Part shown: in pieces, positions 1-64,000 of the stretch
Numbering within the stretch: position 1 is the stretch's first letter
Layout of the letters: every line of letters starts with the position of its first letter
Origin: a virus
Length of the DNA stretch: 64,000 bases
Reading direction: 5' to 3' (one strand)
UHGV virus genome: UHGV-1440165
Made by a program: the position numbers and the translations under genes
Notes under the pieces: model-generated
The model's input: the letters and a program-made list of their open reading frames with translations, nothing else
Told to the model about the DNA's origin: nothing
Databases searched by the model: none

Positions 1-96
1 GTTGACGCAGCCGACGAAGGTGAATACTGGTGTGTTGTTTCCGACGCCGACGGTCATTCTGTGACCTCCACCCGTTGTGAAATGGCTGTGGTCTAA
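1..96 (+). CDS. 3' end of an upstream ORF, truncated by the window edge
   Basis: Open frame running from the window start to TAA at 94-96, immediately before the next gene; no start visible. Confidence 0.3.
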   Translation, partial: VDAADEGEYWCVVSDADGHSVTSTRCEMAVV

Positions 97-98
97 TC

Positions 99-329
99 AT
101 GAAGGGCTTCCAGGACTTTCTTGAAGACTCGGCAGCCCCTGGCACCACTACCGCCGATGTGGGGAAACCCGAAGGCGGTATGGTGAAAGAGCCTGTCAAG
201 AAACCCAAGGATCTCGAGGAAGAACAAGAGAAGACCGACTTCCAAAAGATCTTTGGAAACATCTTCAAAGACCTGGATCTGAAGAATGCACGAAAGTGGA
301 ACTTCAGGACAGGAAAATATGAAGACTAA
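99..329 (+). CDS. Small internal-protein-like (IP-like) virion protein candidate
   Basis: N-terminus MKGFQDFLED resembles the T4 internal-protein capsid-targeting sequence (MKTYQEFIAE type); lysine/glutamate-rich 76 aa; followed by a terminator. Confidence 0.45.
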   Translation: MKGFQDFLEDSAAPGTTTADVGKPEGGMVKEPVKKPKDLEEEQEKTDFQKIFGNIFKDLDLKNARKWNFRTGKYED

Positions 330-350
330 AGAGGCTTCGGCCTCTTTTTT
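330..350 (+). terminator. Rho-independent terminator hairpin
   Basis: agaggc-ttcg-gcctct stem-loop followed by a T run (ctctttttt). Confidence 0.6.
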
Positions 351-417
351 CATTTCCAGCATTCGGTGTATAATGGACCCGTTCCCCATGAGCGGAACCT
401 AACTGAGGATACACCAA

Positions 418-897
418 ATGAAATCTATGGTTAAACGCGATGTGAACATCGCCATCACCCCACATATCGAACTCATCACTCAGATGATCCTTGATGCCGT
501 TGAAGTTGTTGAATTTCGTCGTGGTAAATCAAAAACTGATTTTTTACGGCGTGATGATGCGATCTATCATCGATTTCTGCGCCAGACAGGCCACTCCACA
601 GCCCTGAAACATATTCTTTCAAAACAATTCTTGGAAGAAACTGGACTCGAAGTCATAGCTATGTTCGCGAAAGAGCAGACAATCAAACTCACTTTGAATC
701 GTGAAGAAGTGGGTATGAACAATGCGTTCACCACATTTCAGTTTGAAAAGGGTGATGTGCTTATCGGCAGAAATCCGAAAGTCCTGATCGTATCAGACTC
801 TTTACATGATCCGGCATATCAATCTAAAGTCTGGAGTATCATCCAAAATAACCCAGGTCTGCAAACTAGTTTGACTTTAGTAGTGTTTCTGGGCTAG
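418..897 (+). CDS. Hypothetical protein
   Basis: 159-aa ORF, no recognisable motif. Confidence 0.45.
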   Translation: MKSMVKRDVNIAITPHIELITQMILDAVEVVEFRRGKSKTDFLRRDDAIYHRFLRQTGHSTALKHILSKQFLEETGLEVIAMFAKEQTIKLTLNREEVGMNNAFTTFQFEKGDVLIGRNPKVLIVSDSLHDPAYQSKVWSIIQNNPGLQTSLTLVVFLG

Positions 898-942
898 ATA
901 GTTACAGGGGAGGAAACTCCCCGCTTCAACCAGGAGGCACAT

Positions 943-1140
943 ATGTACAAGTTCAAGATCAACAAAGAACGAAATTCGTTCAAATTAGGTGTCGTCGCTG
1001 GAGTGTGTTTCTTCCTGACGATCGAAAACGTGATCGGGCTGCTCACAATATCACAAATGCAGATCACCCGGTTCCTTCTTGCCATTGTATTCGCCGCTAT
1101 CGGCCTGGCCTGCAGTTATGCGGGTTGTATGAAGAAGTAA
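943..1140 (+). CDS. Small hydrophobic (membrane) protein, hypothetical
   Basis: 65-aa ORF with two hydrophobic stretches (GVVAGVCFFLTI / LLAIVFAAIGLA). Confidence 0.3.
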   Translation: MYKFKINKERNSFKLGVVAGVCFFLTIENVIGLLTISQMQITRFLLAIVFAAIGLACSYAGCMKK

Positions 1141-1168
1141 TTTCACTACACACAGCAATACCCCTGAT

Positions 1169-1672
1169 TTGAGAGACTATATCATGATGCTGTTAATGAG
1201 TGTTCCACAGAACAAGATGACCCCTGCAACAGAGGGCAAGAATCACTTCAACATCTACAGTCGGAGCAACACCGAACTCGGTCGCTTTTTGTCGCATTTC
1301 ACTCACCATCCCACAGCCACTTACGAACATGGTGTGTTTAACTCCATGGAGGGCTACTGGTATTGGCTGAAGTACCGGGACGACAACCTGCGTCTGCTCG
1401 ACGGCTACGAGGCCAAGCAGTATGGCCAGGAGTTGGCGGCCACCCGTGTCATCGTCCTGGACCCGTCTACCGAAGAATTCAAGCGAGACATCCTGTTTGC
1501 GACCAGCATGAAACTCCAGACAATGCCAGACCTGCTGAAAATCAGATTGGCATACAGTCGACTTCCCCTGATCCATGCATACGTTCGGAACGGGAAATAC
1601 AGTTTTCAAAACTCTATGGACTTTATCATAGATCACATTAATCGTCTCCGCATACAAGGAACTTTGAAATGA
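1169..1672 (+). CDS. NADAR/YbiA-like (DUF1768-like) protein, putative ADP-ribose-processing enzyme
   Basis: FNIYSRS...LGRFLSHF...PTATYEHGVF...SMEGYWYWLKY resembles the YbiA/NADAR core (FYS..GxFSNF..PTSEHYFQAxK); true start may be an internal Met. Confidence 0.4.
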   Translation: MRDYIMMLLMSVPQNKMTPATEGKNHFNIYSRSNTELGRFLSHFTHHPTATYEHGVFNSMEGYWYWLKYRDDNLRLLDGYEAKQYGQELAATRVIVLDPSTEEFKRDILFATSMKLQTMPDLLKIRLAYSRLPLIHAYVRNGKYSFQNSMDFIIDHINRLRIQGTLK

Positions 1673-2250
1673 AATTTCTACACACTGTCGTTGGCACTTC
1701 CTATGATTGCACTGCGCACGAGCCGAACCGCTCGCCTGTGTTTGTTCTGAACAAACTGGGTGAAGAGATCTGTGAACTGTCCGATGTGTTTCACGGCATA
1801 GCCTCTTCTGAACCGTTGAATGGCGAAGTTGCTGACGTCATTATCTCTGCCATTGACCTTCTGTACGTCATGGATTTCACAGACCAGCAGCTGCATGGTT
1901 GCATGACCAAAGAAGAGTTGATTGACTCGGTGCAGACGCGTTTGGGGTTGCACAGCAATTGTTCACCTGAATATCTTGAAGAAGATTGGTTCCGACTGAT
2001 TGACCGTGATCCCCAGAAGCATCTGAACCTCATTCACCATTACCATGGTCGGATCATCCGATTGTGTAATCAGCCTTATCGCAGTGAAGATGTTCTGGAA
2101 AGACTTGTCGCCCAACTGATTACACAAGTCGCACGCATGGCATGCGGAGAAGGGGCGCTGCACAGCAATTGCACGATGGCCACCCGTATCAAAGTGGAGC
2201 AAGCATTTAACCACAAAGTTGAAAAATGGCGTATTAAATTTGGTCTATAA
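1669..2250 (+). CDS. MazG-like nucleoside triphosphate pyrophosphohydrolase (putative)
   Basis: LGEEICELSDV ... GEVADVIISAIDLL acidic helix pairs typical of MazG/HisE all-alpha NTP-PPases. Confidence 0.4.
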   Translation: MKFLHTVVGTSYDCTAHEPNRSPVFVLNKLGEEICELSDVFHGIASSEPLNGEVADVIISAIDLLYVMDFTDQQLHGCMTKEELIDSVQTRLGLHSNCSPEYLEEDWFRLIDRDPQKHLNLIHHYHGRIIRLCNQPYRSEDVLERLVAQLITQVARMACGEGALHSNCTMATRIKVEQAFNHKVEKWRIKFGL

Positions 2251-2299
2251 GCCAACCCCATACATAATCTTGTGTGTTTACCATTGACGGGATAGGCCG

Positions 2300-4210
2300 A
2301 TGTCCAACAAAATTGATATTGAACGCAAGTACAAGAAGCTCACTCACGTTGAGCATATCCTACTCCGCCCAGAGCGTCATCTGGGCAGTATTCGTTCGTC
2401 TGTGGGGACGGTCTGGGTGTATGACCCAAACAAAGACAAAGTCATCTTCCGTGACAACTTTGAGTACTCCCCCGCGCTGATCAAACAGTTTGATGAAATC
2501 ATCACCAACTGTGTCGACCACAGCAAGACCCCTGAGGGCAAATCCCTGACGGAAATCACTGTCACGGTTTCCCCTATGAACGGTCAAATCATCGTTGCTG
2601 ACAACGGGGGCATCCCTGTGGTCAAGCATGGTGTCACCAATGAGTGGCTCCCTGAGATGTTGTTTGGCTCGCTCTATGCGGGCAGCAACTTCAACGATGA
2701 AGACGAAGAGTACAACAACCAGAAGTCCGGCGGCCAGAATGGTGAAGGGGCTTCGTTGGTCAACGTGTTCTCAAAGTGGTTCCGCGTTACGACCAACGAC
2801 GGCAAGAAATCTTATGCTCAGACGTTTGAAGACAACATGAGCAAGAAGTCTAATCCGGTCATCAGCAACATGAACAGCCCTGGCACTTCCATCGCATGGA
2901 TCCCTGATTATGCTCGCCTGGGCGTCAAGGGGCTTGACCAGAACAACCTGCTCATGATCTATCGCCGCGCATTCGAAGTCGCTGCATGCAACCCGCGCCT
3001 GAAGATTGTGCTCAACGGCAAGCAAATCCGCATTGACCGCTTTGGCCATTTTGTTGATTACTTCTGTGCTGGCTCCGCTGTCGATGAAACCGGGGACTGG
3101 TCTGTTGCTGTAGCCCCTTCATCCGGTACGTTCATGCATGCTTCATACGTGAACTCAATCGCCACCCACATCGGTGGTCCGCACGTTGATTATGTGGCTG
3201 ATCAGATCGTGGCGGCGATTCGTCCTCAGCTGGTTAAGAAGTTCAAGACTGAGCTGAAGCCAGCGATGATCAAGAACCACATGTCCTTGTTCATCGCTGC
3301 CGACATCAACAACCCGCGCTTTGATAGCCAGACCAAGGAGCGCATGACGACTCCTGTCAGCCAGTTCGGTACATCCTACAAGCCCAGCGATAAGCTGATC
3401 CGCAAGGCGCTGGAGTTCGTTACAGCTGGCCTGAGCAAAGAACTGGCGGCTCTGCGTAATGACCAGGATGATGCCGAGTTTGAAAAGGCCAAGAAGGATA
3501 TCAGCAAGCGCGATTACCGTGAGATTGAGAAGTATTACCCGGCGACTGCCCGTGGCGATCGTAGCGGATGCTCCCTGCTGCTGACTGAGGGTGATAGTGC
3601 CTCCAACCCTATTCTGAACGCCCGTGACACTAAGAAGATCGGGTTGTTCCCACTTCGTGGTAAGTTCATCAACTGCCTGAACGCCCCGCGCTCAAAGGTG
3701 ATGGCGAACGAAGAGTTCAAGAACCTGTGCACAATCCACGGCGGCGCAGTACCCGGTCAGCCGCTTGACATCAGCCGCTATCCACAGACTGTTGTGGCTA
3801 CCGATGCGGACGATGACGGCATTCACATCCGTGGTCTACTGATCACCTTGTATTGCACCTACTGGCCGGAGTACGTCCGTCAGGGCAGGCTCAAGCTCCT
3901 GCGCACCCCTTACATGCGTGTGTGGTGTGGTAAGGTGATGCATGAGTTCATGAACAACGCTGAGTATGAGGAATTCCTGAAGACACCTGATGCCAAGAAG
4001 ATCACGAAGAAGAAATATCTGAAAGGTCTGGGCGGTAACAGCACTGAAGACTTCAAACGTATTCTAAACAACCTGGATGCGTATACTACGACGGTCACGC
4101 TGGACGACGGCTACAAACAGTCACTGAAGAATGGCTTCGGTGATGAGGCCGCCGATTACCGCAAAACCTGGTTTAGCGATGTTTGCCTGTTTGAAACCGA
4201 GGATGAATAA
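2300..4210 (+). CDS. 39: DNA topoisomerase II large subunit (GyrB-like ATPase/TOPRIM; T4 gp39 plus gp60-equivalent in one ORF)
   Basis: 636 aa; GHKL ATPase region (DNGGGIPV), TOPRIM region (LLLTEGDSA ... ATDADDDG); length consistent with a fused gp39+gp60. Confidence 0.9.
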   Translation: MSNKIDIERKYKKLTHVEHILLRPERHLGSIRSSVGTVWVYDPNKDKVIFRDNFEYSPALIKQFDEIITNCVDHSKTPEGKSLTEITVTVSPMNGQIIVADNGGIPVVKHGVTNEWLPEMLFGSLYAGSNFNDEDEEYNNQKSGGQNGEGASLVNVFSKWFRVTTNDGKKSYAQTFEDNMSKKSNPVISNMNSPGTSIAWIPDYARLGVKGLDQNNLLMIYRRAFEVAACNPRLKIVLNGKQIRIDRFGHFVDYFCAGSAVDETGDWSVAVAPSSGTFMHASYVNSIATHIGGPHVDYVADQIVAAIRPQLVKKFKTELKPAMIKNHMSLFIAADINNPRFDSQTKERMTTPVSQFGTSYKPSDKLIRKALEFVTAGLSKELAALRNDQDDAEFEKAKKDISKRDYREIEKYYPATARGDRSGCSLLLTEGDSASNPILNARDTKKIGLFPLRGKFINCLNAPRSKVMANEEFKNLCTIHGGAVPGQPLDISRYPQTVVATDADDDGIHIRGLLITLYCTYWPEYVRQGRLKLLRTPYMRVWCGKVMHEFMNNAEYEEFLKTPDAKKITKKKYLKGLGGNSTEDFKRILNNLDAYTTTVTLDDGYKQSLKNGFGDEAADYRKTWFSDVCLFETEDE

Positions 4211-4211
4211 G

Positions 4212-4658
4212 ATGGAATACCCGCTAACTCACCAGATACAACCAACAGCCGACACGTGTATGTCAACGTGTCTGGCGATGTTGCTTGATCGCCCGGTTGC
4301 CCAGGTTGCCGAAACTTGGCATGAAAGTTTCGCAAATTGGGAAACCACTATCGGTGATGTTCTTTGTATGGAGGGGGTTCCGTTCTTGTACGGGAAGGGA
4401 ATCAACCAAACCGCCACCATATATCATGATTATGTCTATCTTCTTTGCGTGCCAAGTCCGGCAACACCAGGAATATTGCATCAGATCATTATGGATACCC
4501 GAGGCGACAAAGTTGTCATACACGACCCACTGAAGGGTACTGGTAAAAGATACTACACCCTGGATGAAGACGACAAATCTCCTCTGGCGGTGAAACTTGA
4601 AACTTGGGTGGTGGACTACATTGTCGACCCGTATGAAGTAGGAGGTTATCGTGGGTAA
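4212..4658 (+). CDS. Hypothetical protein with C39/papain-like cysteine peptidase motif
   Basis: Q-x6-CMSTCLAML matches the C39 active-site signature (Q..C...CLxM); downstream His/Asp candidates (VVIHDP); GGAGG-like SD 9 nt upstream of ATG 4212. Confidence 0.35.
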   Translation: MEYPLTHQIQPTADTCMSTCLAMLLDRPVAQVAETWHESFANWETTIGDVLCMEGVPFLYGKGINQTATIYHDYVYLLCVPSPATPGILHQIIMDTRGDKVVIHDPLKGTGKRYYTLDEDDKSPLAVKLETWVVDYIVDPYEVGGYRG

Positions 4659-5991
4659 GATGGTTGCCAAGAGCATTACTGTAACGGACTTTGTCAACAC
4701 GGACCACAAGGAGTTCTCGGTGGTCAACAGCATCCGTCAAATCCCTCAGCTGATTGACAGCCTCAAGCCAAGCCAGCGCAAGATCCTCTTCGCGGCTCTT
4801 GAGTACAACAAGGAGGAGATTGTTGACCGCCTTGGTATGTTCGCCGCCGCCCGCACGAACTACAAGTCTGGTGGCGAGAACATGAGCGGCACTATCGTGA
4901 ACATGGCTCAGGGCTTCCCAGGTACGAACAACATCCCGTACTTCGACCGCGATGGCCAGTTTGGTTCTATCATGGGGCGCGAAGCGTCGTCGGCTCGTTA
5001 TATTTCGGTTGCTGTATCTGATGTTATCCGCAAGATCTTCCGTAAGGAGGATGAGGGTATCTTGGAATACAACTACCTTGGTGAAGAGAAACTGGAACCG
5101 AAGTTCTTCCTGCCCATCCTTCCCATGTTCCTGGTGAATGGCATTAACGGTATCGGCTCCGGTTATGCCACCGACACCCCGTGCCATTGTGTTAAGTCCG
5201 TGCTGAACGCCCTGAGAGCACTTCTCCGTGGCGATAACCCGACGGACTTAAAACCGTACTGGAACGGCTACAAAGGAGAGACAGGCTATACTGAGGAAGG
5301 AAGAGCATACAGTCGCGGCATCTTCCGTCGCGTCAATGCCACGACCCTGCATATCACCGAAGTCCCAGTGGGCTGGTTCGCCAAGACCTATGAGACCAAG
5401 GTGTTGCTGCCTCTGTATAAGGCTGGTATCCTCACTGAGTACGCCAACGACACGACTGAAGACGGCTGGGACATCACCGTTGTGTTCAAGCGGGGCGAGC
5501 TGTCTAAGCTGGATGACGATCAGGTTGAGCAGATGTTCAAGTTGTACTCTGCTAACAAGCCTGTTTGGACAGCCTGGGATGAAGACGGTGTTATCCATCG
5601 CTATTCGGGTTGGCAGGATATGCTGCTGCCGTTCTTCAACTATCGCCTTTCCCGCTATGAAGACCGCCGCCAGTACATGCTGAAGGATATGGCCGACAGG
5701 ATCAGCAAGCTGGGTGACCGGGCAGTGTTCATTGAATGGGCGACGCGTGTTGATCTCCGCCAAAAGATTGATGTGCTGAAGTCTCTGTTCATGCAGGATT
5801 ACCCAGACTTCGGTGGTGACCTTGACGAGTTGTTCAAGATGCCGCTGTCATCAATCACCCTGGATGCTCGTGAGCGGCTGCTCAAGCAGATAGAGAACCT
5901 TGAAGCACAGCACAAGGAATTAAGTAAGAAAGAGGACATTGACCTCTACAACGAAGACCTTGATGACCTTGAAAAGGCTCTTGGTCTGTAA
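4651..5991 (+). CDS. 52: DNA topoisomerase II medium subunit (GyrA-like; T4 gp52)
   Basis: SVVNSIRQIPQLIDSLKPSQRKILFAALE and GyrA-like breakage-reunion region; ORF-track start 4651 is GTG, ATG at 4660 is the likelier start. Confidence 0.9.
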   Translation: MGKMVAKSITVTDFVNTDHKEFSVVNSIRQIPQLIDSLKPSQRKILFAALEYNKEEIVDRLGMFAAARTNYKSGGENMSGTIVNMAQGFPGTNNIPYFDRDGQFGSIMGREASSARYISVAVSDVIRKIFRKEDEGILEYNYLGEEKLEPKFFLPILPMFLVNGINGIGSGYATDTPCHCVKSVLNALRALLRGDNPTDLKPYWNGYKGETGYTEEGRAYSRGIFRRVNATTLHITEVPVGWFAKTYETKVLLPLYKAGILTEYANDTTEDGWDITVVFKRGELSKLDDDQVEQMFKLYSANKPVWTAWDEDGVIHRYSGWQDMLLPFFNYRLSRYEDRRQYMLKDMADRISKLGDRAVFIEWATRVDLRQKIDVLKSLFMQDYPDFGGDLDELFKMPLSSITLDARERLLKQIENLEAQHKELSKKEDIDLYNEDLDDLEKALGL

Positions 5992-5995
5992 CACC

Positions 5996-6013
5996 GGAGG
6001 GGTTCGCCCCTCC
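5996..6013 (+). terminator. GC-rich hairpin after gp52 (weak terminator candidate)
   Basis: ggagggg-ttcg-cccctcc stem-loop; no clear T run. Confidence 0.3.
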
Positions 6014-6033
6014 TCACCTGCGAGGATTGTGCT

Positions 6034-6324
6034 ATGTTCTATCTCCGTACTGCAGCGCCTATCTTGTTCCTTGTGTTCCTCTTTGATTTCCTGGTTCCTC
6101 GCTTCATCAAAGAAGAGGTTGCCTTCGGCCTCTATGGTGAGACAGAAGACCCAGAGGTTGATGAATACTTCCCGATGTGTGCACTGAAAGACGTCGTTGA
6201 GGGTGAGCCGGGGGTTGTAATGGTCGGCACCATGCGTTCTTTCAACTTGTTTGGCTTCGCACTCTTCCCGAAACTGATCGGTGAACTGCGCCCATACGAT
6301 CCCGAAGCCACTGTAGAGGGTTAA
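6034..6324 (+). CDS. Hypothetical small membrane protein
   Basis: 96-aa ORF with hydrophobic N-terminus (AAPILFLVFLFDFLV). Confidence 0.35.
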   Translation: MFYLRTAAPILFLVFLFDFLVPRFIKEEVAFGLYGETEDPEVDEYFPMCALKDVVEGEPGVVMVGTMRSFNLFGFALFPKLIGELRPYDPEATVEG

Positions 6325-6326
6325 TC

Positions 6327-6641
6327 ATGTCACAGCTTCTGAGTCCTAAACTTCTGTCCATGGGTGACTCCCTGTATTTTCATTGTCCTGGGTGCGATAT
6401 GCTTCACCCATACCGCGTGAAGGGATCCCCAGAACAAGGTCCGGTGTGGTCGTGGAACCACAATGTTGTTGAGCCTACGTTCACACCGAGTCTGCTGGTG
6501 AATGCATCTGATCCAGCATCACGTTGCCATCTATTCCTGACCGACGGCAAAATACAATTCCTCGGCGACTGTTTCCACGATCTGAAGAACCAGACAGTGG
6601 ATATGGTCGACATCCCTGAACCTGAAATTTGGATTGAATAG
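6327..6641 (+). CDS. Hypothetical small Cys/His-rich (zinc-binding?) protein
   Basis: HCPGCDMLHP ... SRCHLF ... GDCFHDL cysteine/histidine pattern; 104 aa. Confidence 0.45.
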   Translation: MSQLLSPKLLSMGDSLYFHCPGCDMLHPYRVKGSPEQGPVWSWNHNVVEPTFTPSLLVNASDPASRCHLFLTDGKIQFLGDCFHDLKNQTVDMVDIPEPEIWIE

Positions 6642-6644
6642 ATT

Positions 6645-7055
6645 ATGAAATTACTGGGTTATTTCCGCGAACTCCCAACAGGCTCTGAAGGCAAGTTGTT
6701 CTCACAGGTGAAGGGGAATGACATCGGTGATACGATGGTTCCCTTGTACACCCGTGACCTTCCTGCTGAAGGTGCCTGGGAGCGTCGTGTTGTCGCTGCT
6801 GCCAACAAATATGGTGATGTGATCGTCGTTGCCGACCGCCACCACAGCCGATTCATGAACAGTCAGCTCAAGATCCTGAAAGAGGCTGGCGTCATTAAAT
6901 CCACCCATACCCGCGAACAGGGCTTCATAGACAACCAGGGCAACTTCCTCACTCGTGAAGAGGCTTGCGTCGTAGCCCGTGAAGCCGGACAGATCAACCA
7001 GGTGCGCCTGAAGACAACCCCATTTCACGAACTCTTTTCCGAAGACCTCTATTGA
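6645..7055 (+). CDS. Hypothetical protein
   Basis: 136-aa ORF coupled to the upstream gene. Confidence 0.45.
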   Translation: MKLLGYFRELPTGSEGKLFSQVKGNDIGDTMVPLYTRDLPAEGAWERRVVAAANKYGDVIVVADRHHSRFMNSQLKILKEAGVIKSTHTREQGFIDNQGNFLTREEACVVAREAGQINQVRLKTTPFHELFSEDLY

Positions 7056-7062
7056 AGAAAAA

Positions 7063-7080
7063 GGCGGTATTATTACCGCC
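7063..7080 (+). terminator. Hairpin, candidate terminator
   Basis: ggcggta-ttat-taccgcc stem-loop just after the 6645-7055 stop. Confidence 0.4.
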
Positions 7081-7105
7081 TCGACCCCTTGTTTGGTAAC
7101 AACAA

Positions 7106-7348
7106 ATGAACCCAGAATTTGAAAATCTGTTCGAGCGCTGCTTTGAACCAGGTTCTGTATCCGGTTACATGGACCGCCTTTGCACTGACATTGTAACACG
7201 CCTTGCTGCCAAGGGTATCGTTGTCAACACCATTATTCGCAATGGGAACAACTTTATCTTGCAGATAACCGATTATCGCCACCGCACAGGCATCTTTCAA
7301 GTGTCGTGTGTTGACAACAGCATCATTGAATGGAGACGTTACGCATGA
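7106..7348 (+). CDS. Hypothetical protein
   Basis: 80-aa ORF. Confidence 0.35.
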   Translation: MNPEFENLFERCFEPGSVSGYMDRLCTDIVTRLAAKGIVVNTIIRNGNNFILQITDYRHRTGIFQVSCVDNSIIEWRRYA

Positions 7349-7944
7349 CCACATATGTAATCAACGGCGGCGATTTACTGAAAGCCGCCTGTAGCTTCAA
7401 CCTGATCAACATCTTTGCCCACGGTGCCAACTGCTGGTCTACCATGGGTGCGGGTATCGCCCTACACATCGCCCACAACTTTCCAGCCCTGCGCGAAGCC
7501 GATGCCAACGATCCTCGCGGTCCAGAGCAACGCCTGGGTGGTATGTCCTATGCTTTCGACCACAGCAAAGGTGTCTGGGGCGCGAACCTCTACACTCAGT
7601 TCTATCCAGGTCCGAACGCCCGCATGCCATCTGTCATCAGTTCTGTTCAGATGTTATTCGAGCAGGTGCATGAGATTGTTGAGGCGACCGATGACGAAAC
7701 CGTCTATGTCGGTCTGCCCGCTATCGGCTGTGGCATCGGTGGTCTGAAGCTATTCAGCGTTGTCTGTCAGATCAACAAGGTGGCAGTATCCGTGTTTGAA
7801 GAAACGCGCCGCCGGGTTGTGCCTGTGTTCTACATCCGGGAGGAAGACGGGTTCGATGATGATCTGATGGATCTGTCAGATCTGATTGAAGATGGTATCA
7901 TGATTGTCGAAGATGAGCAAGAAATCATCGACGAGGAGGCGTGA
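7330..7944 (+). CDS. Macro-domain-like protein (putative ADP-ribose binding/hydrolase)
   Basis: INIFAHGANCWSTMGAGIALHIAHNF resembles the macro-domain NAAN...GGG..AI core; acidic C-terminal tail. Confidence 0.45.
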   Translation: METLRMTTYVINGGDLLKAACSFNLINIFAHGANCWSTMGAGIALHIAHNFPALREADANDPRGPEQRLGGMSYAFDHSKGVWGANLYTQFYPGPNARMPSVISSVQMLFEQVHEIVEATDDETVYVGLPAIGCGIGGLKLFSVVCQINKVAVSVFEETRRRVVPVFYIREEDGFDDDLMDLSDLIEDGIMIVEDEQEIIDEEA

Positions 7945-8336
7945 TGCGCAAACCCGTTACCGAGGAGATGCTGGCGAAAGCCGCTCTCCGCCCCAAAGAG
8001 AAGTTTGCATTCTTCCCAGTACGCTTGCATGACGGAAGCTGGATCTGGCTCCAGCCGTATGTTCGTGCTCCTATCGGCCTGTATGCAAACTGCGAGTCCG
8101 ACATTTTCGAATATGCAGCCTTTGCGAGAGGGGAAATCCCTGCTGTAGAAAGGAAGTATACTCTAAAGCAGTATCGAGTTGGCGGTGATTGGGCTGATGA
8201 TGGGGAATACTTTCCACATCGAAACTTCAGAACCTTCGACAACTCATACCAATCCGTGGATTATGCTTCTGAGTTCGGAAGGACTTCACTGCAGATCCTC
8301 TTAGAAAAGGCAGGAGAAATCGATGTACAAGTCTAA
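7941..8336 (+). CDS. Hypothetical protein
   Basis: 131-aa ORF. Confidence 0.4.
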   Translation: MMRKPVTEEMLAKAALRPKEKFAFFPVRLHDGSWIWLQPYVRAPIGLYANCESDIFEYAAFARGEIPAVERKYTLKQYRVGGDWADDGEYFPHRNFRTFDNSYQSVDYASEFGRTSLQILLEKAGEIDVQV

Positions 8337-8955
8337 CTTCCTTGCAGTGGCCGACAGTGAAACCCTGGGGCGCTGGGATGATGCTGTCATGCTGTCATGG
8401 GCGCATACCATCGCAGATCTGACCAAGCGTTATACTCTCCAACAGCTGGTCGAAGAGCGCACGACGTTCATTAAGCTAGACAGCAGAGAACAACTTGAAC
8501 TCGGTCGAGTAAAAGACCAAGGGACGGTTGAATGGTGGTTTGGCACGGGCAAACGCAATCCGTGTGATGCCGCTCGTGCTGTTAGTTTGTTCCCGAGAGA
8601 AGGTGATATCTCTGTCTTCCAGCTGGCTGACGAAATCCGCAAGGGTTGTCATCGTCTTGGGGTGGACCCGCGCTCGGTTGACTGGTGTGATCGTAACTTG
8701 TTCGACCTGCGCAAGGCTCAACACATCATTGAGGTGACGTGCAAGCAGGACTCCAACGAGCCATGGGATTACCACCACACCTTCGACATCGTGAGCTGGC
8801 TGAAGGGCGTTGGGCAGCAGGACCGCTATGCTGGCATCAAGGCATGGGAACTGGAAGGCATGGTCTATCATGATCCTCGTTATGACGCCGCGCTTGACTG
8901 GCTGCGTATTCAGAAGACCATGGAAGATCTGATGGGGCTGGAGGTGAAAGAATGA
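8323..8955 (+). CDS. dexA: DEDDh 3'-5' exonuclease (T4 DexA-like exonuclease A)
   Basis: Exo motif I AVADSETLG, VEWWFGTGKRNP and H-x4-D (HDPRYD) resemble T4 DexA (IIDFETMG ... MEWW). Confidence 0.65.
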   Translation: MYKSNFLAVADSETLGRWDDAVMLSWAHTIADLTKRYTLQQLVEERTTFIKLDSREQLELGRVKDQGTVEWWFGTGKRNPCDAARAVSLFPREGDISVFQLADEIRKGCHRLGVDPRSVDWCDRNLFDLRKAQHIIEVTCKQDSNEPWDYHHTFDIVSWLKGVGQQDRYAGIKAWELEGMVYHDPRYDAALDWLRIQKTMEDLMGLEVKE

Positions 8956-9254
8956 TATTCTTCACAGTTATTGGCGCTATCGTAACAGCTGGGGTGTTCG
9001 CAGCCATATTGGGCTACCTGTACTTCATGTTCCTTCATCCGTTATTTCAGGCGTTCAGTCTCACGAATTGGTACTTGACCTGCCTAAAGGCCGACGGCGG
9101 CGTGAACATGGCCTCTCTTCCTTACTGGCGGCTGGTGGCGCATTACTACACGGTCGGTGGCTGGCCTGGGGAAAGGACATGGAACTCTATCGGTGAGTGG
9201 TATGGAATAGGTCGATGGCGTATATTCCCAGATGATGAAGACAAAGCCCCGTGA
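8952..9254 (+). CDS. Membrane protein, hypothetical
   Basis: Two hydrophobic helices at the N-terminus; 100 aa. Confidence 0.45.
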   Translation: MIFFTVIGAIVTAGVFAAILGYLYFMFLHPLFQAFSLTNWYLTCLKADGGVNMASLPYWRLVAHYYTVGGWPGERTWNSIGEWYGIGRWRIFPDDEDKAP

Positions 9255-9263
9255 GGGGCTTTT
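9245..9263 (+). terminator. Rho-independent terminator
   Basis: agcccc-gtga-ggggct hairpin followed by TTTT. Confidence 0.6.
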
Positions 9264-9317
9264 CTATATCCGGGATAGAGTATCATTGGTTCACCAACGA
9301 ATCCTCGGGAAACTGCT

Positions 9318-9530
9318 ATGACAATCGCAAGAAGTTACAGAAAGAACTTCAACATCGAAGGGATTGAGTTCTATCACCATTATGCTCAGGACGCCCATGG
9401 CACTGTATGTAACACATACATGCTTGACGGTCGTCCTGTGAGTTCAGACGAGTTCCATCGTGTTCTGCGTGAGTCTACAGAAGAATCCCTTCCGTACATC
9501 ATCAACGCCAACGGATTGATTAAACCATGA
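9318..9530 (+). CDS. Hypothetical protein (first gene of coupled operon)
   Basis: 70-aa ORF, stop overlaps next start. Confidence 0.4.
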   Translation: MTIARSYRKNFNIEGIEFYHHYAQDAHGTVCNTYMLDGRPVSSDEFHRVLRESTEESLPYIINANGLIKP

Positions 9531-9823
9531 CAGACAAAGAGATCATTCAGGTGTGCATCAGGCTGAAGACTTTGAAGCCTCTCTTGCAAGCGCTGCGGTT
9601 CAATGCCATTAAGTTTGAGAAACTGCCTCGCACTGCCGCAACGTACTTTGCCATGAAGTCGGTCGGCGGTGCTATCTTCTTCGAGCACGACATTTACTTC
9701 TACACAAAACTGGATGGCAAAGATTTAGATGATATGGTATTTGCCAACGACTCCGGCGACACCATGAAAACGAAAGTTGAAAATGAGCTTCGCCGTATCA
9801 ATGACGGCCTGAGAGGGATGTAA
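9527..9823 (+). CDS. Hypothetical protein
   Basis: 98-aa ORF, translationally coupled. Confidence 0.4.
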   Translation: MTDKEIIQVCIRLKTLKPLLQALRFNAIKFEKLPRTAATYFAMKSVGGAIFFEHDIYFYTKLDGKDLDDMVFANDSGDTMKTKVENELRRINDGLRGM

Positions 9824-10518
9824 TGATCAACGTATCAATAAACGACCGTGATTTCGTTCGCGACGTCCTGACAAACAACAAAGACCCTCTTGCGTACAAT
9901 GGCAAGAAGGTCACCCTGTTTTGGTCCGGCGGCGTGGACAGCACATACATGCTCTTCTGGCTGCTGGCCCATGGGTACGAAGTACACACGATCTATTGCG
10001 AACTGGAGAACAACTTCTTCAAGGTGAAGCGCGAGAACTGGGCACGCAATAAGATCAGGGAATGGGTGACCGCCAATTCACCGAGGTTGAACAATCATTG
10101 GCATCACAGGAAAGAGCCGATCAGCAGAATAAAAATCCCTTCAGGCGATTTCAGGGCATGCCTGGCGCAAGCCCCTTTGTGGTTGGTGAACACGCAATTT
10201 GTAGGCGGAGAGTTCAGCAGAGAGTTGCCAAGAACTTATGTGATGGCATACGTCAACGGTGACGACGCTCTCCACTGGATCCCGGCCTTCAACAAGATCG
10301 TGGAGGGCTATAACATGTTGGCCAAAGACGGGCATGAGATCACCGTTCTCTTCCCTCTCGCCAGCATGAAGAAGACATGGTTCTACGAAGCCCTGTCGCC
10401 AATCTACGGGCTGATGACCTGGTGTGAATATCATGTCCTGAAGAAGAACTGCAAATGTCCCGCCTGCGTTCGTCATCGTCATGAGCTGTCTGTATTCGAG
10501 CAACAGATCTCTAAGTGA
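9823..10518 (+). CDS. queC: QueC-like PP-loop ATPase (7-cyano-7-deazaguanine synthase family)
   Basis: PP-loop SGGVDST, 231 aa, C-terminal Cys cluster CKCPAC (QueC zinc site is C-x-C-x2-C); resembles E. coli QueC N-terminus (VFSGGQDST). Confidence 0.6.
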   Translation: MINVSINDRDFVRDVLTNNKDPLAYNGKKVTLFWSGGVDSTYMLFWLLAHGYEVHTIYCELENNFFKVKRENWARNKIREWVTANSPRLNNHWHHRKEPISRIKIPSGDFRACLAQAPLWLVNTQFVGGEFSRELPRTYVMAYVNGDDALHWIPAFNKIVEGYNMLAKDGHEITVLFPLASMKKTWFYEALSPIYGLMTWCEYHVLKKNCKCPACVRHRHELSVFEQQISK

Positions 10519-10525
10519 GGGTAGC

Positions 10526-10867
10526 ATGAAACCGTCTGTTGTGGTGAATGACATCACTGTGTTGATAAACCTTGTCAAGGATGTGTTCCCACAACAGGTG
10601 GATGCTGAGTATGTGGGGAAGAACGGGAAGTGCTATCAGGTTGCTCTGCTGTTGAAGCACGTGTACCCTGAAGCGGAGATCCATTACAGTCAGATTGAAG
10701 GTCATGTGTATACTCTGATTGATGGGCATTACTACGACATCGACGGCATCCACTTCAGTGTCCCACCAGACACTTGTTTGCTGGAACACAACAGAGGCCA
10801 CAAACCGCATCGCTGGCATAAGGGGTTTGTGAACGTACCGATTTTAGAATGGCTGAGGAAACCATAA
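10526..10867 (+). CDS. Hypothetical His-rich protein
   Basis: ATG 10526 with SD GAGGG upstream; HxxH-rich C-terminus (HNRGHKPHRWH). Confidence 0.4.
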   Translation: MKPSVVVNDITVLINLVKDVFPQQVDAEYVGKNGKCYQVALLLKHVYPEAEIHYSQIEGHVYTLIDGHYYDIDGIHFSVPPDTCLLEHNRGHKPHRWHKGFVNVPILEWLRKP

Positions 10868-11316
10868 TGCACCTGTCACAAATCGAACGGGATGAGATCA
10901 TCACTGCCCTCGAAAAAGAATGGAAATACATGTTCCAGGCCGGGTTCGCTACGCCATTGGTCTCCCGGCTACAGGAAGCGACAGCATATCATTCCAATTC
11001 TCCTTATTACGGAACCCCGAATTCTCTAGAGACCCGCATGAGAATAGAAAGGGAATTGTCTACAATCCTGGAACAATGGTGTGATGAAACTGCGTCCAAG
11101 TACGTACATGTTGCTCACAAATTGTTGGATAAAGATTTGTTCTGGTTAACGGTGGAGGAAGGTGAAGACCGCAACTCGATAGAAATCAAACTTTCACCAA
11201 CCATATTAGAACTATACAACGGAGTGAGTCCGATTAATGTGTTCAATTGGACTAGCTGGTCGGATGCCATGTTGAAGAACGCTTATGACGACCTAGTGAA
11301 GAAAGAGAGGATATAA
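10849..11316 (+). CDS. Hypothetical protein
   Basis: 155-aa ORF in the coupled operon. Confidence 0.45.
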
Positions 11317-11876
11317 TGGCAGGAATTGTAAAGTACCTGGGCGACCCTCACCTTGGGCACAAGAAAATCTTCAAGCCCCGTGGATTCGATACCCAAGAGG
11401 CGCACGATGCTGCAGTCATCGATACGATCTTTCAGGGGCTGAAGTCCCGGGATGTACTGGAACTCGCAGGTGACATCTGCTTCATCGGGGCTGAGGGGTT
11501 CATCCGTCTGATGCGCGAGGGTGCCAAGCGGAATATCGACGAGTTTAAGCGCCGCCCGGTTCCCGATGATTGGCGTCCGAACTTTATCATCAGGGTGGCA
11601 CAGGGCAACCATGACAGCTTCAAGATGTTGTTGCAGCTGTATCAAGAGGGATGGATTAGCTCCTTCGGTGCCATGTACGAGCGTGACACTTCGGTTGGTC
11701 GTGTGTTGACGACGCACGTCCCTTATCAATTAGACCGCTGGGCGTATAATATCCATGGACATCTTCATGACAAACTCCGTGAAGAACGTGAATACCTGAA
11801 CTGCAGCTGGGAACAATTCAAGCGTCCCGTGACGCTGGCCGAGCTGCTCTATACCAATCTGGGGATTGAATTATGA
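11316..11876 (+). CDS. Calcineurin-like metallophosphoesterase
   Basis: Motifs GDPHLGH, QGNHD, HGHLHD. Confidence 0.6.
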
Positions 11877-12259
11877 CACAAAAAGTTCTTTTGAAGGTCT
11901 ATGTTGGAAAGGGTGAGAAGATCACCTTCGACAAGGCCGAATCCTACAAGCAAACGCCAAAGTTGCTGAAGGATATTGTCTTCAACTGTGATCGTTATGG
12001 CGACCGCTACCCGAACAAACAGGTTCGGATCGAAGACATGATGAAATTTAACGTCGGTTTTAGCAGTTCCCCTTCTTCTGGCTGCGTGTATTGCTTTGAA
12101 GAAGATCTCGAAGAGGCCAAGAAAATCTTGGTGGATGTCATCAACAAGCGCGTCCAGGGCATGCTTAACCGTTTTAAATTCGATGTTGAAGAGCATAACC
12201 GACAGACAGCAAACGCTGAAGGTGTGCAACGGATCAAGCTGGAGTGGGAGATTTTATGA
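11873..12259 (+). CDS. Hypothetical protein
   Basis: 128-aa ORF, coupled. Confidence 0.45.
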
Positions 12260-12627
12260 TCATTGCAGTGGATTTTGATGGGACTTGTGTAACCCACGAG
12301 TACCCAAAGATCGGGCGGGACATCGGTGCTGATGCCTGCCTGAAGAGGCTCTTTGCCAAAGGGCATCAGCTGATTTTGTTCACGATGCGTTCTGGTGCGG
12401 AATTGGAGCAAGCGAAAACATGGTTCCATGTCCGTGGCATCCCTCTGTATGGAGTTAATACAAACCCATCGCAGAAGACTTGGACGGAGTCTCCAAAGGC
12501 ATATGCCCAGGTTTACATCGATGACGCCGCTCTTGGCTGTCCTCTGATATGGGATGAAGTTTCCAATCGCCCCTACGTGAACTGGCCAGAGGTGGAACGC
12601 ATGTTGAAGAAGAGAGATATATTATGA
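12256..12627 (+). CDS. HAD-superfamily phosphatase-like protein
   Basis: HAD motif I DFDGT, motif IV YIDDAALG; ATG 12256 overlaps upstream stop (ATGA). Confidence 0.55.
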   Translation: MIIAVDFDGTCVTHEYPKIGRDIGADACLKRLFAKGHQLILFTMRSGAELEQAKTWFHVRGIPLYGVNTNPSQKTWTESPKAYAQVYIDDAALGCPLIWDEVSNRPYVNWPEVERMLKKRDIL

Positions 12628-12962
12628 AAAAGCCGCGCATCACAGGACATCAACTCTTTGTTCTTTGCGGGATAGAGAACTTTGAGAAAGGTCATCGCCG
12701 TTATGGTGAATGGTACTTGCATCCCAAGTCCTGGGCCAATGACAAGGGAAACACCGTCTGGACTTTCCAGGTATGTGCGAACGCTGGTGGGTTCACCTCC
12801 GTCAAAGGCGACCCATGGGATACCCGCACTGGGGCTTCCCTGTTGGCCAAGGGTCTGATCGAACCAGCTGGCTCGATGGTCCATGACGGTTCGTATGCGA
12901 ACTGGCCGAACACTGAGGTGACGTTCTACCGTCTGACCGAACTCGGCAAGTCTTACCTCTGA
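12624..12962 (+). CDS. Hypothetical protein (last gene of operon)
   Basis: 112-aa ORF followed by a terminator. Confidence 0.45.
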   Translation: MKKPRITGHQLFVLCGIENFEKGHRRYGEWYLHPKSWANDKGNTVWTFQVCANAGGFTSVKGDPWDTRTGASLLAKGLIEPAGSMVHDGSYANWPNTEVTFYRLTELGKSYL

Positions 12963-12986
12963 ATAAAGAATTAGCGGTTATTGAAG

Positions 12987-13010
12987 AAGGGGGAGTATAT
13001 ACTTCCCCTT
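12987..13010 (+). terminator. Terminator hairpin
   Basis: aaggggg-agtatatact-tcccctt stem-loop followed by T-rich sequence. Confidence 0.5.
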
Positions 13011-13032
13011 AGTTTATTAAGAGGAACAGGAA

Positions 13033-13380
13033 ATGACCCCATTAAAAGATATGTACGAGCGCCTTGCTGAACTGCAGGCGAAGGAAAAGCGCTTCTCTGA
13101 GGAAGAGGCAGAGTTATCCGAGCTGAATGCTCTGATCGCCACTCGTGAGAAGTATCTTCAACGTTACATCAACCACCCACCTCACATTGTTGAGCGTGTG
13201 AACGTTGAACTGGAAACCCTGTCCCCAATCACGTATGATAAATTGGGTATGGATAAAGTCCACACGGCTATCTCTGGTGTTGTGAACTCTATGGTGGCGT
13301 TGGGGCAGGTATTTGGTCGCGCCGACCATGACGACCTGTTGTTCTACATAGAACGAAACGTGAGGTTGGACCGCCCATGA
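13033..13380 (+). CDS. Hypothetical protein
   Basis: 115-aa ORF. Confidence 0.45.
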   Translation: MTPLKDMYERLAELQAKEKRFSEEEAELSELNALIATREKYLQRYINHPPHIVERVNVELETLSPITYDKLGMDKVHTAISGVVNSMVALGQVFGRADHDDLLFYIERNVRLDRP

Positions 13381-13877
13381 TTAAGCCTCGTATGATGTTT
13401 GCGCATATGCGCTCGGCTCATGCATACGCTCTGTCCAGCTATGCTCAGCGCCTGAAGGTTGGCTGTGTTATCGTTGACCCAAATATTGACCAACCTGTTG
13501 CCATCGGCTGGAATGGAACCGCCCCCGGCGCTCCCAATGTATGTGAGCAGGAAATAGACGGTCAGCTGGTAAGTCTTGAAAGTGTTATCCATGCTGAAGA
13601 GAACGCTCTGGATAATATCCAAAAGGCTCGCATCGGGCTTGTGATGTTCGTGACGCACAGCCCCTGCCCAAGATGTACGAAAAAGATAATCGAAAGTGGC
13701 AATATCGACAAGGTGTTCTACAACGTTCCGTACCGCATTACAGACGGTATTGTTGAGATGATGAACGCTGGGATTGAAGTTTACCGTATGGTCGACCAAT
13801 ACGCCGTCGCCAGACATTGTTTTGACGCTGAAGGCAAATTAATATCCGTTCCGGTTTTATTGAACCCTGACAAGTAA
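13377..13877 (+). CDS. cd: dCMP deaminase (T4 cd-like)
   Basis: Zinc-binding HAEENA and PCPRCTKK motifs of the cytidine/dCMP deaminase family. Confidence 0.8.
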   Translation: MIKPRMMFAHMRSAHAYALSSYAQRLKVGCVIVDPNIDQPVAIGWNGTAPGAPNVCEQEIDGQLVSLESVIHAEENALDNIQKARIGLVMFVTHSPCPRCTKKIIESGNIDKVFYNVPYRITDGIVEMMNAGIEVYRMVDQYAVARHCFDAEGKLISVPVLLNPDK

Positions 13878-13887
13878 GGAATTTATC

Positions 13888-14295
13888 ATGCGTTATGTAG
13901 ATCGTATGCTCGGCAAAGACGAGCACGTTATTGCCTTCACCCGCCCGACCTGGTGGAGCGGCTTCTGGATGTATGTGCTGGTTGTGCTGCTGTTTGTGCC
14001 AACCTTCGGTGTCAGTCTGTTGTTCCTGATTCCGACTGTGCTGAACGTGTTGACCACTGAATTCGCTGTGACCAACAAGCGTGTAATCGTCAAGCGCGGG
14101 TTCATCCGTCGTGATGCCGACGAACTGCGGATTGGTAAGGTTGAAACAGTGAAGGTCGATCAGTCCATCACAGGCCGCATCCTGGGCTTCTCGACCATCA
14201 GTGTGATCGGTACGGGTGGCACTCGCCTACTGGCCACGGGTTGTGCTGGCGGTAATGCCTTCCGCCAGAAGATCTATGACCACCTGGACGACTGA
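13888..14295 (+). CDS. Membrane-anchored protein, bacterial PH-domain (YdbT/DUF304-like) candidate
   Basis: N-terminal two TM helices then a beta-rich domain; motif-level call only. Confidence 0.4.
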   Translation: MRYVDRMLGKDEHVIAFTRPTWWSGFWMYVLVVLLFVPTFGVSLLFLIPTVLNVLTTEFAVTNKRVIVKRGFIRRDADELRIGKVETVKVDQSITGRILGFSTISVIGTGGTRLLATGCAGGNAFRQKIYDHLDD

Positions 14296-14297
14296 TT

Positions 14298-14510
14298 ATG
14301 ATTACTTCAGGTTACACCATTGACCTGTATTGTGAATGCTCTGACTGCAAGTCATGCAGCTGGGCTTGGGAAGAGCATCACCCCAAGTGTGGGTTCAAAC
14401 AATACGCTGGTGAGACTTGGGGTGAGTGTGTCAGACAGGCACGGGCTGATGGTTGGCAAATCGGGCGTGACAGGCATACCTGTTACGCCCCTGGGCACAA
14501 AAGAAGTTAG
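14298..14510 (+). CDS. Small Cys-rich protein, hypothetical
   Basis: 70 aa with CECSDCKSC ... HPKC ... HTC. Confidence 0.35.
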   Translation: MITSGYTIDLYCECSDCKSCSWAWEEHHPKCGFKQYAGETWGECVRQARADGWQIGRDRHTCYAPGHKRS

Positions 14511-15121
14511 GGCAGCAACAGTCCATCATCCCGCTCCGTTGGGGCGGGTCTTACTTCCTTCATCATCTGTTCTTTCAAGAATCTGACACGTTCGGCTCTA
14601 CGACGGTCTTCCATCTCCATATCCCGTTTCTTCTTCGACTTCAACTCGAACTGTTTCCTCACATCAGGATCTTCACCGGGTACGAGGTGCTCTTCAGTCC
14701 AGATAATGAACTTCCAGTTCTTCTTCGCACACAGCTCGCGGGTGGCCTCCCACTTGGCAGAGTTGACCAGCCAGGTTCGCATCGCATTGTTGAAGGTTGA
14801 TTCCTTCATAGATGGCGTCTTCTTCGGCTGCTTGATCTGATCCTTGGGCTTGATCTCAATGAGGGTGACCTGCAGTTCTTCCTGCCCTTCGCGGTGTGTC
14901 CACACTTTGAGGTCCATGAAGTAACGATGGGTGCGCCCGTCTACTGGCGACACATAGGGGATTACAGTCTCCTCGTTTTCCCAGAAAATGACAGCAGGAT
15001 TAGTGTCGCAAAATTTAAAGGCGACAAGTTCCAAAGAAGAACGAAATACAATTTTATTCAGATTACCTTTGTACTTTTTAGGATTGACAGGAACATATTT
15101 TCCTTGAAGATACTGTGCCAT
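14507..15121 (-). CDS. PD-(D/E)xK-like nuclease candidate
   Basis: D...ExK pattern (FMDLKVW ... TLIEIKP); ATG 15121 with GGAGG SD; ORF-track N-terminus is a TTG extension. Confidence 0.35.
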   Translation of the reverse strand: MAQYLQGKYVPVNPKKYKGNLNKIVFRSSLELVAFKFCDTNPAVIFWENEETVIPYVSPVDGRTHRYFMDLKVWTHREGQEELQVTLIEIKPKDQIKQPKKTPSMKESTFNNAMRTWLVNSAKWEATRELCAKKNWKFIIWTEEHLVPGEDPDVRKQFELKSKKKRDMEMEDRRRAERVRFLKEQMMKEVRPAPTERDDGLLLP

Positions 15122-15855
15122 TATGCTTTCCTCCAACCTTTATGCTGTATATAACGCCCTTTACTCACGTGTCGCATAGAACCTTCATTTAATCCATTCT
15201 CTTTACAAAATTTTGCCAGATTCACGATTGCCACGACATAACCTTCAGGATTGATGAATTTAAACTCTCTGGAGTTTGCTTTGGCTATTGATTCCCTGCC
15301 TTCCTTTGACATGTCTCCAGGACCTTTGAAATTCCACCTTCCTTCTTCTATGGCTTTCCTCTGCCCTGCTTTAACTCTGGATTTCAGATCTTCATCCAAC
15401 TTGACACCAAATCTTGGGTTATTTTCCCCTGAACGATCTTTCCCAAACCAAAAATTCCTAGAACCATTTAATGCCCTTGAACGATAAATCCTTTCCAGTT
15501 CTTCTTTTGGTTTGGAGAGCAATGTGTTCAATGCCTTGATGGACGCATGTTTTCTAGCCTCTGGGTTTGAATTAATGTGGTCGAATGATCCATATCCACC
15601 CAGCGTTAAATTGTATGTGTCTTCCCTTTTGATAAATTCTTTGGTCACTATTCTGGCTTCTTCCAGGTACATTTGTTCCTGGGTTTCACACTCCAACAAG
15701 ATGTCCTTTCTGAAGTTATCGACACCGTGTTTCCTGATTGCTCTCATTATCATATTGCCGGATCCCATATAACCATCATCCGGTTCACCTTTGTGAGCAC
15801 CAACATATATCTTGCCGTTTAGAAGATTCGTTATTTGGTAGACAAAGTATCTCAT
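15121..15855 (-). CDS. GIY-YIG homing endonuclease (Seg-like)
   Basis: N-terminal GIY-YIG module FVYQITNLLNGKIYVGAH ... R ... E; 244 aa; free-standing between unrelated genes. Confidence 0.8.
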   Translation of the reverse strand: MRYFVYQITNLLNGKIYVGAHKGEPDDGYMGSGNMIMRAIRKHGVDNFRKDILLECETQEQMYLEEARIVTKEFIKREDTYNLTLGGYGSFDHINSNPEARKHASIKALNTLLSKPKEELERIYRSRALNGSRNFWFGKDRSGENNPRFGVKLDEDLKSRVKAGQRKAIEEGRWNFKGPGDMSKEGRESIAKANSREFKFINPEGYVVAIVNLAKFCKENGLNEGSMRHVSKGRYIQHKGWRKA

Positions 15856-15905
15856 AATCTAGTCCTAAATAGCCATAACACTCTATCTATTTAAGGGCTG
15901 AGACC

Positions 15906-16874
15906 ATGGCCGACTTCAAGAAGACAATCGATAAGATCAAGGTTCTGAACACGAAGGGGTTGTCCCAGGCTCAGAAGCAATTGGCTTATCCCCTGGACAT
16001 CACGGGCGGCAAAACGCTTGGGCATTATGTGTTGTTCAACATCAACCGCATTTCCGGATCATCTTATGGTGACACGGCGACACAGACTATTGAGAACCCG
16101 ATCAAGAACCCGATCGGGAACACGCCTGTCGTCTACGGTGCCAAGTCCGGCTCCATCACCAAGTATGCCTGGGCGCGTCACGTTCGTTCCAACGAGTCCA
16201 TCGTCCTGTGTATGCCAGAGTCTATCACAACCAACTATGGTGTGGGCTGGAACGGTAGCGAACTCGGCCTGGCAGGTATGGGAGCGCAATTCCTGTCCCG
16301 CGCCGCCCAGGATATGACTCAGTTCAAGCTGGGTGATGCCCTGAACGTCGGGAAGGAGATGGGGCGCTTCGCTGCGACAAAGGCAGTTCAGTCTGCATCT
16401 GAGGCCATACCATTCCTCCCCACCATCAACGCCCACGACACGCTGGAGTTGTTCACTGGCACGATGACGAACCCGTATGTCGAGATGATCTTCCAGGGTG
16501 TGCGCAACCGTGAGATCCCATTCACATTCAAGTTCACGCCGCGCTCTCAGAAGGAAGCGAAGATGGTCCGTGAGATCATCCGGTTGTTCAAGTTGCACAT
16601 GTATCCAGAGTACAAGTACAACAAGAACTCCAGCGCATTCTACTTGCACCCGTCGACGTTCGATATCACCTTCATGGTGCAGGGTGAACGTAACAAGTGG
16701 CTGCATCGCATTTCCACTTGCGTTCTGTCTAACATGTTCGTGAACGAAACGCCGGATAGCTCTTATGCGGTTCACAAAGATGATGGCATCGTGTCCACAC
16801 AGGTTGACATGACCTTCATCGAACTCGAGCCTCTCCACAAAGGGCGCTTTGACACCGAAGGCGATAGCTTCTAA
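15906..16874 (+). CDS. Baseplate/tail-associated structural protein (gp48/gp54-like?)
   Basis: 322 aa; first gene of a + strand structural block ending with gp27- and gp29-like genes. Confidence 0.4.
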   Translation: MADFKKTIDKIKVLNTKGLSQAQKQLAYPLDITGGKTLGHYVLFNINRISGSSYGDTATQTIENPIKNPIGNTPVVYGAKSGSITKYAWARHVRSNESIVLCMPESITTNYGVGWNGSELGLAGMGAQFLSRAAQDMTQFKLGDALNVGKEMGRFAATKAVQSASEAIPFLPTINAHDTLELFTGTMTNPYVEMIFQGVRNREIPFTFKFTPRSQKEAKMVREIIRLFKLHMYPEYKYNKNSSAFYLHPSTFDITFMVQGERNKWLHRISTCVLSNMFVNETPDSSYAVHKDDGIVSTQVDMTFIELEPLHKGRFDTEGDSF

Positions 16875-16885
16875 GGGAGGATGGC

Positions 16886-17440
16886 ATGAAATACTTTGAG
16901 AAATTCCCCCTCGTCTGGCATCAGCTGGTTGATGTACAGGAGGATGACACTGTCCTGTTGCAGAACCTAACGCGACGGGTGATGATCTTACAGAAAATTA
17001 AGGACATCGAAGGGCTTCTCCTGCCTTATACGATCTTTGAGGGGGAAACCCCAAGATCCTTTGCCGAACGCGTCTACGGATCCTTCGAGCTGTTTTGGAT
17101 CCCTTGCCTTATCAATGGCATTATGGACATCAATAAGGACTGGCCGAAACCTGAGCAGCGGATCGTTGAAGAACTGATGGCCGACTATGGCATCGATGGG
17201 ATGTGGGACACTGCCTACTATGTCGACCAGTTCAACAACGTGACCGATGCTCGGGCGATAAAATTCGCATATGGCCTCGATCTGGATGAGCCGTCCATCA
17301 TTGCTAACTATGGTCTGACAGCAGTTTCATATCATGATGATGCAATCAGCAAGAACGAAGCCAAGAGGTCCATCAAAGTTCTGGATCCGGACTATGTGTC
17401 CAGCTTTGTGAATCAGCTTGAGCAGGAGTTGGCGAAATGA
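16886..17440 (+). CDS. Baseplate hub-associated protein (gp51/gp28-like?)
   Basis: 184-aa ORF coupled to the gp27-like gene. Confidence 0.3.
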   Translation: MKYFEKFPLVWHQLVDVQEDDTVLLQNLTRRVMILQKIKDIEGLLLPYTIFEGETPRSFAERVYGSFELFWIPCLINGIMDINKDWPKPEQRIVEELMADYGIDGMWDTAYYVDQFNNVTDARAIKFAYGLDLDEPSIIANYGLTAVSYHDDAISKNEAKRSIKVLDPDYVSSFVNQLEQELAK

Positions 17441-18825
17441 TCGAAAACAGAGAGACCCAAGACGGTATCGTAACGCCGTCGACAACATTTGACCTGAAGT
17501 ACATGGCGATCCTCCCTCACACCCCTCAGGGCGGTACACCAACGCCATATGACCTGACGGCGTTGTTTGAGGAGTTCAACGTCTTCCAGGATCTGGGTCT
17601 TGAGGGGCAGGCTTCCCCGTCTCTGACAGCCAACATCCTGATCAAAGAAGGTTGGGACATCCTGGACACAATGCCTATCCTGGGTGGTGAAGAGGTTGTG
17701 GTGTCGTTCAAGAGTCCGGCGGCCTCCGATTACACCACTCTCTCCCTGCGTGTCAGCCGGGTAGGGCGCGTGGCCGATGAATCCAACAGTTCGTCCAAGA
17801 AGGCATTCTGGCTTCACCTCGTGACGTCTGATGCCTACAAGGACAGTATGATCCGTTGCTCTCTTGGACTGAGTGGTTCATACTCTGAGATGGCACTGAC
17901 GATATTCAATCAGCTGGAGTCTCGTACGAAGTTTGAAGACATCGACCCAACGTATGGCATCCAAGAGCGGTTCGCCACCCCTCTTTGGCCTGTACTGCGG
18001 TCCATCGACTACATGGCAAGCCGTTCTTATGACGAGTTGTTCATGCCGTTCGTGTTCTATGAGGACTTCAATGGCTACCACTTCAAAAGCCTGACGACAT
18101 TGTTCAATCAGGGTAGCCAGTCACTGACAGCCGAAGAGAAGCAGGAGCTGGCTCAGCAGAACAAATTGTTCCGTGATCCTCAGGACGCGCCGCTCATGCA
18201 GGACAACAACTTCAACTCTGAGCGCTTCATGCGCACGATCATCAAGGCAGAGAAGAAGCTGGCACGTGACCAGTACATGGCCAACTACCGTGACATCCTG
18301 GCAGTGAACGAACGTGTTTACGACTTTGAGACCAAGACTGTAACGCCGACCCAGCGCATCTACACCGAGTGGTTCGCAGAGACTGCTCACCTGGATCCGT
18401 TCCCAATGTTCTCCGATGAATTTGATCGCCAGAACGTCCGTTACATCGAAGCGCAGCCGGACGGCGCGGAGCAGATCGATTATGCGCGCCGGGTGATTAA
18501 CTTCAGTCTTGGCAGCACTGCGATGCGTCTGCTGTTGGTGGGTGATAACCGCCTGAACGTTGGTCGTGTGTTCTATATCGAAGATCAGTCCAACCGTCCT
18601 AAGAAGAATGAAAACCTGGCAGAGTTAAGTAAGTTATCGACAGGTCATTATATCGTGACGAAGGTTCGTCACAAGATATCAAGGCTGACCAAGGACTATC
18701 AGTGTATCGCTGAAATCGCCAAAGACAGTATGCTGGAGCAGGTGTTGCCACCACAAACCAATCAGACCACCGCTTCCACCACTACTCCGACGCCGATTGA
18801 AAAAGGGCAGTCTCAGAAAGTTTAA
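17437..18825 (+). CDS. 27: Baseplate hub protein (gp27-like)
   Basis: 462 aa; FMPFVFYEDFNGY motif and Ser/Thr-rich C-terminus as in T4 gp27; precedes a gp29-like gene. Confidence 0.5.
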   Translation: MIENRETQDGIVTPSTTFDLKYMAILPHTPQGGTPTPYDLTALFEEFNVFQDLGLEGQASPSLTANILIKEGWDILDTMPILGGEEVVVSFKSPAASDYTTLSLRVSRVGRVADESNSSSKKAFWLHLVTSDAYKDSMIRCSLGLSGSYSEMALTIFNQLESRTKFEDIDPTYGIQERFATPLWPVLRSIDYMASRSYDELFMPFVFYEDFNGYHFKSLTTLFNQGSQSLTAEEKQELAQQNKLFRDPQDAPLMQDNNFNSERFMRTIIKAEKKLARDQYMANYRDILAVNERVYDFETKTVTPTQRIYTEWFAETAHLDPFPMFSDEFDRQNVRYIEAQPDGAEQIDYARRVINFSLGSTAMRLLLVGDNRLNVGRVFYIEDQSNRPKKNENLAELSKLSTGHYIVTKVRHKISRLTKDYQCIAEIAKDSMLEQVLPPQTNQTTASTTTPTPIEKGQSQKV

Positions 18826-18836
18826 TGAGGTGAATC

Positions 18837-20783
18837 ATGGCAGATCCGGCACAGAACACACAAGCCGACGTCGTCAAAGTTCTAGACAAGATCAAAGCGG
18901 AGATGATGCAACGCAAACAACTCCGCGCCCAGAACGAGACGAACAAACAATTGGAGAGGATGAATCGTAACCTCTCCAAGCTGGAGTCGGCCTCCAAACA
19001 GGACAAGAAAGCGGCTGAGAAGCCGTTTGAGATCCGCTTCCCGACTGTCGCTGAGATTGTGTCGGGCTTCGCTCGCATGTCCCCTATCTTCACCAGGGAC
19101 TTCGGCGCGTGGATGAAGGACACCACCGACATCGGGGCTGAAGGCAACCGTGAACTGGAAAACATCGCTGGCAAGATCGATCGCCTGGGTGACATCACGC
19201 GCATGCCGACAGACGACACGTCCCTGGAATATCTGAACCTGATTTCAGATCAGCTCAAGTCTGCAAACGATGATACGCTGAAGCGCATGGATGAACAGGG
19301 GCAGTCTCTCACTCGCACCAGTTCGTTCTTGAATATGATCGATGGCGTGTTGATCGAAATCCGTGATGACGCTGCCGACCTCAAAAAGAACTCTGACGAG
19401 AGCCTGACTCGCCTGTCCAGCATTGAAAACAAGATCGGGCGCGTTGGCGGTCACATCGTTGGAGCGCTTCAGCGCATCTTTGATAGCGATGAAAAGGCAC
19501 GTGAAAAAGAAGAGATGCGTCAGGGTGAGACCAGTAAAGAAACAGGAGGCCACCCACAGGCGGGTTCCGTCATTCCAAAGGATGATGATCAGAAAGACAA
19601 TTCTTCCGGCGGCGGAGCACTGGCGGCGATTGCTGGGTTGCTCGGCCTGAATGCTATCAAAGGTCTGCTGACCAAGCCGATGGGCATGTTCCTGCGCTTC
19701 TTCAAAGGGTTTGGCAAAATGGAGTTCGGTATCAGCAAACTCCTTGGACCTCTGGGTAAGGTCACCAGGTTCCTCAAAGTTGGACCACTGGCGCTCCTAT
19801 CATCCGCTATTGACTTCGGTAAAGGGTTCATCAATGCCAAAGAGATCCTTGGCAAGTCTGAGGTAACGATTGTCGACAGAGTCCGAGCGGGTTCTGTAGA
19901 AATCATGGGAGGGTTCGGAGACCTGGTAGACTGGGTGGCGGGTATCTTCGGATTCAACACGACGTTCGGAAAAGACTTCCGTAACATCTGGCTGAAGATC
20001 ACAGAGGCTCCAACCAAATGGGCACAGTCTATCGTTGACTGGTTCTCTAATGGTCTGTTCTCGGGAATTACCAAGGATACATCCTTAACCGATATCCCTG
20101 GCAAACTGGCTGACAACCTGCAGACCGAGCTGAAGAAATTGGTTGATTGGATCTCTGGGGGCATCAGTTCTTTCGTTGATGAAGGTATTGGTGTCGCCAA
20201 CAAAGTGATCGACGATATCAAGAAAGGATTCGCCGAGAACGTGAAGAAGCCGTTCTTCAACATGTTGAACGCTATCACGAATGCCATGTTTGACATCGTG
20301 GACAAGTTCGTCAGTATCATCCCTGATTCACTGGGTGGCAAGGCGGCACAGCAGAAGATGGACGAGGCTCGCAAGTCAATGCAGATCGGCGTGGACGAAA
20401 CTCCTCCGGCAAACGCGCCTGTTGAATCTCAACCGCAGACACCGCCTCAGCCGAATATTGATCCACAGACGCTGACTCCGATGCCAACTGGGGTGTCTTC
20501 AGATTACAAGAATGTGACTGACGAACGCGCCTCTCAGCTGAAGGAAGCGTATGGTTCTATCGGCGGGGGTTCACTGGGCGCGGCCATGCCAACACAAGGC
20601 AGAGCGCTATCCAACATTGAGCAGGTTCAGGGTGGATATGCTCCGCCTCCGGCAAGCGTTGTCATGCCTGTGCAGCAGAACGTCGATGCGTCCAAGAAGG
20701 TCAACACGACGAACAACTTCAACAGCAGTACTCTGGAGCCGACCAACAAGACAGACAATGGTCGAATCCTCTGGGATTGGTGA
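18837..20783 (+). CDS. 29: Baseplate hub / tail length tape-measure-like protein (gp29-like)
   Basis: 648 aa; N-terminal coiled coil, Gly-rich hydrophobic segments (SSGGGALAAIAGLLGL), Pro/Gln-rich C-terminus. Confidence 0.5.
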   Translation: MADPAQNTQADVVKVLDKIKAEMMQRKQLRAQNETNKQLERMNRNLSKLESASKQDKKAAEKPFEIRFPTVAEIVSGFARMSPIFTRDFGAWMKDTTDIGAEGNRELENIAGKIDRLGDITRMPTDDTSLEYLNLISDQLKSANDDTLKRMDEQGQSLTRTSSFLNMIDGVLIEIRDDAADLKKNSDESLTRLSSIENKIGRVGGHIVGALQRIFDSDEKAREKEEMRQGETSKETGGHPQAGSVIPKDDDQKDNSSGGGALAAIAGLLGLNAIKGLLTKPMGMFLRFFKGFGKMEFGISKLLGPLGKVTRFLKVGPLALLSSAIDFGKGFINAKEILGKSEVTIVDRVRAGSVEIMGGFGDLVDWVAGIFGFNTTFGKDFRNIWLKITEAPTKWAQSIVDWFSNGLFSGITKDTSLTDIPGKLADNLQTELKKLVDWISGGISSFVDEGIGVANKVIDDIKKGFAENVKKPFFNMLNAITNAMFDIVDKFVSIIPDSLGGKAAQQKMDEARKSMQIGVDETPPANAPVESQPQTPPQPNIDPQTLTPMPTGVSSDYKNVTDERASQLKEAYGSIGGGSLGAAMPTQGRALSNIEQVQGGYAPPPASVVMPVQQNVDASKKVNTTNNFNSSTLEPTNKTDNGRILWDW

Positions 20784-21443
20784 TTAGATTCCGTGGGCTT
20801 GGATTAGCTCACGGAGTCTCACTTTCGAGTACGTCGTATCCTCATCCGGCACCACAGCATTCGTCTTCCTGAGCAAGAACGCCTCAGAGTTCCAGTAGAT
20901 GTCCTCCCGCAGTTGTGTGTCATACAGGTGGATGAACCCCACGATCTTATTCAGGCCAACCAGGAACCACATCGGGAACCGCTTGGTGATGATGTCTGTC
21001 AGTAGCGCCGGGTGCCCCTGGCCTGTACCCTTCACATAATCAATGAACGACAGGTTGCGCTCTTTGATAGCCGGGATCATCTCCCGCTCGAACTCCTCAA
21101 GGAAGTTGTACGTGAAGTTGTCGTACAGCTTGCGGTATTCATCATAATTCGATTGCGCCTGACGGGTAAGCAACGTCGTCACCCAGGTCTTTGGAGACTT
21201 GATGAAGTTGGCAATGATGTAGTTCTCCACCACTTCACCCTGGGATGTTTCGAACCGACGAGCGAGGCGAGCAAACTGTTTGCACACGGCTTCCTTCGCC
21301 AAGAAGGTTTCGAACTTGTAGTTCATCGGCCCATACAAACTGTAGTCGAAGTCCTTAGTGGTGAAGTGCAGCTTAATCGCCATGAAGACACAATACACGT
21401 TGAACGCCCGTTCATATTCCATCTTCTGCCACTCTGTCAGCAT
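20784..21443 (-). CDS. 59: Helicase loader (T4 gp59-like)
   Basis: 219 aa; N-terminal AFNVYCVFMAIKLHFTTKDFD resembles gp59 (KSVYKLYLMIKQHMNGKYD). Confidence 0.6.
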   Translation of the reverse strand: MLTEWQKMEYERAFNVYCVFMAIKLHFTTKDFDYSLYGPMNYKFETFLAKEAVCKQFARLARRFETSQGEVVENYIIANFIKSPKTWVTTLLTRQAQSNYDEYRKLYDNFTYNFLEEFEREMIPAIKERNLSFIDYVKGTGQGHPALLTDIITKRFPMWFLVGLNKIVGFIHLYDTQLREDIYWNSEAFLLRKTNAVVPDEDTTYSKVRLRELIQAHGI

Positions 21444-21604
21444 TCGCGTTTCCTCAGGTTATTGGCGGCGCGGCGTTTTTGGTTTCGTGCCCTGCAGTAT
21501 TCTTCAAATTCTGCACGCAGACCTTTCAACTGAATGAACGCGTATGCATCGGCCAACATACGAACCAGTTTGCGAGGATTGTAAGATTTATCTTTGATCA
21601 GCAT
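21437..21604 (-). CDS. Small basic protein, hypothetical (below ORF-track cutoff)
   Basis: 55-aa ORF MLIKDKSYNPRKLVRML...; ATG overlaps upstream stop and its TGA overlaps the gp59 start. Confidence 0.25.
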   Translation of the reverse strand: MLIKDKSYNPRKLVRMLADAYAFIQLKGLRAEFEEYCRARNQKRRAANNLRKREC

Positions 21605-21939
21605 TTGCGCTTCCTCTTATTTCGCCCAGCTTCTACATCATTTAATTTTAGCCAGTTGGTCTCCTTGATATCAGAAGACCCCCAGCCCTGAGATTCATGG
21701 TGTTTGATGTATTTCATCAACTCTGACATGAGGTTCAGTTCGTGAATAAACCGCAACACCAGCATGAACCGCTTGAAGGAAACAGGAATCTGGCGATATC
21801 CCATCACCCAATGGTTCACCACGTTAGAGCATGACAACGCCCTTGTCAGTGCGCTCTGGTTCATCCCCATCATCTTCAGGAATTTCAATAGGAACAAAGA
21901 GTCGTTATTTTCCTTGACTTTCCGGAGTTCTGAAATCAT
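21598..21939 (-). CDS. Hypothetical protein with HTH-like segment
   Basis: MNQSALTRALSCSNVVNHWVMGY resembles an XRE-type helix-turn-helix; start may be internal (about 21873). Confidence 0.35.
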   Translation of the reverse strand: MISELRKVKENNDSLFLLKFLKMMGMNQSALTRALSCSNVVNHWVMGYRQIPVSFKRFMLVLRFIHELNLMSELMKYIKHHESQGWGSSDIKETNWLKLNDVEAGRNKRKRKC

Positions 21940-22162
21940 GATATCGTTCCGCTAATGTCTTGTAATGTTTGTCAGGATTATACTCCTGTTTGGAATAGTG
22001 AAGAGTAAGGGAAGCACTCAGACCGATGATCATCACGGCAATGAGCACCTTGTGGTTCTTGATGTCAGGAATAGCTATCCACACCAGCACCATCACAAGC
22101 GAGCTGACAATCAAGGACAGCAGGAAAGTTAATGACAACACCAATGCGAATAGCTCGTCCAT
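21905..22162 (-). CDS. Small membrane protein
   Basis: Two predicted TM helices; 85 aa. Confidence 0.35.
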   Translation of the reverse strand: MDELFALVLSLTFLLSLIVSSLVMVLVWIAIPDIKNHKVLIAVMIIGLSASLTLHYSKQEYNPDKHYKTLAERYHDFRTPESQGK

Positions 22163-22166
22163 CAGA

Positions 22167-22424
22167 TCACCCTTGTGTGCGATGTGTTAGCAAGAGACTT
22201 CTGCGATCGATTTTCTTAGAAGACTCTACCATGTCAGCCAAGCGCTGTCGAAGGACTTCTTCGCCAGGGATTGGACCAGCTTTCAAGAATTCACGGGCTT
22301 CCGGGAACTCAGTTTCGGGCAGTGTATCCAGGATCTGCTTCAGGAAACAGATTGCCTGCATACGATGGCCATCGAACTGGAGGGCAAGATCCCTCCATTT
22401 CAGTTCAGTGCTGTCTTTGCTCAT
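22167..22424 (-). CDS. Hypothetical protein
   Basis: 85-aa ORF coupled (ATGA) to the ligase stop. Confidence 0.4.
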   Translation of the reverse strand: MSKDSTELKWRDLALQFDGHRMQAICFLKQILDTLPETEFPEAREFLKAGPIPGEEVLRQRLADMVESSKKIDRRSLLLTHRTQG

Positions 22425-23848
22425 GTTGCAGACTCCAACAGGAACGCGATGTTTTCGATGTATGCTTTCTGAATCGCGTAGACTTCATCCAGCGTGTTGG
22501 CCACTTTCTTGTCGATGCGGATTTCGGCAAGGCGTGGCAGGAACAGGGACTTCAGTGCATCATCTGTCTTATCCTGTACGCCATTAGAGAGCACTGCGGC
22601 GATCTTACCAATGTAGTCGCCCTGGTTCTCCCACATACGGAGTCTCAGCTCATCTGAGATCCCTGAGACGCCAACGACGAGCAAGCCATCGGAAGTCTTA
22701 CACAGCAGGGAGCCAAAGGTCTTGGCGTGTTTGCCTTTCTTGTCGGCATCATTGAAGCCCACGATTTCAAGGTCACACTCAACCTCCATCTTCAGCTTCA
22801 GACCTTCGGAGGAAGTCCCATCTTCCCACGGCATGTCAGCAGCCTTACAGATCGTGCCTTCTTCTTTACGAGCCAGCGCGTCTTTGAAGTGATCGACAGC
22901 TTCGGCAAACGAGTGAACAACACGGGTTTCCTGGACCTGAACCAGGCCGTCTTCTTCATCAAACAGCTGCTGGATGATATCGAAGCGGCGCTCATACGGA
23001 GTGTCCACGCGCTGGGCATTGAACCATTGTTCGTAAGGAACAACGTCCCACACCCGGTAGATCACCTGGTAACGATCTTCTAGAGGCTCACCCGTCTGGA
23101 TCACGCTGTTGAGTTTGCCGTTGCCAACAGCGCGAGGCAGGATTGTATTGGCCTTGAGGTCGATGACCAACAGCTCACCATGGAAGACGCTTTCACCAAT
23201 CCCTGCGTCGTAGATGATGTCCTTGAACACCAGTGACAGATTGTCGACCGAACCGCCTGCGATAAGCGAACCGGAGCGAGAGCGGATTTCAGGCGCTTTG
23301 TTGTAACGACAGATGATGTTGGCGAACATGCCGTCTGACTTCAGCTGGCTGTAGACGCCGCGCTTGAAGTCCATCTTCTTGAGCAGTTCAATCGTCATGT
23401 TGTCGTAACGATGATACGGAAGGATGTTGATCAGGCGACCTGTGCCCCCGGCGGCGTTAAATGCGGCGTTGATACCCTTCTCGGCAATACCCGCCTTGAT
23501 ATCACGGTCCAGGATCATCTGGATGAGTTCGTGATACTGTGGGTCCATCTTCAGGGCAACCGACGCCAGCAGGGAGTCGGCCTTTTGGCCACCGACAAGG
23601 CGCTGTGCCATCTGGTCGAGGACGTCATAGACTTCGCTGATGTCATCAGTCTTTTCACGCACGAGCATGCGAGGGTACGCGCTGAGTTTCAGTTCAGTGC
23701 GATAGAAAGACGTCATTGGGTCATAGACGTATTGCAGGAAGTCTGCCATGTCTGGACAATTCTTGAACGCTTCGGTCAACACAGCTTTCTTCGCATTGCT
23801 GCCTTTGGCTTCTCGAAGTCGGTGAACTGTTGCAAGGATAGGGATCAT
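22421..23848 (-). CDS. 30: ATP-dependent DNA ligase (T4 gp30-like)
   Basis: 475 aa; adenylation motif KSDG (YSQLKSDGMF) and nucleotidyltransferase/OB architecture. Confidence 0.85.
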   Translation of the reverse strand: MIPILATVHRLREAKGSNAKKAVLTEAFKNCPDMADFLQYVYDPMTSFYRTELKLSAYPRMLVREKTDDISEVYDVLDQMAQRLVGGQKADSLLASVALKMDPQYHELIQMILDRDIKAGIAEKGINAAFNAAGGTGRLINILPYHRYDNMTIELLKKMDFKRGVYSQLKSDGMFANIICRYNKAPEIRSRSGSLIAGGSVDNLSLVFKDIIYDAGIGESVFHGELLVIDLKANTILPRAVGNGKLNSVIQTGEPLEDRYQVIYRVWDVVPYEQWFNAQRVDTPYERRFDIIQQLFDEEDGLVQVQETRVVHSFAEAVDHFKDALARKEEGTICKAADMPWEDGTSSEGLKLKMEVECDLEIVGFNDADKKGKHAKTFGSLLCKTSDGLLVVGVSGISDELRLRMWENQGDYIGKIAAVLSNGVQDKTDDALKSLFLPRLAEIRIDKKVANTLDEVYAIQKAYIENIAFLLESAT

Positions 23849-23903
23849 GTAATGTCTCCAGGGTTATATGTGCTGCTATTATAACCCTGGGGACTTCAAT
23901 AGA

Positions 23904-24089
23904 TTATTGGCGGCGGGATCTTGCCTGGCTGACAATGATGTCGATGTTCGATTGTGGTTTCTTTTTCTTTTTCTTACGAGGCATCAGAGAGTGATATGCG
24001 ACGTAGAGGAACAAGAACATAATCAGACCACAACCGGTGAGTGCGCAACCGACCAGACCCGCAGTCAAAACCATTTCAAAAGTCGTCAT
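23904..24089 (-). CDS. Small single-pass membrane protein (tandem paralog 3)
   Basis: MTTFEMVLTAGLVGCALTGCG... TM helix plus poly-Lys tail; SD GAGGAAG; internal Met of the 127-aa ORF-track read-through. Confidence 0.4.
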   Translation of the reverse strand: MTTFEMVLTAGLVGCALTGCGLIMFLFLYVAYHSLMPRKKKKKKPQSNIDIIVSQARSRRQ

Positions 24090-24253
24090 TTGCGTCTTCC
24101 TCGAGCTTTGTTCACTATGTGGTCGATACTTTCCTTCCGAAACTTCGATTTCAGAACACCGATAGCCCCAGATGCGTGGAGTGCTATAGCAATCGCCACT
24201 AATATGGCCGGAGAAGCCCCGACCAGACCCGCCAAAAAGTGTTCCAGCGTCAT
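24086..24253 (-). CDS. Small single-pass membrane protein (tandem paralog 2)
   Basis: 55-aa ORF MTLEHFLAGLVGASPAILVAIAIAL...; near-identical RBS/start region to the 24089 start; ATGA coupling. Confidence 0.4.
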   Translation of the reverse strand: MTLEHFLAGLVGASPAILVAIAIALHASGAIGVLKSKFRKESIDHIVNKARGRRK

Positions 24254-24429
24254 CTGCGTCTCCTCCGAGCGTTCTCCACAATCGCATAGATGTCCCAGCC
24301 AGTACGGCGGTTTTTGCGCTTAATGCGCCACTCGTGGAACTTTGCGTCCAGGTTGTGGGAATTCAGCATTACCATCACGATACACACAGCTGTGGTGATC
24401 AATGAGAACAACTTCATATATTCCATCAT
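24250..24429 (-). CDS. Small single-pass membrane protein (tandem paralog 1)
   Basis: 59-aa ORF MMEYMKLFSLITTAVCIVMVM... with Arg-rich tail; SD GGAGGGG; overlaps both neighbours. Confidence 0.4.
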   Translation of the reverse strand: MMEYMKLFSLITTAVCIVMVMLNSHNLDAKFHEWRIKRKNRRTGWDIYAIVENARRRRR

Positions 24430-24989
24430 AACCCCTCCGCCCAGACAAACCCATACTTGTTCAGCAGATCCACGTTCTGTCCACGGGCGCGAGCCACGAT
24501 GGTTTCAATGGCTTCTTCTACCTCGAGTGGCGGGCACCCGGCGTCCACGTATGTGTTGAATAAGTGTTCTAATTCCTTTATGAACCCGGATTGTTCGTCT
24601 TTACCAAAGAACCAAACCCTGGCATCAGTTTCCTTGCCATCTTGGTCGATGGAGGCCATGTACATATACAAATGCGTTTTTCTTTGGGTGATACCCCTTA
24701 CTTCAGGCCAGTGCAATCCGTTCATGACATAATTGAAAAACTCTACGGGAGTGATGTCATCTGATACATAATAAAGCCGGAAGTCTGTGTCCGTTTCACC
24801 ATGCTTGGAAATCCTTCCGCTCAATAATTTAGAGATATTCACCCTTCGGCGAGTCCCATAAAATGTCTTGGATTTGAATTTACTGATGCCATCGGAAATG
24901 AAGCGACGCCCGAATACAATGACGGACATAACCCAAATAACACCCAAGATTATGGTGCTGAGGTCAACGTTGAACATAAGATCCCCCAA
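24426..24989 (-). CDS. Membrane-anchored protein, hypothetical
   Basis: N-terminal TM helix (LSTIILGVIWVMSVIVFG) then a soluble domain; 187 aa. Confidence 0.45.
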   Translation of the reverse strand: MGDLMFNVDLSTIILGVIWVMSVIVFGRRFISDGISKFKSKTFYGTRRRVNISKLLSGRISKHGETDTDFRLYYVSDDITPVEFFNYVMNGLHWPEVRGITQRKTHLYMYMASIDQDGKETDARVWFFGKDEQSGFIKELEHLFNTYVDAGCPPLEVEEAIETIVARARGQNVDLLNKYGFVWAEGL

Positions 24990-25019
24990 AATGATTGAGG
25001 GGCTTTCGCCCCTCTGGTG

Positions 25020-25631
25020 TTACTTGGCAGCCAGGCTGGCGAGGTAGTTGTCGGCTTCGATAGACGACGGGCTGTTGGCCGAGTAGCTCGAGTCGGCGAT
25101 TTCGGTTTCGCGCAGGATGGCATCGATATCGATAGTGGTCATGCCAGCAGCATAATCGATGTCTTCAGGGAGTACCAGACCCATATTGCTGGTTTCTTTC
25201 TGAACACGGACCAGCTCGAGGTTGGACTTCACTTCGTCCAGTTTGTCACCCAGCTGGATGATCGCTTCGTTCAGCTTGCCGCTGCTCGCTTCGATGTCCT
25301 TCACCTGAGCCAACAGGGCTTCGCCAATACGGCGGCGATGCAGAACGATCAGGGCTTCTGAACGTGCGGGCTTGCCACCACGGGCGATAGCGTCTTTCAG
25401 AATCTGCTCACGCTTGGTGGCCTCACCCAGGTTCTCTTCGGCGGTCTTCTTCAGCTTGACGCCGTTGCGGACGTTGGCGACACGGGCTTCTTCCAGGCGA
25501 CGGATTTCATCAGACAGCTTACGAGCAGCCAGGTTCAGGCGCTTTTCGGTGTCGGTCAGTTTATCCAGACCTGCAGTGACGTTGGCTTCAACAGTGGTGA
25601 AGATGCGTTTCAGTAAGTTTTTCAGTGACAT
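25020..25631 (-). CDS. PspA/IM30-like coiled-coil protein (candidate)
   Basis: IFTTVEANVTAGLDKLTDTEKRL resembles the PspA N-terminus ([26 protein letters not shown]); helical coiled-coil composition; about 200 aa. Confidence 0.45.
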   Translation of the reverse strand: MSLKNLLKRIFTTVEANVTAGLDKLTDTEKRLNLAARKLSDEIRRLEEARVANVRNGVKLKKTAEENLGEATKREQILKDAIARGGKPARSEALIVLHRRRIGEALLAQVKDIEASSGKLNEAIIQLGDKLDEVKSNLELVRVQKETSNMGLVLPEDIDYAAGMTTIDIDAILRETEIADSSYSANSPSSIEADNYLASLAAK

Positions 25632-25690
25632 TAGTGTAGTCCTCGTTTGTGTAAGTTCCCATGTATTATATGGGCGAATCGTTTATTGAA

Positions 25691-26038
25691 TTATTTGTTA
25701 TGAAATCCCAGAGTCTTGCGGACTTCTTCCCGGCATTTGGTGTCGAGCTGAACCGCCGCGCGATTAATCCGACGCCTGTAGTGTCGGGTAAGAGCTTTAT
25801 ACACAGCCTTGGATTCATGGTATGGCAGACAGTTGGAACAGAACCCGATATCGACCCTGTAGCCTGCGTTGCTGTTAACCGTGTAAGCATATACTCTGAC
25901 ACCGTTATAGATCACAGCGTCGATCCCGACCAGCCGCTCTCCGTTCCATTCAACGTCATCAGCGTCGATCGCATCAATCAGACAACGGATTTCGGCGCTC
26001 AGAGGCTTGCCCAACAACCAGTTGAAATACTTGCGCAT
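25691..26038 (-). CDS. Hypothetical protein
   Basis: 115-aa ORF. Confidence 0.4.
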   Translation of the reverse strand: MRKYFNWLLGKPLSAEIRCLIDAIDADDVEWNGERLVGIDAVIYNGVRVYAYTVNSNAGYRVDIGFCSNCLPYHESKAVYKALTRHYRRRINRAAVQLDTKCREEVRKTLGFHNK

Positions 26039-26039
26039 G

Positions 26040-26255
26040 TCACTTCCTCATCAGTGAAAGCAGGTTGACCGTAGCAGGGCGCGCATCAGGGGCGTAGAAG
26101 ACGTCCTGAGAGTGCCTCTTACAGCACGGGCAATCCTTCGTGGCGATTACACAGGGAGCCTTGTCCACGGCAAACCCGGCGGCTTCGGCTTCCTTCACGG
26201 TGGTGAATGGCAGGTAAGCACTTGTGCCCTGCCCTCCGCATGAACATTCCATCAA
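26040..26255 (-). CDS. Small Cys-rich protein, hypothetical
   Basis: 71 aa with CSCGG ... CPCCK. Confidence 0.35.
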   Translation of the reverse strand: MMECSCGGQGTSAYLPFTTVKEAEAAGFAVDKAPCVIATKDCPCCKRHSQDVFYAPDARPATVNLLSLMRK

Positions 26256-26364
26256 CGTTTCCTCTTAAAGGGGATGATCAGAGCTATGATGACAAGCATA
26301 GCTGTAATCACCCCGCATGCTATCAGACCAAAGGCGAACGACTTCAGAACAAACTCAATCAAAT

Positions 26365-27558
26365 TCATAACTTCCTCAATTTGGCTCGGGTGACCTGAGT
26401 TTGTTTAACACCGTTGTACTCGGTCAGTTCTTTGACACGACCTCTGATGATCATATCGCCCTGTAAGAACTCAGTATCCATATAAGAGGTCTTCCAGGTA
26501 ATTGTATTGCCTTCTGCTGTTTTGAAAGTAAACAGGTAGCTGTCACCGTATTCATTGGAGAAGAGGAAGGTGCGCTTGTCGAACCTGACTTGCACTTCCA
26601 GCATCTCCCCGACTTCGCCCACCCATTTGTTCTCTGTCTTGCGGTCGGCGCGAGGGCGATGGATGTAATCGTAATACTTCTTGGCACCCCAGCGGACTGT
26701 GTTATCGTCCTTGATCAGGTGGTAGCCCGGTTCGCACATGCGTTTCAGGCGAACGTTGAACTCGTTGGATTCAGACAGCGCTGCGATGAAGAGCTTCATG
26801 TGGTACATTTCTGACTCGGCATCTTCACGATATTCACGAGCCTTGATCAGAAAAATCTCGGCGTCAGAACCAGCCTTTGGTCTCTGGCCAGCACGGAGGT
26901 AGCCCAGAACCTCACCAAACAGATCTGATTTGATGTCCACGCCAGCCAGCAGCACCTGGAAGCATGCGCGCAGGTAACTGTGGGTGTCGGTGAAGCGTTC
27001 GTTCTGGACGCGATAGATCCCATCCGGGTCGTCTTCATCCGGCATGAAGAACTCGGTGATACCCAGATAGTAAGACATAATCGCGTCAAGAGACTTCTGA
27101 TGTGGTACGTAATGATGCATACAGGTACTGCCGATCAGCATCTGGGTGTGGCTCTGCTCATTCTCGATCACATATGTGTTCTTGCGACGGATGAGCAGAT
27201 TACAGTGCTGACACCAAGAGACGTTCTCTCCCTCGAAGCGACGGATGAAGTCGGCATTGATGTTGTCGGACAGTTTGTTCAGGATGACCTTTGGGTACTC
27301 GTGATTGAACTGCCCAATGATCTTCCAGCCACCATAAGAAACCGGGCGGTCGATACCTTCGCCTTCGAGGGTGACGGGTTTCCACCAATGAGTAAGGATC
27401 TCACCAGTGAAGTCACGGGTATGGGTTTTGAAGGGTTCACCATAAGTCACAGTCGGGAACGGGATACCCAATCTTTCGGCAGTGCGCTCGAGCTTCTTCA
27501 GTCGCTCAACCACCAGTTCTTCATTGTCGATCGGAATGTTGAATGTCTTGGCGTCCAT
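26365..27558 (-). CDS. Hypothetical protein with Cys/His cluster and OB-fold-like C-terminus
   Basis: 397 aa; WCQHCN...STCMHH cluster; C-terminal beta-rich segment ends RGRVKELTEYNGVKQTQVTRAKL. Confidence 0.5.
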   Translation of the reverse strand: MDAKTFNIPIDNEELVVERLKKLERTAERLGIPFPTVTYGEPFKTHTRDFTGEILTHWWKPVTLEGEGIDRPVSYGGWKIIGQFNHEYPKVILNKLSDNINADFIRRFEGENVSWCQHCNLLIRRKNTYVIENEQSHTQMLIGSTCMHHYVPHQKSLDAIMSYYLGITEFFMPDEDDPDGIYRVQNERFTDTHSYLRACFQVLLAGVDIKSDLFGEVLGYLRAGQRPKAGSDAEIFLIKAREYREDAESEMYHMKLFIAALSESNEFNVRLKRMCEPGYHLIKDDNTVRWGAKKYYDYIHRPRADRKTENKWVGEVGEMLEVQVRFDKRTFLFSNEYGDSYLFTFKTAEGNTITWKTSYMDTEFLQGDMIIRGRVKELTEYNGVKQTQVTRAKLRKL

Positions 27559-27647
27559 GTTTGAGCCTCATGATTTAGTAACAACTCTTCAATAGAGATT
27601 AAATAATAAGCGCTTTATTCTTGAAAGTAAAGTTATTGAAATTAAAA

Positions 27648-27668
27648 AGCCCAGTACTTGACTGGGCT
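27648..27668 (-). terminator. Rho-independent terminator (minus strand)
   Basis: agcccagt-acttg-actgggct hairpin; T run on the minus strand. Confidence 0.55.
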
Positions 27669-27686
27669 TCTTGGTGTTCAATCGGC

Positions 27687-28007
27687 TTATTCTTCAGCCG
27701 AATCAACGTTCGGGTCACGATCCGGCTTGGCGTTCGGGAACAGGGATTCGTACAGATCCTGATACTTCTCGCTCGTTTCGATCGTTTTCTGGTAGGTGCC
27801 ATTGGCACGGTCAGATACAACCTTACGCAGGTCGCTCGCCTTGATGCCCGTTTCCTTCGCCAGCTCGGCCAGGGTCTCAGTGATGAAGGTCTGTTCTGAC
27901 TTGATGCGGACTTGAGCAGCGCGGCAGTTTTCAATCGCACCCATCAGCTTGCGACGGGATTCAGGATCAGATGGCAGTGCATAAAAACCGATTTGTTCTA
28001 CAGACAT
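27687..28007 (-). CDS. Hypothetical protein
   Basis: 106-aa ORF with SD AAGAGGAA upstream. Confidence 0.45.
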   Translation of the reverse strand: MSVEQIGFYALPSDPESRRKLMGAIENCRAAQVRIKSEQTFITETLAELAKETGIKASDLRKVVSDRANGTYQKTIETSEKYQDLYESLFPNAKPDRDPNVDSAEE

Positions 28008-28023
28008 GTGTTATTCCTCTTGA

Positions 28024-28380
28024 TTAGGCTCTGGTGCCTTGTGGGATCAGATTAGCCCCACGACGGCGTAAAAAGAAGTTTACGATGGAGTGATACTGGA
28101 ACTTCGGGATGATCTCAACACCGTCTTCCGTCGTATACCATTCCACTGTGTTGGTGCGCACTGGAAGGGGGAATGAAGGCAAGTCCAGCTGTACGAGTTC
28201 ACCCTCTTGGCAGATCATGCCAATACCATATTCCTCCCAGATTTTACGATTGTCAAAGAACTCCAGAGTCTGCTCTGGGCTCAGTTCAATCGTTTGTTCG
28301 GTGTGGCACACCTGTTTGGCGGCCTGCACCAGGCCAGCCATAAAATCATTGTGTAACATGATGTGCTCCTGGTTTAACAT
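28024..28380 (-). CDS. Hypothetical protein
   Basis: 118-aa ORF. Confidence 0.45.
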   Translation of the reverse strand: MLNQEHIMLHNDFMAGLVQAAKQVCHTEQTIELSPEQTLEFFDNRKIWEEYGIGMICQEGELVQLDLPSFPLPVRTNTVEWYTTEDGVEIIPKFQYHSIVNFFLRRRGANLIPQGTRA

Positions 28381-28424
28381 TCAGATCATAGAATTATACC
28401 CTATGACCTGCTTTATTGAATTAC

Positions 28425-29849
28425 CTAGAATTTCCAATTATTGACTGTTTGGGCTTTCTGCTCATCGCTGGCGATAGCCCCGGACTTGTTGAGGTCATGT
28501 TTGATGTGCACGTTCTCAACATACTTCGCCTCAGATTCAGTCAGGTCTTTCTTCACCTCGTTCCAGTCAAGATCAAACAGGATCTGCTTGTCCTGGTCCA
28601 TGCCGAACAGGAATGACTTGAGCTTTTGCTTGTTGGCATAACGGTTCTTAAGGATTGATGCTCGGGCTTTCTTAACAGCAGCCAGTTCATCCGGAGCATA
28701 GAATGCCATGATGAAGTCGGCCACCTTAGGGATACCGATAGCATCTGCCAGGTCACTGATCCCACCATCCGTGCTATTCTGGTTCTCACGGTTGAACTGC
28801 ATACCAGTCCAAACAGGAACATCAAACTCGAAGCCCAGGGCGCGGAACTCACGAGCCACGGACGTGTAATAGACGTTCGTGTTCTGCATCAGATGAGCTG
28901 GCAGGCGCGAGGAAGCGGCTTCACCAAGGTAGTCGATAACGATGACATCAGGAGCACGGCCTGTTGCCTGGATGTACTCAAGGATGTCACGACGGAACAA
29001 CCCTGTATGACCTGTGCCGGACGGATACTCCTTGATGACAATATCACCCTTGGGTGCACCATCCTGCTTGTGACGGAGCTTCTCTATCGTGGCGATGTAC
29101 TCGTGTCTTGGGAGCTTCTCTAAGGACTCAAAGTCCCGGCGCATAATACGGGCATCAAGGCGGTGACGCCAGACGTTCTCGGCCACTTCCAGGGTGAATA
29201 CAAAGACGTTCAACCCCTGCTCCGAGTACCCTGCAGCCAGGTCAATCAGCGTTGTGGTCTTACCTGCGTTGATCGCACCTGTTACGATGTTCAGGGTCTT
29301 CTTACCAACGCCGCCACGGGTCGCCTTGTTGAAGATCTCAACCGCGAACGGGATCTTGGCTTCGTTGGAGTTCATGTGGTCATACTGCTCTGCCGCCATC
29401 TCCCAATAGATGTGGCCGAGGTATGAGTCGAACCGGATCGCCAGTGCTTCCTGCAACAAGGTCGGGATGTTGTTCATCTCATCCTTGCGCTTTTCGTCCC
29501 CATAGATGTTGACGGCGGTCTTGATCGCGTTGTGTACAGCCTTTTGCCGCGCCCAGGTCTCCGTTTCCTTCACCAACCACTCTTCATTGAAGGTGTTGTC
29601 GTTGATGTTCTCCAGGGCAGACACCGCCTGGTCAAACACATATTCGTTCAGCTTTGTCCGTTCAAGAATGATGGACAGCGCTTCGATAGACGGGCGGGCA
29701 TTGTACTCTGCGGCATAACTGTCAATCAGGCCAAAGATGACCTTTTCGCCTTCGTTGTCAAAATAATCGGCTTTCAGATACGGCAGGATCTTTCTTTGAT
29801 AATCTTCATTGTAAATCAACTGTGAAAGCACGACAGATTCGAGTAACAT
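28425..29849 (-). CDS. 41: Replicative DNA helicase (DnaB-like; T4 gp41)
   Basis: 474 aa; Walker A GAINAGKTT; N-terminus resembles gp41. Confidence 0.9.
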   Translation of the reverse strand: MLLESVVLSQLIYNEDYQRKILPYLKADYFDNEGEKVIFGLIDSYAAEYNARPSIEALSIILERTKLNEYVFDQAVSALENINDNTFNEEWLVKETETWARQKAVHNAIKTAVNIYGDEKRKDEMNNIPTLLQEALAIRFDSYLGHIYWEMAAEQYDHMNSNEAKIPFAVEIFNKATRGGVGKKTLNIVTGAINAGKTTTLIDLAAGYSEQGLNVFVFTLEVAENVWRHRLDARIMRRDFESLEKLPRHEYIATIEKLRHKQDGAPKGDIVIKEYPSGTGHTGLFRRDILEYIQATGRAPDVIVIDYLGEAASSRLPAHLMQNTNVYYTSVAREFRALGFEFDVPVWTGMQFNRENQNSTDGGISDLADAIGIPKVADFIMAFYAPDELAAVKKARASILKNRYANKQKLKSFLFGMDQDKQILFDLDWNEVKKDLTESEAKYVENVHIKHDLNKSGAIASDEQKAQTVNNWKF

Positions 29850-29889
29850 ATTGCGTTCCTAAATTATCTGGTTTGACAGAGACCAAACA

Positions 29890-30372
29890 CTAACCTTGAT
29901 AAAATTCTCCGAACAATTCTTTGTAGGCTTTGTCTGCCATTTCCTTTGCTTCTTCGAATTCATCGTAATGCCCAAACGACCTGTATTTCCCATCAACTCT
30001 GATTTGCACACACCATCTACCCTTGTATCGAAATACACCCCTCGCGCCTGTGGTGTTGTGGCTATACAAATCTGTGTTGACGGCGTTCTGGCTTTTATTG
30101 GATTCTCTAAGGTTCAACCAGCGGTTGTCGTCTCTTATACGATTTTTGTGGTCGACCAATTTCTTTGGCCATGAACCAGTTTTATAGAGAAATGCCAACC
30201 TGTGTTCTAAATGCTTCTTCTCGCCGATTCTTATAGCCCTGTATCCGTCAGGTTTTAAAGACCCAGCTCTTGTTCCGGCTTTGGCAGTACCACCACGATC
30301 CGTCAACCATGTAAACCACCCAGTGTCTTCGTCGTAATGCAGAATTTCTTTAAGAGACTGTTGTGTTAACAT
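29890..30372 (-). CDS. HNH homing endonuclease with AP2-like DNA-binding domain
   Basis: YDEDTGWFTW N-terminal motif, HKNRIRDDNRWLNL HNH core, AP2-like GVFRYKGRWCVQIRVDGKYRSFGHYDEFEEA. Confidence 0.7.
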   Translation of the reverse strand: MLTQQSLKEILHYDEDTGWFTWLTDRGGTAKAGTRAGSLKPDGYRAIRIGEKKHLEHRLAFLYKTGSWPKKLVDHKNRIRDDNRWLNLRESNKSQNAVNTDLYSHNTTGARGVFRYKGRWCVQIRVDGKYRSFGHYDEFEEAKEMADKAYKELFGEFYQG

Positions 30373-30384
30373 AGGACTCCTCGG

Positions 30385-30714
30385 TCATCCCACCAAAAAT
30401 TTATTGTATTCCTGAGCATTACGCTGCATGAGGTCTACAAGGATATCCCCTGTCACCTCAGTGAACAAGTCATTTTCTTTCAAATTCACAAACACCAGAC
30501 GCAATGGTTTCTTCAATATATCGGTCACGAAAGACAGGCGGGGTTCGCCGTCCACTTCGTTGATGGCCACCTTGCCGAACCGGAATTGAACGCCACGGAA
30601 TTTGCCAGAAGTGATCTTGACGATCGCCAGCTGATCAGCACCAGGGTCGATGATTGCGTAGTTATTGGGGGAGTTGCCTCCCCCTCCGTTGTCACTCGGT
30701 TGTTTTGATAACAT
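30385..30714 (-). CDS. Hypothetical protein
   Basis: 109-aa ORF, Gly-rich N-terminus; overlaps the uvsX start. Confidence 0.4.
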   Translation of the reverse strand: MLSKQPSDNGGGGNSPNNYAIIDPGADQLAIVKITSGKFRGVQFRFGKVAINEVDGEPRLSFVTDILKKPLRLVFVNLKENDLFTEVTGDILVDLMQRNAQEYNKFLVG

Positions 30715-31783
30715 CGTCGAATTTCTCCAACATGTCAGCTGGCATCACCGGACCAGTGGAAATACCGTACATGGAGTGAATGTCGTCGCAGAATTGTGGG
30801 TTCTCGAGCAGAGGATACCAGAAGTCATCACCCAGCTGGGATTTACGCAGCTTGGTTTCCTTCTCTTGATTGAAACCACCTTTGGCAGTGCGCTGATACC
30901 AAGAACCGCTCACCAACTCAACATAACCGAGGGCACGGGCGATCTCAAGTAAACCTGACCACTTGTCAATACCGCCCTCATACAGCACGGTTACAGGGAA
31001 CTTGGCTTTCTCTTTGACATGACGACCTTTCATGATGTTGATCACGAACTGCCAACCACGGATCTCTTTGTCGCCATCTTCTTTAACCTGGCGACGAGTG
31101 ATGAACCAGATCAGATCGCAAGACAAGAAGCCCTGTTTGCCGCCCTTCAGATTAGGCTCGGCATATTCATTACCGATCTCATCATAGTAGGAGTTGATCC
31201 AAACCATGAGCAGGTTCTTCATGTTAAGCTGGACTGTAACAGTACGCCAAAAGCTGTTGAGGGCGCGGGCGCGGGTCATATCCTGCTTGTCTTCGCCTTT
31301 TATCGCATCGTTAACTTCCTTGGTGGAAGGTAACTGGCTGATGGAGTCGATGAAGAAGATAATGTGCTCACCACGCTGAGCATCATTCAACATCTGCATG
31401 AATACGATCTGCATGTTCTCCACCGATACAATCGGCACGTGAACAACACGGTTCATGTCAATGCCTATGGCATCCCAATACTTCTGATTGGCACCGAACT
31501 CAGAATCACCAAACACGCAAATCGCGTCTTCGTGCTTGTCTAGATATGCCTTCACGTCCACCAGACCGAACATGGTCTTAAATGTACGAGAATCCCCAAC
31601 CAGCTGCTTAGAACCCGAGTGGATACCACCATCAGGGCGGCCTGTCCAAGCAATGTTTAGCAGAGGGATACCAGTGGATGCAATTACTTGTTTGTCCAGC
31701 AGCGTTGTCTTGCTCAGAACTTCCGCTTCAGGGGAATGTTTCTTCGCAGTCTTCAGCATGCGTTCCATTAATGAACTGGCCAT
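30692..31783 (-). CDS. uvsX: RecA-like recombinase UvsX
   Basis: 363 aa; PLLNIAWTGRPDGG...GSKQLVGDSRTFKT...FIDSISQLPSTKE matches T4 UvsX. Confidence 0.9.
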   Translation of the reverse strand: MASSLMERMLKTAKKHSPEAEVLSKTTLLDKQVIASTGIPLLNIAWTGRPDGGIHSGSKQLVGDSRTFKTMFGLVDVKAYLDKHEDAICVFGDSEFGANQKYWDAIGIDMNRVVHVPIVSVENMQIVFMQMLNDAQRGEHIIFFIDSISQLPSTKEVNDAIKGEDKQDMTRARALNSFWRTVTVQLNMKNLLMVWINSYYDEIGNEYAEPNLKGGKQGFLSCDLIWFITRRQVKEDGDKEIRGWQFVINIMKGRHVKEKAKFPVTVLYEGGIDKWSGLLEIARALGYVELVSGSWYQRTAKGGFNQEKETKLRKSQLGDDFWYPLLENPQFCDDIHSMYGISTGPVMPADMLEKFDDVIKTTE

Positions 31784-32310
31784 TTCACTTCCTCTTTATT
31801 GTTGATCGTCGTTAATAATTCTACACCCATAACCTTCTGGGACAAAATGTTGACCGCCTCTTGGATACTCTTCAGAGACATCATCTCAACAGGCGACGCC
31901 GCATCATTATGTCGGTCGGTTAGGTACATATTGCGCAGATTGTTGTAGTTCGTGCGGTTGATGCACGCAGCGTTCAGCGCAATATTCAGGATATACATCA
32001 TCTGTTCAATGGTTACATCCTTCGGCATGGCGTGGATGTAATAGATCGAGCCTTCGAAGTAGACGTCCACCAGTTCATCTGGTATCTCGACGCCACCACT
32101 GGCATACTCTTCGATCATCCTGAACAGAGACTCTGGTTGCTCGCTGGCGATCTTATGCGTAACAGTCGCCGAAAGACCGTCGCCCGGTTTAACAGGCCTG
32201 GTGTATTCAGTGAGGAATACATTATGGCCGCTGCCGATGATGTGCTCGGCGAATTTGGAGGACGCCTCAGCAGCGTTCTCCGCATGGTAAGAAACGACGA
32301 CTGTAAACAT
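31768..32310 (-). CDS. Hypothetical protein
   Basis: 180-aa ORF coupled to uvsX. Confidence 0.45.
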   Translation of the reverse strand: MFTVVVSYHAENAAEASSKFAEHIIGSGHNVFLTEYTRPVKPGDGLSATVTHKIASEQPESLFRMIEEYASGGVEIPDELVDVYFEGSIYYIHAMPKDVTIEQMMYILNIALNAACINRTNYNNLRNMYLTDRHNDAASPVEMMSLKSIQEAVNILSQKVMGVELLTTINNKEEVKWPVH

Positions 32311-32852
32311 TAGAACTCCAGGGTCAGAGGGGTTTCTGCGGACTTGTCGTAATCCGCGCCGCCAGCAGCGCGCAGACGATTGCGATCGTTCTTGCGTTTG
32401 TGTGCCAGCATGTACGTCTCAATGTCGATCTCCATATAAGAACACGCAGCGTTCAGGAAGAACATGAGAGTCTCAACGCAAGGATCGTTCATGAACTGCC
32501 CAAGGCGGTATGTAACATCGCGATGCCCGGCAACGTATGGTTTGAATCCTTCAATTAGGATTTCAAATTCTTCTTCGATCTCGCCTTTGGTCCGATCCAA
32601 TAGCACGAAGCACAGCATGAAGTGAACCACGTCCACCAGTTCATAAACTGCGTTCGCATGATGAAACCCGATGTCATTGCCATAGACCTTCCAGTCACGG
32701 GTAGTTTCGTCAAGGAACTCTGCCCACTCACGATAGATGGAGTTGATGACTGCGTTCTGACTCCATACGTTCTTCCACTCTTCCCCAAAGTAGGCCACGT
32801 TGGTGGCCTTTTGGAGTTCGAGCAGGCTTTTGATATGCCCTGCTGTGATCAT
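32310..32852 (-). CDS. MazG-like all-alpha NTP pyrophosphatase (gp56 dCTPase-like candidate)
   Basis: Acidic helix motifs EWAEFLDE ... ELVDVVHF; position next to the dNMP-kinase-like and TS-family genes. Confidence 0.4.
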   Translation of the reverse strand: MITAGHIKSLLELQKATNVAYFGEEWKNVWSQNAVINSIYREWAEFLDETTRDWKVYGNDIGFHHANAVYELVDVVHFMLCFVLLDRTKGEIEEEFEILIEGFKPYVAGHRDVTYRLGQFMNDPCVETLMFFLNAACSYMEIDIETYMLAHKRKNDRNRLRAAGGADYDKSAETPLTLEF

Positions 32853-33418
32853 TTACGTTCTCCGTAGAATTTAACGAACGGTGCCCAACCATCAAATGGA
32901 TTGAGGAATTCGTAGTCCACTTTCATCTGGTCAATGAAAGCCTCTATATCGTCCTCTATGATACCAGCGCGGTCGGCCTTTGAAATGCGGGTGATAGGGC
33001 ATTTCGTACTCAGCGCCCATTCATATTCCTGAGGGGTGCGCAGATCGCTCACGATATAATGGACGTCAGGGTTCTGCTCTACCAGAGGAAGCTGGAAGCG
33101 CTTGAAGAATGCCAGGAACAGATCAGGCTGTACGTAACGCAAGCCCGTATCGCTGCCTAGATGAAGCCAGATCTGCCGTGGGGTTAAGCCCTTGGGGTTA
33201 TCAGGGTGGACGTAAGGAACGTCCTTCACGGCATCCTCCACCTCCGCTGGAAGCCATGGATAGATGAAGTTGGCAACCCGGCGCAGTTCGTCTGAGAACG
33301 AAAGGCGCTGGATATCCATATCGCCCTGTAGATGGTGATAGCTGATGAGGGACTCCAAACAGAAGTCCTTACCGGAGCGCTTGCGCCCCGTAAAGAATTC
33401 AAGGTTAGGATACATCAT
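32849..33418 (-). CDS. Deoxynucleoside monophosphate kinase-like P-loop protein (T4 gp1-like)
   Basis: P-loop GRKRSGKD resembles T4 gp1 GVKRSGKD. Confidence 0.5.
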   Translation of the reverse strand: MMYPNLEFFTGRKRSGKDFCLESLISYHHLQGDMDIQRLSFSDELRRVANFIYPWLPAEVEDAVKDVPYVHPDNPKGLTPRQIWLHLGSDTGLRYVQPDLFLAFFKRFQLPLVEQNPDVHYIVSDLRTPQEYEWALSTKCPITRISKADRAGIIEDDIEAFIDQMKVDYEFLNPFDGWAPFVKFYGERK

Positions 33419-34464
33419 TCTTTATCACCCAGGAACTTAGGATCAACAATCTTGCGGTCAACCGGGGAATGGGTGAGCGCGACGTTCAGGGACTGGTCAC
33501 TGACGTTATCCAGATTGATGAGCTTACCACTCAGCTTGCACCACAGGCAGTATGCCATATCCAGAATTAACCCGGCATCGGCTCCGTGTTCGTGTAGAGT
33601 TTTCATAACGTCTAACCATGATGAACCTTTGGAAATCACTTCAACGATATCGGCGAACATGACTCGGATACGTGTTTGATTCCCAGGGACACCAAACAAA
33701 ATAGGGGAGAAGTAAGAACCCGTGTGGAATACACTGGTGGCAGGAGTAATTTTACCCAGCTGCTTCTGGCTGACTTCATTGTTGTAATAATGAAGGTTGT
33801 TAGAGAAGAGGCGGTACAGCCCAACTTCCACATTCAGCACCCTAGCGACGATCTCTTGGAGGATGGAGAATTCAATGAAATTGATTGAACTCATGCCCCA
33901 CAGAACATCCTGAGATCGGTTGATGACTGTTAGGTTCAGGCGACCATCCACGATAGAGAACAAAAGGGCTAGGTTACACACCATATCCTTGGTCTTTGGT
34001 TCCCCGCTTTCGTTGGACCAGATCAGACCAGAGTCCGAGTCAAGAGCAGGGTCATAGATGGTGAGGTATGCTTGGCGACTGTTTGGATTTTCTTTCAAGC
34101 GGCGAATCACACTGTCAATCTGACCATAGGCGTACAGGCGCGGTCCATAAGCAGCTCGCCATGTAGTGCCGTTATCAGAGAAGTTGACAGCGCGAGGTAA
34201 TACACGGGAAAGGAACTCAACGTCATTGCGCCCAGCAAGCACCCAGAAAGTCTCACCAATGGCAGCAACAGCAGAAGAGTTGCGCCCTTCCACGGATAAC
34301 CAACGGTCGCGTGGGTTCTGCACGGTGATCGTCACACCGTCAAGGAAGCGGGTGCCGTCAGTGTTGATCTCCGCGTTACCAGGATCAGATTCAATCCCGT
34401 GCTCACGGATAGCCAAGACAGCCTGTTTCAGCATGTCATTGTTGTTTATTGCTTTGATTTCCAT
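33415..34464 (-). CDS. Thymidylate synthase family enzyme (ThyA / pyrimidine hydroxymethylase) with C-terminal extension
   Basis: TS-fold motifs: ETFWVLAGRND, candidate nucleophile in MVCNL, RSQDVLWGMSSIN aligns to TS RSCDVFLGLPFN with Asn at the specificity position; 349 aa. Confidence 0.7.
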   Translation of the reverse strand: MEIKAINNNDMLKQAVLAIREHGIESDPGNAEINTDGTRFLDGVTITVQNPRDRWLSVEGRNSSAVAAIGETFWVLAGRNDVEFLSRVLPRAVNFSDNGTTWRAAYGPRLYAYGQIDSVIRRLKENPNSRQAYLTIYDPALDSDSGLIWSNESGEPKTKDMVCNLALLFSIVDGRLNLTVINRSQDVLWGMSSINFIEFSILQEIVARVLNVEVGLYRLFSNNLHYYNNEVSQKQLGKITPATSVFHTGSYFSPILFGVPGNQTRIRVMFADIVEVISKGSSWLDVMKTLHEHGADAGLILDMAYCLWCKLSGKLINLDNVSDQSLNVALTHSPVDRKIVDPKFLGDKE

Positions 34465-35126
34465 TAATCGATACTCCCAAAATCACGACAGAGGAATGCC
34501 ATCACAGCCTGGTCTACTGTTAGACCGTGAGACTTCATCATACCTGCAGCCACCGTAGGGAACAAGCCCTTATGGCGCTGGCGGTGGTCTTGAACGCGCT
34601 CCCACTTCTCGACCACCAGGCTTTCATTGAAGTCCGCGCCGCCGTTGCGTGATTTAACACGGGCGATGCAGGTTTCAAGAGGCGTGTCCATGAAGAGCAC
34701 AACCAGTTCGCGCGGTGGGCGCGTCAGGCGAGGGATCCAGGAACTCAGCAGAGTTGAAGGAATGATGCCTTCGAAGATCACATCGTATCCCAGATACTCT
34801 GGCTGATCAGCGATGCTCAGGGCGAAGAGCATTTGTTCAGTATCCTTCAGGGAATCAACTCCCTTGGACTTCGACTTGTCATATTTGCCGATGCAGACCA
34901 CATTGAAAGAAGGGCAGACGGTCAGCATAATCTTTCCGTTGTGGGTCACGACATATGCCTGAGGATCCCTCTCCGCCAGCTGGGAAGGCACGGTAGATTT
35001 ACCGCTACCATTCGAGCCTTTGACGTAATAGAGTTGCCCTCGTGCTGGGTATATGCCCTTGACGACAGGCGGCTTAAAGAATGTGTGGACGGGGCGCTTC
35101 AACAGCCCCTTCAGGGAATAGGACAT
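34464..35126 (-). CDS. P-loop kinase (nucleotide or polynucleotide kinase-like)
   Basis: Walker A GSNGSGKST; ATG 35126 with GGAG SD; ORF-track start is a TTG extension. Confidence 0.5.
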   Translation of the reverse strand: MSYSLKGLLKRPVHTFFKPPVVKGIYPARGQLYYVKGSNGSGKSTVPSQLAERDPQAYVVTHNGKIMLTVCPSFNVVCIGKYDKSKSKGVDSLKDTEQMLFALSIADQPEYLGYDVIFEGIIPSTLLSSWIPRLTRPPRELVVLFMDTPLETCIARVKSRNGGADFNESLVVEKWERVQDHRQRHKGLFPTVAAGMMKSHGLTVDQAVMAFLCRDFGSID

Positions 35127-35201
35127 AGACTGCTCCAATAAACAAAAGGAGCTGCTATTATAGCAGCCCCTTCATCTATTGAACAGCTTCTGAACTTAAA
35201 T

Positions 35202-36116
35202 TTAAGCAGCAGCTTTCGCTTCGGCCAGCGCCTGTGGCAGCCATTCATTGATCGCCTTAACCAGAGACTCAGCATCGGTCTCTTTGATTTTCTGGCGCTT
35301 GGTGAAGGACTTGCCGTTCACGTACAGGCTGAAGCCCCAGCCGCCGGAAACGATAGGCGCGACATCAACGTATGTGTTGGTGCGGGCATGCAGGTTATCC
35401 GGGTTGGCCAGTTCGGTGACCGGGAACTGGAACCAGCGCATGTCTGGGTTCACGTAGCTCAGGAAGACGCCTGGGACAACGCCTGCTTCAATAGCAGCCA
35501 GAATCGGACCGTGGGTAGATGCGCGAGCCGCTTCAACCATTTCTTCACGTTTGGTGTGGCGACGTTTACGCTCTTCAAGAGCGGCCTGCGGAGTGAGGGT
35601 CTTACCCTTCGCCGCTTCTTTCAGCATTGAGGAAGCCAGGGAACCCACTTTGGCGTCGGACGGTTGATCACCTTCAGCCAGAGCAGCATTCACCGCATCT
35701 TTGACGGCATCGGTTGGTTCCGCCGGATCAGCTGGCTCCTGTGCCGCGCCGTCAACGGTTTCAGCCGCTTCTTCACCACCTTCACTACCTGCCACGCCGC
35801 CAGCGTCGGCATTGGTGTTGTCGGCAGATACCGGGACGTCTTTGGTCACGTCTTCGGCGTCTTTCAGGGCTTGCTCGGAATCAGCCTGCTCTTTAGCACG
35901 AGCCAGCGCTTCGGCTTGCTCTTCCTGCTCTTCTTCGCTCAGGCTGGCGATAACTTCGAAGCCGTTGGCGGACTGAAGAACACCTTCCACCATACGGCGC
36001 AGGGTGACGTTGCCGATGATCAGGCCAGCTTCTTTGATTTCAGCCTGGATGGCAGAGACGTCTTTACCTTCAAGATCAAATTTAGAACCAGATTCTACAT
36101 GAAGAATATATGACAT
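35202..36116 (-). CDS. Hypothetical protein with long acidic low-complexity linker
   Basis: ATG 36116 (MSYILHVESG...) with AAAGGG SD; Glu/Asp/Ala-rich central region; upstream part of the ORF-track N-terminus lies upstream of a predicted promoter. Confidence 0.45.
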   Translation of the reverse strand: MSYILHVESGSKFDLEGKDVSAIQAEIKEAGLIIGNVTLRRMVEGVLQSANGFEVIASLSEEEQEEQAEALARAKEQADSEQALKDAEDVTKDVPVSADNTNADAGGVAGSEGGEEAAETVDGAAQEPADPAEPTDAVKDAVNAALAEGDQPSDAKVGSLASSMLKEAAKGKTLTPQAALEERKRRHTKREEMVEAARASTHGPILAAIEAGVVPGVFLSYVNPDMRWFQFPVTELANPDNLHARTNTYVDVAPIVSGGWGFSLYVNGKSFTKRQKIKETDAESLVKAINEWLPQALAEAKAAA

Positions 36117-36186
36117 AATAAAAACCCTTTCGTTATTAAGACCGTCTTCGCGGCATATTGCTGTTCTGACTGTGTAGTGAGAACAT

Positions 36187-36214
36187 AATATACTGCATTT
36201 TTCATAGATGTAAA
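36187..36214 (-). promoter_or_regulatory. Sigma70-like promoter candidate (minus strand)
   Basis: TTTACA-N16-TATATT read on the minus strand, upstream of the 36116 start. Confidence 0.3.
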
Positions 36215-36235
36215 CCACTTTTTATTGAAAAGAAG

Positions 36236-36253
36236 TTAACACCATCGTGTTAA
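36236..36253. promoter_or_regulatory. Inverted repeat (candidate operator)
   Basis: TTAACAC-CATC-GTGTTAA, 7-bp perfect arms, next to the promoter candidate. Confidence 0.3.
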
Positions 36254-36322
36254 ACAGCGCCCAGCCAAGCGGGGCGCGAACTTGCGTGAATAATAACTTT
36301 CAACGTCGATATTGAAAACAAA

Positions 36323-37075
36323 TTATTCTTTGGTCAGATAGAAGTTCGGAACTTCAGGACATGCCTCTGGGAGATAGTACCCCACGACACCCTGCTTCAC
36401 TTTCTTCTCAATGTCATCACGGATTTTGCGAACAACTTCTTCCTTCTGCTCGTTGGCCATAACTTCCTCCATGGCACTGTACAGAGAATCAACGATGACG
36501 CTGACATAGTTGTGGATGGCGCGACAAGTGTTCTGGTCATAAACCATATCCGGATCGATCTTGAGATCAACCTGATCGCGTCCGACCAGCAAATGCCCGC
36601 CAGACACGTTAACAGTGTGTTTGAACACATCACTAGATTTCATGACCACGCCATCGGCCTGTGCCAGGTAGAACTCAGTTTTAGAGAAATTCTCCAGAAC
36701 TTCGGCCGGGAAATCGATTTGGATGTCACTACGGTGGCGGCCAAGGTAGTACAGGCAATGTGATAACTTGGAACACGCTTCTTGCGCCATCTTCATGTGC
36801 GCTTTGGCATGTTCATAACCAGCCAGGACGTCGCGGACAAAGTCTGCAACTTCTTGGTTTCCGTATTTGACTTCGTCTTCGAAGTCCATAGCAGTAGGAC
36901 TGTCCGGCTCAATACCCAGCATGTCGAACAGGTTGCGTTCGCGAACAGATTTACCCTGGCGGTCGAAGCCGAGTTTACAACCGACTTCAAACCCGGTTGG
37001 TTCGAAGGTGGTCAGTTTCACATCAAGGCGAGCTGGTGTAAAGTCCAGCCCGAACAGACGATATAGTTGTGACAT
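36323..37075 (-). CDS. Hypothetical protein
   Basis: 250-aa ORF with GAGG SD. Confidence 0.5.
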   Translation of the reverse strand: MSQLYRLFGLDFTPARLDVKLTTFEPTGFEVGCKLGFDRQGKSVRERNLFDMLGIEPDSPTAMDFEDEVKYGNQEVADFVRDVLAGYEHAKAHMKMAQEACSKLSHCLYYLGRHRSDIQIDFPAEVLENFSKTEFYLAQADGVVMKSSDVFKHTVNVSGGHLLVGRDQVDLKIDPDMVYDQNTCRAIHNYVSVIVDSLYSAMEEVMANEQKEEVVRKIRDDIEKKVKQGVVGYYLPEACPEVPNFYLTKE

Positions 37076-37139
37076 GTTATAGCCTCATGGTTGAAGGAAT
37101 TACCCGTTCGCGAATTATCACTCGGAACGGGTTATAGAA

Positions 37140-37841
37140 CTATTTCTTGTGTACTCGGCGGGCATCTTTCCAGACAGACATCTGGCTCTGTTTCTGGAAG
37201 CGAGCGGTGCGCATGAAGAGCACGATTTCCCAGTATTGTGGCTCAATCTCATAAAGCTGAGAGCGGAACTGATCGGCGCGGTACAGCTTCACACAGTGAT
37301 TGTACAGCGGGTGGTTGGCGAAGCGCTTCAGGGCATCCCAGGTGAGTTTCAGACGCGTCTTTGAGCGGTATGCCCGTTCGTTGCGCAACTTGATCAGATC
37401 CTCGAACACCAACAGCCTGAGCTTCGGTGGCAGGTAGTGCATGTTGAGTCCCCAGAGATAGGTCACACCCCTCTCCCCGAAGTTAATGCCGTCGCCCTTC
37501 GCAAAGTTGAAGAAGAACACCAGTGGATACATGTCCCAGTACGGCAGTTCATTCTTCGTCAGCGCATCGTATTTGAAATAGAACATACGCCCGATCATGT
37601 ACCGCACACCCTGTACCGGGCGCTTGTGATCAGCGAACGCCTGCTTCATGTGGTTTGGCGACAGGTTTGCATCCTTGGACACACGTTCCATGAACCACAC
37701 GTGCGAACGGCGGATGTTGCGCTTCGCCTCTGGACCGAAGTGTTGACGGTACTTGCGGATGTAACGCTTCACCAACTCGGGGGCGTCCATCTCGGCCGGG
37801 AACAGCAACGGATCTTCTTCGCCAGCTGTGTTCTTTGCCAT
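37140..37841 (-). CDS. Hypothetical protein (possibly head completion / DNA end-protector gp2/gp4-like)
   Basis: 233-aa basic protein; sits divergent from a baseplate gene, as gene 4 does in T4; AGGAG SD. Confidence 0.4.
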   Translation of the reverse strand: MAKNTAGEEDPLLFPAEMDAPELVKRYIRKYRQHFGPEAKRNIRRSHVWFMERVSKDANLSPNHMKQAFADHKRPVQGVRYMIGRMFYFKYDALTKNELPYWDMYPLVFFFNFAKGDGINFGERGVTYLWGLNMHYLPPKLRLLVFEDLIKLRNERAYRSKTRLKLTWDALKRFANHPLYNHCVKLYRADQFRSQLYEIEPQYWEIVLFMRTARFQKQSQMSVWKDARRVHKK

Positions 37842-37852
37842 TTGTCAACTCC

Positions 37853-37860
37853 TATAAATA
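37853..37860 (+). promoter_or_regulatory. T4-type late promoter candidate (TATAAATA)
   Basis: Exact TATAAATA about 35 nt upstream of the 37895 structural gene ATG. Confidence 0.45.
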
Positions 37861-37894
37861 ACAACAGTTATCATATTTAAGTGGAGTCCTCATC

Positions 37895-38842
37895 GTGGAA
37901 GACTATCGCAATTTCATCACCCAATTGTTGCAGCGCGGGATATCGCGGAAGAACCGTTTCCGCGTCACCATCCCCCTGCCACCGGGCGTGTTCGATTCAA
38001 ACGCCACCCTGAGCAATGACGGGGATGCTTACAAATCAAGTTCATCATCGTTTGGCGACTTGTTTAAGGAGTCAGCCCGTATTGTAAACGCTTTCTTTGG
38101 AGGGACAAACCAGACGGCGCGTTCCCTTCAGATGATGTGTATGGTCGCAGGTCTGCCGGGGGTCGGCGTCGACACCACCCCAATGAACAACAACGGCAAC
38201 CACATCAAGATGCCAAACAACAAGTCCAACGTCGATCTGGATCTAACATTCCTCATTGCCAACGACTACTATGAGAAGTCGGTCATGGACAAATGGAAGA
38301 ATCTGATCTTTGATCCGTACACAACTAAGATGGGTTATTACGAAGACTTCGTGACTGACATCTGTATCGAGCAGATGGATACAGAAGACCAGGTTGTGCA
38401 CCGGGTGTACATCGTGGAGGCGCATCCGATCAACTTCAGCACGATTGACCTTGACAAGGGTGCAACAGATCAGTTCAACCAATACAACATCACATTCTCT
38501 TACAACAAAGTGTTATCGGAGACTGAGTATGAAACACGCAGCCTTGCCAGCGATTTTCTTCCTCTTGGGATTACTGACGCTCTTGCCAGTGGAGATTGGG
38601 AAACTGCGGCCTCAAAAGCCGGGCAACTTTATCGCAAGGTGAAGGAAGGCAACTTCACAGGGGAAGCGCTCCTGGCGTACAAGCAGCTGGATCAACTGGT
38701 AAACAATCTGGCTGGCATCAGCCTGCAGGACTTCGAGCGCATCTCTATCGGCATCTCTCGTGACATCATGGGGAATGATAACCTGACTGCAGCTGAAAAG
38801 ACCAGCCTGCTGGGTATCCTCCAGGACGTCATGGGCAAATAA
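37895..38842 (+). CDS. Baseplate/tail structural protein candidate (gp53/gp54/gp48-like?)
   Basis: 315 aa; N-terminus RKNRFRVTIPLPPG resembles the tail-tube-family start; late-promoter motif upstream. Confidence 0.4.
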   Translation: MEDYRNFITQLLQRGISRKNRFRVTIPLPPGVFDSNATLSNDGDAYKSSSSSFGDLFKESARIVNAFFGGTNQTARSLQMMCMVAGLPGVGVDTTPMNNNGNHIKMPNNKSNVDLDLTFLIANDYYEKSVMDKWKNLIFDPYTTKMGYYEDFVTDICIEQMDTEDQVVHRVYIVEAHPINFSTIDLDKGATDQFNQYNITFSYNKVLSETEYETRSLASDFLPLGITDALASGDWETAASKAGQLYRKVKEGNFTGEALLAYKQLDQLVNNLAGISLQDFERISIGISRDIMGNDNLTAAEKTSLLGILQDVMGK

Positions 38843-38844
38843 AA

Positions 38845-38863
38845 AGCCCCTCACGGGGCTTTG
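38845..38863. terminator. Bidirectional terminator between convergent genes
   Basis: agcccc-tcac-ggggct hairpin flanked by an A run upstream and T-rich sequence downstream. Confidence 0.55.
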
Positions 38864-39255
38864 TCTTCTGAATACTTCTTGTATTCTTGTCTAGTTCCGT
38901 ACTCCACTATGCGATACAACAGAATCACAACAGCATGGGACACCGCCAAGAAGGTGTAACCTGCCCAAGCAAGCAGAATGAAAATGATGATCGCCTTCAC
39001 AGTTCTTGCAACCCATTTGTACGGCTTCCCCAACTCTGTCATCTTCAACAACGCGCTCGGGTCGGTCTTGGCATGGGAAGAAACGCAGAGATAGAGAAAA
39101 GACAGAACTATCAGCAGAATAATATTCAGACAAGTAACTGCTACTGCGACTGTCGGGAAAGGCGTTATTCCCAATGGTGCGATAGCGGATAGAAGAGATG
39201 AGACCAACAATAAGAAGATCAGTTGTCGAAGAACAGACAAGAACAAAGTTTTCAT
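38851..39255 (-). CDS. Polytopic membrane protein, hypothetical
   Basis: 134 aa with 3-4 hydrophobic helices. Confidence 0.45.
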   Translation of the reverse strand: MKTLFLSVLRQLIFLLLVSSLLSAIAPLGITPFPTVAVAVTCLNIILLIVLSFLYLCVSSHAKTDPSALLKMTELGKPYKWVARTVKAIIIFILLAWAGYTFLAVSHAVVILLYRIVEYGTRQEYKKYSEDKAP

Positions 39256-39275
39256 GGTATAGATGCCTCAGAGAA

Positions 39276-39293
39276 AGCCCTCCGAAGAGGGCT
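39276..39293 (-). terminator. Terminator hairpin downstream of gp32
   Basis: agccctc-cgaa-gagggct stem-loop. Confidence 0.5.
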
Positions 39294-39300
39294 TTGTGGT

Positions 39301-40344
39301 TTAGTTGTTTTTCAGGAACTGCTCGAATTCTTCAATTGAACCAGTTTCTTTCGGGTTCGGTTGAGCACCCGGATTGTTCACAGCGGCCTGGGACGGCTGA
39401 GCCTGCTGTTGGTTCAGGCTGTCTTGAGCAGTTGGCTGCTGATTGACAGACTGTTGAGCCGGAGCCTGGTTGGTAGGGGCATGGGCCATAGTGGCCGCAC
39501 CACCTTCAACCAGAGGCTGGCCGTCAGGGATTGCCAGCACTTTGCGCAGACGTTTTTCCAGATCTTCGTAGCTCTTGAAGTTCGCCGGATTGAAGAACTC
39601 AAACAGGCTGTGTTCACGAGACCAAACGTCTTCCATGTAGGCTTCGTCTTCGCTCAGTGGAGCCGGAGCAGCCCAGCTGACGTTGGAGAAGTTGGCCACC
39701 AGACCTTCCCAGTTCCCGAACTTCTTCTGCTCGCCGAAGAGCTTGAGGTTCAGGTTCGCACCTTCCCACAGATCGAACGGGTCGAATTTAGGGTCGGTTG
39801 GGAACTTAGGATTCTGCGCCTGGTCCAGGATTTTCTTGATGGCGTTACCAAACTCCAGCAGGAAGACCTTGCCGTTGTTTTCCGGTACGTTGACATCTTC
39901 GATCACCAGGATGTTGGCGTAGTATTTGGTGTCCGGCAGACGTTTCTTCAGCACGTCCTTCAGCTTTTCGTCGTTCGTTTCTTTCTGTTGCGCCCACAGC
40001 GGACGGTCATGGTCACGCACCGGATCGTCGTTGCCGAACGTCTGAGGTGAGTTCTCAATGTACCAACCACCAGCGCCCTGGAACTGGTGCTTCATGATCA
40101 TGGCGCAAGGGGTCAGGATCTGATCTTTATCGATCGTACCTTCTTCCTGTGCCTTGAGGTCTACCAGCGGAACTGGCAGGAAGCGGATGGTGTTCTGAGA
40201 GATACCATCTTTGTTCCACGTCCATTTCCAGATGCGAGGATCCTTCTGGAAACCAGACTTCTGACCTTGCTGAGCCAGACGCGCTTGCATCGCGTCGGTC
40301 TGCTGGCCACGGGACTGTTTCAGACGATCGAATAAATTACCCAT
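39301..40344 (-). CDS. 32: Single-stranded DNA-binding protein (T4 gp32-like)
   Basis: IRFLPVP, WYIENS and DLWEGANLNLKL match gp32 (IRFLPSK, WYIETCSS, CPWEGANFVLKV); Gln/Pro-rich acidic C-terminus. Confidence 0.85.
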   Translation of the reverse strand: MGNLFDRLKQSRGQQTDAMQARLAQQGQKSGFQKDPRIWKWTWNKDGISQNTIRFLPVPLVDLKAQEEGTIDKDQILTPCAMIMKHQFQGAGGWYIENSPQTFGNDDPVRDHDRPLWAQQKETNDEKLKDVLKKRLPDTKYYANILVIEDVNVPENNGKVFLLEFGNAIKKILDQAQNPKFPTDPKFDPFDLWEGANLNLKLFGEQKKFGNWEGLVANFSNVSWAAPAPLSEDEAYMEDVWSREHSLFEFFNPANFKSYEDLEKRLRKVLAIPDGQPLVEGGAATMAHAPTNQAPAQQSVNQQPTAQDSLNQQQAQPSQAAVNNPGAQPNPKETGSIEEFEQFLKNN

Positions 40345-40441
40345 TTCTTAATTCCTCTGTTTCCGCCCCTCGGGGCTATTCTGTTGCATGTATTTTCAGT
40401 TTGTTTCAAGCGGGGTAATTATACCCCGATACTACATTGAA

Positions 40442-40681
40442 TTAACCCTTAAGCACTTGATTCGCTGGGTCAATTTCAATAATGTCATACACGTCTGAGA
40501 ACGTCTTTTTGCCCTCATCGTGCGTATGGTACTCAACCACATATGAGCGACCATCAGGGGTGACATAACGAATACGATCCGTGTTGTCGGCGTTTTCGTT
40601 CAGACTACCCACGCGCCAGCGCATTGAGCCTGGCAGGAACTCTTGGACTTTCATTGCACTGTAAATTGATTCTTTGCTCAT
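40442..40681 (-). CDS. Hypothetical protein
   Basis: 79-aa ORF. Confidence 0.4.
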   Translation of the reverse strand: MSKESIYSAMKVQEFLPGSMRWRVGSLNENADNTDRIRYVTPDGRSYVVEYHTHDEGKKTFSDVYDIIEIDPANQVLKG

Positions 40682-40688
40682 AATATGC

Positions 40689-40934
40689 CTACACTAATTT
40701 CTTCGATTTCAGCACATCTTTTATCAGACGTGCATCGGAGCACTCAGCTGTCAGTCGGGACAGAAGAGGTGCTGTGATCATTTTTCTGACCTTCGTTTCG
40801 TCTATGTCGTTTTCTTCACAGACGGCGACGAGGGTCTCAAGGATTGTTTCCCTGGTACGGGCGGCGCGGAGCAGAACGGCTTCTGAGAAGGAGTCTGCGG
40901 TCAGCACCTGGGCGGGTGATTTATCGTCAGACAT
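40689..40934 (-). CDS. Hypothetical protein
   Basis: Internal Met start MSDDKSPAQ...; ORF-track N-terminus overlaps the upstream zinc-ribbon gene. Confidence 0.35.
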   Translation of the reverse strand: MSDDKSPAQVLTADSFSEAVLLRAARTRETILETLVAVCEENDIDETKVRKMITAPLLSRLTAECSDARLIKDVLKSKKLV

Positions 40935-41172
40935 CGATCGTGTTCTCCTTGCCAGAACCCTTCTTGATCGTGCGCAGAACGTCCTTGAAACCGTCCGGCG
41001 CAGACTGTGGTCCCTTAACCCCAGACACGATCTTAGGAGCACCCACCACCATTTTAATCTCCCCTCCACACTCAGTGCAAGGGTTGGATTCAGGCTTGTG
41101 GCGATCAGCGATAGATTTACGCAATGTCATCTCGTTGCCACAGCCTTTGCATTGATAATCATACAGCGGCAT
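40927..41172 (-). CDS. FmdB-family zinc-ribbon protein
   Basis: MPLYDYQCKGCGNEM ... CTECGG: two CxxC pairs with the characteristic YDYQC start. Confidence 0.5.
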   Translation of the reverse strand: MPLYDYQCKGCGNEMTLRKSIADRHKPESNPCTECGGEIKMVVGAPKIVSGVKGPQSAPDGFKDVLRTIKKGSGKENTIDV

Positions 41173-41473
41173 GGAACACCCCCACAGTTGTCAGCACAAA
41201 ACGAACCATAATGATAACCAGCAGCGCCACTGTAGAAAACACGATGCGTTTGATCATTTTGTCACGGATCTGAATGAACTGATAGGAGAGGATGGCCTCT
41301 GCCTGTTGATCAGCACGCACGTTCGTGTCACGATGAGGCGACAACGTGTAGAAGTTGATCTGGTACACATATGCGTGAACCAGAGTGAAGAATGTCTTCA
41401 CCCAGACCAACACAACCACCAACAACAAGGCGAACGTCAAAAAGTTCGCCAACAACCAGTAATCGACCATCAT
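41159..41473 (-). CDS. Membrane protein, hypothetical
   Basis: 104 aa, hydrophobic helices at both ends. Confidence 0.4.
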   Translation of the reverse strand: MMVDYWLLANFLTFALLLVVVLVWVKTFFTLVHAYVYQINFYTLSPHRDTNVRADQQAEAILSYQFIQIRDKMIKRIVFSTVALLVIIMVRFVLTTVGVFHAAV

Positions 41474-42060
41474 ACACCTCTGTTGAAGTCTGGATTATTC
41501 TCAATGAAGTAAGAGCCGCAAGACATGATTGCAAACGAATCCACGAGGTCATCGATTGGCTTGGGATCCTTAACTTCCAACATGTCCATTATACCGCGCA
41601 TATTAACATTGAACAGCGACTCGAAGTGGGAGATCATGGCGAGTTTATCCGCGTTGCCCTTGTCCGTGAACATCTTTTTCACATGTGTCGGCGTGACGAT
41701 CTGGAAGTCGAAATTGTTCCGGCGCAGGGCTTGCTTCAAAAGAGAAGTGTTCTCTGCGGTCTGACAGATATTGTTGGAGTTCTTTGAGTTCCCCATGGCA
41801 TACCCTTCGAGGGTAATGACATCAGGCTTCTCAGTCAGCAGTACAGCCTCAGCCCATTTGCAAATGTTGTAGAAGCGCTCTTCTGGCGTCTCCCACTTCG
41901 GTTGCTTGAGGATCAGGATGTTCTGGCGAATTTGGCTGCAGTACTTCTCCACGGTGTAATACGCGTAGAAGTTCAGGTGGTCAAAATCAAGAGGGTCTTT
42001 GTCGTCCCAGATACAGATGGACGGGCAACCGTATGAGTAGTCAATTCCGCAATATTTCAT
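41470..42060 (-). CDS. RuvC-like Holliday junction resolvase (candidate)
   Basis: GIDYSYG (Asp), ITLEGYAMG (Glu), IDDLVDSFAI (Asp pair) in RuvC-like spacing. Confidence 0.45.
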   Translation of the reverse strand: MKYCGIDYSYGCPSICIWDDKDPLDFDHLNFYAYYTVEKYCSQIRQNILILKQPKWETPEERFYNICKWAEAVLLTEKPDVITLEGYAMGNSKNSNNICQTAENTSLLKQALRRNNFDFQIVTPTHVKKMFTDKGNADKLAMISHFESLFNVNMRGIMDMLEVKDPKPIDDLVDSFAIMSCGSYFIENNPDFNRGV

Positions 42061-42111
42061 GTAAATAGCCCATAACGAAGTTTCATTGGTGTATGGGCTA
42101 TTTACGCCGGA

Positions 42112-42603
42112 TTAACGGGTGATGATTTTACCTTCAGGCAGGATCAGGCCTGGATGGTCCAGGTTCTTCTGCATCTGCTGGATGCTCTGGAGGATCACGG
42201 TGGTGTCAATATGGCGTTTCACTTTACGCGCTTCCTCGCCATAAGAAATCTGCCCCTGGGGGTCGATGTAATGAGCTGACACAACCCGCAGATCATAGCC
42301 ACATTTCAACATATACTTGGCAATGTTGCTAACTTCCAGCGACAGTGATTCACCATCCACGCCGATGTTAGCCGAATAGATGACCGCGCCGTTTTCTGCC
42401 GCCTCTGGATCGAACATCACCATACCAGCGATCGTCTGGATCAAAGGAACTCCCTCGGTATCGAAAGCTACCTGATCGAACGCGCCGATGAACTCATCCG
42501 GCACTTTACCTTCGGCGTCAGAAACTGTATGTTTCATCAGGTCCAGAACGTGTTGCTGTACTTCCTCAATCGGAGCACGTTCAACGGGTTTTTCGTTTTG
42601 CAT
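42112..42603 (-). CDS. Hypothetical protein
   Basis: Internal Met start MQNEKPVE...; ORF-track N-terminus overlaps the upstream gene. Confidence 0.4.
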   Translation of the reverse strand: MQNEKPVERAPIEEVQQHVLDLMKHTVSDAEGKVPDEFIGAFDQVAFDTEGVPLIQTIAGMVMFDPEAAENGAVIYSANIGVDGESLSLEVSNIAKYMLKCGYDLRVVSAHYIDPQGQISYGEEARKVKRHIDTTVILQSIQQMQKNLDHPGLILPEGKIITR

Positions 42604-43111
42604 TACTTTTCTCCAGTTCATAATCGCGCTCCACAACATATTGGTAGACACGCATCTTAATATAGTCGGCACCGCCTGCTGAAGACAGCACCCTCCATCC
42701 ACTACTGAGGGCATTCATCTTATATTGACCAACACCCTCTTGAAAATAACTTTTAATCTGTTCCAGCTTTCGCCCACGATGATAATAAGAGATGAGTTCG
42801 CCGATGACAATACATTCTGGATAATGTTTGTCCAATGTATTGATGTTGCGGTGGACATACACGGGCAAAACTTCCTCATCATCGATAGGGCTGTACAATG
42901 GGTCGACGATGATTACATTCAGACCATAACGCAGCAGATCTTTGACGCCCAGTCGACAGAACTTATAATCTTCGTGCTTCATCGCCACATATTCGATATT
43001 CTCTTTCTGAGCATAATCCGTCAAGAAAATAAAGAAGTCTGTGTTGGGATCTGGATATTGTATCGACAATTCCTTGCCGATTTCACTAAAACAAAATCCG
43101 CGCATTTTCAT
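42581..43111 (-). CDS. Hypothetical protein
   Basis: 176-aa ORF. Confidence 0.45.
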   Translation of the reverse strand: MKMRGFCFSEIGKELSIQYPDPNTDFFIFLTDYAQKENIEYVAMKHEDYKFCRLGVKDLLRYGLNVIIVDPLYSPIDDEEVLPVYVHRNINTLDKHYPECIVIGELISYYHRGRKLEQIKSYFQEGVGQYKMNALSSGWRVLSSAGGADYIKMRVYQYVVERDYELEKSNAKRKTR

Positions 43112-43118
43112 TCCTCGT

Positions 43119-43126
43119 TATAAATA
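43119..43126 (+). promoter_or_regulatory. T4-type late promoter candidate (TATAAATA)
   Basis: Exact TATAAATA about 30 nt upstream of the 43156 ATG. Confidence 0.4.
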
Positions 43127-43155
43127 TCTGTACAACTATACTGTGGAGACATATT

Positions 43156-43962
43156 ATGAAATTGCCTTCATTGCCCAGAACGGAAAAGACGTTCAAAAGT
43201 GATTTTTGGCCGAGTGTTATCAAATACCGCGCTTTCACTGCCGGGCAACAAACCCTCATGCTGCAGGTGGCAGATCCAAACACTCCGGTAGCCGAACGCG
43301 CCGAGATCATGGAGAGCCTGTTTGCAGATTGTGTTGAAGCTGGAGCACCGTTCAACAAATTACCCATCGGTGTGGTTGAAGAAGTGTTCATCCGCATGCG
43401 CAGTATCGCTATTGGCGAGCTGATGAAGATTCGTTACAAGTGCAATAACCCTATCGAAGAAACAACCGACCTCGGTGATGGCGAATCCAGAAAAGAAATG
43501 GTTCCGTGTGGGCAAGAACTGACTCTGCCGATCCCCCTCTTGAACGTGAAATGCGTGGCAAAGGAAGGGTTCAAAGAGGTCTTCGACCTGCCTGGTGGTT
43601 ATCACCTGAAGATGCGCCAGCCGTCCTTCGCTGATGCCACCGCGCTGTCCGAATCGGCAAGTGTTGAGCAAATGCTGGCCACCTTTATCGACTGCTTGTA
43701 CGATGACGACGGCCAGGTGTGGAGTGTTGAGAACCCTGATGAACCGGGTATCAAGCCGGAAGATGCTATCGAGCGCCGTCGTGTCAAAGAAGCGTTTATC
43801 GAATGGGTGAAAGATAACCTCGAATCAGATGTCATCGAGGATATCACCAAGAACTTCTTCCATAAGATTCCTCGCATCCACTACAAGAACAAGATCAAGT
43901 GTCCAAAATGTGGTAAAGAACACCCGATCGAGTTCAACAGCATTAATGAAATTTTCATCTAA
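43156..43962 (+). CDS. Putative baseplate protein with C-terminal zinc ribbon (gp26/gp53-like?)
   Basis: 268 aa; late-promoter motif upstream; lies just upstream of the gp5-like gene; C-terminal CPKCGKEH. Confidence 0.4.
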   Translation: MKLPSLPRTEKTFKSDFWPSVIKYRAFTAGQQTLMLQVADPNTPVAERAEIMESLFADCVEAGAPFNKLPIGVVEEVFIRMRSIAIGELMKIRYKCNNPIEETTDLGDGESRKEMVPCGQELTLPIPLLNVKCVAKEGFKEVFDLPGGYHLKMRQPSFADATALSESASVEQMLATFIDCLYDDDGQVWSVENPDEPGIKPEDAIERRRVKEAFIEWVKDNLESDVIEDITKNFFHKIPRIHYKNKIKCPKCGKEHPIEFNSINEIFI

Positions 43963-44117
43963 TGTTTGAAACTGATTTGCTATCCTACTTCGTGATGTGT
44001 GATGAATTGAAGTTACACGGCTATAACATATTCGAAATCAACGAGTCGATGCCATGGCACCTTGACTTGTTAACCGAAGCCCTCCGGGTCAGGTTATCTA
44101 AGAAGAACCCCGCATAA
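43962..44117 (+). CDS. Small ORF (51 aa), hypothetical
   Basis: ATG overlaps the upstream TAA (TAATG); its TAA stop lies in the loop of the 44108-44128 terminator. Confidence 0.3.
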   Translation: MFETDLLSYFVMCDELKLHGYNIFEINESMPWHLDLLTEALRVRLSKKNPA

Positions 44118-44128
44118 GCGGGGTTTTT
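44108..44128 (+). terminator. Rho-independent terminator
   Basis: ccccgc-ataa-gcgggg hairpin followed by TTTTT. Confidence 0.65.
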
Positions 44129-44177
44129 ATTGGCTTAACTGTAAAACAGGTTAATGCCGCTCCTCTTTACCCGAAAT

Positions 44178-44186
44178 TGTTATAAT
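44178..44186 (+). promoter_or_regulatory. Extended -10 promoter candidate (TGTTATAAT)
   Basis: TGn immediately upstream of TATAAT; no good -35; about 280 nt upstream of gp5. Confidence 0.3.
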
Positions 44187-44468
44187 AGGCGTGTTCCTGA
44201 GTTAACAATTGGCGGTCTCTGGTTTTGAATCAGATTGTCAATTAAAAACCATTTTTCAAGGGATGTTCTGAGGTGTACAGTTATTGCCTCGCTCTTATGC
44301 CTCCATGGCATTGGAATGGTGCTGCCTGCATAAGGCGGTCTGATGAGCGAAGCGAATAGGATCGAATAAGACAATAACGGAACGGAAGCAGAGCTTCCTA
44401 TAGTATATAAGGCAAAATCCGTTGCGCATAAATACCTTCAAATCCTTGTTTGACAACTGGAACACAAC

Positions 44469-46079
44469 ATGTTAGACAAAATGAAATGGTTTTATGGCAC
44501 GGTTGAAGACGTCAACGATCCGGACCAAAACGGGCGCGTGGCCGTCCGCATCTATGGCGTACACACAGACGATCCAGTCCTCCTGCCTACCGATAAACTC
44601 CCATGGGCGAAGGTGTTAATGCCTGCATCGAATGCCTCCTCGGCTGGTTTAGGCTGGTCACCGACTGGTATTATCGTTGGCACTGAGGTCATGGGGTTCG
44701 CCCTGGACGATGCGTATCAGAATCTGCGTATCACTTGGACATGGCCGGGGGCTTCTCCTACCGATGGGGCAGACACAAACCCGCTGGCTCTGGGGCAGGT
44801 TGTGCAATCTGTCGAACGTCAGGCGTACAATGCTGTGACGGACGTGCCTGTGAAGGAAGAAGACACACCGCCACCGGACCCCCAGCCTCCTGTTGGTGGA
44901 TATGATCCTGAAAAATGGATGACTATCGCTCGTGGTGAATTGGGTGTCAAAGAGTACGCTGGCAAGTTCAATAACAACCCACGAATCGTTGAGTACCACA
45001 AGACCACCTCCCTCGGCGCATCTGAAGATGAGGTGTCATGGTGTGCGGCGTTCGTCGGTTGGGTTATGCTCAAGGCCGGATTTACGTCTACGCGCTCTGC
45101 TCTTGCCCGATCATACCTGACATGGGGTAGTCCACTGTCAGGACCACAATATGGCGCTATCGTAGTGTTCCGGCGCGGGAACAACCCTACGTTCGGTCAC
45201 GTGGCGTTTGTACAGAAGTTCGATGCCAACTATGTGTGGTGTCTTGGTGGCAACCAGTCTGACTCCGTGAAGGTGAGCCGTTTCAGCCGATCTTCAGTTC
45301 TGGGCTACCGCTGGCCGGGTCCGACTAACACTACCGCAGCAGCCCCAGCACAACAGAACGGGAAGTGGTCTGAACCTATCCCAGACCGTACTCCAAAAGA
45401 GCAGACGACTCCGCCTCCTTCCGGGCGTGTGCAGGATATTGACAACACTGGCGAGACTATGGTTCCGGCAGCGGGTGGTTCCAAATATCCGTACAACAAT
45501 GTCATGGCTTCACGTGCGGGGCACATCATGGAAGTGGACGACACTCCTGGTGGTGAACGTCTCCACTGGATGCACATGTCAGGCTCGTACAAGCAGATGC
45601 TGCCGGACGGGGATGTTGTCAACAAGTCGGTCAAAGACCACTATGACCTGACTATGTTCAACAAACGCTATTATGTTGGCGGCGATCACAACCTGACTAT
45701 CAAAGGGACTGAGGTGCAGCGCAAGAACGGTGAAGTCTATCACCTGCACTCCAGCAATTACTCAAATGTGGTTGCAGGCACGGCGCTATTAAAGTTCAGC
45801 GATCTGGTCGAAATGCAGGCACAGAAGATCTTGCGTATCATCTGTGAGACTCTTGAAGTTGGCGGTGTTCTGAAAGTTCCTAAGCTGCTGGTCACAGAGA
45901 TCATCGCCGATAAACTGACGGTGGCACAGACAATCAACGGCAACATCATATATGCTGAAGGTGCTGGTCGTGCTTCTTCTCTGTCGGGTGCAACCCCGGC
46001 CAGCCCTACGGGTCCGGGTGAGATAGATATCAAGGCAGAGCTAAAAGACAATGGTGGTAATTTCTCCTCAGGGGAATAA
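44469..46079 (+). CDS. 5: Baseplate central spike (gp5-like) with CHAP/NlpC-P60-type peptidase domain
   Basis: N-terminus WFYGTVEDVNDPDQNGRVAVRIYGVHT matches the gp5 OB domain; middle has a Cys/His pair (SWCAAFVGW ... FGHVAFV); C-terminal beta-helix-like repeats. Confidence 0.75.
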   Translation: MLDKMKWFYGTVEDVNDPDQNGRVAVRIYGVHTDDPVLLPTDKLPWAKVLMPASNASSAGLGWSPTGIIVGTEVMGFALDDAYQNLRITWTWPGASPTDGADTNPLALGQVVQSVERQAYNAVTDVPVKEEDTPPPDPQPPVGGYDPEKWMTIARGELGVKEYAGKFNNNPRIVEYHKTTSLGASEDEVSWCAAFVGWVMLKAGFTSTRSALARSYLTWGSPLSGPQYGAIVVFRRGNNPTFGHVAFVQKFDANYVWCLGGNQSDSVKVSRFSRSSVLGYRWPGPTNTTAAAPAQQNGKWSEPIPDRTPKEQTTPPPSGRVQDIDNTGETMVPAAGGSKYPYNNVMASRAGHIMEVDDTPGGERLHWMHMSGSYKQMLPDGDVVNKSVKDHYDLTMFNKRYYVGGDHNLTIKGTEVQRKNGEVYHLHSSNYSNVVAGTALLKFSDLVEMQAQKILRIICETLEVGGVLKVPKLLVTEIIADKLTVAQTINGNIIYAEGAGRASSLSGATPASPTGPGEIDIKAELKDNGGNFSSGE

Positions 46080-46096
46080 CCTGGTATAGTTTAGCG

Positions 46097-46121
46097 GCAG
46101 AGAGGCAGCACGTCTCTCTGC
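46097..46121 (+). terminator. Hairpin after gp5 (terminator candidate)
   Basis: 8-bp stem gcagagag / ctctctgc with a 9-nt loop; weak T tract. Confidence 0.4.
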
Positions 46122-46151
46122 TCCTTCTAGGCATCCTCAGGGGGTGTGTAA

Positions 46152-46532
46152 ATGAAAGAGTACAAAGATGTCGATCTGAAGTTTGGGATGCACCCGGTCA
46201 CCAAGGACGTCACCATGAAGTCTGGGGTGTATGCTGTGCTTCAATCCGTGAGGAATATCACGATGTCCGCTGTTGGTGACTGGCCGACATATCCTGGTAT
46301 CGGTGCAGGGCTTTACGGTCTTCTGGGTGAGAACACGAACCCGACGATTCAGGTGGACGTGGCGAAGAAAGTAGAGGACGCCATTGCCCTGTATGAGCCT
46401 CGAGCAGAGGTGGATGATGTGAGCGTGTCCCTGTCAGATGATTATCATTCTCTGGGCGTGACCATCAGATTCTATGTGGTCAACAACCCAGAGCCGATAA
46501 CAGACACAGTCTGGTTGAAGCGGACGAACTGA
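46152..46532 (+). CDS. 25: Baseplate wedge protein (gp25/GPW-like)
   Basis: 126 aa; GPW/gp25-family pattern (AVGDWPTYPGIGAGLYGLLGE). Confidence 0.6.
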   Translation: MKEYKDVDLKFGMHPVTKDVTMKSGVYAVLQSVRNITMSAVGDWPTYPGIGAGLYGLLGENTNPTIQVDVAKKVEDAIALYEPRAEVDDVSVSLSDDYHSLGVTIRFYVVNNPEPITDTVWLKRTN

Positions 46533-46922
46533 TTAACTGGCGTTGGGTGGTGTGAACATAGGCTTCAGGACGATAGTCATTTTGAAACCCACCAACAACG
46601 CAAATCTGTACTTCACGCCATCCTCCCGGAATTCGTGTGCGACTGGTTCTAAGAACAGGTCATATTTCTGAAGATCGACTGGCTTGTCAATCATGAACCT
46701 CATCATCATTGACGATTCTCTTGGCTTGAAATTCTCCGTGCGATTGAAATCAAATGCCCAGTATTCACTGTCATCAATCGCACATGAGACTCCCTTCCCA
46801 ACTTTCTTCCCACCCTCGTACACTGGGATTGTTTCCCCGGCGGCCAAGAGTTGGTGCAGAACACGGAAAGTGTTCAATTCTGATCTTGGAAGAATAAACT
46901 TCGCGTCAAGAGGATAGTTCAT
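46533..46922 (-). CDS. Hypothetical protein
   Basis: Internal Met start MNYPLDAKF...; ORF-track N-terminus is Arg/Pro-rich and overlaps the upstream gene. Confidence 0.4.
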   Translation of the reverse strand: MNYPLDAKFILPRSELNTFRVLHQLLAAGETIPVYEGGKKVGKGVSCAIDDSEYWAFDFNRTENFKPRESSMMMRFMIDKPVDLQKYDLFLEPVAHEFREDGVKYRFALLVGFKMTIVLKPMFTPPNAS

Positions 46923-46927
46923 GATGG

Positions 46928-47389
46928 TTACTCCGCGAGGGTGATCACAACCATATTTAAGACAGTGTCGACAGCGCGGCCTGTTTCCTCTTCGTGGAGG
47001 GTTTCGGCGCGGAGGTGAACGTCGGTGATGAAATTGTCTATGTGCATTGACGTCAGGTACGGGCGGTGCTGACATACAGGTCGATTAATCAGAACGTATT
47101 CGCGCAGAATGCCAAAATCTTTCTGCGAGCACCCGGTGGTATCGATGCGCAGGAAGCGCTCATTGTGACTCGTCTTTAGTTCAGTCACTTTGCCGAGGTA
47201 GACCAGAGGTCCATTGAGACCGATACGGAACATGACATCAACCACAGACTTGAAGATTTCGCGTTCAATCAGTGCGGTGGGTGACCAGCAGATCTCTTCT
47301 TTGTCGTCGGCGTACAGGGTGTCGATCACCAGAGGGAGCTGAATGTAACCGAAGTTGTGCAGTGGGTTGGTGAGTACTTTGTTTGTCAT
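46928..47389 (-). CDS. Hypothetical protein
   Basis: 153 aa; leader AAGGAACTATATC before ATG. Confidence 0.45.
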   Translation of the reverse strand: MTNKVLTNPLHNFGYIQLPLVIDTLYADDKEEICWSPTALIEREIFKSVVDVMFRIGLNGPLVYLGKVTELKTSHNERFLRIDTTGCSQKDFGILREYVLINRPVCQHRPYLTSMHIDNFITDVHLRAETLHEEETGRAVDTVLNMVVITLAE

Positions 47390-47400
47390 GATATAGTTCC

Positions 47401-47634
47401 TTATTTCACATATTCAAGGGCTTTGGACAGGCCAAAGCGAAGACGTTCACGAGCAACCTTCAATTCCTCTCGGTCTTCCCCTTTGTTGTCGTGGTTCATG
47501 ATAATTTGGTAGTTAACCGCCGCACGAAGGGCACGGAGTTCCCCCACCCAGTAGGCTTTGTCGGCAGCACAGCCTTTCTTGGCAACTTTGGCGTGATAAG
47601 TCATTGAGGCATTGTAGACTTCGGAGTCTGTCAT
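47401..47634 (-). CDS. Hypothetical protein
   Basis: ATG 47634 with leader AGGAACTACACC; ORF-track start is a TTG extension. Confidence 0.4.
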   Translation of the reverse strand: MTDSEVYNASMTYHAKVAKKGCAADKAYWVGELRALRAAVNYQIIMNHDNKGEDREELKVARERLRFGLSKALEYVK

Positions 47635-47712
47635 GGTGTAGTTCCTGCTGTTCAATTTGTGGCGAATGCCAATGAATTACTGGGAAGTATAGGGGAGGGT
47701 GTTTCAAAAGTA

Positions 47713-47733
47713 AAGCCCCTCATTGAGGGGCTT
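47713..47733 (-). terminator. Terminator hairpin
   Basis: aagcccctc-att-gaggggctt stem-loop. Confidence 0.55.
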
Positions 47734-47740
47734 TGGCAGA

Positions 47741-47965
47741 TCAGCGTTTGAGGCTGGCGGCGAGTCCACTAACGTCGGTCACGGTCTGGTCAGCGAGGAC
47801 GATAACAGGCATCGACATGCGCTGCTTACCCGTCAACTTCTGAAGTTCTTCCAGCTGATAATCCTTGTCCAGCTTCAGAATCTTGTGGTCCAGCCCTTTC
47901 ATCTTGCACAGATTTTCAGCTGTAACACACTGCGCGCAACCTTGTTTAGAGTAGATCGTAATCAT
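47741..47965 (-). CDS. nrdC: Glutaredoxin/thioredoxin-like redoxin (NrdC/NrdH-like)
   Basis: 74 aa; N-terminal MITIYSKQGCAQCV (CxxC); adjacent to nrdB. Confidence 0.65.
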   Translation of the reverse strand: MITIYSKQGCAQCVTAENLCKMKGLDHKILKLDKDYQLEELQKLTGKQRMSMPVIVLADQTVTDVSGLAASLKR

Positions 47966-47974
47966 TTCTCACCT

Positions 47975-49078
47975 TTAAGCGAATTTGAGACCGTCGGATA
48001 CTGAACCAGTCAGTACACCCATCAGATAATCAGGAGCTTCCGCTTCCTGCAACGCGTACTGCATTGTCTTATTATTTAGCCACTCGTTGATCCATGGCAC
48101 TGGGCATTCCTTACGTGGTTCCCCAGGATATGGGTGTCCGATAGCGCCCATGCGGTGGGTGAGCAACCAGTCTACCATATGGTGTAGGATCTTCGCGTTC
48201 AGGCCAAGCATGGAGCCGTCCTGGAACAGATAGTCAGCCCATTGCTTCTCCTGATTACCCACGTCCAAGAACATCTGGGTCATCTCACCACGCAGTTCCT
48301 CACGGATGATTTCGAAGTCAGGGTCCATACCAGGCAGGCGGTTCAGCAGAGTCTGGGTAAGGATCAAGTGGTCTTGCTCATCACGGGCGATCTGGCGGAT
48401 GATTTTAGCGTTGCCTTCCATCTTCTTCTGGAACTGCGTGAACGCCCAAGAGCATGCAAAGGACACGTAGAAGCGGATGCCTTCCAGTGTGTTGGCAGCA
48501 AACAGAGCACGCCAGAATGCGCGTTTGGCATTCATAATGTCTTCACGAGTAAAGGCGCGACCAGCCATACGCATACCACTGTAACGAACCATATCGTCAT
48601 AGTGAGTACTAATCTGATGAGCGCAGTCCACGATCTCTGCAACGTCTAACACGTGGTCAAACACGATACCAGGATCGTTCACAGTGTTTCGCAGGATGTG
48701 GGTGTACGACAGGGAGTGAATGGCTTCTTGACGTGTCCACTCAAGGACGGCGAACTGCATTTCAGGGGTAGACGCCCATGGACCAAACGCCTCGAACGGA
48801 GCCGCGCCCTGGATAGAATCCAGCATGGTCTGGCGCTTCAGGTTGCTTTCATAGATGCGCTTTTCAGCAGGTGTGAGTGTTGCATAGTCGGCCTTGTCCT
48901 TAGTGATGTCTACTTCTTCCGGACGCCAGAACTGGCTGAGGCCTTTCTCATACCACTTCTGTACGAATGGCCAAGCTACGATGTCATAGCGCTGAATGCT
49001 CACCGGATCGCCGAAGAACGGCAGGCCAGTGTTGTCAGAGCTTGGGTCGAATACGGAGAATTGTTTCTGTTCGCTCAT
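47975..49078 (-). CDS. nrdB: Ribonucleotide reductase small subunit NrdB (class Ia)
   Basis: 367 aa; ferritin-like di-iron pattern; adjacent to nrdA. Confidence 0.85.
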   Translation of the reverse strand: MSEQKQFSVFDPSSDNTGLPFFGDPVSIQRYDIVAWPFVQKWYEKGLSQFWRPEEVDITKDKADYATLTPAEKRIYESNLKRQTMLDSIQGAAPFEAFGPWASTPEMQFAVLEWTRQEAIHSLSYTHILRNTVNDPGIVFDHVLDVAEIVDCAHQISTHYDDMVRYSGMRMAGRAFTREDIMNAKRAFWRALFAANTLEGIRFYVSFACSWAFTQFQKKMEGNAKIIRQIARDEQDHLILTQTLLNRLPGMDPDFEIIREELRGEMTQMFLDVGNQEKQWADYLFQDGSMLGLNAKILHHMVDWLLTHRMGAIGHPYPGEPRKECPVPWINEWLNNKTMQYALQEAEAPDYLMGVLTGSVSDGLKFA

Positions 49079-49148
49079 GTTTCTTTCCTGATGAATAAGG
49101 GGTGATCTCTCACCCCTGATGATATAACGGTAGCAGGTTTAGACCAAC

Positions 49149-51428
49149 TCAGACAACACAGGTGTCACAAACTTCTTCAGCCTGTTTCAGCTCTTCGTCT
49201 TCCTTGGCGTCCTTGTTCGTGTTGTAATACAGAGTCTTGCCGCCCCACATATAGAAGGACAGGATATCCTGCATCATCTTGGCACGAGGAATTTTGCCAC
49301 CCGGGAACTTCTCTGGGTCATACCAGGTGTTGGTGCTGATGGCCTGGTCAACCCAGCGCTGAATAACAGCAGCGGTCTTCAGGTACTCGATGCATTCCAG
49401 GTCCCACTTCAGGTCATACAGCGGTCCAAGGGTCTCTACATCCGGAACAACCTGCTTGTAAGTGCCGTCCTTGCTACCCTTAATGCTTACCAAGCCCTTC
49501 GGCGGCTCAATGCCGTTCGTTGCGTTGAGGACTTGTGAGGAGCTTTCGGTAGGGGCTACTGCCAGCAGGGTGGCGTTGCGGATACCATAGGTCTTCAGAT
49601 CATCCTTCAGTTCTTCCCAATCCAGACCGTATGCCATGCCTTCCGGCTTCTTACCATTCGGCAGGATATCAAGTGGAAGCGGCTGAAGATCGGCAGTCAC
49701 CTGACCCATACCATGAATGGTCGCACGTTTGCATGCACCGAACTTCATCGCCAGACGGTTGGATGCCTTGACCAGATAGTAGTGTAGGTGCGCCATCCAC
49801 GCATCCAACATCTCGAGACCAGCTGGTGAGCCGTACCCCGTGAAGTTCTTGGCCAGGAAGTGAGCCACGTTCACGATACCAACACCCAGAGGGCGATAGT
49901 CTTCAACAGCTTTACGAGCCTGGATTGCCGGATAGTCTTGATATTCCAACAGCATGTCCAGCGCAGACACCAACACGAACGCCACGTCTTCCATCTCAGT
50001 CGGGTCTTCGAACGCCGTCAGGTTAAAGGAAGCCAGGGTACACAGAGCCACGCGCCCGTTTTCATCGTTGTACTGCTCAAACTCACGGGTCGGCAGGGCG
50101 ATTTCAAGACACAGGTTGGAGCTGTAGATGGTGTCGAGGTTGAATGGGCTGTATTCATTCATGTGATCGACAAATGCGATATAGATGCGGCCTGTGTCTG
50201 AACGCTGGTCTAACAGCATCTGGAACACTTCTTCAGCCTGCAGCTTCTTAGAACGCACCAGACCAGCATCGGCGGCCTTGATCATGTTCTCATACAGAGT
50301 ACGGAACTTGTCAACGTCGGCGAAGTATGCTTCGTACATTTCGCGGTTGTCTTTCGGGTCGAACAGATACAGAGGCTGCTTGGCAACCAGGCGCTCAAAC
50401 ATTACACGATTGATCTGAATACCGTAGTCGATACGACGTTCGCGGTTCTCTTCAGTACCACGGTTGTTCTTCAGAACAACGACGTCATCGAACTGGTAAT
50501 GCCACAGAGGGATATAAGCTGTTGCTGCACCACCACGAATGCCGCCCTGAGAGCACGACTTCAGCGCCCCAGTGAGGTACTTGATGAACGGGATCAGGCC
50601 TGTGTGAACCATCTCTCCGCCGCGAATAGGACTGCCAATCCCACGGATAGCCCCGATGTCGAAGCCGATACCCGCACGTTTGGACACATAGTCAACGATG
50701 GTCTTGGCTGTTGCGTTGATAGAATCCAGGGTGTCACCAGTTTTGATCAACACACAGGAACTGAACTGACGGGTTGGCGTACGAACGCCTGCCATGATCG
50801 GGGTTGGAAGACTGAACTTGCCTGTGCTGGCATATTCATAGAACTTCTTCACCATATCCAGGCGGCTGTCTTTGTCCCAGTTGGAGAACAACGCCATGGC
50901 GATGCCCATGTACATGACCTGTGGGGTTTCATAGAAGATCTTGCTGTCCTTCTTGGAACGGTCACGCAGCAGATACTTCTCTGTCAGCTGGCCCATGGCC
51001 GCCCAGGTGAAGTTCTTGTCACGTTTGTGGTTGATAACATCGTTCAGCTCGTTGAACTCTTCGGTAGTGTAGAGATCAAGGAACTCACGATCATACACGC
51101 GCTGTTTGATGTTCTTGGCGAAGATATCCAGCAGGTGAGGCGGCTTGTACTGGCCATAGGCGCTCTTACGCAGATCATATGACTTCAGACGAGCAGCCAC
51201 ATACTGGTAATTGGGTTTGTCTACGGAGATCAGTGAAGCCGCAGCCTGGATGAGGATATCCTGAATGCGATCTGTTCTCATGTTATCGGTGAACTGGATC
51301 TTCGATGCAGCAATCACCTCTGACATTGATACCCCAGGCAGACCATCACACGCACGGTCTACGACAGTGTGGAGTCTTTCAATATCAAAGGGGACAGAAG
51401 ATCCGTCCCGCTTAATGACGTTAATCAT
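49149..51428 (-). CDS. nrdA: Ribonucleotide reductase large subunit NrdA (class Ia)
   Basis: 759 aa; N-terminal ATP-cone (VIKRDGSSVPFDIERL), catalytic barrel, C-terminal Cys pair (CDTCVV). Confidence 0.9.
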   Translation of the reverse strand: MINVIKRDGSSVPFDIERLHTVVDRACDGLPGVSMSEVIAASKIQFTDNMRTDRIQDILIQAAASLISVDKPNYQYVAARLKSYDLRKSAYGQYKPPHLLDIFAKNIKQRVYDREFLDLYTTEEFNELNDVINHKRDKNFTWAAMGQLTEKYLLRDRSKKDSKIFYETPQVMYMGIAMALFSNWDKDSRLDMVKKFYEYASTGKFSLPTPIMAGVRTPTRQFSSCVLIKTGDTLDSINATAKTIVDYVSKRAGIGFDIGAIRGIGSPIRGGEMVHTGLIPFIKYLTGALKSCSQGGIRGGAATAYIPLWHYQFDDVVVLKNNRGTEENRERRIDYGIQINRVMFERLVAKQPLYLFDPKDNREMYEAYFADVDKFRTLYENMIKAADAGLVRSKKLQAEEVFQMLLDQRSDTGRIYIAFVDHMNEYSPFNLDTIYSSNLCLEIALPTREFEQYNDENGRVALCTLASFNLTAFEDPTEMEDVAFVLVSALDMLLEYQDYPAIQARKAVEDYRPLGVGIVNVAHFLAKNFTGYGSPAGLEMLDAWMAHLHYYLVKASNRLAMKFGACKRATIHGMGQVTADLQPLPLDILPNGKKPEGMAYGLDWEELKDDLKTYGIRNATLLAVAPTESSSQVLNATNGIEPPKGLVSIKGSKDGTYKQVVPDVETLGPLYDLKWDLECIEYLKTAAVIQRWVDQAISTNTWYDPEKFPGGKIPRAKMMQDILSFYMWGGKTLYYNTNKDAKEDEELKQAEEVCDTCVV

Positions 51429-51513
51429 AGCGATCCTCGGTTTGTGTTATAAGCAGGTTTTATTATACGCCGCCCTCGTAGATTGAAGGCGGCGGGGAGT
51501 GTTGATGAGTTAC

Positions 51514-52389
51514 TTAAATGTCGTACAGATCGTTGACTTCCAGCATCAGGCGGGTGAAGTCGCCGCGCCCGTTGCGATCAGACTTGTCGAACTCGATGAT
51601 GCTGAACGGCTGAACCCATTCAGGATATTCATCACCGACGCCAACACCATCGATCTTCAGGGTTCCGGCCTCCAGCTTGGTGTTGAAGTCACGGAAGGAC
51701 TGAACGTACTTCTCAAGAGCACTGTCACGCAGGCGCTTGTTGGGCTGTTTGATGTCACCGTTGACAAAGATGTAAGTCGAATCGGAAGCACGGGTCAGCA
51801 GGTTCTTCAGCTGCTCCATATCGCATTCCTGGGCTTCTTCAATGATCAGGAAGGTGTCATCAAAGGTCATACCCTTGATGGTCTCCAGATCCTGGATCTC
51901 AATGATCCGCTTCTCCCACAGATAGTTGAAGAACCCGTCGCTGCCCGTATCTGTCTTCAGCACCTTCTTCAGAGTCTGAATCAGGGGCATCAGATATGGC
52001 ATCAGCTTTTCGTATGTATCACCGGGGCGGAAGCCTGCAGTCTGGCCTGTTGGCAGCGGAGAGCGCGTGATGACGATCTTGCTGACGACTTTATCGATCA
52101 GGAGCTTGGCGGCGGCTGAGGCACCACAGTATGATTTACCTGTACCAGCAGGACCGATTGCGATGGTGAGGTTTTCTTCAAGAGCAGATTGATAAGCGAG
52201 GTTCTGATTCTCTGAGAGGCCATTGAACGGAGCGATTCTGAAGTCACCTTTGGAGAACTTCATCCAGTCATCTTCTTTCTGGACAGTTTCTTTCCGACGT
52301 GCTGACTTGGTTTTGCCCGCTGGCTTCATACTTACAACTTTGGTGGCAGATTGCATGGGAACCTTCCTATATCTAAGGGGTGTCATCAC
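51514..52389 (-). CDS. phoH: PhoH-like P-loop ATPase
   Basis: Walker A GPAGTGKS, Walker B FLIIEEAQ. Confidence 0.8.
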   Translation of the reverse strand: MMTPLRYRKVPMQSATKVVSMKPAGKTKSARRKETVQKEDDWMKFSKGDFRIAPFNGLSENQNLAYQSALEENLTIAIGPAGTGKSYCGASAAAKLLIDKVVSKIVITRSPLPTGQTAGFRPGDTYEKLMPYLMPLIQTLKKVLKTDTGSDGFFNYLWEKRIIEIQDLETIKGMTFDDTFLIIEEAQECDMEQLKNLLTRASDSTYIFVNGDIKQPNKRLRDSALEKYVQSFRDFNTKLEAGTLKIDGVGVGDEYPEWVQPFSIIEFDKSDRNGRGDFTRLMLEVNDLYDI

Positions 52390-52435
52390 CTTTAATTAAG
52401 GCGACACACCCAGCATACCCGAGGCTTGGATAAAG

Positions 52436-52454
52436 AAAAAGGCCGTTTCCGGCC
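52436..52454 (-). terminator. Rho-independent terminator (minus strand)
   Basis: ggccg-tttc-cggcc hairpin with a T run on the minus strand, just downstream of the endolysin stop. Confidence 0.6.
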
Positions 52455-52460
52455 TTTGAG

Positions 52461-53255
52461 TTAACTGAAGCTTTTGTATGCCGCTGCGAGCTTCGTGTCG
52501 TACTGGTTCTTGGCGTATGCTGGGCCATTGTAGCGCCGCGCAAACTCCGCCCAGTTCTTGTCTTTCAGAGCCTGCCAGAGCTTGGCATCGGCCTTGATGA
52601 ACTTCACGAATGCCAACAGATGAGCGCGTTCGCCTGTCAGGAAGTCATTGAACATCTCCTTGGCGTTGGCATACCCACAGACCTGGCAGTTGAAGCCCAT
52701 GATCTGGAAGAGGCCGTAAGAGGCGCTCTCGTACGCACAATCCTCATCGATGTTGATGGCCGCATGGAGTCGATCCAGTTCTGCGTCGCCGCCCGTGTAC
52801 CCGCCCGCAGCCGGACTGACCAATGTTGGATACATCTGACCCATGGCATTCGCCCGAGCCTGACCGAACTTCGCCATCAGTTTTTTGTACATGATGTGAC
52901 GTTCGAACAACGTTTTTATCTTGCCTGACTTGGTGAAGCCCGTGCCACGGGATTCGACCTGGTTGACCGCCTTCACAGAAGCGAGGTCGACACCCAGCTG
53001 ATTGGCCGCCTCGATAAGGTCGGCCTCAGTCAGGTGATCCTGATGCGCTTCCCCGGCGTTGCGAATGGCATAGGAGGTCTTTGGACCCACGATACCATCA
53101 ATGACAAGCCCCGCACCCGCCTGAACAGTCTTCACAGCGTTCTCTGTTGCCTTACCAAAGATGCCGTCAGCGACGAGAGTGAAGCCGATTTTGTTGAGGC
53201 TATCCTGAAGTGCCTTCACTTCAGTGCCACGGTTGCCAAGTTTTAGAATGGCCAT
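52461..53255 (-). CDS. Endolysin: peptidoglycan-binding domain plus N-acetylmuramidase-like catalytic domain
   Basis: PG_binding_1-like N-terminus (GTEVKALQDSLNKIGF...DGIFGKATENAVKTVQ); ATG 53255 with GGAGG SD. Confidence 0.7.
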   Translation of the reverse strand: MAILKLGNRGTEVKALQDSLNKIGFTLVADGIFGKATENAVKTVQAGAGLVIDGIVGPKTSYAIRNAGEAHQDHLTEADLIEAANQLGVDLASVKAVNQVESRGTGFTKSGKIKTLFERHIMYKKLMAKFGQARANAMGQMYPTLVSPAAGGYTGGDAELDRLHAAINIDEDCAYESASYGLFQIMGFNCQVCGYANAKEMFNDFLTGERAHLLAFVKFIKADAKLWQALKDKNWAEFARRYNGPAYAKNQYDTKLAAAYKSFS

Positions 53256-53314
53256 AAGAAAATACCTCCGCAATGAATGCGAAGGTATTTAAAGTGAAAG
53301 TGAACTACTTGAGA

Positions 53315-53593
53315 TTACATTCCAGATAAGAAGTGCGATATTTTCTCGACCATATGGCGAAGTCGGATATATGCTTCTGCTGCCGAAGGTTCGGATCTCA
53401 ACTCTAGAGGGATCCCGACGATATGAGCCGACCAGCGTTTGGTGGTTTGATGGTATGTTAACAGAACCCCAGAACGCCCCATCTTGATGTCTCGCCCTTC
53501 GACATTCATCAATACAAGCCAGTCATCGTGTCCTAACGATACTTTCAAATCCCATTTAGCCTGCCTGATCAATTCAATGTTAGCCATTTTCAT
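53315..53593 (-). CDS. Hypothetical protein
   Basis: 92-aa ORF. Confidence 0.4.
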   Translation of the reverse strand: MKMANIELIRQAKWDLKVSLGHDDWLVLMNVEGRDIKMGRSGVLLTYHQTTKRWSAHIVGIPLELRSEPSAAEAYIRLRHMVEKISHFLSGM

Positions 53594-53778
53594 CTTGCTA
53601 CCACCACAGGCATGACTTCGTTGAAGGACGTACGAACTTCAGTGTCGTACCCGTATTTTTCCAGGACTGCTAACATCGCCTGCTCGAGTTCCTCTTGGAA
53701 CTGAGGGAAGACTTTGTTCGGAATGCGGTCGGCAACCCAGAGAGCGCCTGAAGAGGCTTGAATGACCACACGGCTCAT
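53590..53778 (-). CDS. Hypothetical protein
   Basis: 62-aa ORF, coupled. Confidence 0.35.
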   Translation of the reverse strand: MSRVVIQASSGALWVADRIPNKVFPQFQEELEQAMLAVLEKYGYDTEVRTSFNEVMPVVVAR

Positions 53779-53975
53779 GCTACTTCCTCCCTCTGGAGTT
53801 TAGCGACAGCAGAGGCGATGTCCATCACTACTTCCTGGGCGTCCTTACAGAAGCCTACTGCCAGCCCGAGGGAGAAATCGAACGCGCTCGGGGAGCTTGA
53901 GTTCACCATGTTCGGGTTCCGGTTGAACAAAGTGAACGCGATATTGTTGATGCACATTTCGTATGCGGTCATCAT
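53775..53975 (-). CDS. Hypothetical protein
   Basis: 66-aa ORF, coupled. Confidence 0.35.
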   Translation of the reverse strand: MMTAYEMCINNIAFTLFNRNPNMVNSSSPSAFDFSLGLAVGFCKDAQEVVMDIASAVAKLQREEVA

Positions 53976-54025
53976 GACCTCCTACCAAAAATCTGAATAA
54001 GGAGGGGAGTTTCCTCCCCTTTCGA

Positions 54026-54514
54026 TTAAGCCAGTTTGCTTACCAGGGTCTGAACGTCTTTGGCGGTCAGTTTACCCATTTTGACGTACTGAGCTTTTGC
54101 TTCGCCACCAGCAGCTTTCACGATGTCGGTGTTGTCGTAGCCCTTCTTAGGGAAGACCATCACAGAGAAGGAACCGTTGTTCAGCGGGTTCAGCTGGATG
54201 CGACCTTTGCCGACTACGATGGTGCCGTAAGTTTCGGTGTTCGCTTCGACAACGTGGATGTCGTGGCCCAGGTCTTTCAGCATGCCAACTTTGTCGGCAG
54301 TCTTAGAAACCACAGCTTTGTCAACCACAACCTGCTCTACCAGGGTGAAGCCGTTAGTCGCTTTCACTTTACCGTTCAGCAGGTTCATGAAGGAAGTCTT
54401 GCCACCAGTGAAGCCAGCTGCCTGAGCGATGCGGAACATTTCAACTTTAGCAACTTCGGTGTTCAGTTCGAAAGAGATGGTGCCGTTGGTGATCAGAGTT
54501 TTGGTAGTAGCCAT
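54026..54514 (-). CDS. Hypothetical protein (possibly abundant virion or nucleoid protein)
   Basis: ATG 54514 (MATTKTL...) with AGGAATTACATC leader; 162 aa, Gly/Lys/Thr-rich. Confidence 0.5.
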   Translation of the reverse strand: MATTKTLITNGTISFELNTEVAKVEMFRIAQAAGFTGGKTSFMNLLNGKVKATNGFTLVEQVVVDKAVVSKTADKVGMLKDLGHDIHVVEANTETYGTIVVGKGRIQLNPLNNGSFSVMVFPKKGYDNTDIVKAAGGEAKAQYVKMGKLTAKDVQTLVSKLA

Positions 54515-54660
54515 GATGTAATTCCTCATAATGTAGTTGGTTCGTTTCACTTTTCATTCGGCGGTGTGTTGCCGCCCTATGTGAACTATAATAGGGCACC
54601 ATTATTGAAGAGTAAAGTCTTTTTCAATAATTTTTTAAAATATTTTTGAAGTATTTTAAA

Positions 54661-54681
54661 AGGCCTCATTCGACGAGGCCT
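54661..54681 (-). terminator. Terminator hairpin
   Basis: aggcctc-attcgac-gaggcct stem-loop. Confidence 0.5.
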
Positions 54682-54710
54682 GGAGGGAAGGTGATGTGAA
54701 GTAAAAAGTT

Positions 54711-54917
54711 TTAGCTCGGACGAAATCTTACAAACTCGCGAGCCAATTCGGCCTGCTCAGCACTGATGGGAACCCCATGAAAGTCTACCTGACCATTCTT
54801 CCAGCCGTGGATGAAACTCGGGGATTCATCGCCAGACAGGGCATACCCCTTGCGGGACATCTCATACCCGCGCTGGATCTCACTGTCGTCCAGCTTGTTC
54901 AGTTCTTCTAGAGTCAT
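54711..54917 (-). CDS. Hypothetical protein
   Basis: 68-aa ORF coupled to the primase stop. Confidence 0.4.
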   Translation of the reverse strand: MTLEELNKLDDSEIQRGYEMSRKGYALSGDESPSFIHGWKNGQVDFHGVPISAEQAELAREFVRFRPS

Positions 54918-55975
54918 CGTACTTTCCTCAGTTCGGCAAATTGTAATGATGCGGCCATACCCTGGTAGACGTTCTGAGCAATCAGCTTCAGGAGGTCTCG
55001 TATGGCCATGTTACCCTTCGAAGGCATAACCATATCGTTGATGTCCTTCCACGGAATGTTCGGTGGGAAGAGGACGACCTTGACACCTTTATCTATCATC
55101 TTCTGAATACCGTCGCACACTTGAGGGTTTCGGTACTGGTTGTCAGGGATATAGATGTCTCCCTTCACGCTCAGCAAATCCGCATCAGCTGATGCAAGAC
55201 AGTTGGGTAGGAACAGACTGTCAATCGGACCTTCCACGACCAGCTTGGTCTTGTGAATGTTCACCCGGTCTTCACCATACACCTTCGTGTCTTCATCGCG
55301 GGGCTTGACAGTAGAATACCGGAGCACACCATCACGCACTTCAAATGCACGCCCCTGAACGACCTTCATGCGACCATCCTGAGTCCAGAATGGGATTACC
55401 AGGCGCTCGTCATCGGGGATTTTCAGCTGCTTCTCAGGGTTCGTTTCGAACTGGAGTAGATCCTGGCGGAAGTGCTGGGTGTAATACAGGAGGGGCAACG
55501 TGCTCTCCGGCATTCCCCTGCCCTGTACGTACTGTCGAGCCTTATGGTCAGGCGGTAGCAGATCAAGTCTGAGCATATTGCCGAGGAGGCTCTCGTCGCG
55601 TTTAGCCTCCATTGAACCGATACGGGCTGTCTGTGTCAGCTTTGGCAAAGGCTTCAGCGCCGGGAGCGGCTTGGAAGATGAATCACCCAGCAGACGGAAC
55701 TTCTCCATGTTGTACTCGGTGGACAAGCGTTCATCAAACTTCTTCAGCCAGAACTCAAACGCCCAGCCGTTCATCTGGTTGCAGTTGTGGCACTTGAACC
55801 GGAAGCAGTCATGGTCCCGGTCGAAAAAGAAGTACCCACGACGCTTGTTGGCAGACTTCGTGGAGTCACCACACAGGGGGCAGCGGAAGTTCGCAACCGA
55901 TCCCACGCGCTCCCACTTGAACTTGTCAAGGCGCGGTGACACGTTGTTGATAAATTGCTCGTCAAGAAATTTCAT
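54914..55975 (-). CDS. 61: DNA primase (T4 gp61-like)
   Basis: Zinc ribbon RCPLCGDS...CHNC and TOPRIM VVEGPIDSLF as in gp61; ATG 55975 overlaps the upstream stop (TAATG). Confidence 0.85.
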   Translation of the reverse strand: MKFLDEQFINNVSPRLDKFKWERVGSVANFRCPLCGDSTKSANKRRGYFFFDRDHDCFRFKCHNCNQMNGWAFEFWLKKFDERLSTEYNMEKFRLLGDSSSKPLPALKPLPKLTQTARIGSMEAKRDESLLGNMLRLDLLPPDHKARQYVQGRGMPESTLPLLYYTQHFRQDLLQFETNPEKQLKIPDDERLVIPFWTQDGRMKVVQGRAFEVRDGVLRYSTVKPRDEDTKVYGEDRVNIHKTKLVVEGPIDSLFLPNCLASADADLLSVKGDIYIPDNQYRNPQVCDGIQKMIDKGVKVVLFPPNIPWKDINDMVMPSKGNMAIRDLLKLIAQNVYQGMAASLQFAELRKVR

Positions 55976-56586
55976 TAGATCTTCGGCCTCTGGAACACTT
56001 CGGTCACAGTATAGTCTACACCACGACTTTGAGCTATACACAGTTGTCGCCAAGCCCCATACAGGATATTCTGCTCCCCGGCAGTGTTGCGCTCAAAGTG
56101 GGCGAAGCCGTCAAGGAGTTCCATGTAGCTGCGCATATGCCGGGTAACGGTTCTTCCTCTCTTGATCTGTTCATCAAGATACTTCTGATAATGCTCTGGT
56201 GATGACAATGAAGAGTACTGCATGTCTGGCACATGAACTGGCATCAGGGACTTGCGGGGTGTGAAGTAGAACAACCCCCACTTTGGTGGCAGGTCTTCAA
56301 CCCTGATCACGTCCTGAGGGCAGACATAAAAGCGGTATGCGCCCATTCCTGTTGTGGGGTCCATCCGATGGGGCTTCTTCTTGTCAGTGAGGAAGTCGGC
56401 GCGGGACACCTTCACTTCCATCAGGACAGAGCACCCACCTGAACGAAACCCGATGGCATCAGGTGATTCTTTGTTGTCAAACGAATTTGGCTCGATGAAG
56501 ACAGCGCCGCAGTTCATGCGACCGCGCAGGTAGTTGGCCGCGATCTCACATCCTTCACGATGTGTCGGGGTAAAGATTTTGCTCAT
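55975..56586 (-). CDS. PD-(D/E)xK nuclease-fold protein (candidate)
   Basis: DAIGF ... VLMEVKV (D...ExK) pattern; ATG 56586 with AAGGAAAGGA SD. Confidence 0.4.
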   Translation of the reverse strand: MSKIFTPTHREGCEIAANYLRGRMNCGAVFIEPNSFDNKESPDAIGFRSGGCSVLMEVKVSRADFLTDKKKPHRMDPTTGMGAYRFYVCPQDVIRVEDLPPKWGLFYFTPRKSLMPVHVPDMQYSSLSSPEHYQKYLDEQIKRGRTVTRHMRSYMELLDGFAHFERNTAGEQNILYGAWRQLCIAQSRGVDYTVTEVFQRPKI

Positions 56587-56643
56587 TGTCCTTTCCTTTC
56601 GGTGAATAATGAGCAAAATTATATGCCTTTATTTTGTATTGAC

Positions 56644-56997
56644 TTACGACAGCTGCTTCAGTTTGTAGATCGTCTGATAACACAGCGTCTTGATTTCATC
56701 AAGCGTGTTCTGAAGGTGGGAGTCACACTGCCTGTAGATGCCATCGACGTCTATCACCACGCTGTTGACATAGGAGATAGGGTCTGGGTTATAGAGCTTG
56801 ATGTTCTCAAACGACGGAACGTACTGGCCACCCGCACCGATGTATGCTTCGGTAAACGTGTCCAGCAAGTCCTCCAGTTCCCCGTAGAACTCCCCGAGAG
56901 CTTTGTGCTTGGCGTAGGACGTTGTAACGAAGTGCAGGGCATGAGAGTGGGCTATAGCAAGCAGTCCACGGTTGATGAAAATACTCGCGTTAACCAT
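56644..56997 (-). CDS. Hypothetical protein
   Basis: 117-aa ORF. Confidence 0.45.
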   Translation of the reverse strand: MVNASIFINRGLLAIAHSHALHFVTTSYAKHKALGEFYGELEDLLDTFTEAYIGAGGQYVPSFENIKLYNPDPISYVNSVVIDVDGIYRQCDSHLQNTLDEIKTLCYQTIYKLKQLS

Positions 56998-57086
56998 GAT
57001 TTGTTTCCTGTATTGTGAACCATCTAGTATTTAGTGTTAATGGGTCCATGAGGTACTATATAGAATAATATAACTGGAGAACGAAA

Positions 57087-57692
57087 ATGAAAACTTTTCA
57101 AGACTTTCTGACCGAAGCCGCGCCGCCGATGTTTGTTCATATCAAGGCAGACAAGATCGGCAAATCCACCGAAGACAATATCGGTACTTTCTTGCGAGTT
57201 AGTGTTAGTGGCGACAAAGCCACCTTTGAAACCCCTGACGGTCGCAAGATAATCCTGACGGGTGCTAAAGACATCATCTCGGCATCTGGCCTGAAAGATG
57301 GGCAGTTTGCCAGTGCCCAGATGATTGACAAGGTTGATACTGACACCGCTGTCAAGTACAACAAATCAGGCAAATATATTGACTTGTTGGATGTCAAATC
57401 AGGTATGGGTAATTCCTTTATCTCCATTGACGGTAACAAGCAATGGAAAGAAATGACCGAAGGTGGTTGGTATGCGTATAAAGGCGGTCGCCCCGGCTTG
57501 GCTCGTTATAAGATCGCTATGGTTATGGGACCTCATGCGGGTATGCCATCTCCTGGGGAAGATATTGAATACGAGTTACCGAATGGCGGCAAAGAACGCG
57601 GAACCGTCATGAAACTGAATGGTGCATCCAAGCTGATGGATGTCAAAAACGAAAAAGGTAAGAAAGTACAAGTCAGTATGTATGTGAAATAA
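57087..57692 (+). CDS. IP-like internal head protein candidate
   Basis: N-terminus MKTFQDFLTEAAPP matches the T4 IP capsid-targeting consensus and the 99-329 N-terminus; Lys/Gly-rich 201 aa. Confidence 0.5.
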   Translation: MKTFQDFLTEAAPPMFVHIKADKIGKSTEDNIGTFLRVSVSGDKATFETPDGRKIILTGAKDIISASGLKDGQFASAQMIDKVDTDTAVKYNKSGKYIDLLDVKSGMGNSFISIDGNKQWKEMTEGGWYAYKGGRPGLARYKIAMVMGPHAGMPSPGEDIEYELPNGGKERGTVMKLNGASKLMDVKNEKGKKVQVSMYVK

Positions 57693-57697
57693 CAAAA

Positions 57698-57722
57698 CCC
57701 CGCGAAAAGCGGGGTTTATTTT
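57698..57722. terminator. Bidirectional rho-independent terminator
   Basis: ccccgc-gaaaa-gcgggg hairpin flanked by A and T runs. Confidence 0.65.
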
Positions 57723-57752
57723 ACGACTCACCCGGTTGCAAAGTTCACCCTT

Positions 57753-58322
57753 CTACACAGGCTTGACGCCGAGGAACTTGGCGATATCAGCAGCCAGGTT
57801 TTTACCCTTGCTGATGTCGTGTTCTTTACCGCCGACAGTAACGATTACATATGGATCGTCTTCACCGCCGAAGTTCACAGACACAGCCTTACCATGGCCA
57901 GGGATGCCAGAGTATTCGAACTCAGTACGACCACTCTTGCGAGACTTGCCAACACCCAGTGCTTTACCGATCATCTTGTCCATGTTCGCCAGTTCCTGAG
58001 CATAGGCTTCAGTCACCTGGCCTTTGTCAGCAGACTTGCCAAAGAAGAATTCGAAACCGTCATGGACAGCAACGACTTCCTGACCTTGGGAGATACCGTG
58101 AGTCTGGTCTGGGGTCAGTTTCACCTTGATGGTGTTGCCGTTGGTTAACTCCAGGTTGTAGACATCCGCCTGATTGTCAGGAGTGATCTGGGTCACGGTA
58201 GCACCGGAGCACCACTGAGTGCCATCGGCCTGTTTGGTGATGGATACGCTTTTGCCTTGGACACCAGCATGGGTCTGAGGCTGTGCAGCTTGCTCTTTAA
58301 AATATTCGATAAAAGGTTTCAT
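57753..58322 (-). CDS. IP-like internal head protein candidate
   Basis: ATG 58322 gives MKPFIEYFKEQAAQP (capsid-targeting-like) with GAGGAGA SD; Gly/Lys-rich. Confidence 0.45.
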   Translation of the reverse strand: MKPFIEYFKEQAAQPQTHAGVQGKSVSITKQADGTQWCSGATVTQITPDNQADVYNLELTNGNTIKVKLTPDQTHGISQGQEVVAVHDGFEFFFGKSADKGQVTEAYAQELANMDKMIGKALGVGKSRKSGRTEFEYSGIPGHGKAVSVNFGGEDDPYVIVTVGGKEHDISKGKNLAADIAKFLGVKPV

Positions 58323-58394
58323 TGGATCTCTCCTCGGGGATTTAGATGTAATTAGCCCCCGGAGGGGCTTTATTCTGTTCAAGACCAGCTAGTT

Positions 58395-60398
58395 TCACCA
58401 AACATTCAGAAATAGTGCATGACCCATACCGCCGTTTGACTGAAGAGACCATTTTCCTGTTTCTCTTCCCAGGCGTTCTATGTTGTTGAGTTGGTTTATC
58501 GACAATTCAGAAGAGTCGAATAATACCACATCACGTTTTTTGGGTTCTCTCAAATAAGGTCCGAGATCAATATCAATCATCCGGTTTATAAATTCTACTA
58601 CTTCGGCTTGTTTCTTTGGTAATGTGATATCCGGCCTGTTTGTCACTTTCTCCAAGCGTCTATTTTCTGCGCTTATCATGGACAGCATAATTTGTGTAAC
58701 TTTGCCGTCAGACAAGTTGTAATCGTTCCAAATCACTTCACCTTTATCCGTGATGGTTATATCATTCAAGAAAACCTGGTTTGGGTTGTATGTCTGACTT
58801 TTCAACTGTTGGAGGTTTCTGGAAAGATATTCCATTTTTGATGAGATTTCATCGATCATGGATTGAACAATATCTTTCTTCAAAGTAAGTTCATAGGTCT
58901 TCGGATTGTTCAGGGTACGCCCTTTCTGGGAGACAATTGGGGTGAATGCAACTTTGCCTTTGTCATGATAATAGGTTACGTTGGTTATCATAGAAGTACC
59001 GGCATATTTTCCGGTTTCAGGGAAATTGATTCCAGACCAAGTGATGGACATGCCGTTCTCTGTTTCCCCGAACACTGATGCGTTTTTCGGGATTCGCAGA
59101 TCTTTAGAACTGATTGCATTTGGATTCGGTTCTGCTGCTTTCGCCTGAGGAGCCAACTGATCGATAGCACCCTGTACCACTCCAGTCAATTTGGATGGTT
59201 TGGTGATGTCGATGTCACGGATTACGATAGGCTGGCCGATGGTTTGCCCACCAGGTCCCAATTCTGTAACTGCCTTGACTGTCAAGACAATCGGATCACT
59301 CCCTTTGATGATGCCACGGTTGATTGTGGCCACCACTGCAGATTTACCGCCGAATGTCAAGCTACCAGAGGCCATTGTCATAGAGGATACGCCGCGAAGA
59401 TCATTCACTTTGTAGAATGCGTTCACCAGAGCACGCCAGCGGTCTGTTGTGAGTTCGGCTGCCGTGGTTTGAGCAGGAGCCACAGCCCCAACGCCAAATT
59501 CAACATAAGCCACAATCTTACCACCAGACTTCAGTTCCCAACCCATGCCCTGGCGGTCAGAAGCCGCCATGATTTTGCGATCCACTTCCCCACGACCAAC
59601 ATACTCTTTGTCGAACACAGTTACCTGGGCGATGGTTTGGGTGCGGGCAATCTTCGCCATTGCGCCATCTTTGACCATGATGGCCAGGTCGTTGGAACTC
59701 AGAGTCACATCGTTGGCACCGACCACCTTCACAACAGAACTGAAGATGCCGTTGGATTTTGCCATGACGGAAATGTTCCAGTCTGGATTGTTGGGCGAAG
59801 CCCCCACATCCGGAGTATTGTTCTGAACCGGAACGTCGCCGACCTTGTCTGGATCATCCCAGGTGATGCCCTGCATCTTCGGACCGTCGAATACCTGAGC
59901 CGGATCTTTGCCCTTGCGGACCAGCCACACATAACCACGGTCAGGGACAGGCGCGTAAGTCAGGTCCATGACGTTCAGTTTCTGTTTCAAACCAGACTGA
60001 CGGATGATCTTTGGAATCAGGGTCATACCGCGATCCAGGGCTTTCTTGGAGAAGTTCACAGCATAGCCATCGATAGTCTTGCCAAGAGGAGTCGCCATGA
60101 ATTGTTTGGTCGCTTCGATCATGGAGGCGATGACGCGCATTGGGTTCTTGAAGCGAGCAATAGCGTCAGGGTAGACGGAGCCGCGCTTCTGGCCTATGAA
60201 GACCTGGCGGACATTCTTGCCCAACCCCTGTGGGGTATAGAACTGGATGCGGTATTCTTTTTCATCTTCGTCGATGAAGGTGAAGAACACATCGCCTGCG
60301 TTCTTCTTGCCCATGGTCAGCTCATACGGAGCGGAGTTGAACGCTTCGTCCAACTGATCTCTTTCCTGCATGAACTGGAGGAAACTTGGCTTTGACAT
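58395..60398 (-). CDS. Large hypothetical protein, possibly virion-packaged
   Basis: 667 aa; N-terminus MSKPSFLQFMQERDQLDE has L-x-E sites reminiscent of prohead-protease targeting; no catalytic motif identified. Confidence 0.5.
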   Translation of the reverse strand: MSKPSFLQFMQERDQLDEAFNSAPYELTMGKKNAGDVFFTFIDEDEKEYRIQFYTPQGLGKNVRQVFIGQKRGSVYPDAIARFKNPMRVIASMIEATKQFMATPLGKTIDGYAVNFSKKALDRGMTLIPKIIRQSGLKQKLNVMDLTYAPVPDRGYVWLVRKGKDPAQVFDGPKMQGITWDDPDKVGDVPVQNNTPDVGASPNNPDWNISVMAKSNGIFSSVVKVVGANDVTLSSNDLAIMVKDGAMAKIARTQTIAQVTVFDKEYVGRGEVDRKIMAASDRQGMGWELKSGGKIVAYVEFGVGAVAPAQTTAAELTTDRWRALVNAFYKVNDLRGVSSMTMASGSLTFGGKSAVVATINRGIIKGSDPIVLTVKAVTELGPGGQTIGQPIVIRDIDITKPSKLTGVVQGAIDQLAPQAKAAEPNPNAISSKDLRIPKNASVFGETENGMSITWSGINFPETGKYAGTSMITNVTYYHDKGKVAFTPIVSQKGRTLNNPKTYELTLKKDIVQSMIDEISSKMEYLSRNLQQLKSQTYNPNQVFLNDITITDKGEVIWNDYNLSDGKVTQIMLSMISAENRRLEKVTNRPDITLPKKQAEVVEFINRMIDIDLGPYLREPKKRDVVLFDSSELSINQLNNIERLGRETGKWSLQSNGGMGHALFLNVW

Positions 60399-60443
60399 TT
60401 TATATCTCCTGATGGGAATATGGCGGTTTCCCTTAATTAGCGA

Positions 60444-60671
60444 TCAGCCGCGCAATTGATACTGCATGATTCGTGAAAAGCTATCGCTTGTCAGGACGCA
60501 TCCTTCAACGATTTCCACAGAAAGATCCTGATCCACCCGATAACGCTTGCCATTCAAATCAAAGTAAACATAGAAATAACCGCGACGTTCCACCATATCC
60601 AGATTACTGATGCTTGAAACTTCTGGCAATTTGGTGATGATCGACTGAACGATATAAGACAACACATTCAT
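60444..60671 (-). CDS. Hypothetical protein
   Basis: ATG 60671 with leader CCGAAGGAACTATATC; ORF-track start is a TTG extension. Confidence 0.4.
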   Translation of the reverse strand: MNVLSYIVQSIITKLPEVSSISNLDMVERRGYFYVYFDLNGKRYRVDQDLSVEIVEGCVLTSDSFSRIMQYQLRG

Positions 60672-60693
60672 GATATAGTTCCTTCGGTTCAAA

Positions 60694-60927
60694 TTAAAGA
60701 GAGGCTTCAGATTTCACAACAGCTACCAGGGCGGCAATTTTCTTGCTGCTGGTAATCTTTTTACGGCTACCCTGGTTGCCCGCTTTCGGGGTGTTCAGCT
60801 GTACTACTGGGGTGTCAGTCTCGGCACCGTAAACGTGGTAAAAACCTTCACCTTCAACAGTAAATGTAGCGTGGGAAGCAAAGCGGCTAACTGCTGGTAC
60901 AAAGTAAAAACCGGTTACTGTAGTCAT
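60694..60927 (-). CDS. Hypothetical protein
   Basis: ATG 60927 with leader CGAAGGAACTACACC. Confidence 0.4.
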   Translation of the reverse strand: MTTVTGFYFVPAVSRFASHATFTVEGEGFYHVYGAETDTPVVQLNTPKAGNQGSRKKITSSKKIAALVAVVKSEASL

Positions 60928-61003
60928 GGTGTAGTTCCTTCGTTTCAAGTTGGTGTCGTACTGCTTATGTATTGAAGTATAGGGAAGGTTATTGAAGAAG
61001 TAA

Positions 61004-61024
61004 AGGGGCAAAAGCCCCTTTTAT
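61004..61024. terminator. Bidirectional terminator hairpin
   Basis: aggggc-aaaa-gcccct stem-loop followed by TTTTA. Confidence 0.55.
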
Positions 61025-61034
61025 TGAATTATTT

Positions 61035-61673
61035 TTACGGTGTTGGGTTCACAACAGGAATATGGAATCTGATTCCAGCGATGATGTCCTTCAGCTGAGG
61101 TTTCCAGCCAGCCACCAAGCGAGGGAGAGCGACAGAACCGGGCTGAACTAAAATGATGTCGCTGCCTGTGATGTTGTGCTGAGGGAATTGGGCAAGATAT
61201 TGCTCCATTGTGACGCCCGGATCAATCAGAACAGGACCAACATCAGATGATGCATAAGTCGCACCCAGACCGTCAACACCCCATGCCAAGATACCCCAGT
61301 CAGGGATGTTGGCTTCAGATGTGATGGTGAACCCAAACACGGTGTTCAGCGAGGTGAAGGAGTAGACGTCGTGAGTGATGTCATACACCAGATACCCCTT
61401 GGCCAGCATATCGGCAAAGATCGCGTCTGTGTCTCCCGCCGCTGGAGTCGGTACGGTAAACAACAGCTCACCAGCCGGAGGAACAGGATACGTGCCGAGG
61501 GCATAGAGGCACCATGCGTCAATGCACTTCTTAATGAATGTCTCTGACGCCACATAATCGGCAAGGCGAACCGTGCCTGAGTACTCGGATACGATGATGC
61601 CTTCCTTCGCGCCCTGTAGAGCAATGAAGACCAAGATATGTTCATATCCGGTCTGGGATGGAGTGATGTTCAT
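61035..61673 (-). CDS. Hypothetical protein
   Basis: 212-aa ORF. Confidence 0.5.
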   Translation of the reverse strand: MNITPSQTGYEHILVFIALQGAKEGIIVSEYSGTVRLADYVASETFIKKCIDAWCLYALGTYPVPPAGELLFTVPTPAAGDTDAIFADMLAKGYLVYDITHDVYSFTSLNTVFGFTITSEANIPDWGILAWGVDGLGATYASSDVGPVLIDPGVTMEQYLAQFPQHNITGSDIILVQPGSVALPRLVAGWKPQLKDIIAGIRFHIPVVNPTP

Positions 61674-62287
61674 TATCTTGTCCTCTTCAGTTTCTCTATT
61701 GTGCGCTTGTTCATGGCGATCACCTGAGGGTCCACCTCAGAGATTGAGCGCCCTTTGAAGGACACACATTTCTGAAGATATTTAGCTTTCTTCACGACGT
61801 CAGCAGCATATGCATTGGACGCAGAATTACGGGCGAAGCCAGCATTGTACGAGGAGAGGGATTTGCGGACATTCTGTTTGTGATAGGTCAACCAGAACTG
61901 CATCTCATCGAGGGCGGCCTGAGCAGCATATTCCTGATCAGTCAGCAGCTTGACAGCAACATTGGCATAACACTTGCGATTCTTACAACCTTCGCGATCA
62001 CCAACAGTCTTCACCTTATTCTGAAAGGCTCCCATGTTGGCCGCCTTGAGGCCGTATCGCATTGACACTACATCTTCACCAGCGCGGCTCTCTCGCCAGG
62101 ATATGGCAGCCAGGGTGTAACCAAGATCTTGTGTCTTGCCTATGTGATAGGCAGTTGCCAGCGTATTAAGTTGTTGCTCAGAGAAATCATAAACACATTG
62201 ACTTGTATTTTGGGAAGCGTGCACATTCCCGCTGGCAATGGTAAAGGTCACGGATAAGGCCATGGCCTTCAACGTTGTCATCGTCAT
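61673..62287 (-). CDS. Secreted lytic transglycosylase-like (SLT domain) protein
   Basis: Signal-peptide-like N-terminus; SLT-type motifs ISWRESRAG, MGAFQ, SYNAGF. Confidence 0.5.
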   Translation of the reverse strand: MTMTTLKAMALSVTFTIASGNVHASQNTSQCVYDFSEQQLNTLATAYHIGKTQDLGYTLAAISWRESRAGEDVVSMRYGLKAANMGAFQNKVKTVGDREGCKNRKCYANVAVKLLTDQEYAAQAALDEMQFWLTYHKQNVRKSLSSYNAGFARNSASNAYAADVVKKAKYLQKCVSFKGRSISEVDPQVIAMNKRTIEKLKRTR

Positions 62288-62356
62288 GATGGCGTTCCTT
62301 ATGTGGTTTGTCGACTTGCAGCTCGATTGAGCCTCCTGACAGGGGTTAAAAGATAA

Positions 62357-62380
62357 AGGGCACGTGATATTTAGTGCCCT
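62357..62380 (-). terminator. Hairpin, terminator candidate
   Basis: agggcac ... gtgccct stem-loop downstream of the 62387 gene. Confidence 0.4.
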
Positions 62381-62386
62381 TCAGCC

Positions 62387-62671
62387 TCATTCGTAGATGA
62401 GGTGGTAGGATTCCTCGATACACTCCAGCCAGCCATAGACGAACTCCATCGGGTCATCCCAGGCCGTATTGGTCGCGACGGTGAAGTTGCCGTCCAGGAT
62501 CTGCATATCGTGGTACTTGTTGAAAGCGAGCACAGCGTCAACCACAATCAGGCCGCCTTGCTCAAGATAACGATTCGGATTGACCGTCACCTGATAATGC
62601 GGGTTCCGGCGGTTCCATATCTCCACAGCAATGTCACAGGATTCCTGAATTTCATCTTTGTTTTCTGACAT
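62387..62671 (-). CDS. Hypothetical protein
   Basis: 94-aa acidic ORF. Confidence 0.45.
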   Translation of the reverse strand: MSENKDEIQESCDIAVEIWNRRNPHYQVTVNPNRYLEQGGLIVVDAVLAFNKYHDMQILDGNFTVATNTAWDDPMEFVYGWLECIEESYHLIYE

Positions 62672-62981
62672 ATGTTTGTCTCAGGTGTTCAGTAAAGGAT
62701 TTACCCAGCTTGCGGAATAGTTTAATACGCCCGATGACTTTGACGTAAACATCTCCGTGACAGGGGTGCGGCTTACACCAGCACCCCAGGATCTTCCCAT
62801 CAAGCTCAAGGAGTTCATCCTCGGTGATATCCCCTTCAATCAGGCGCACATACAGATCGTCCTCAAACAACTCTATGCAGTTGCCCCGCCCGTGGTCTTT
62901 GACCTCGAATGGGTTCCCCCATTTACCGGGACGACCGATGTAGATGTCGTATGGCTCCTTCTTGAAGTGGACGACTTTCAT
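62652..62981 (-). CDS. DUF4326-like protein
   Basis: YDIYIGRPGKWGNPF ... GKILGCWCKPHPCHG matches the DUF4326 signature as recalled. Confidence 0.5.
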   Translation of the reverse strand: MKVVHFKKEPYDIYIGRPGKWGNPFEVKDHGRGNCIELFEDDLYVRLIEGDITEDELLELDGKILGCWCKPHPCHGDVYVKVIGRIKLFRKLGKSFTEHLRQTYVRKQR

Positions 62982-63142
62982 TTCAGGATTTGACCTGCAA
63001 GTAGATAACAGAACCAGACAGAGAACCCGAGATACCCCAGTGCTTTCAGGTAGTTTTTCCTTTCGGTTTCACGAGAAAATGCAATGATGTCAATGATGCA
63101 TGCAAAGATCAGAATAGCCAGTTTAATTTGTTCGTAGTTCAT
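62978..63142 (-). CDS. Small membrane protein (54 aa, below ORF-track cutoff)
   Basis: MNYEQIKLAILIFACIIDIIAF...; start sits 2 nt after the gp46-like stop and its stop overlaps the DUF4326 start. Confidence 0.3.
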   Translation of the reverse strand: MNYEQIKLAILIFACIIDIIAFSRETERKNYLKALGYLGFSVWFCYLLAGQILK

Positions 63143-63144
63143 GA

Positions 63145-64000
63145 TCAATCCTTCTTGATAACTTCGGTCAGGCCGTTGCGCAGGCCATAGCGAATATTGT
63201 GTTGGAAGTATTCCTGGAACTCCTGCTCACGCTGGCTGATGACAAACAGGTTGTTTCCGCCGAACTTATGCTTCAGCATCTCAACCGATTCCTGCACCCC
63301 GCGCTCACTCATGTTCTCAAGGATTTCGTCCAGGACAAACAGATTACATTGCACCGATGCCTTGAGGTTAGCCACGTCACGCAGAGCTAGTGTCACCGCC
63401 AGGTTCAGGCGGCTCCGCTGGCCAGTAGACAGGGAGAAGATGCTCTGCCCCTTGCGGCCTGCTGCACTCATGGTGATCTCAAAGGTATCGTCAACAACGA
63501 TGTCCAGGAACATATTGAGGGCTTCAAGATACTCGTTGATCTTGCTATTGAGGAATGGCAAGTACAGGGCGATGATGCGCGCCTTGGTCTGATCATCCTT
63601 CAGGAAGAACAACAGGTGCTGTAAGTCCTGGAGTTCCTGGTCAGCATCCTCGCCGCGCTGGTATAGATCTTCCAGTTCACCCTCAATCGAGGAGATGGCA
63701 TTCTCCAGGTCGGCGGTAGGCGTCGGCTGTACGGCCAGTTTACGCTCCAGGTCGGCAATGGACGCCACGAGAGGAGCACGACGGGCTTTCATCTCGGCGA
63801 TCTTATCATCGACGGCTTTAATCCCGCTGACGGCATTCTCTCGCGTTTGTTGTAGTGACGCAGTGATATCATCGAAGCGCACATTCAGTGCCTTGCGGAT
63901 ATCAAGGATCTTCTGCTGGCATTCACGATTCAGAGAGTTGCACTCAATCGTGGCTGCATCATGGAATCCCTGAATGTCACGGCGCAGTTGCTTGATGTTA
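63145..64000 (-). CDS. 46: SbcC/Rad50-like recombination ATPase (T4 gp46-like), C-terminal part; N-terminus beyond window
   Basis: ABC signature LSTGQRSRL and Walker B LFVLDEIL with coiled-coil region; Walker A expected upstream of the window edge. Confidence 0.6.
   Translation of the reverse strand, partial: NIKQLRRDIQGFHDAATIECNSLNRECQQKILDIRKALNVRFDDITASLQQTRENAVSGIKAVDDKIAEMKARRAPLVASIADLERKLAVQPTPTADLENAISSIEGELEDLYQRGEDADQELQDLQHLLFFLKDDQTKARIIALYLPFLNSKINEYLEALNMFLDIVVDDTFEITMSAAGRKGQSIFSLSTGQRSRLNLAVTLALRDVANLKASVQCNLFVLDEILENMSERGVQESVEMLKHKFGGNNLFVISQREQEFQEYFQHNIRYGLRNGLTEVIKKD

Follow-up and report, generated by a model that had tools for sequence, protein, structure and literature searches.

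Macrodomains are encoded by about 41% of myoviruses (PMC9503650). The T4 protein Tk.4 was renamed AdfM (anti-DarT factor Macrodomain) in a 2025 preprint, in which knockout of tk.4 rendered T4 sensitive to DarTG2; the preprint contains genetics only, and ADP-ribose removal is called likely there (bioRxiv 10.1101/2025.11.20.689424). The AdfM of the Chimallivirus PhiKZ (gp104), a stand-alone phage macrodomain like the one described below, removes DarT2-made thymidine-linked ADP-ribose from DNA in vitro and protects against DarTG2 (PMC13309987). SCO6735, the product of a Streptomyces coelicolor chromosomal gene, is a thymidine-ADP-ribose DNA hydrolase and DarT antitoxin whose Q85A mutant is without activity on thymidine-ADP-ribose DNA; this Gln is required for the DNA activity specifically, with protein substrates being handled by another mechanism (PMC9411070). 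The function of the Tk.4 family was published in 2025-2026, and the identification of a macrodomain at the present locus, while correct, is fairly ordinary.

The gene and its neighbours

The window, i.e. the whole 64,000-nucleotide stretch of virus genome UHGV-1440165 that was analysed, derives from an Ackermannviridae phage, and the macrodomain gene is one of a series of DNA-metabolism and accessory genes that share its orientation. The longest ORF at the locus spans 7330-7944 on the + strand (204 codons) and had been taken as the gene in the first-pass annotation. The ORF is real, but its true start is probably the ATG at 7345 rather than 7330, based on the ATGA overlap with the upstream stop codon, a Shine-Dalgarno-like GGAG (7332-7335, + strand) read from the sequence 9 nt 5' of this ATG and within the end of the upstream gene, and the 199-aa calls of orthologues. 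Translation from 7345 yields a 199-aa product beginning MTTYVI, the same as in the called orthologues. The feature was accordingly annotated as a macrodomain protein CDS of the Tk.4/AdfM family (199 aa; 7345..7944, + strand) using the ORF list, orthologue starts, PHROG 335 and AlphaFold.

The upstream gene (7106-7348, + strand) encodes an 80 aa DUF7234 protein (Pfam E 1.9e-43; PHROG 5593); the ATGA overlap, as read from the sequence, couples its translation to that of the macrodomain gene. Downstream, the macrodomain stop codon is overlapped (GTGATG) by a gene for a 131 aa protein of PHROG 5613 with no known function (7941-8336, + strand; ORF list and PHROG), followed on its 3' side by dexA (8323-8955). 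The PHROG 5613 gene is found in Yersinia phage CAU_YEP3 and is absent between Tk.4 and DexA of Shigella phage Ag3. A Cys/His-rich ORF (6327-6641), previously noted as preceding the macrodomain gene, does lie upstream, but not immediately so, as two genes intervene: an Arn.3-like gene (6645-7055) and the DUF7234 gene. No DarT-like Pfam domain was detected in the eight ORFs flanking the macrodomain gene, whose neighbours are DUF7234, PHROG 5613 and DexA; it is thus a stand-alone phage gene with no cognate toxin adjoining. A promoter and terminator scan of 5900-9400 produced counts not above those of shuffled controls.

Macrodomain identity and family membership

By profile and predicted fold, the 7345-7944 product is a macrodomain, as the earlier label of a macro-domain-like protein had proposed, and the resemblance at both levels is far beyond chance. 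The AlphaFold model (pLDDT 96.8, pTM 0.92) adopts the three-layer alpha/beta/alpha macro fold, also by Foldseek, where a non-macro fold had been named as the outcome that would count against the label. Foldseek comparison with solved structures returned TARG1 (4j5s, E 3.3e-9), M. tuberculosis DarG (5m3i, E 1.7e-8) and Poa1p (E 3.3e-8), all with a probability of 1.00, a value that was also obtained for viral nsP3 macrodomains.

At the sequence level, single-sequence searches were weak, and a family profile was needed. The direct scan with Pfam Macro (PF01661), which had been suggested as a check along with related profiles, stayed below the 22-bit threshold at 16.1 bits (E 0.011) and matched loop 2 only, and searching the PDB with the single sequence gave a marginal hit (E 0.013). 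The profile built from 64 family members matched the DarG macrodomain (5m31) as its best PDB sequence match (E 6.5e-17), followed by TARG1 (E 1.3e-15), SCO6735 (5e3b, E 3.5e-15) and Poa1p (E 4.8e-14), and the protein itself matched PHROG 335 with an E of 1.7e-65. Homologues including T4 Tk.4 (27.7 bits) exceed the Pfam Macro threshold, and the sub-threshold score reflects a limit in model sensitivity and is no argument against membership. Dedicated DarG models gave E 6.7e-8 for NCBIfam (32.2 bits, cut-off 250; profile positions 6-134 of 338) and E 2.1e-7 for PADLOC (profile positions 6-132 of 329).

Sequence comparison places the protein in the phage Tk.4 family (PHROG 335), the family of T4 AdfM. 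The BLASTP match to T4 Tk.4 has 34% identity over 112 residues (E 3e-16), a distance at which function may not carry over and its transfer is uncertain. Searches with tblastn retrieved the T-even tk.4 genes, and Ackermannviridae orthologues are annotated as 'Tk.4 protein'. The gene is conserved across Ackermannviridae (251 phage records at a coverage of at least 80%), a homologue was found in about 2,650 phage records, and distant family members also reside on phage contigs. The T4 and window proteins have the AHGxNC..TMGxGxA, NLYTQFxPGPN and PxIGxGIG motifs in common, both have Gln where DarG has Lys, and both are PHROG 335 products of stand-alone phage genes with no toxin adjoining. They differ in that T4 Tk.4 (155 aa) stops at the last core strand, whereas the window protein adds a 34-residue acidic helix-strand-helix; T4 Tk.4 also passes the Pfam Macro threshold that the window protein fails, and belongs to another phage family with another genomic neighbourhood.

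Predicted active site, characterised relatives and the acidic extension

The peptide INIFAHGANCWSTMGAGIALHIAHNF (residues 21-46; 7405-7482, + strand), quoted in the first-pass annotation as resembling the macro-domain ADP-ribose-binding loop, indeed aligns to loop 1 of DarG (NTVNCVGVMGKGIA) and TARG1 (HCISEDCRMGAGIA). It contains H26-G-A-N29-C and M34-G-A-G-I-A39 (the ADP-ribose and phosphate binding loop), with H26, G27, N29 and G37 invariant in 64 homologues. Loop 2, P125-A-I-G-C-G-I-G-G133 (diphosphate binding; 7717-7743, + strand), was located by alignments and is the sole stretch matched directly by Pfam Macro; both M34-G-A-G-I-A39 and P125-x-I-G-C-G-I-G-G133 align with the corresponding DarG and TARG1 loops, G132 standing at the position of TARG1 Asp125. 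The N81-L-Y-T-Q85 motif (7585-7599, + strand) was placed by profile alignments and hhalign. Its Gln85 stands where DarG (K80), TARG1 (K84) and PhiKZ AdfM (K78) have their catalytic Lys and where SCO6735 has its essential Gln85. N81, Y83, T84 and Q85 are invariant in the same homologues, the combination of H26, N29 and Q85 being retained in 64/64 family members examined. The wider set of Tk.4 signature residues (H26, N29, N81-L-Y-T-Q85, G89 and P125), invariant across the 64 aligned homologues, is present in full in both the window protein and T4 Tk.4. As judged from these alignments, the invariant Gln puts the large phage Tk.4 family mechanistically with SCO6735, not DarG, and the family would represent a second, very large natural sequence set for the lysine-independent mechanism of DNA de-ADP-ribosylation.

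SCO6735 (5e3b) and Bacteroides BT1257 (2fg1/2afc) are ALC1-like macrodomains with a catalytic Gln, and the window protein likewise has Gln at the DarG-K80/TARG1-K84 position. SCO6735-type proteins and the window protein keep the His and Asn of the HxxN motif and a GCG(I/L)(G/A)GG loop 2, and hhalign aligned the window protein to SCO6735 with a probability of 97.8% (Q85 with Gln85, H26 with His24 and N29 with Asn27). The two nevertheless share only about 24% identity, and SCO6735 is basic (pI about 9.7) whereas the window protein is acidic. DNA is positioned in SCO6735 by Lys34 and a mobile loop with Lys89/93; in the window protein, Ala36 aligns with Lys34 and the loop reads PGPNAR, not HGMKTGSKG. 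This lack of conservation of the Lys34 and Lys89-loop DNA-positioning residues is a point against SCO6735-type DNA hydrolysis.

DarG (5m31, 5m3i) has the same fold and loop 1/loop 2 architecture, with Asn29 corresponding to DarG Asn22, but the catalytic Lys80 of the T. aquaticus enzyme is replaced by Gln85, and neither the C-terminal DarT-binding domain of DarG nor a neighbouring darT is present. The label of a DarG-like enzyme was rejected on these three grounds. Equation with PhiKZ AdfM was rejected as well: gp104 represents a separate, Lys-containing and truly DarG-like lineage (PADLOC DarG E 4.4e-39 versus 2.1e-7 for the window protein) that retains its Lys (K78), has 25% identity to the window protein and almost no similarity to T4 Tk.4. 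On sequence grounds, the AdfM name spans two lineages, T4-type and PhiKZ-type.

Poa1p (6lfq-6lfu), an ADP-ribose-1''-phosphate phosphatase, matches the window protein with comparable fold and profile scores. The two share HxxNC (Poa1p His23 and Asn26), a Thr before the Lys-equivalent site and the absence of a catalytic Lys, yet Poa1p has Ser in place of the invariant Gln of the phage family, a large insertion ahead of loop 2 that the window protein lacks, and a small-molecule substrate. Among the Poa1p sites mutated according to the titles of 6lfs, 6lft and 6lfu, His23 is kept (His26), Ser30 is conservatively replaced (Thr33) and Phe152 is lost (Gly132).

The C-terminal extension EEDGFDDDLMDLSDLIEDGIMIVEDEQEIIDEEA (residues 166-199; 7840-7941, + strand), delineated by charge counts and AlphaFold, is a small structural novelty and the sole unusual feature of the protein. 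Its 34 residues carry a net charge of -17 and are predicted to form a helix-strand-helix (H171-178, E185-188, H191-198; pLDDT 94-97). The closest homologues have extensions of 30-42 residues (net -6 to -17), which are shorter or absent elsewhere; a Serratia phage phiMAM1 protein in BFVD matched over the full length (TM 0.86). The boundary was taken from the family alignment and AlphaFold secondary structure in preference to a MAFFT alignment with distant references, which placed the references' last core strand on the extension strand and was disregarded in that part. The protein as a whole is strongly acidic (pI 4.35, net -19), whereas DarG, TARG1 and SCO6735 are basic; in charge, however, the core alone (net -2) is similar to T4 Tk.4 (net -2) and to PhiKZ AdfM (net -6), which is biochemically active. 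The strong acidity of the whole protein, together with the missing catalytic Lys of DarG/TARG1, is a point against a DNA hydrolase.

Probable function and competing readings

We favour, as the probable function by analogy, an orphan-antitoxin-like enzyme that strips ADP-ribose from phage DNA in the face of DarTG2, using an SCO6735-type mechanism. A host DarT2-type toxin would ADP-ribosylate thymidines of single-stranded phage DNA during infection; the macrodomain would bind the ADP-ribose via loop 1 (HGANC...MGAGIA) and loop 2 (PAIGCGIGG) and hydrolyse the thymidine-ribose bond, whereupon replication could proceed. Catalysis would be of the SCO6735 type and not the lysine mechanism of DarG/TARG1, with the invariant Gln85, His26 and Asn29 positioning the distal ribose and water. 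The ORF, fold, family membership, motif conservation and Gln-for-Lys substitution are established here; enzymatic activity, specificity for DNA thymidine and the anti-DarTG2 role would follow by transfer from T4 Tk.4 genetics and SCO6735 biochemistry. The suggestion that the protein counters host ADP-ribosylating defences fits the DarTG2 sensitivity of T4 upon deletion of tk.4 (adfM) (bioRxiv 10.1101/2025.11.20.689424). A literature search found no papers linking Ackermannviridae to DarTG experimentally.

Since similarity to Poa1p is about equal to that to DarG, the substrate class is not assignable from similarity alone, and the protein could conceivably be a Poa1p-like or MacroD/YmdB-like hydrolase acting on small soluble ADP-ribose derivatives. 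Candidate substrates would be ADP-ribose-1''-phosphate, O-acetyl-ADP-ribose or breakdown products of immune signals, and the role one of ADP-ribose clean-up or recycling, possibly with the DUF4326 and NADAR-fold proteins of the same phage. Searches by sequence and by fold both put Poa1p among the best matches (E 4.8e-14; Foldseek E 3.3e-8), the HxxNC His26 and Asn29 correspond to Poa1p His23 and Asn26, Poa1p likewise lacks the Lys, T4 Tk.4 has long been annotated as 'phosphatase, A1pp motif', and Iyer et al. 2022 make the case that Macro, NADAR and DUF4326 domains of phages in many cases act on soluble ADP-ribose derivatives. We nonetheless regard this reading as unlikely: the one phenotype shown experimentally in the family concerns protection against DarTG2, which modifies DNA, Phe152 of Poa1p is replaced by Gly132, and where Poa1p has Ser the family has the invariant Gln, the residue essential for DNA de-ADP-ribosylation by SCO6735 (PMC9411070). 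Removal of ADP-ribose from protein or RNA, whether to reverse host ART toxins (e.g. CmdT-type) or to tune the ADP-ribosylation carried out by phage-encoded transferases, is similarly improbable as the role of the window protein. The close structural relatives TARG1 and SCO6735 also act on protein glutamate-linked ADP-ribose, RNA-ADP-ribosylating defences exist (PMC11618068), and macrodomains are generally promiscuous; however, the literature searched revealed no genetic link of Tk.4-family proteins to such systems, and the SCO6735 Gln serves the DNA activity specifically (PMC9411070).

The absence of the canonical catalytic Lys and the predicted folded extension of net -17 could also suggest a mainly non-catalytic binder of ADP-ribose, ADP-ribosylated DNA or DarT, with the acidic module as a DNA mimic and the protein as a stoichiometric inhibitor. 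The DarG C-terminal domain has been described as an ssDNA mimic blocking DarT, and SCO6735 Q85A, though catalytically dead, remains able to inhibit DarT through interaction (PMC9411070). We judge this very unlikely, as the invariance, across 64 homologues, of all residues for an SCO6735-type mechanism speaks for an enzyme; moreover, T4 Tk.4 works without such an extension, and neither sequence nor profile comparison showed any similarity to the DarG C-terminal domain, the matches to the NCBIfam and PADLOC models being confined to positions 6-134 and 6-132, respectively. Within the favoured reading of an anti-DarTG2 enzyme, a more speculative proposal is that the AdfM-type macrodomain of Ackermannviridae acquired its acidic module as a nucleic-acid mimic blocking DarT2 or for docking to replisome or ssDNA-binding proteins, recreating the two-pronged strategy of DarG. 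In either role the module would amount to a convergent remake of that strategy (reversing the modification enzymatically while also inhibiting the toxin directly) within 199 residues, though we hold this to be doubtful.

If the anti-DarTG2 reading is true, Ackermannviridae carry a ready-made DarTG2 counter; biocontrol of Salmonella, E. coli and Klebsiella with members such as ViI, CBA120 and Ag3-like phages is widely considered. A DarTG1 counter is probably carried too, based on the predicted structure of a second protein (1214-1672), and the two counters would bear on host-range prediction for DarTG-carrying strains. This second protein has a NADAR fold by structure prediction and Foldseek, as does the anti-DarTG1 factor AdfN, in agreement with the NADAR-like protein reported earlier for the window, but at the structure level only: NADAR structures were recovered solely by that route, and Pfam, a single-sequence PDB search, a 23-sequence profile against the PDB and PADLOC returned nothing.

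The window also encodes a 5-hmdU DNA kinase, so thymidine chemistry is already a focus of the phage's DNA modification; this, like the presence of the NADAR-fold protein, counts in favour of the anti-DarTG2 reading. Because the phage hypermodifies its thymidines, the ADP-ribose that the macrodomain would remove may sit on either unmodified or modified thymidine. Lastly, the DUF4326-like protein noted earlier is a DUF4326 protein (62652-62981); processing of ADP-ribose phosphates has been predicted for this family (PMC9503650).

Identity of the macrodomain gene

The gene at 7345-7944 (+) encodes a Tk.4/AdfM-family macrodomain protein of the Ackermannviridae, and both the fold and the family of this product can be regarded as practically certain. 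The ORF reported at 7330-7944 in the first-pass annotation is real (204 codons, plus strand), but its start is likely ATG 7345 rather than 7330, since this codon shares the sequence ATGA with the stop of the upstream gene, is preceded by GGAG (7332-7335), and yields a 199-aa product (N-terminus MTTYVI) with the same start as that called for near-identical and remoter orthologues. The overlap with the upstream gene, which encodes an 80-aa DUF7234 protein (7106-7348, +; Pfam E 1.9e-43), suggests that the two genes are translationally coupled.

A macrodomain had been predicted from the sequence, with a PF01661 profile search as a proposed check. In that search the protein itself fell below threshold (16.1 bits vs. 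22), with loop 2 alone being matched (PAIGCGIGG in the alignments; 7717-7743, +), but many remoter homologues carry a precomputed PF01661 match. The assignment was confirmed by a match to PHROG 335 (E 1.7e-65) and by an alignment profile of 64 homologues (A1), which was searched against PDB sequences and found the DarG macrodomains of T. aquaticus (E 6.5e-17) and M. tuberculosis (E 7.5e-17), human TARG1 (E 1.3e-15), SCO6735 (E 3.5e-15), BT1257 (E 3.6e-15) and yeast Poa1p (E 4.8e-14). DarG models matched the N-terminal 130-140 residues (NCBIfam E 6.7e-8; PADLOC E 2.1e-7). The AlphaFold model built from A1 (pLDDT 96.8, pTM 0.92) did not adopt the non-macro fold that the annotation had named as the refuting outcome; among solved structures Foldseek ranked TARG1, DarG and Poa1p best (probability 1.00 each), and among predicted viral proteins phage macrodomain proteins, including the 'tk.4' product of Acinetobacter phage 133. 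The peptide previously likened to the ADP-ribose-binding loop (7405-7482, +) aligned as macrodomain loop 1.

The Tk.4 family and the two AdfM lineages

The protein shares 34% identity with T4 Tk.4 (E 3e-16), including the motifs AHGxNC..TMGxGxA, NLYTQFxPGPN and PxIGxGIG. Relatives were detected by tblastn in 2,656 phage records, among them T-even (tk.4), rV5-like, FelixO1-like and PAK_P1-like phages; query coverage was at least 80% in 251 of these, which fits conservation of the gene across Ackermannviridae. The two distant members that were looked up both lie on phage contigs, one beside T4-type rnl1, asiA and rIIB, and the other on a 12-kb phage-like contig, adjoining a GIY-YIG homing endonuclease and with a Tad2-like (anti-Thoeris) gene ∼2 kb downstream, which hints at an anti-defence gene cluster. 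Macrodomains are encoded by ∼41% of myoviruses (PMC9503650) and are thus common in this group, and the function of the Tk.4 family was already reported in 2025-2026; what is new here is limited to one more member, set apart by its acidic C-terminal module.

The name AdfM (anti-DarT factor Macrodomain) spans two distinct macrodomain lineages. T4 tk.4 was the single gene required on a DarTG2 host, as confirmed by a clean knockout, and was named adfM, with removal of ADP-ribose from DNA being proposed (2025 preprint, bioRxiv 10.1101/2025.11.20.689424). PhiKZ gp104, independently given the same name in 2026, takes thymidine-linked ADP-ribose off in vitro, and its N23A variant is inactive (PMC13309987). 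The two proteins hardly align: gp104 is a Lys variant and strongly DarG-like (132.9 bits to the PADLOC DarG model), whereas Tk.4 is a Gln variant with only distant DarG likeness (36 bits). The window protein (28.7 bits) groups with T4 Tk.4 and not with gp104.

Active site, acidic extension and probable function

In every alignment Gln85 of the NLYTQ motif occupies the position of the catalytic lysine (DarG K80, TARG1 K84, PhiKZ K78). Gly132 takes the place of TARG1 Asp125. Gln85, His26 and Asn29 do not vary across the 64 family members, and T4 Tk.4 shares them. S. coelicolor SCO6735 likewise has a glutamine (Gln85) at the lysine position; its Q85A variant does not hydrolyse DNA thymidine-linked ADP-ribose, and the enzyme itself exceeds DarG and TARG1 in processivity and protects against DarT (PMC9411070). 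Loss of the lysine is thus no argument against DNA de-ADP-ribosylation by the phage family. The family profile aligned with the SCO6735 sequence in hhalign at a probability of 97.8% (Gln85/Gln85, His26/His24, Gly27/Val25 and Asn29/Asn27, window protein first), and the best PDB sequence relative of T4 Tk.4 was BT1257, an SCO6735 homologue. These comparisons assign the phage Tk.4 proteins to the ALC1-like class, within its lysine-independent branch.

By analogy, the protein would probably act as an eraser of DNA-linked ADP-ribose against DarTG2, and the earlier interpretation that it counters ADP-ribosylating host defences is supported by the need for tk.4 in T4 on a DarTG2 host. Soluble ADP-ribose derivatives, or ADP-ribose linked to protein or RNA, are rival substrates, both compatible with sequence and fold. 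Unlike SCO6735, the window protein is acidic overall, and the basic DNA-positioning residues Lys34 and Lys89/93 of SCO6735 are not conserved in it; even so, its core carries a net charge of -2, the same as T4 Tk.4 and less negative than PhiKZ AdfM (-6), for which biochemical activity is established.

The C-terminal extension, residues 166-199 (7840-7941, +), contains 17 Asp/Glu and no Lys/Arg (net charge -17) and is modelled by AlphaFold as two helices (171-178 and 191-198) with a strand (185-188) between them (pLDDT 94-97). Extensions of 30-42 residues (net -6 to -17) are seen in the closest homologues, some of which are named Ackermannviridae phage proteins; a neighbouring clade with Erwinia phage Bue1 has 17-28 residues, and T4 Tk.4, like most other members, lacks the extension. 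A Serratia phage phiMAM1 protein matches the full-length fold, tail included (TM 0.86). As the DarG C-terminal domain is described as an ssDNA mimic that blocks DarT, and inactive SCO6735 retains DarT inhibition through interaction (PMC9411070), it is a reasonable idea that the extension may serve as a DNA mimic or docking module.

Related genes and gene neighbourhood

The NADAR-like protein of the first-pass annotation (1214-1672, +; longest ORF from 1169) was upheld by its predicted structure: sequence searches of Pfam, PADLOC and the PDB found no match, a 23-sequence profile included, but the top three Foldseek matches of its AlphaFold model (pLDDT 94.3) were all NADAR (YbiA 2b3w, E 2.2e-4, probability 1.00; 8bau; 8bat). 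It is conserved in Ackermannviridae, 577 phage records in all contain it, and far tblastn relatives are labelled 'YbiA' or 'N-glycosidase'. T4, with AdfN (gene 30.3), and other phages use NADAR proteins to neutralise DarTG1, and the modelled fold makes this protein a candidate AdfN-like anti-DarTG1 factor; together with the macrodomain protein, it plausibly equips this phage, as T4 is equipped, to erase both kinds of DarT modification. DUF4326 is predicted to process phosphate groups in derivatives of ADP-ribose and is often found in fusions with Macro, NADAR or SLOG domains (Iyer et al. 2022, PMC9503650). The DUF4326-like protein also held up (62652-62981, −; Pfam E 1.4e-23, PHROG 464), its gene lying ∼55 kb from the macrodomain gene.

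A 5-hmdU DNA kinase beside a thymidylate-synthase-like gene is a hallmark of ViI-like phage thymidine hypermodification. Both are encoded at 33415-35135 (−; PF18748, E 1.8e-108, and E 8.1e-16, respectively), with genes for a dUTPase_2 protein and for a protein with a phage ACT-like domain close by. This is the set expected for such modification of phage DNA, which is relevant to the macrodomain role because the target of DarT2 is thymidine.

Over the 3.3 kb around the macrodomain gene, identity is 88-94% to members of the Ackermannviridae, namely Yersinia phage CAU_YEP3, Enterobacter phage EspM4VN, Shigella phage Ag3 and numerous phages of Salmonella, Escherichia and Klebsiella. In Ag3 the orthologue, annotated 'Tk.4 protein', lies downstream of topoisomerase II genes and is flanked by a small hypothetical gene and dexA. 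The window and CAU_YEP3 have an extra 131-aa gene (7941-8336, +; PHROG 5613) between the macrodomain gene and dexA, not found at this position in Ag3, apparently a small accessory-gene indel within the phage family. The Cys/His-rich protein previously placed before the macrodomain gene is real (6327-6641, +; DUF6527, Pfam E 5.9e-13, PHROG 3362) but lies three genes upstream, not adjacent; some records wrongly label it 'anaerobic dehydrogenase'. It is followed by a T4 Arn.3 homologue (6645-7055, +; PHROG 839 E 2.1e-50, Ag3 annotation) with no Pfam family. Within the 50-nt gap separating the genes at 6645-7055 and 7106-7348 sits a GC-rich 9-bp hairpin (GAGGCGGTAAT/ATTACCGCCTT, 7061-7082) with a T-run on the minus strand; the promoter/terminator scan that included it gave a site count not above shuffled controls. 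Further downstream, a PP-loop ATPase (9823-10518, +) has a weak Pfam QueC match to its N-terminal motif only (E 8.2e-7), its CAU_YEP3 counterpart being labelled 'QueC-like queuosine biosynthesis protein', and is followed by a YunG-like protein (10481-10867, +; E 2.9e-43).

Follow-up and report, generated by a model that had tools for sequence, protein, structure and literature searches.

The nine genes between positions 9318 and 12962 of the virus genome UHGV-1440165, analysed here as a stretch of 64,000 nucleotides (the window), very probably fill a hypervariable accessory-gene slot in an Agtrevirus-like, ViI-like phage of the family Ackermannviridae, and would act independently of one another, not as steps of a single pathway. 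Related phages carry different subsets of these genes, which argues for a collection of independent small genes and against one new pathway. For five of the nine proteins no activity can be assigned; functional independence is accordingly inferred from the distribution of the genes. A previous sequence-only reading had set the block against the core modules of T4; the genome, however, belongs to Ackermannviridae and not to T4.

Architecture and borders of the block

The block is situated between the gene for the dexA exonuclease and that for dCMP deaminase (Table 1). In the favoured model, the slot would sit in the plus-strand gene chain of the early region and have fixed borders. On the left, it would be closed off by a GNRA-loop hairpin together with the dexA gene and a small membrane ORF; on the right, by another hairpin together with a 115-aa ORF and the dCMP deaminase gene. 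The chain of nine plus-strand ORFs (g1–g9) described previously is confirmed over its whole span, with three starts corrected on the basis of homologue lengths, PHROG alignment ranges and Shine-Dalgarno-like sequences, namely, those of g4 (10526 instead of 10481), g5 (10867 instead of 10849) and g8 (ATG at 12256 instead of GTG at 12244). With these starts, consecutive genes overlap by one base (TAATG/TGATG) or four bases (ATGA), the sole exception being the 7-base gap between g3 and g4. Such head-to-tail packing with overlapping stop and start codons points to joint expression of the slot genes, which could be achieved by read-through or upstream transcription combined with translational coupling. 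A true operon would likewise be consistent with such close translational coupling of the nine genes.

Table 1. Features of the accessory-gene slot and its flanks
Feature	Coordinates	Strand	Description	Support or occurrence
Conserved left flank	8323..9254	+	DexA-like exonuclease gene and 100-aa ORF	tblastn and annotation of relatives
DexA-like exonuclease gene	8323-8955	+	left flank	
100-aa ORF	8952-9254	+	hydrophobic; left flank	
Left border hairpin	9243..9265	+	terminator-like	AAAGCCCC-GTGA-GGGGCTTT (9243-9262), then TCT
g1	9318..9530	+	70 aa	phrog_16682; 7 of 17 related loci
g2	9527..9823	+	98 aa	phrog_9302; 101 phage records
g3	9823..10518	+	231 aa, orphan QueC-family PP-loop ATP pyrophosphatase (probable)	phrog_1550 (2e-73); 196 phage records
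g4	10526..10867	+	113 aa, YunG-like	Pfam Phage_YunG-like
g5	10867..11316	+	149 aa	phrog_17979; 37 phage records only
g6	11316..11876	+	186 aa, small calcineurin-type metallophosphoesterase (putative)	phrog_547 (5e-43); 543 phage records
g7	11873..12259	+	128 aa	phrog_36114; 24 phage records, 4 of 17 related loci
g8	12256..12627	+	123 aa, capless HAD-type phosphatase related to BT0820 (putative)	NF046079, PDB 2obb; 205 phage records
g9	12624..12962	+	112 aa, conserved	phrog_4677; 266 phage records
Right border hairpin	12987..13010	+	terminator-like	AAGGGGGAGT-ATAT-ACTTCCCCTT
Conserved right flank	13033..13877	+	115-aa ORF and dCMP deaminase gene	
115-aa ORF	13033-13380	+	right flank	
dCMP deaminase gene	13377-13877	+	right flank	

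The two bracketing hairpins proposed earlier are stable, and both recur in genomes of Agtrevirus, Kuttervirus and Taipeivirus without a change of position. The left one (−16.0 kcal/mol, z = −2.55), whose loop includes the stop codon that ends the 100-aa ORF upstream, is kept in place in 11 relatives, where the loop variants stay within GNRA (GTGA, GAAA, GTAA). The GCCCCGNRAGGGGCTTTT motif is present in three copies in the window versus zero expected by chance, and the left-hairpin motif recurs at 38842-38859 on the minus strand and at ~58355 on the plus strand. The right hairpin (10 pairs, −16.6 kcal/mol, z = −2.77) is kept in 12 relatives, including LIMEstone1; among relatives its stem displays both one-sided and two-sided changes, and in the Taipeivirus copies it is preserved via changed pairs. 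A generic terminator scan of positions 8000-14500 revealed no enrichment over shuffled sequences (6 found, 5.5 expected) and missed the left hairpin.

The proposed operon stands as far as the common strand, the overlapping stop and start codons and the flanking hairpins are concerned. However, no sigma-70-like or other consensus promoter was found in the 9264-9317 gap, and ‘terminator-bracketed operon’ therefore remains a structural description of the block. The gap region contains a conserved TATCAT/TATTAT hexamer ~18 bases downstream of the left hairpin.

Gene content across related phages

Across 17 related loci, the nine genes are present in 15 distinct patterns, whereas the flanks are conserved. 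None of these loci has the full set, and at most six of the nine genes are shared with any one relative. Deletion scars are seen in five relatives. For example, pSal-SNUABM-02 is 99.1% identical to the window over the shared half, yet lacks g1–g5 except for the last 40 codons of g5. Similarly, Det7 and RC-2014 retain 13–15% of the phosphoesterase gene at 96–100% identity, the EspM4VN copy of that gene is truncated and lacks motif I (GDxH), and in LIMEstone1 the block is absent save for a g9 fragment. Whole genera are devoid of the block. As judged from these sequences, slot genes are shown to be gained, lost and replaced singly by recombination and deletion.

The genes also differ in how widely they are distributed. 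Their counts among 50,697 phage records are uneven (24, 37, 101, 196, 205, 222, 266 and 543), and some reach T5-like, crAss-like and Enterococcus phages. Most relatives carry g6 and g9, whereas full-length g2 is found in two of the 17 loci, with a remnant in EspM4VN, and g5 in two, in addition to the pSal-SNUABM-02 scar. All records with g2 are named Salmonella or Escherichia phages, and g9 is only found in Ackermannviridae.

With variable content between conserved syntenic flanks, the block belongs to a hyperplastic (accessory) region of large virulent myoviruses. Hyperplastic regions of T4-type phages have composite cassettes of terminator and promoter, the PeSLs, at their borders (Arbiol et al. 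2010, PMC2839356; Comeau et al. 2014, PMC4122927). Similarly to these regions, the slot holds small non-essential genes, most of them unknown, flanked by conserved core genes; single genes are inserted, deleted or replaced between close relatives, and conserved stem-loops are located at the borders. By contrast, the slot occurs in a different family, Ackermannviridae, its hairpins are found at the two borders only, the inner genes abut without intergenic cassettes, and beside the left hairpin there is only the conserved hexamer and no consensus promoter.

Predicted enzymes of the block

The motifs quoted in the sequence-only reading (SGGVDS; GDPHLGH, GNHD and HGHLH; DFDGT) are all present, and the three enzyme calls based on them hold. 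For g3, the QueC-like PP-loop assignment is supported by its PHROG match and by full-length matches of the family profile to QueC (3bl5, 4.7e-9) and, nearly as good, to Cap9 (9nto_B, 2.3e-8). The AF2 model (pLDDT 81, pTM 0.85) matches TtuA, Cap9 and QueC in Foldseek, with the top TM-score for Cap9. The protein shares with canonical QueC, Cap9 and QatC the SGGxDS PP-loop (S35-G-G-V-D-S40, invariant in 20 homologues), the overall fold, a P-L-x3-K element and a C-terminal CE...C.C..C cluster. The cluster, C201-x8-C210-x-C212-x2-C215, differs from the QueC zinc motif C(x)8CxxCxxC in that one of its spacings is shorter; the consensus in the wider phage family of g3 is CE-x7-CGxCxPC.

In the profile alignment to 3bl5, g3, unlike canonical QueC (7-cyano-7-deazaguanine synthase), lacks the YxQxHxxE, VPxRN and YPDC motifs that QueC activity requires; it also lacks queD/queE neighbours. 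The corresponding residues are approximately i-k-n-n-e-e-k-t, l-k-Q-v and s-y-l-e-d (W152-I-P in the window protein) and provide no His, Arg or Asp-Cys equivalents. In QueC, residues Y35, R99 and Y131 are essential (Libby et al. 2026). The Pfam QueC match (29 bits, cut-off 22) is limited to residues 32-64, the score against the curated model TIGR00364 (20 bits) falls below its cut-off of 150, and in PADLOC g3 has a single, weak hit, to the generic QueC model (24 bits, N-terminal 55 residues). No FolE, QueD, QueE or DpdA is annotated in ~50 kb of the close relative CAU_YEP3, a stretch that corresponds to the window's first 24 kb and continues past them; as far as checked, the earlier remark that no other queuosine-pathway gene is present thus holds. 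Three distant g3 homologues from metagenomic loci lie in large phage contigs, where each is isolated among small unknown ORFs and has no que gene close by, and tblastn found none of the other eight block proteins in these loci. Canonical QueC (preQ0 synthase, PF06508 cluster 1) is an unlikely role for g3: the substrate motifs are missing, the curated-model score is below cut-off, and no linkage to queD, queE, folE or a DpdA/TGT was seen in the CAU_YEP3 stretch or around the three distant homologues. Unlike Cap9 and QatC, g3 is encoded by a virulent phage and has neither CD-NTase nor QatA/QatB/QatD neighbours, being surrounded by phage accessory genes.

Orthologues of g3 in EspM4VN and CAU_YEP3 are 88–90% identical to it. 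The orphan ‘QueC-like’ protein of Kuttervirus (ECML-4 YP_009101458, CBA120 orf028, Det7 gp140) likewise belongs to phrog_1550, is 65% identical to g3 over 96% of its length and occupies the same genome position; there is no material difference between the two, g3 being the Agtrevirus-type orthologue. The orphan QueC-like protein of Ackermannviridae is not new here: it was flagged in 2019, when it was set aside as a singleton that probably belongs to a different subfamily of N-type ATP pyrophosphatases (Hutinet et al. 2019, PMC6884629). Family membership suggests that g3 is probably an ATP-dependent QueC-family PP-loop enzyme that adenylates a carboxylate or carbonyl substrate. The lack of the QueC substrate motifs, and of precursor genes in the sequence checked, means that this substrate is probably not 7-carboxy-7-deazaguanine.

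Of the six proteins in which no motif had been recognised, g4, noted earlier as His-rich, can now be assigned to a Pfam family, whereas g1, g2, g5, g7 and g9 are still without assignable activity. The g4 model displays a predicted minimal transglutaminase/papain-like fold resembling protein glutaminases, deamidases and LapG-type proteases, and C36, H60 and D71 are invariant. Together, fold and Cys-His-Asp trio are one small addition to the sequence-only reading and suggest that g4 is likely a small thiol enzyme, as its family membership would also indicate.

All five metal-binding motifs of metallophosphoesterases (DxH, GD, GNH[DE], H, GHxH) are found in g6 as GDPHLGH, AGDICF, QGNHD, THVP and HGHLH; all seven aligned homologues have the last four unchanged, and GDxH is present in the six full-length copies. 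In these motifs and in its size, ~186 aa, it resembles the small phage ‘Ser/Thr protein phosphatase’ metallophosphoesterases of phrog_547, including those of T5-like phages, and Aquifex aq_1665 (PDB 1xm7), to which the profile match is weak. Pfam Metallophos gave no match above threshold. Although public records call g6 ‘putative Ser/Thr phosphatase’, the protein-phosphatase label of such proteins is an annotation habit only; by its family, g6 is likely a two-metal phosphoesterase.

The HAD-type assignment of g8 is supported by matches to the BT0820 family (NF046079, 3e-25) and to PDB 2obb (2e-15 over 100 residues), with which it shares the DFDGT nucleophile motif (DxDxT), the C-terminal DD motif (YIDDAA) and the small capless size. 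Unlike BT0820 equivalogs, it scores 89 bits against an NCBIfam cut-off of 165, and it should thus be regarded as a BT0820 homologue that is not necessarily isofunctional. The family, found also in crAss-like, Enterococcus and Aeromonas phages, suggests that g8 is likely a small HAD phosphomonoesterase. ‘Phosphoheptose isomerase’ in public records is a misnaming of g8, and no mention of BT0820 was found in the literature searched.

Joint versus separate functions

Since g3 and g4 are adjacent wherever both occur (7 of 17 loci) and g6 and g9 are so common, a smaller functional pair or trio may exist. It is, however, improbable that g3 and g4, possibly with g6 and g9, act together, for instance, as a protein- or nucleobase-conjugating/deconjugating pair that counters QueC-family deazaguanylation immunity (QatABCD, type IV CBASS) or modifies a host target. 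Consistent with such a pair, g3 lies directly beside g4 in the window, EspM4VN, CAU_YEP3, SW16-7, ChubbyThor, CBA120 and Det7, the Cap9 likeness of g3 and the glutaminase-, deamidase- and protease-like model of g4 would suit it, and QueC-family enzymes of defence systems conjugate deazaguanine to protein N-termini (PMC13329287). Nevertheless, g4 occurs without g3 in Ag3, SKML-39 and ZQ1 and also outside Ackermannviridae, and g3 without g4 in 0507-KN2-1, IME250, phiEa2809, KNP4 and the three distant metagenomic loci; moreover, beyond the weak generic hit of g3, PADLOC gave no match for g4.

Highly improbable is the earlier proposal of one modified-nucleotide or base pathway, or a single anti-defence system, in which the PP-loop protein would activate a substrate and the phosphoesterases process phosphorylated intermediates: the co-oriented, coupled genes between two hairpins, the three enzymes of nucleotide- or phosphate-ester-acting kinds and the adjoining dCMP deaminase gene in a phage family with hypermodified thymidine would fit it, but all nine genes occur together in none of the relatives, five are missing from near-identical phages, g3 is without the QueC substrate motifs and, as far as checked, without que partners, and the hypermodification of the family, 5-NeOmdU, has been reconstituted from proteins encoded elsewhere, namely, kinases, aGPT-Pplase and PLP decarboxylase (PMC8989533).

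Under the favoured reading of a slot filled with independent genes, the five proteins without assignable activity, which are phage-restricted, are most plausibly host-takeover or counter-defence accessories. The C-terminal pattern SLLAKGLIEP...FYRLTELG of g9 may correspond to a winged helix; the protein has no match among solved structures. Overall, individual genes of the block may have anti-defence or host-takeover roles in these phages.

Gene content of the slot in Ackermannviridae

The T4 frame adopted in the sequence-only reading does not fit the window, which is not T4-like: its first 25 kb matches Ackermannviridae genomes, with Salmonella phage pSal-SNUABM-02 (Agtrevirus; 95.5% identity over 83%) and Yersinia phage CAU_YEP3 as the best matches. 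According to the annotation of relatives, the nine-gene block (g1–g9) is located between a DexA-like exonuclease gene and a dCMP deaminase gene, within a long + strand chain downstream of the topoisomerase II genes. Both flanks are mosaic. The 100-aa ORF on the left is 92% identical to the ZQ1 copy and 33–57% identical to those of other relatives, and for the dCMP deaminase, identity is 92% to the ChubbyThor copy and 65–75% to most others. Two ORFs further upstream match, by position and size, genes annotated in relatives as Arn.3-like and Tk.4/macro-domain (ADP-ribose-binding); these counterparts would add to the accessory genes and may be relevant to host takeover or anti-defence.

The syntenic slot of 17 Ackermannviridae, representing seven genera or groups, was searched with the nine proteins. 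The 17 loci display 15 distinct presence/absence patterns, with a maximum of six of the nine genes in any one relative. The ranges of the individual genes over 50,697 phage records are also unequal (see the table). Furthermore, deletion scars are found in five relatives. pSal-SNUABM-02 is 99.1% identical over g6–g9 and lacks g1–g5, of which only the last 40 codons of g5 are left. Det7 has g2–g5 and a 15% remnant of g6, and RC-2014 has g7–g9 and a 13% remnant of g6, both remnants being tails of the metallophosphoesterase gene. The g6 copy of EspM4VN is missing metal motif I, and in LIMEstone1 the whole block is gone together with the dexA region, with the right hairpin and half of g9 retained.

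Such a pattern is characteristic of a hyperplastic accessory region and not of a co-inherited pathway. Hyperplastic accessory regions are known from T4-type phages (PMC2839356, PMC4122927), and the mosaic gene content of the slot is a signature of the same kind. We consider it probable that the block represents an accessory slot that is prone to shuffling and has fixed borders in the form of hairpins, filled by small genes that would be translationally coupled yet functionally independent, four of which would belong to recognisable enzyme families. A smaller functional module centred on g3 (QueC-like PP-loop ATPase) and g4 (YunG-like protein) is unlikely: the two genes are neighbours wherever both occur (7 of 17 loci), and the Cap9/QueC-like adenylating fold of g3 together with the glutaminase/deamidase/protease-like thiol fold predicted for g4 could in principle act on proteins, but each gene is found without the other in several genomes. 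That all nine genes form one pathway is very unlikely, given the 15 patterns, the maximum of six genes per relative and the unequal ranges.

Returning to the accessory slot, public records already annotate its recognisable genes ('QueC-like', 'Ser/Thr phosphatase', 'phosphoheptose isomerase'), and no phage-collection record covers at least 80% of the block. The exact nine-gene combination is new, because no record holds it, yet it only adds a further arrangement to a locus already known to vary.

Features of the slot, its surroundings and related loci (window positions unless a relative is named; loci, presence among the 17 syntenic loci; records, number of phage records)
Feature	Position	Strand	Remark	Loci	Records
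Arn.3-like counterpart	6645-7055				
Tk.4/macro-domain counterpart	7330-7944				
100-aa ORF, left flank	8952-9254				
Left hairpin	9243-9262	+	AAAGCCCC-GTGA-GGGGCTTT; stop codon of preceding ORF inside loop; -16.0 kcal/mol, z = -2.55 vs shuffles		
TATCAT/TATTAT hexamer region	9264-9290		…TAGAGTATCATTG…		
g1		+		7/17	
g2		+		2/17	101
g3, QueC-like		+		10/17	196
Hairpin inside g3	9883-9912	-	11 pairs and T-run		
g4, YunG-like	start 10526	+	start moved; also in Vibrio and other phages	9/17	222
g5	start 10867	+	start moved	2/17	37
g6, metallophosphoesterase		+	also in T5-like phages	13/17	543
g7		+		4/17	24
g8, HAD phosphatase	12256-12627	+	start moved to ATG 12256; also in crAss-like, Enterococcus, Aeromonas and Ralstonia phages	8/17	205
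g9		+		14/17	266
Right hairpin	12987-13010	+	-16.6 kcal/mol, z = -2.77 vs shuffles		
dCMP deaminase	13377-13877				
Border-motif copy	38842-38859	-			
Border-motif copy	58355-58372	+			
g5 scar, pSal-SNUABM-02	L003 4047-4166				
g6 copy, EspM4VN	L001 7728-8231				
g9 fragment, LIMEstone1	L009 7403-7579				
DUF4326 genes, metagenomic contigs	L019 2563-2904; L021 1156-1479				

Gene chain and border hairpins

All nine + strand ORFs claimed from the sequence alone were found in the window. Judging from the lengths of homologues, the ranges of the PHROG alignments and Shine-Dalgarno-like sequences, the starts of g4, g5 and g8 were moved, and with the corrected starts all junctions are 1-base or 4-base stop/start overlaps, except for g3/g4, which are separated by a 7-base gap. 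The hairpins said to flank the chain are likewise present and stable, and both recur at the corresponding positions in three genera; loop variation stays within GNRA across genera, and the second stem's pairing is kept via changed pairs. A generic terminator scan of a 6.5-kb stretch revealed no enrichment (6 found vs 5.5 expected), and the left-hairpin motif has 3 matches in the window vs 0 expected by chance. Two of these three matches are further copies of the border motif, GCCCCG-NRA-GGGGCTTT, one exact and the other with 2 mismatches; this hairpin looks like the standard intrinsic-terminator type of the phage.

At the scan's threshold, the interval from the left hairpin to g1 revealed no sigma-70-type promoter, and a MotA-box-like reading of GGGGCTTTTC was dropped as unsupported. 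A TATCAT/TATTAT hexamer about 18 bases past the left hairpin is shared by Agtrevirus, Kuttervirus and Taipeivirus (aligned relatives L001–L014) and is a candidate -10 element that could belong to a terminator/promoter cassette; a -35 match was not detected. Thus, 'operon' remains a structural description of g1–g9. The scan also returned a minus-strand terminator-like hairpin inside g3, which is probably fortuitous because no minus-strand gene ends there.

The QueC-like ATPase

The Pfam QueC match of g3 (231 aa) is confined to the PP-loop (residues 32–64, 29 bits), and the full-length protein matches phage family phrog_1550 ('QueC-like'; 2e-73). Its AlphaFold2 model, built from 20 homologues, is confident (pLDDT 81, pTM 0.85) and has a PP-loop ATP pyrophosphatase fold, with TtuA (best E-value), Cap9 (best TM-score, 0.52/0.63) and QueC among the Foldseek matches. 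When 1.84 billion cluster representatives were searched with a profile, 1,147 relatives had E-values of 0.001 or less; among those sampled, phrog_1550 was matched by 61/61 and Pfam QueC by 58/61, and in the phage collection phrog_1550 is found in large and jumbo phages. The family profile aligns in full length with both B. subtilis QueC (3bl5, 4.7e-9) and Cap9 (9nto_B, 2.3e-8). Conserved features include the SGGxDS loop, a P-L-x3-K element and a C-terminal CE...C.C..C cluster, which in the window is C201-x8-C210-x-C212-x2-C215. By contrast, the YxQxHxxE, VPxRN and YPDC motifs required for QueC activity (Libby et al. 2026) are not conserved in g3, either in the homologue alignment or in the family profile alignment. 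Taken together, this argues that g3 is a true QueC superfamily member, as had been called, and not a preQ0 synthase. The QueC-like singleton of Kuttervirus ECML-4 was previously singled out as likely belonging to another N-type ATP pyrophosphatase subfamily (Hutinet et al. 2019). A single peptide of the g3 orthologue of phage Sajous1, detected in one proteomic study (PMC10892097), is weak evidence that its gene is expressed.

As far as the check reached, the absence of other queuosine genes was also borne out: FolE, QueD, QueE and DpdA are not annotated in a ~50-kb stretch of CAU_YEP3, which corresponds to the window's first 24 kb and extends further. Distant g3 homologues are found among small unknown ORFs in large phage contigs, and neither que genes nor the other eight block proteins were detected in the three such contigs examined. 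In two of these three independent metagenomic contigs, a DUF4326 (PF14216) gene is the first or second gene upstream of the distant g3 homologue and may be a recurrent neighbour; none of the window's nine proteins matches DUF4326. It is improbable that g3 is a counter-defence or host-modifying enzyme that applies QueC/Cap9-type adenylation to a new substrate and that may pair with the adjacent g4 in Agtrevirus/Kuttervirus, e.g. to mimic, block or reverse QatABCD and type IV CBASS protein deazaguanylation.

Other proteins of the block and significance of the slot

Both phosphoesterase calls were upheld. g6 (186 aa) is a phrog_547 member with all five calcineurin-type metal motifs; its family profile gives a weak, marginal match to Aquifex aq_1665 (1xm7), and a single-sequence search against solved structures gave none. 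The small HAD phosphatase g8 (123 aa) is a homologue of BT0820 (NF046079, 3e-25; PDB 2obb, 2e-15), and its public label 'phosphoheptose isomerase' is a misnomer. It is ~52% identical to a crAss-like Bacteroides phage gene annotated 'polynucleotide kinase/phosphatase', a hint that 3'-phosphate ends of nucleic acids, and not sugars, may be what the family acts on. g1, g2, g5, g7 and g9 each belong to a PHROG family of unknown function and have no match in Pfam, NCBIfam or PADLOC, save one weak DUF2290 match for g7 in PADLOC. The g4 and g9 profiles did not match solved structures; a winged-helix fold for g9 is an idea suggested by its sequence pattern. Literature on YunG and BT0820 yielded nothing useful.

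5-NeOmdU, the hypermodified base of Ackermannviridae, has been reconstituted from ViI gp67, gp160, gp226, gp243 and gp247, which include hmU-DNA kinases, an aGPT-Pplase and a PLP-dependent decarboxylase (PMC8989533). These enzyme classes differ from those of the block, and a link was rejected on the published gene set. A role of g8 or g6 as the dTMP/nucleotide phosphatase of an hmdU phage, considered in view of the nearby dCMP deaminase, was rejected as a firm claim because both genes are missing in several deaminase-keeping relatives and substrate evidence is lacking.

The additions made here are modest, namely, corrected starts, conserved slot borders with deletion scars, a motif-level split between g3 and true QueC, and a testable catalytic-triad hypothesis for the YunG-like family. 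The orphan QueC-like family occurs widely among large phages, and QueC paralogues are currently emerging in anti-phage defence. pSal-SNUABM-02 (without g1–g5), Det7 (without the phosphoesterase) and LIMEstone1 (without the block) represent natural knock-outs for phenotype comparison, and the use of such phages in biocontrol and therapy lends some practical interest to accessory-gene roles. Overall, the nine-gene nucleotide or nucleic-acid modification or anti-defense pathway, as originally posed, does not hold, and the slot clearly illustrates how genes are shuffled one by one in Ackermannviridae.

Follow-up and report, generated by a model that had tools for sequence, protein, structure and literature searches.

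A QueC-like gene of an Ackermannviridae phage belongs to an essentially phage-restricted branch of the QueC/Cap9 superfamily and probably does not encode a preQ0 synthase

The stretch of DNA analysed here (the window, 64,000 nt of virus genome UHGV-1440165) carries a gene for a 231-aa QueC-like protein that is best read as a stand-alone ATP pyrophosphatase of the QueC/Cap9 superfamily, and probably not as a preQ0 synthase. We put the probability that it is an active QueC-superfamily enzyme with a reaction other than that of QueC at roughly 0.7. The QueC substrate residues appear to be mostly lost, and a different ATP-dependent reaction is therefore most likely. The preliminary description had pointed to an ORF of QueC length on the plus strand (9823-10518), with the PP-loop SGGVDST and a C-terminal Cys cluster of the QueC type. 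All of these were recovered: the ORF translates into 231 aa, the PP-loop occupies residues 35-41, and the cluster reads C201-x8-C210-x-C212-x2-C215, i.e. the QueC motif C(x)8CxxCxxC minus one residue, a predicted Zn site. The features of the gene and its flanks are as follows (all on the plus strand).

9527-9823: upstream 98-aa gene (PHROG 9302) with no assigned function, not kept beside the QueC-like gene in other lineages
9811-9817: Shine-Dalgarno motif GAGAGGG, 6 nt upstream of the ATG, read from the sequence
9823-10518: gene of a PP-loop ATP pyrophosphatase of the QueC/Cap9 superfamily, 231 aa, member of PHROG 1550 (ORF translation, profile matches)
9925-9945: PP-loop S35-G-G-V-D-S-T41, ATP pyrophosphate-binding loop (sequence, family frequencies)
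10009-10035: motif N63-N64-x2-K67-x3-E71, at the place of QueC YxQxHxxE (hhalign mapping)
10162-10182: motif L114-A-Q116-A-P-L-W120, at the place of QueC VPxRN (two independent alignments to QueC)
10249-10287: Y143-V-N-G-D147-D148-A149...W152-I-P154-A155 (alignments to QueC, family frequencies)
10372-10374: K184, counterpart of QueC K165 in FPLxxxKK (hhalign mapping)
10423-10467: predicted Zn site C201-E202-x7-C210-K-C212-P-A-C215 (motif definitions of PMC13329287)
10526-10867: downstream YunG-like gene (PF24591, E 2.9e-43; PHROG 4814) with no assigned function

The start codon of the QueC-like gene overlaps the stop codon of the upstream gene (TAATG), which suggests that the translation of the two genes is coupled. 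Scans for promoters and terminators around the gene yielded nothing above the shuffled expectation. The dN/dS values are 0.09-0.12, estimated against orthologues at a dS of about 0.5; therefore, the gene is a functional coding gene under purifying selection. With these values, a match to PHROG 1550 (“QueC-like”) with E=2.4e-73 over residues 1-226, and homologues in 196 phage records (tblastn), the gene is far beyond chance. The exact 231-aa protein is without a record in the contig index.

By megablast and tblastn, the window belongs to a phage of the Salmonella/Enterobacter type in the Ackermannviridae, near the Agtrevirus-type phages fGh-Ecl02, CAU_YEP3, EspM4VN, and ChubbyThor; the nearest relative with an annotated genome is the Enterobacter phage EspM4VN. 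The protein is 88-90% identical to the Agtrevirus-type orthologues (tblastn) and about 65% identical to the proteins of Kuttervirus (ViI, CBA120, ECML-4). The gene belongs to an early-gene block with the order topoisomerase II, DexA-like exonuclease, small ORFs, QueC-like gene, YunG-like gene, phosphoesterase, and then dCMP deaminase. The YunG-like gene truly starts at Met16 of its listed ORF, 8 nt past the stop codon of the QueC-like gene; it is present in the Agtrevirus-type relatives and absent at this position in Kuttervirus. The QueC-like gene is widespread in the Ackermannviridae without being carried by all of them. It is present in 196 records, compared with 242 for the neighbouring phosphatase gene, a count that includes 49 matches of <60% identity that may lie outside the Ackermannviridae, and in vB_EcoM-ZQ1 the interval from dexA to the phosphatase gene is without it. 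It is an accessory gene sited among early, replication, and nucleotide-metabolism genes.

Elsewhere in the window, a 175-aa ORF (4131-4658, plus strand) lies between the genes of the topoisomerase II subunits (2300-4210 and 4651-5991). Here CAU_YEP3 encodes an HNH endonuclease unrelated to the 175-aa ORF, which makes the gap between the subunit genes look like a place of variable insertion. Among the records with a Kuttervirus-type QueC-like gene is also the 111-kb OR844942.1 (Enterococcus phage Efm 3-10), in which the gene (95204-95857) scores equally to those of Salmonella phages; this record is probably mislabelled or contaminated.

The core of the protein is of the QueC type, with a Rossmann-like fold, the SGGxDST loop, a conserved Lys, and the four-Cys cluster. 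The Pfam model for QueC (PF06508) matched with 29.2 bits (cutoff 22) in the PP-loop region only. Searches of the PDB with the single sequence or with a narrow Ackermannviridae profile also returned P-loop matches only, and a wider profile of 44 family members was needed. This profile matched, over the full length, B. subtilis QueC (3bl5, E 2.7e-9), Cap9 (9nto_B, E 7.8e-8), and another QueC structure (2pg3, E 1.1e-6). For all other PP-loop families the E-values were at least 2e-3, and nearly all of these matches were confined to the P-loop region. An hhalign comparison with E. coli QueC gave a probability of 93.6% over 182 columns. The PADLOC model for the Cap9-type “QueC” was matched by 43 of the 44 members, and the match was near full length in ten members that were scanned one by one. 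A better match to TilS, MnmA, or ThiI was sought as an alternative and none was found: matches to TilS, MnmA, ThiI, and TtuA covered residues 29-83 only, were below the cutoffs, and the protein is without the extra domains of these enzymes. The nearest families by full-length profile and fold are QueC and the CBASS enzyme Cap9. The protein thus has the full-length homology and the fold of the QueC superfamily (PF06508 in the broad sense), and the label “QueC-like” of the preliminary description is right at the superfamily level. In the AF2 model, confidence is low around the Cys cluster.

Loss of the PP-loop or of the Zn ligands would have argued against this placement; both the loop and the four Cys are kept across 155 diverse members of a family with a mean identity of about 29%. 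G37, D39, S40, and D147 are found in 155 of 155 members, a Lys at the position of K184 in 154, and each of the four Cys in at least 149. E71 is present in 153 members, N64 in 145, and N63 in 140. The residue W34 in front of SGGVDST is typical of PHROG 1550. The signature of the family can be written as [WF]SGGxDST ... NNxx[KQ]xxxE ... [LF]xQxPxW ... Yxx[NG]D[DC]A ... PLxxxxK ... CE-x(6-10)-C-x(1-2)-C-xx-C-x-[RK], and the Cys motif of the wider family is CxxCxxC.

For comparison with canonical QueC, we used the signature of Libby et al. 2026, which includes the Zn motif C(x)8CxxCxxC (PMC13329287); the four-Cys cluster of QueC binds a structural Zn. In E. coli QueC, each of the substitutions Y35A, R99A, Y131A, and Y189A abolishes Q formation (PMC13329287). 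In the structure of Cap9, Y115 and R86 stack on the two faces of the deazaguanine and D117 hydrogen-bonds with it; these residues are the counterparts of QueC Y131, R99, and D133. The equivalent residues of the window protein were assigned from alignments at about 15-20% identity. At this level, QueC Y35 corresponds to L61 (I, L, or V in 139 of 155 members; hhalign and family frequencies), R99 to Q116 (Q in 144; hhalign, and hmmsearch against 3BL5), and Y189, which follows the first Zn Cys, to E202 (E in 152); E. coli C188-Y189 were confirmed as the reference positions. Thus, three of the four residues that are essential in E. coli QueC appear to be replaced. QueC Y131 corresponds to W152, an aromatic residue in 147 members. 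Further, QueC D133 and C134 correspond to P154 and A155 in the window protein; the replacement by P154 is found in the Ackermannviridae members, and position 154 is variable across the 155 members.

At the level of motifs, SGGxDS is present (S35-G-G-V-D-S-T41), as is the Zn motif, predicted and one residue shorter. YxQxHxxE is absent, with Q37 replaced by N63 and without H39, and so is VPxRN. In the low-identity alignment of YPDC, the aromatic residue is kept and P-D-C is changed to I-P-A. The HMMER alignment to Cap9 places the RN region 5 residues off in comparison with the alignments to QueC. As a positive control, the QueC domain of phage 9g Gat-QueC was aligned. Its gene cluster is a genuine deazaguanine one, and despite a merely distant relationship to E. 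coli QueC the domain keeps Y35, VPARN, YPD, and C-Y. The window protein and E. coli QueC have the length of 231 aa, the PP-loop fold, SGGxDST, the Lys (K184 and K165, respectively), and a C-terminal four-Cys cluster of near-equal spacing in common.

Most members outside the Ackermannviridae have an acidic residue 2 or 3 positions past the aromatic residue at the Y131 position. Because the aromatic residue is kept and an acidic residue is near, a purine-like or deazapurine-like first substrate is possible for the wider family. The members of the Noxifer type (Pseudomonas phage Noxifer, L061:6001-6981) keep a QueC-like “CGQPH...E”, in contrast to the “NNxxKxxxE” of the main phage clade, and from their sequences they may stand between QueC and the phage clade in evolution.

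When 1.84 billion cluster representatives were searched with a profile, 1147 relatives were retrieved with E<=1e-3, and the stricter limit of E<=1e-10 left 475; the 1147 are clusters at 50% identity. Most relatives have 180-300 aa and are aligned over nearly their full length, and the PHROG 1550 profile was matched by 44 of 44 diverse ones. The C-terminal extensions of long members look acidic or disordered, and no Pfam domains were found in them. Members occur in the Ackermannviridae, including the Vibrio genus Campanilevirus, in jumbo phages of Pseudomonas, Ralstonia, and Burkholderia, in T4-like viral contigs, and in the mycobacteriophages Muddy and FF47. A pattern scan detected 67 loci in viral contigs, compared with 5 in a set with one genome for each of 185,579 species, and these 5 lie mostly on contigs of Clostridia metagenome-assembled genomes. 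PHROG 1550 is therefore essentially phage-restricted.

The preliminary description had noted that FolE, QueD, QueE, and DpdA are lacking in the 64 kb, and had asked for a genome-wide search for DpdA-like genes. In agreement with that observation, phmmer queries with phage 9g DpdA, FolE, QueD, QueE, and Gat-QueC gave no match at E<=10 when the window and the complete EspM4VN genome, both translated in six frames, were searched; for DpdA, whose families are divergent, this result applies to one query type, that of phage 9g. The annotation of EspM4VN names no DpdA, FolE, QueD, or QueE. In ten mid-size ORFs of the window without assigned function, Pfam detected no TGT, PTPS, radical-SAM, or GTP cyclohydrolase domains. 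Canonical queC adjoins queD or queE in about 1/4 to 1/3 of genomes (PMC13329287). In contrast, the phage family is not linked to queD, queE, or folE, and no 7-deazaguanine pathway gene was found within 6 kb on either side of the family member in 52 diverse viral loci.

The phages ViI and CBA120 both carry the QueC-like gene, and their DNA contains the four canonical nucleosides and 5-NeOmdU only (PMC5889632). With these published data and no match to the DpdA of phage 9g, the link to 7-deazaguanine DNA modification that had been implied is not supported. A role in 5-NeOmdU synthesis was also considered and rejected: the reconstitution of this modification used five other ViI gene products (PMC5889632), and the family is present in unrelated phages such as Muddy and jumbo phages of the nucleus-forming type. 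The window itself encodes a 349-aa protein of the thymidylate synthase family (33415-34464, minus strand; PF00303, E 8e-16), which by position and family is likely the dUMP hydroxymethylase of the 5-NeOmdU pathway of Ackermannviridae.

No conserved partner gene was found across the 52 viral loci. The family genes of other phages tend to sit among genes for SNF2 and other helicases, PolB, RecA-like proteins (possibly of the UvsX type), dCMP deaminase, and Nudix hydrolases. An apparent shared “helicase” partner in 18 of the 52 loci turned out to be an artefact, in which unrelated ATPases and helicases had been merged via inteins. Intein-bearing ATPase or helicase genes, with Hint and LAGLIDADG-like inserts, lie beside the QueC-like gene in three metagenomic viral loci (L026:6442-8475, L049:2818-5652, L063:5719-8202). 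In Muddy, the gene sits alone and moron-like between the genes of the major tail protein and the tail assembly chaperone. Hutinet et al. 2019 drew attention to the QueC-like proteins that ECML-4 and Muddy encode as singletons and regarded them as probably another subfamily of N-type ATP-pyrophosphatases (PMC6884629). The proteins of ECML-4 (an Escherichia phage of the Ackermannviridae) and Muddy (gp16) were recovered by tblastn with family members, and they belong to the same family as the window gene, with nothing essentially different. Libby et al. 2026 describe no phage cluster (PMC13329287), and a literature search found no report of a tested function for the phage family.

Work of 2025-2026 on Cap9 and QatC showed that the QueC fold has been repurposed in immunity, where it serves to modify proteins. 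QatC is QueC-like, its substrate residues are not conserved, and it has no ATP-PPase activity with CDG (PMC13376578). It shares with the window protein a QueC-like scaffold with remodelled substrate residues and sets a precedent for QueC folds in which CDG is not used. It differs in its size (about 400 aa), its essential N- and C-terminal extensions, and its motif C(x)19CGxC; it is encoded together with qatA, qatB, and qatD, which are lacking as neighbours of the window gene, and the QatC model matched only 7 of the 44 family members, weakly. Cap9 of type IV CBASS (PDB 9NTO) has in common with the window protein the C-E at the first Zn Cys, the Cys cluster, and the Lys. In contrast, its base-stacking R86 is Gln in the phage family, and the Asp of its YxDC is not conserved in the Ackermannviridae clade. 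Of the Cap9 signature, Y/FxQ(x)5E, RN, H(x)4YxDC, and CE(x)6CxxCxxC, the window protein lacks RN and the Asp of YxDC. Cap9 is part of a defence operon with a CD-NTase and Cap10 (TGT-like), whereas the window gene is phage-encoded and has phage genes as neighbours.

The proposed chemistry is that of the family to which the protein belongs. Like every characterised member of the superfamily, the protein would bind ATP-Mg. Following the uniform chemistry of PP-loop ATP pyrophosphatases, it would adenylate a carboxylate or carbonyl oxygen of the first substrate and release PPi; ammonia or an amine, as the nitrogen nucleophile, would then displace AMP. Because the deazaguanine-contact residues appear to be replaced and no companion 7-deazaguanine gene was found, the first substrate would not be 7-carboxy-7-deazaguanine, the product would not be preQ0, and the gene would stand outside any 7-deazaguanine DNA modification pathway. 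The enzyme would have no conserved phage partner, and its substrate would be a metabolite or macromolecule that is general or supplied by the host. Three options had been left by the preliminary description. QueC activity on a host-made precursor is disfavoured by the apparent replacement of Y35, R99, D133, and Y189, and another substrate or a different role is favoured.

The disfavoured option would make the protein a genuine, very divergent QueC that converts host-made 7-carboxy-7-deazaguanine to preQ0, for queuosine in tRNA or for an unrecognised DNA transglycosylase. Its fold, P-loop, Lys, and Cys cluster are of the QueC type, the gathering score of PF06508 is passed, and an aromatic residue is kept at the Y131 position. 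Enterobacterial hosts make CDG, and EspM4VN carries tRNA-Tyr and tRNA-Asn of the Q family. These arguments are outweighed by the loss of Y35, R99, Y189, and the base-binding D133, all of which the QueC domain of phage 9g keeps, by a score of 20 bits for the QueC equivalog TIGR00364, far below its cutoff of 150.3, and by searches that found no DpdA, FolE, QueD, or QueE in the window, in the EspM4VN genome, or beside the 52 family loci. Moreover, the host already has a QueC, and the family is present in Muddy, whose mycobacterial host is not known to have a queuosine pathway. The DNA of ViI and CBA120 contains no extra dG-derived nucleoside (PMC5889632), and we regard a genuine QueC as very unlikely. 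The tRNA genes of EspM4VN (record positions 56911-57672; L003:6911-7672) encode tRNA-Ser, tRNA-Tyr, and tRNA-Asn, and the occurrence of the latter two, with the GUN anticodons of the queuosine family, together with a QueC-like gene is a coincidence; no tRNA genes were found in the window.

Alternatively, the protein could be a ligase in the manner of Cap9 or QatC, which activates a carboxylated base or another acid by adenylation and attaches it to the N-terminal amine of a protein of the phage or the host, possibly subverting deazaguanylation-dependent immunity (type IV CBASS, Qat). This is unlikely, given that the genes of Cap9 and QatC each adjoin that of the protein substrate and no conserved neighbour exists here, that the base-stacking Arg of Cap9 is Gln in 144 of the 155 members, and that the family profile matches QueC and Cap9 with similar scores, so that the closeness to Cap9 may reflect small size only. 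In addition, type IV CBASS is probably rare; the phage family, with its 1147 clusters, is very widespread. A modifier of nucleic-acid bases in the manner of TilS, ThiI, TtuA, or MnmA, which would adenylate a base carbonyl of tRNA or DNA for subsequent amination or thiolation, is quite unlikely as well. The matches to these enzymes are restricted to the P-loop and below the cutoffs, TM-scores to TtuA are about 0.45, the protein has little beyond the catalytic core and no THUMP, PUA, or TilS C-terminal RNA-binding domain, and outside the four-Cys cluster it has no conserved Cys for a persulfide carrier or a third Fe-S ligand. That the gene is dispensable in some close relatives would fit a relic that has lost catalysis or a protein whose role is purely structural or regulatory, but with an ATP loop, D147, K184, and Cys cluster that are near-invariant in so divergent a family, and with a dN/dS of about 0.1, this can be considered extremely improbable. 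An active enzyme with a reaction other than that of QueC thus remains the preferred reading.

The gene of the window itself is an ordinary orthologue of a gene found in about 200 sequenced phages, and that the family may not be QueC was already suspected for the ECML-4 orthologue (Hutinet et al. 2019, PMC6884629). New here are the residue-level comparison, which from the alignments appears to exclude a QueC function, the data on how large and how phage-restricted the family is, and the lack of a partner in the gene neighbourhoods. One rather improbable view makes PHROG 1550 a third branch of QueC/Cap9 proteins, large and confined to phages, that performs a Cap9-like conjugation, in which a carboxylated base or metabolite is adenylated and moved to an amine of a protein or small molecule, or that disarms deazaguanylation-dependent immunity (type IV CBASS, Qat); if true, either role would be a new phage-encoded chemistry. 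The pipeline labels “QueC-like queuosine biosynthesis” and “7-cyano-7-deazaguanine synthase” are misleading, because Ackermannviridae, jumbo phages, and Muddy are wrongly read as makers of 7-deazaguanines, and the residue-level comparison argues against 7-deazaguanine synthesis by these phages. As a phage-side branch of a repurposed QueC fold, the family would be a reasonable target for biochemistry.

Follow-up and report, generated by a model that had tools for sequence, protein, structure and literature searches.

An F-LimII-family GIY-YIG homing endonuclease gene and its linked gp4 tract at the gp48-gp4 junction of an Agtrevirus-like phage

Between a gene for a baseplate protein and a gene for a head completion protein, the virus genome UHGV-1440165, analysed here as one stretch of 64,000 nucleotides (the window), carries a minus-strand gene for a GIY-YIG protein, and the locus raises the question of whether this gene is, or has recently been, a mobile element and what would travel along with it. 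Megablast assigns the window to Ackermannviridae, as an Agtrevirus-like phage, with Salmonella phage pSal-SNUABM-02 (Agtrevirus) as the best match (97.6% over the locus and 95.5% over the first 25 kb) and Yersinia phage CAU_YEP3 as the next (95%). The gene order is gp48 (baseplate tail-tube cap, plus strand), endonuclease (minus strand), and gp4 (head completion, minus strand). The comparisons set out below make it highly probable that the gene encodes a free-standing GIY-YIG homing endonuclease of the F-LimII family that is active or has recently been so, with a cleavage activity that we infer.

The ORF listing of the window bears out the coordinates, the minus strand, and the length of 244 aa reported in the first-pass annotation, and it gives an ATG start. 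The gene and the parts of its product are the following:

15121-15855, minus strand: GIY-YIG homing endonuclease gene, F-LimII family (ORF, Pfam, PHROG, AlphaFold, Foldseek, invariant residues, dN/dS)
Residues 1-90 of the endonuclease: GIY-YIG domain
Residues ~98-193 of the endonuclease: NUMOD3-like helices and linker
Residues ~195-244 of the endonuclease: C-terminal DNA-binding domain, I-HmuI-like

The initial description of the product as a Seg-like GIY-YIG protein is upheld by Pfam and PHROG matches, by a fold match to I-TevI, and by 40% identity to the T4 segC locus. Specifically, residues 1-243 match PHROG 314 'homing endonuclease' (3e-44), and the Pfam model SegE_GIY-YIG (PF19835) scores 33.3 bits, above its cut-off of 25, while the generic GIY-YIG model PF01541 (20.0 against a cut-off of 22.6) and the NUMOD3 model fall slightly under their cut-offs and TIGR01453 reaches 39.9, under its cut-off of 56. 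The AlphaFold model, built on 43 homologues, has a mean pLDDT of 82, with values >90 in both terminal domains, including residues 1-80. In Foldseek, the N-terminal domain hits the catalytic domain of I-TevI (1LN0/1MK0; probability 1.0, target TM 0.65-0.67) and the C-terminal part hits the HNH enzyme I-HmuI (1U3E) at its DNA-binding end, in agreement with phmmer, by which both I-TevI and I-HmuI are matched. The GIY-YIG motifs VYQ (residues 5-7) and YVG (residues 17-19) align to the GIY and YVG of I-TevI, and the residues Y6, Y17, E66, and N82, invariant in 43/43 homologues, are all present in the window protein. E66 and N82 fall in the aligned helix and YN motif (cf. I-TevI E75 and N90), with a HMMER register that is shifted by one or two residues near I-TevI E75. 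An alignment gap lies opposite the catalytic arginine R27 of I-TevI; position 27 of the endonuclease is an invariant Asp, and the subfamily invariants near this region are H21, D27, Y29, and S32 (43 homologues). Pairwise dN/dS is ~0.06-0.13 across the family, where dS is estimable, and 0.13 against the nearest allele; the protein is therefore under purifying selection.

The modular order of catalytic domain, linker, and DNA-binding domain is common to the endonuclease, I-TevI, and I-HmuI. The N-terminal domain shares the catalytic fold of I-TevI at 27% identity, with the R27 region absent from the alignment, and the last 60 aa of the protein are similar to the DNA-binding end of I-HmuI, whose catalytic domain, however, is HNH and not GIY-YIG. 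I-TevI and I-HmuI are intron-encoded, whereas the window endonuclease is free-standing, as had been proposed: it is a separate ORF at the former gp48-gp4 intergenic junction, outside any intron. A group I intron or intein context is ruled out by this separate ORF and by the absence of any Rfam match in 14000-17000 at E up to 1; tblastn finds no paralogues of the endonuclease in the 64-kb window. The gene is like the T4 Seg family (SegA-G), whose members are free-standing GIY-YIG endonucleases, promoter-less on host operons, and sporadic (PMC2988022). The best T4 tblastn match is SegC, encoded at the segC locus between 5.1 and 5.3, with the 40% identity confined to aa 3-164, no similarity in the C-terminal third, a different locus, and a different target; SegC is thus rejected as an orthologue and kept as a relative only. 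The activity of SegC is experimentally shown, whereas the window endonuclease is known from sequence and predicted structure.

The family to which the gene belongs already has a name. F-LimII was named in 2012 in Dickeya phage vB_DsoM_LIMEstone1, where the annotation gives a free-standing GIY-YIG endonuclease followed by the head completion gene (PMC3296691), and the window gene is a divergent mosaic addition to this family. Homologues occupy the same gp48-gp4 junction in Limestonevirus, Taipeivirus, and some Kuttervirus phages, the carriers being LIMEstone1, Taipeivirus KpS110 and K5lambda5, Kuttervirus Det7, and three contigs, namely L010 from an E. coli assembly and the Logan contigs L011 and L012; the flanking genes are identical in 8/8 loci inspected. 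F-LimII (ORF22, YP_007237344), Det7 gene 130, KpS110 gp055, and the PhiSH19 homologue have the same position and orientation as the window gene at the gp48-gp4 junction, and the group, at 244-246 aa and 64-68% aa identity, has the domain order and the TAATG overlap with gp4 in common with it. Unlike this group, the window copy sits in an Agtrevirus-like backbone, where the records of the phage collection carry none.

Over 99-100% of its length, the window protein is 64-78% identical in aa to its homologues, except for L011 (99%), which is intact and represents the same phage in a Logan sequencing run. L011 is rejected on this ground as a donor of the window allele, and there is no other near-identical copy. 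The closest annotated allele, P0002 of L010 ('hypothetical protein MKK42_21810', GCA_022664555.1), has 78% aa identity and the same position. The backbone of L010 is of Agtrevirus type like that of the window, to which it is ~86% identical, and the nearest relatives of L010, including A221, are without the gene; its linker is of the common F-LimII type, not the window type. L010 itself is a 20.6-kb contig (JAKSXQ010000059.1) in an E. coli assembly, its protein labelled 'hypothetical protein [Escherichia coli]', and it is probably phage DNA brought along in culture.

The fixed position is accompanied by a sporadic distribution. When related phages are compared for presence and absence, as the first-pass annotation had suggested for a gene that it took to be mobile, the gene is missing from the two closest relatives (pSal-SNUABM-02 and CAU_YEP3) and from Ag3, as it is from A221, and four pairs with and without it can be formed: the window and pSal-SNUABM-02, L010 and A221 (a second Agtrevirus pair), one Kuttervirus pair, and one Taipeivirus pair. 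Most Kuttervirus phages lack it, as do all Agtrevirus records of the phage collection; at the Det7 locus, 39/218 matching records reach the coverage of at least 80% that requires the gene, while the Dickeya phage (Limestonevirus) records match the gene region at full length in 19/19 cases. Universal presence in related phages, which would speak against mobility, is not observed. Invaded, empty, and apparently decaying alleles all exist at the gp48-gp4 junction.

Some Limestonevirus copies are frameshifted. In Dickeya phage RC-2014 (L093 ~820-1612), the F-LimII homologue is split by one extra G at ~codon 127 and is unannotated; four further records, phiDP10.3, XF4, and Ds5CZ among them, have the same one-base-longer match, and the copy of Kamild is annotated as frameshifted. 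Frameshifts of the RC-2014 type are either decaying alleles or homopolymer sequencing errors.

The sole real difference between the window and pSal-SNUABM-02 at this locus is an 884-bp block that consists of the gene and of gp4 nt 1-150, and gp4 is accordingly divided into two parts:

14972-15121, minus strand: gp4 nt 1-150, endonuclease-linked recoded tract (54 differences from pSal-SNUABM-02 in 150 nt)
14507-14971, minus strand: rest of gp4, nt 151-615, backbone-type (10 differences from pSal-SNUABM-02 in 465 nt)

Identity to pSal-SNUABM-02 is 64% in gp4 nt 1-150 and ~98% in the remaining gp4, with the last tract difference at 14972, and the gp48 side is identical for 166 nt, which comprise the 50-bp intergenic region plus 116 nt at the start of gp48. 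The difference reflects either a gain in the window lineage or a loss in the pSal-SNUABM-02 lineage. The same division recurs in each near-isogenic pair (allele with the gene / allele without it; mismatches in gp4 nt 1-150, then in the rest of gp4):

Window / pSal-SNUABM-02: 54; 10
L010 / A221: 51; 16
Det7 / moki: 42; 7
K5lambda5 / L023: 38; 11

In the Det7/moki and K5lambda5/L023 pairs, most mismatches in the rest of gp4 lie at nt 151-162, and the boundary of the replaced block is constant in 4/4 pairs, at gp4 nt 147-162.

The composition of the block is foreign to its surroundings. GC is 0.39-0.42 over the endonuclease gene vs ~0.50 in the flanks, and GC3 is 0.40 in the gene vs 0.67-0.72 in the neighbouring genes. 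The linked gp4 tract matches the low GC of the endonuclease gene: its GC3 is 0.32 in the window and 0.74 in pSal-SNUABM-02, and, among the 50%-GC Aglimvirinae backbones, 0.32-0.50 in alleles with the gene vs 0.70-0.76 in alleles without it. The window tract shares 88% identity with that of L010 and 62-74% with every other one. Whereas gp4 nt 157-end yield a tree that follows the genera, nt 1-150 yield a different one, in which alleles are grouped by endonuclease status only in part and the tracts of the window and L010 stand together as a separate lineage, apart from those of the Kuttervirus, Taipeivirus, and Limestonevirus carriers. Among Kuttervirus and Taipeivirus phages, the gene opens with the same 12 nt as gp4 does where the gene is missing. 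Judged from these sequence comparisons, the gene and its recoded gp4 tract would represent the usual footprint of homing, with a co-converted flank.

A natural chimera is found in Salmonella phage PM10 (L008, gp4 703-1323), a Kuttervirus without the gene whose gp4 is nearly that of Det7 except for nt 6-36, which are of the gene-less type. The PM10 gp4 seems to be the product of a partial conversion or the scar left by a loss, and it could narrow the target/immunity region.

The neighbours of the gene can now be assigned. The minus-strand gene at 14507-15121 encodes the gp4 head completion protein (PHROG 218, 2e-56; Pfam TnsA-like N, 1e-17). It had been labelled a nuclease-fold gene, a label that the TnsA-like nuclease fold of gp4 explains and that is right as to the fold, while the identity of the protein as the gp4 head completion protein had gone unrecognised. 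A TTG start of gp4 at 15136 is rejected, the real start being the ATG at 15121, and the neighbour should be annotated as gp4 head completion protein with its start at 15121, while 15121-15855 should be annotated as an F-LimII-family (Seg-like) GIY-YIG homing endonuclease. On the plus strand, position 15906 opens a series of genes for the gp48 tail-tube cap, the gp53 wedge, a hub/tail protein of 462 aa, and the tape-measure protein, so that the transcription opposite to the structural genes described in the first pass holds for this block and does not hold for gp4, which is co-directional with the endonuclease.

The gene is closely integrated into the expression signals of gp4, which include the following elements:

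15130-15134, minus strand: GGAGG Shine-Dalgarno for gp4, within the last endonuclease codons (GWRKA and stop), 8 nt upstream of the gp4 ATG
15856-15905: divergent intergenic region of 50 bp, identical to pSal-SNUABM-02
15887-15893, minus strand, and 15866-15872, plus strand: late-promoter-like TAAATAG boxes, an opposed pair in the 50-bp intergenic region
15863-15866, minus strand: AGGA ribosome-binding site that now serves the endonuclease instead of gp4

The endonuclease stop overlaps the gp4 start as TAATG (15119-15123), and the 3' end of the endonuclease gene is conserved across genera (86-100% in the last alignment bin). No sigma-70-like promoter is found in 14200-16100, and boxes equivalent to TAAATAG are annotated in LIMEstone1 as putative late promoters. 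On the basis of these motifs, the expression of the endonuclease is provisionally assigned to the shared late-promoter-like TAAATAG boxes; the gene lies directly upstream of gp4 and probably has a common transcript with it.

Other features of the window touch on these signals and on the variability of the region. Outside the 50-bp intergenic region, TAAATAG boxes occur in the 64-kb window only as one more opposed pair, at 42062-42068 (plus strand) and 42098-42104 (minus strand), which adjoins a low-GC ORF (42581-43111, minus strand) and a baseplate hub gene (43156-43962, plus strand), just upstream of both, and this region may be another divergent late-promoter region. On the far side of gp4, between a PH-domain membrane protein and the gp4 3' end, a small plus-strand gene (14298-14510) varies in length, with 70 aa in the window, 42 aa in pSal-SNUABM-02 (L001 1970-2098), and 119 aa in CAU_YEP3 (L002 1948-2307), and is a second variable spot. 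In LIMEstone1, F-LimIII (Hef-like, 547 aa; L003 4572-6215) is inserted between gp48 and gp53, where the window has a gap of 11 nt only (16875-16885). Elsewhere, a 160-aa HNH endonuclease gene (29890-30372, minus strand; PHROG 99, 2e-63), located in a low-GC dip of 0.42-0.44, is a putative second homing endonuclease.

The endonuclease gene is itself a mosaic, in which two segments stand out:

15697-15855, minus strand: 5' segment, gene nt ~1-159 (aa 1-53), near-identical to LIMEstone1 F-LimII, with few nt differences
15290-15405, minus strand: window-specific linker, aa ~151-188 (VKLDEDLKSRVKAGQRKAIEEGRWNFKGPGDMS), which differs from 7/7 other alleles compared

The first 53 aa of the window protein are identical to F-LimII, and past nt ~159 the gene is 40-85% identical to it in nt. 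The backbones of the window and LIMEstone1 are ~85% identical, and the near-identity of the 5' end against this background points to a recent exchange between alleles. Most of the gene past the 5' segment is 82-94% identical to L010. For the linker at aa ~151-188, no closer donor is present in the phage collection, where the best tblastn match has 46% aa identity, and its import from another endonuclease family is rejected on this value; a compensated double frameshift is likewise rejected, with an nt identity of 38-58% and no simple indel pattern. Mosaicism of the gene and of its flanks supports the early suggestion that the locus is a recombination hotspot. A further mosaic is found in Dickeya phage Ds16CZ (L094 822-1760), whose F-LimII allele has aa ~33-47 of the Kuttervirus/Taipeivirus type and whose gp48 5' end is of Agtrevirus type, not LIMEstone1 type, which adds to the evidence for inter-genus exchange at the gp48-gp4 locus.

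A mechanism can be proposed by analogy with the free-standing endonucleases of T4, which are known to be cassettes without a promoter and to cause co-conversion and marker exclusion (PMC2988022, PMC2330249). The endonuclease cassette would have no promoter of its own and would sit at the former gp4 start, borrowing the late promoter and the ribosome-binding site of gp4, while its 3' end would give gp4 a new Shine-Dalgarno and an overlapping TAATG start, and gp4 expression would therefore be preserved. As T4 seg biology suggests (PMC2988022, PMC2330249), the enzyme would cut the allele without the gene, after which the break would be resected and then repaired from the endonuclease-carrying genome, a repair that would copy the gene and the linked 150-nt gp4 tract together. 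The linked tract, ~30% divergent, is presumably uncleaved. Crossovers would resolve just past the tract, at ~gp4 nt 150, where homology resumes, because the tract would be too diverged to recombine. The constancy of the boundary at gp4 nt 147-162 would follow from this.

From the comparative pattern as a whole, we infer cleavage, the location of its target, and the immunity of the linked tract. Most plausibly, the target would lie in the gp4 5' end. The motif CAGGGGAA, at gp4 nt 16-23, is kept in 15/15 distinct gene-less alleles of the invaded genera and altered in 7/8 distinct alleles with the gene, L012 being the carrier that keeps it, and it is missing from three distant gene-less alleles. 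As a single diagnostic target motif, CAGGGGAA is rejected and it represents a tendency, and no position in gp4 nt 1-170 splits all alleles with the gene from all alleles without it. The cleavage sites of free-standing endonucleases are often hundreds to thousands of bp away from the gene (PMC2988022), so that the 150-nt tract need not contain the target. The LIMEstone1 paper gives F-LimII as an annotation only (PMC3296691), and a demonstrated cleavage activity was not found in the literature for any member of the F-LimII family. The DNA of Ackermannviridae carries hypermodified thymidine, which could affect cleavage by the endonuclease.

Two other explanations of the locus deserve consideration. 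The gene could be a decaying remnant, once mobile and now catalytically dead, that is kept since its 3' end supplies the ribosome-binding site and start context of gp4. The gp4 Shine-Dalgarno and start, within or overlapping the endonuclease 3' end, fit this idea, as an imprecise deletion would be lethal, and so do the frameshifted copies in Limestonevirus, including the Kamild annotation, the 38-aa linker segment unique to the window allele, and the lack of an aligned equivalent of I-TevI R27. However, the ORF of 244 aa is intact, the residues invariant in 43 homologues are all present, the dN/dS values (0.13 vs the nearest allele and 0.06-0.13 family-wide) are not those expected of a pseudogene, and the 99%-identical copy from an independent sequencing run (L011) is likewise intact, all of which makes a dead remnant rather unlikely.

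Alternatively, the protein could have been domesticated as a nuclease or regulator, kept for the exclusion of competitors or for autoregulation of the gp4 late operon, with the mosaic pattern resulting from ordinary recombination in co-infection. I-TevI represses its own promoter and offers a model for such autoregulation. Strong purifying selection, the presence of the gene in 19/19 Limestonevirus records, and its place at the head of an essential late operon are compatible with domestication, and marker exclusion by seg genes favours the carrier (PMC2988022). Nevertheless, the gene is dispensable, since most Kuttervirus phages and all Agtrevirus records of the phage collection do without it, and frameshifted alleles are viable; moreover, the exchanged block begins exactly at the gene and has one fixed end in four independent pairs, a regularity that fits break-initiated conversion better than random recombination. 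Competitor exclusion also shares the cleavage mechanism of homing and is hardly a separate explanation, and domestication is on balance very improbable.

The reading preferred here, an active or recently active homing endonuclease, can be extended in a form that we offer tentatively, as possible and somewhat short of even confidence. In this extension, the mobile unit would be a fixed composite cassette made of the gene and of the recoded, cleavage-immune first 50 codons of gp4; its 3' end would rebuild the gp4 translation signals, its 5' end in Kuttervirus and Taipeivirus would reuse the first four codons of gp4, and the cassette would have crossed genus and host boundaries in Ackermannviridae. 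The window copy would then be a low-GC import into a 50%-GC Agtrevirus backbone, which would later have swapped the 5' part of its catalytic domain with a Dickeya-phage allele and whose linker would be evolving to a new specificity.

Four near-isogenic pairs from three genera that differ only by the gene and the 150-nt tract constitute a clean natural experiment, and the mapping of the cleavage site and the testing of tract immunity should therefore be straightforward. The comparative footprint is unusually clean, yet it conforms to known intronless homing and leaves the current understanding of homing endonucleases unchanged. If active on hypermodified-thymidine DNA, the endonuclease would be of some enzymological interest. 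Lastly, Ackermannviridae are used in biocontrol and therapy, and elements of this kind can redistribute flanking alleles between the phages of a cocktail.
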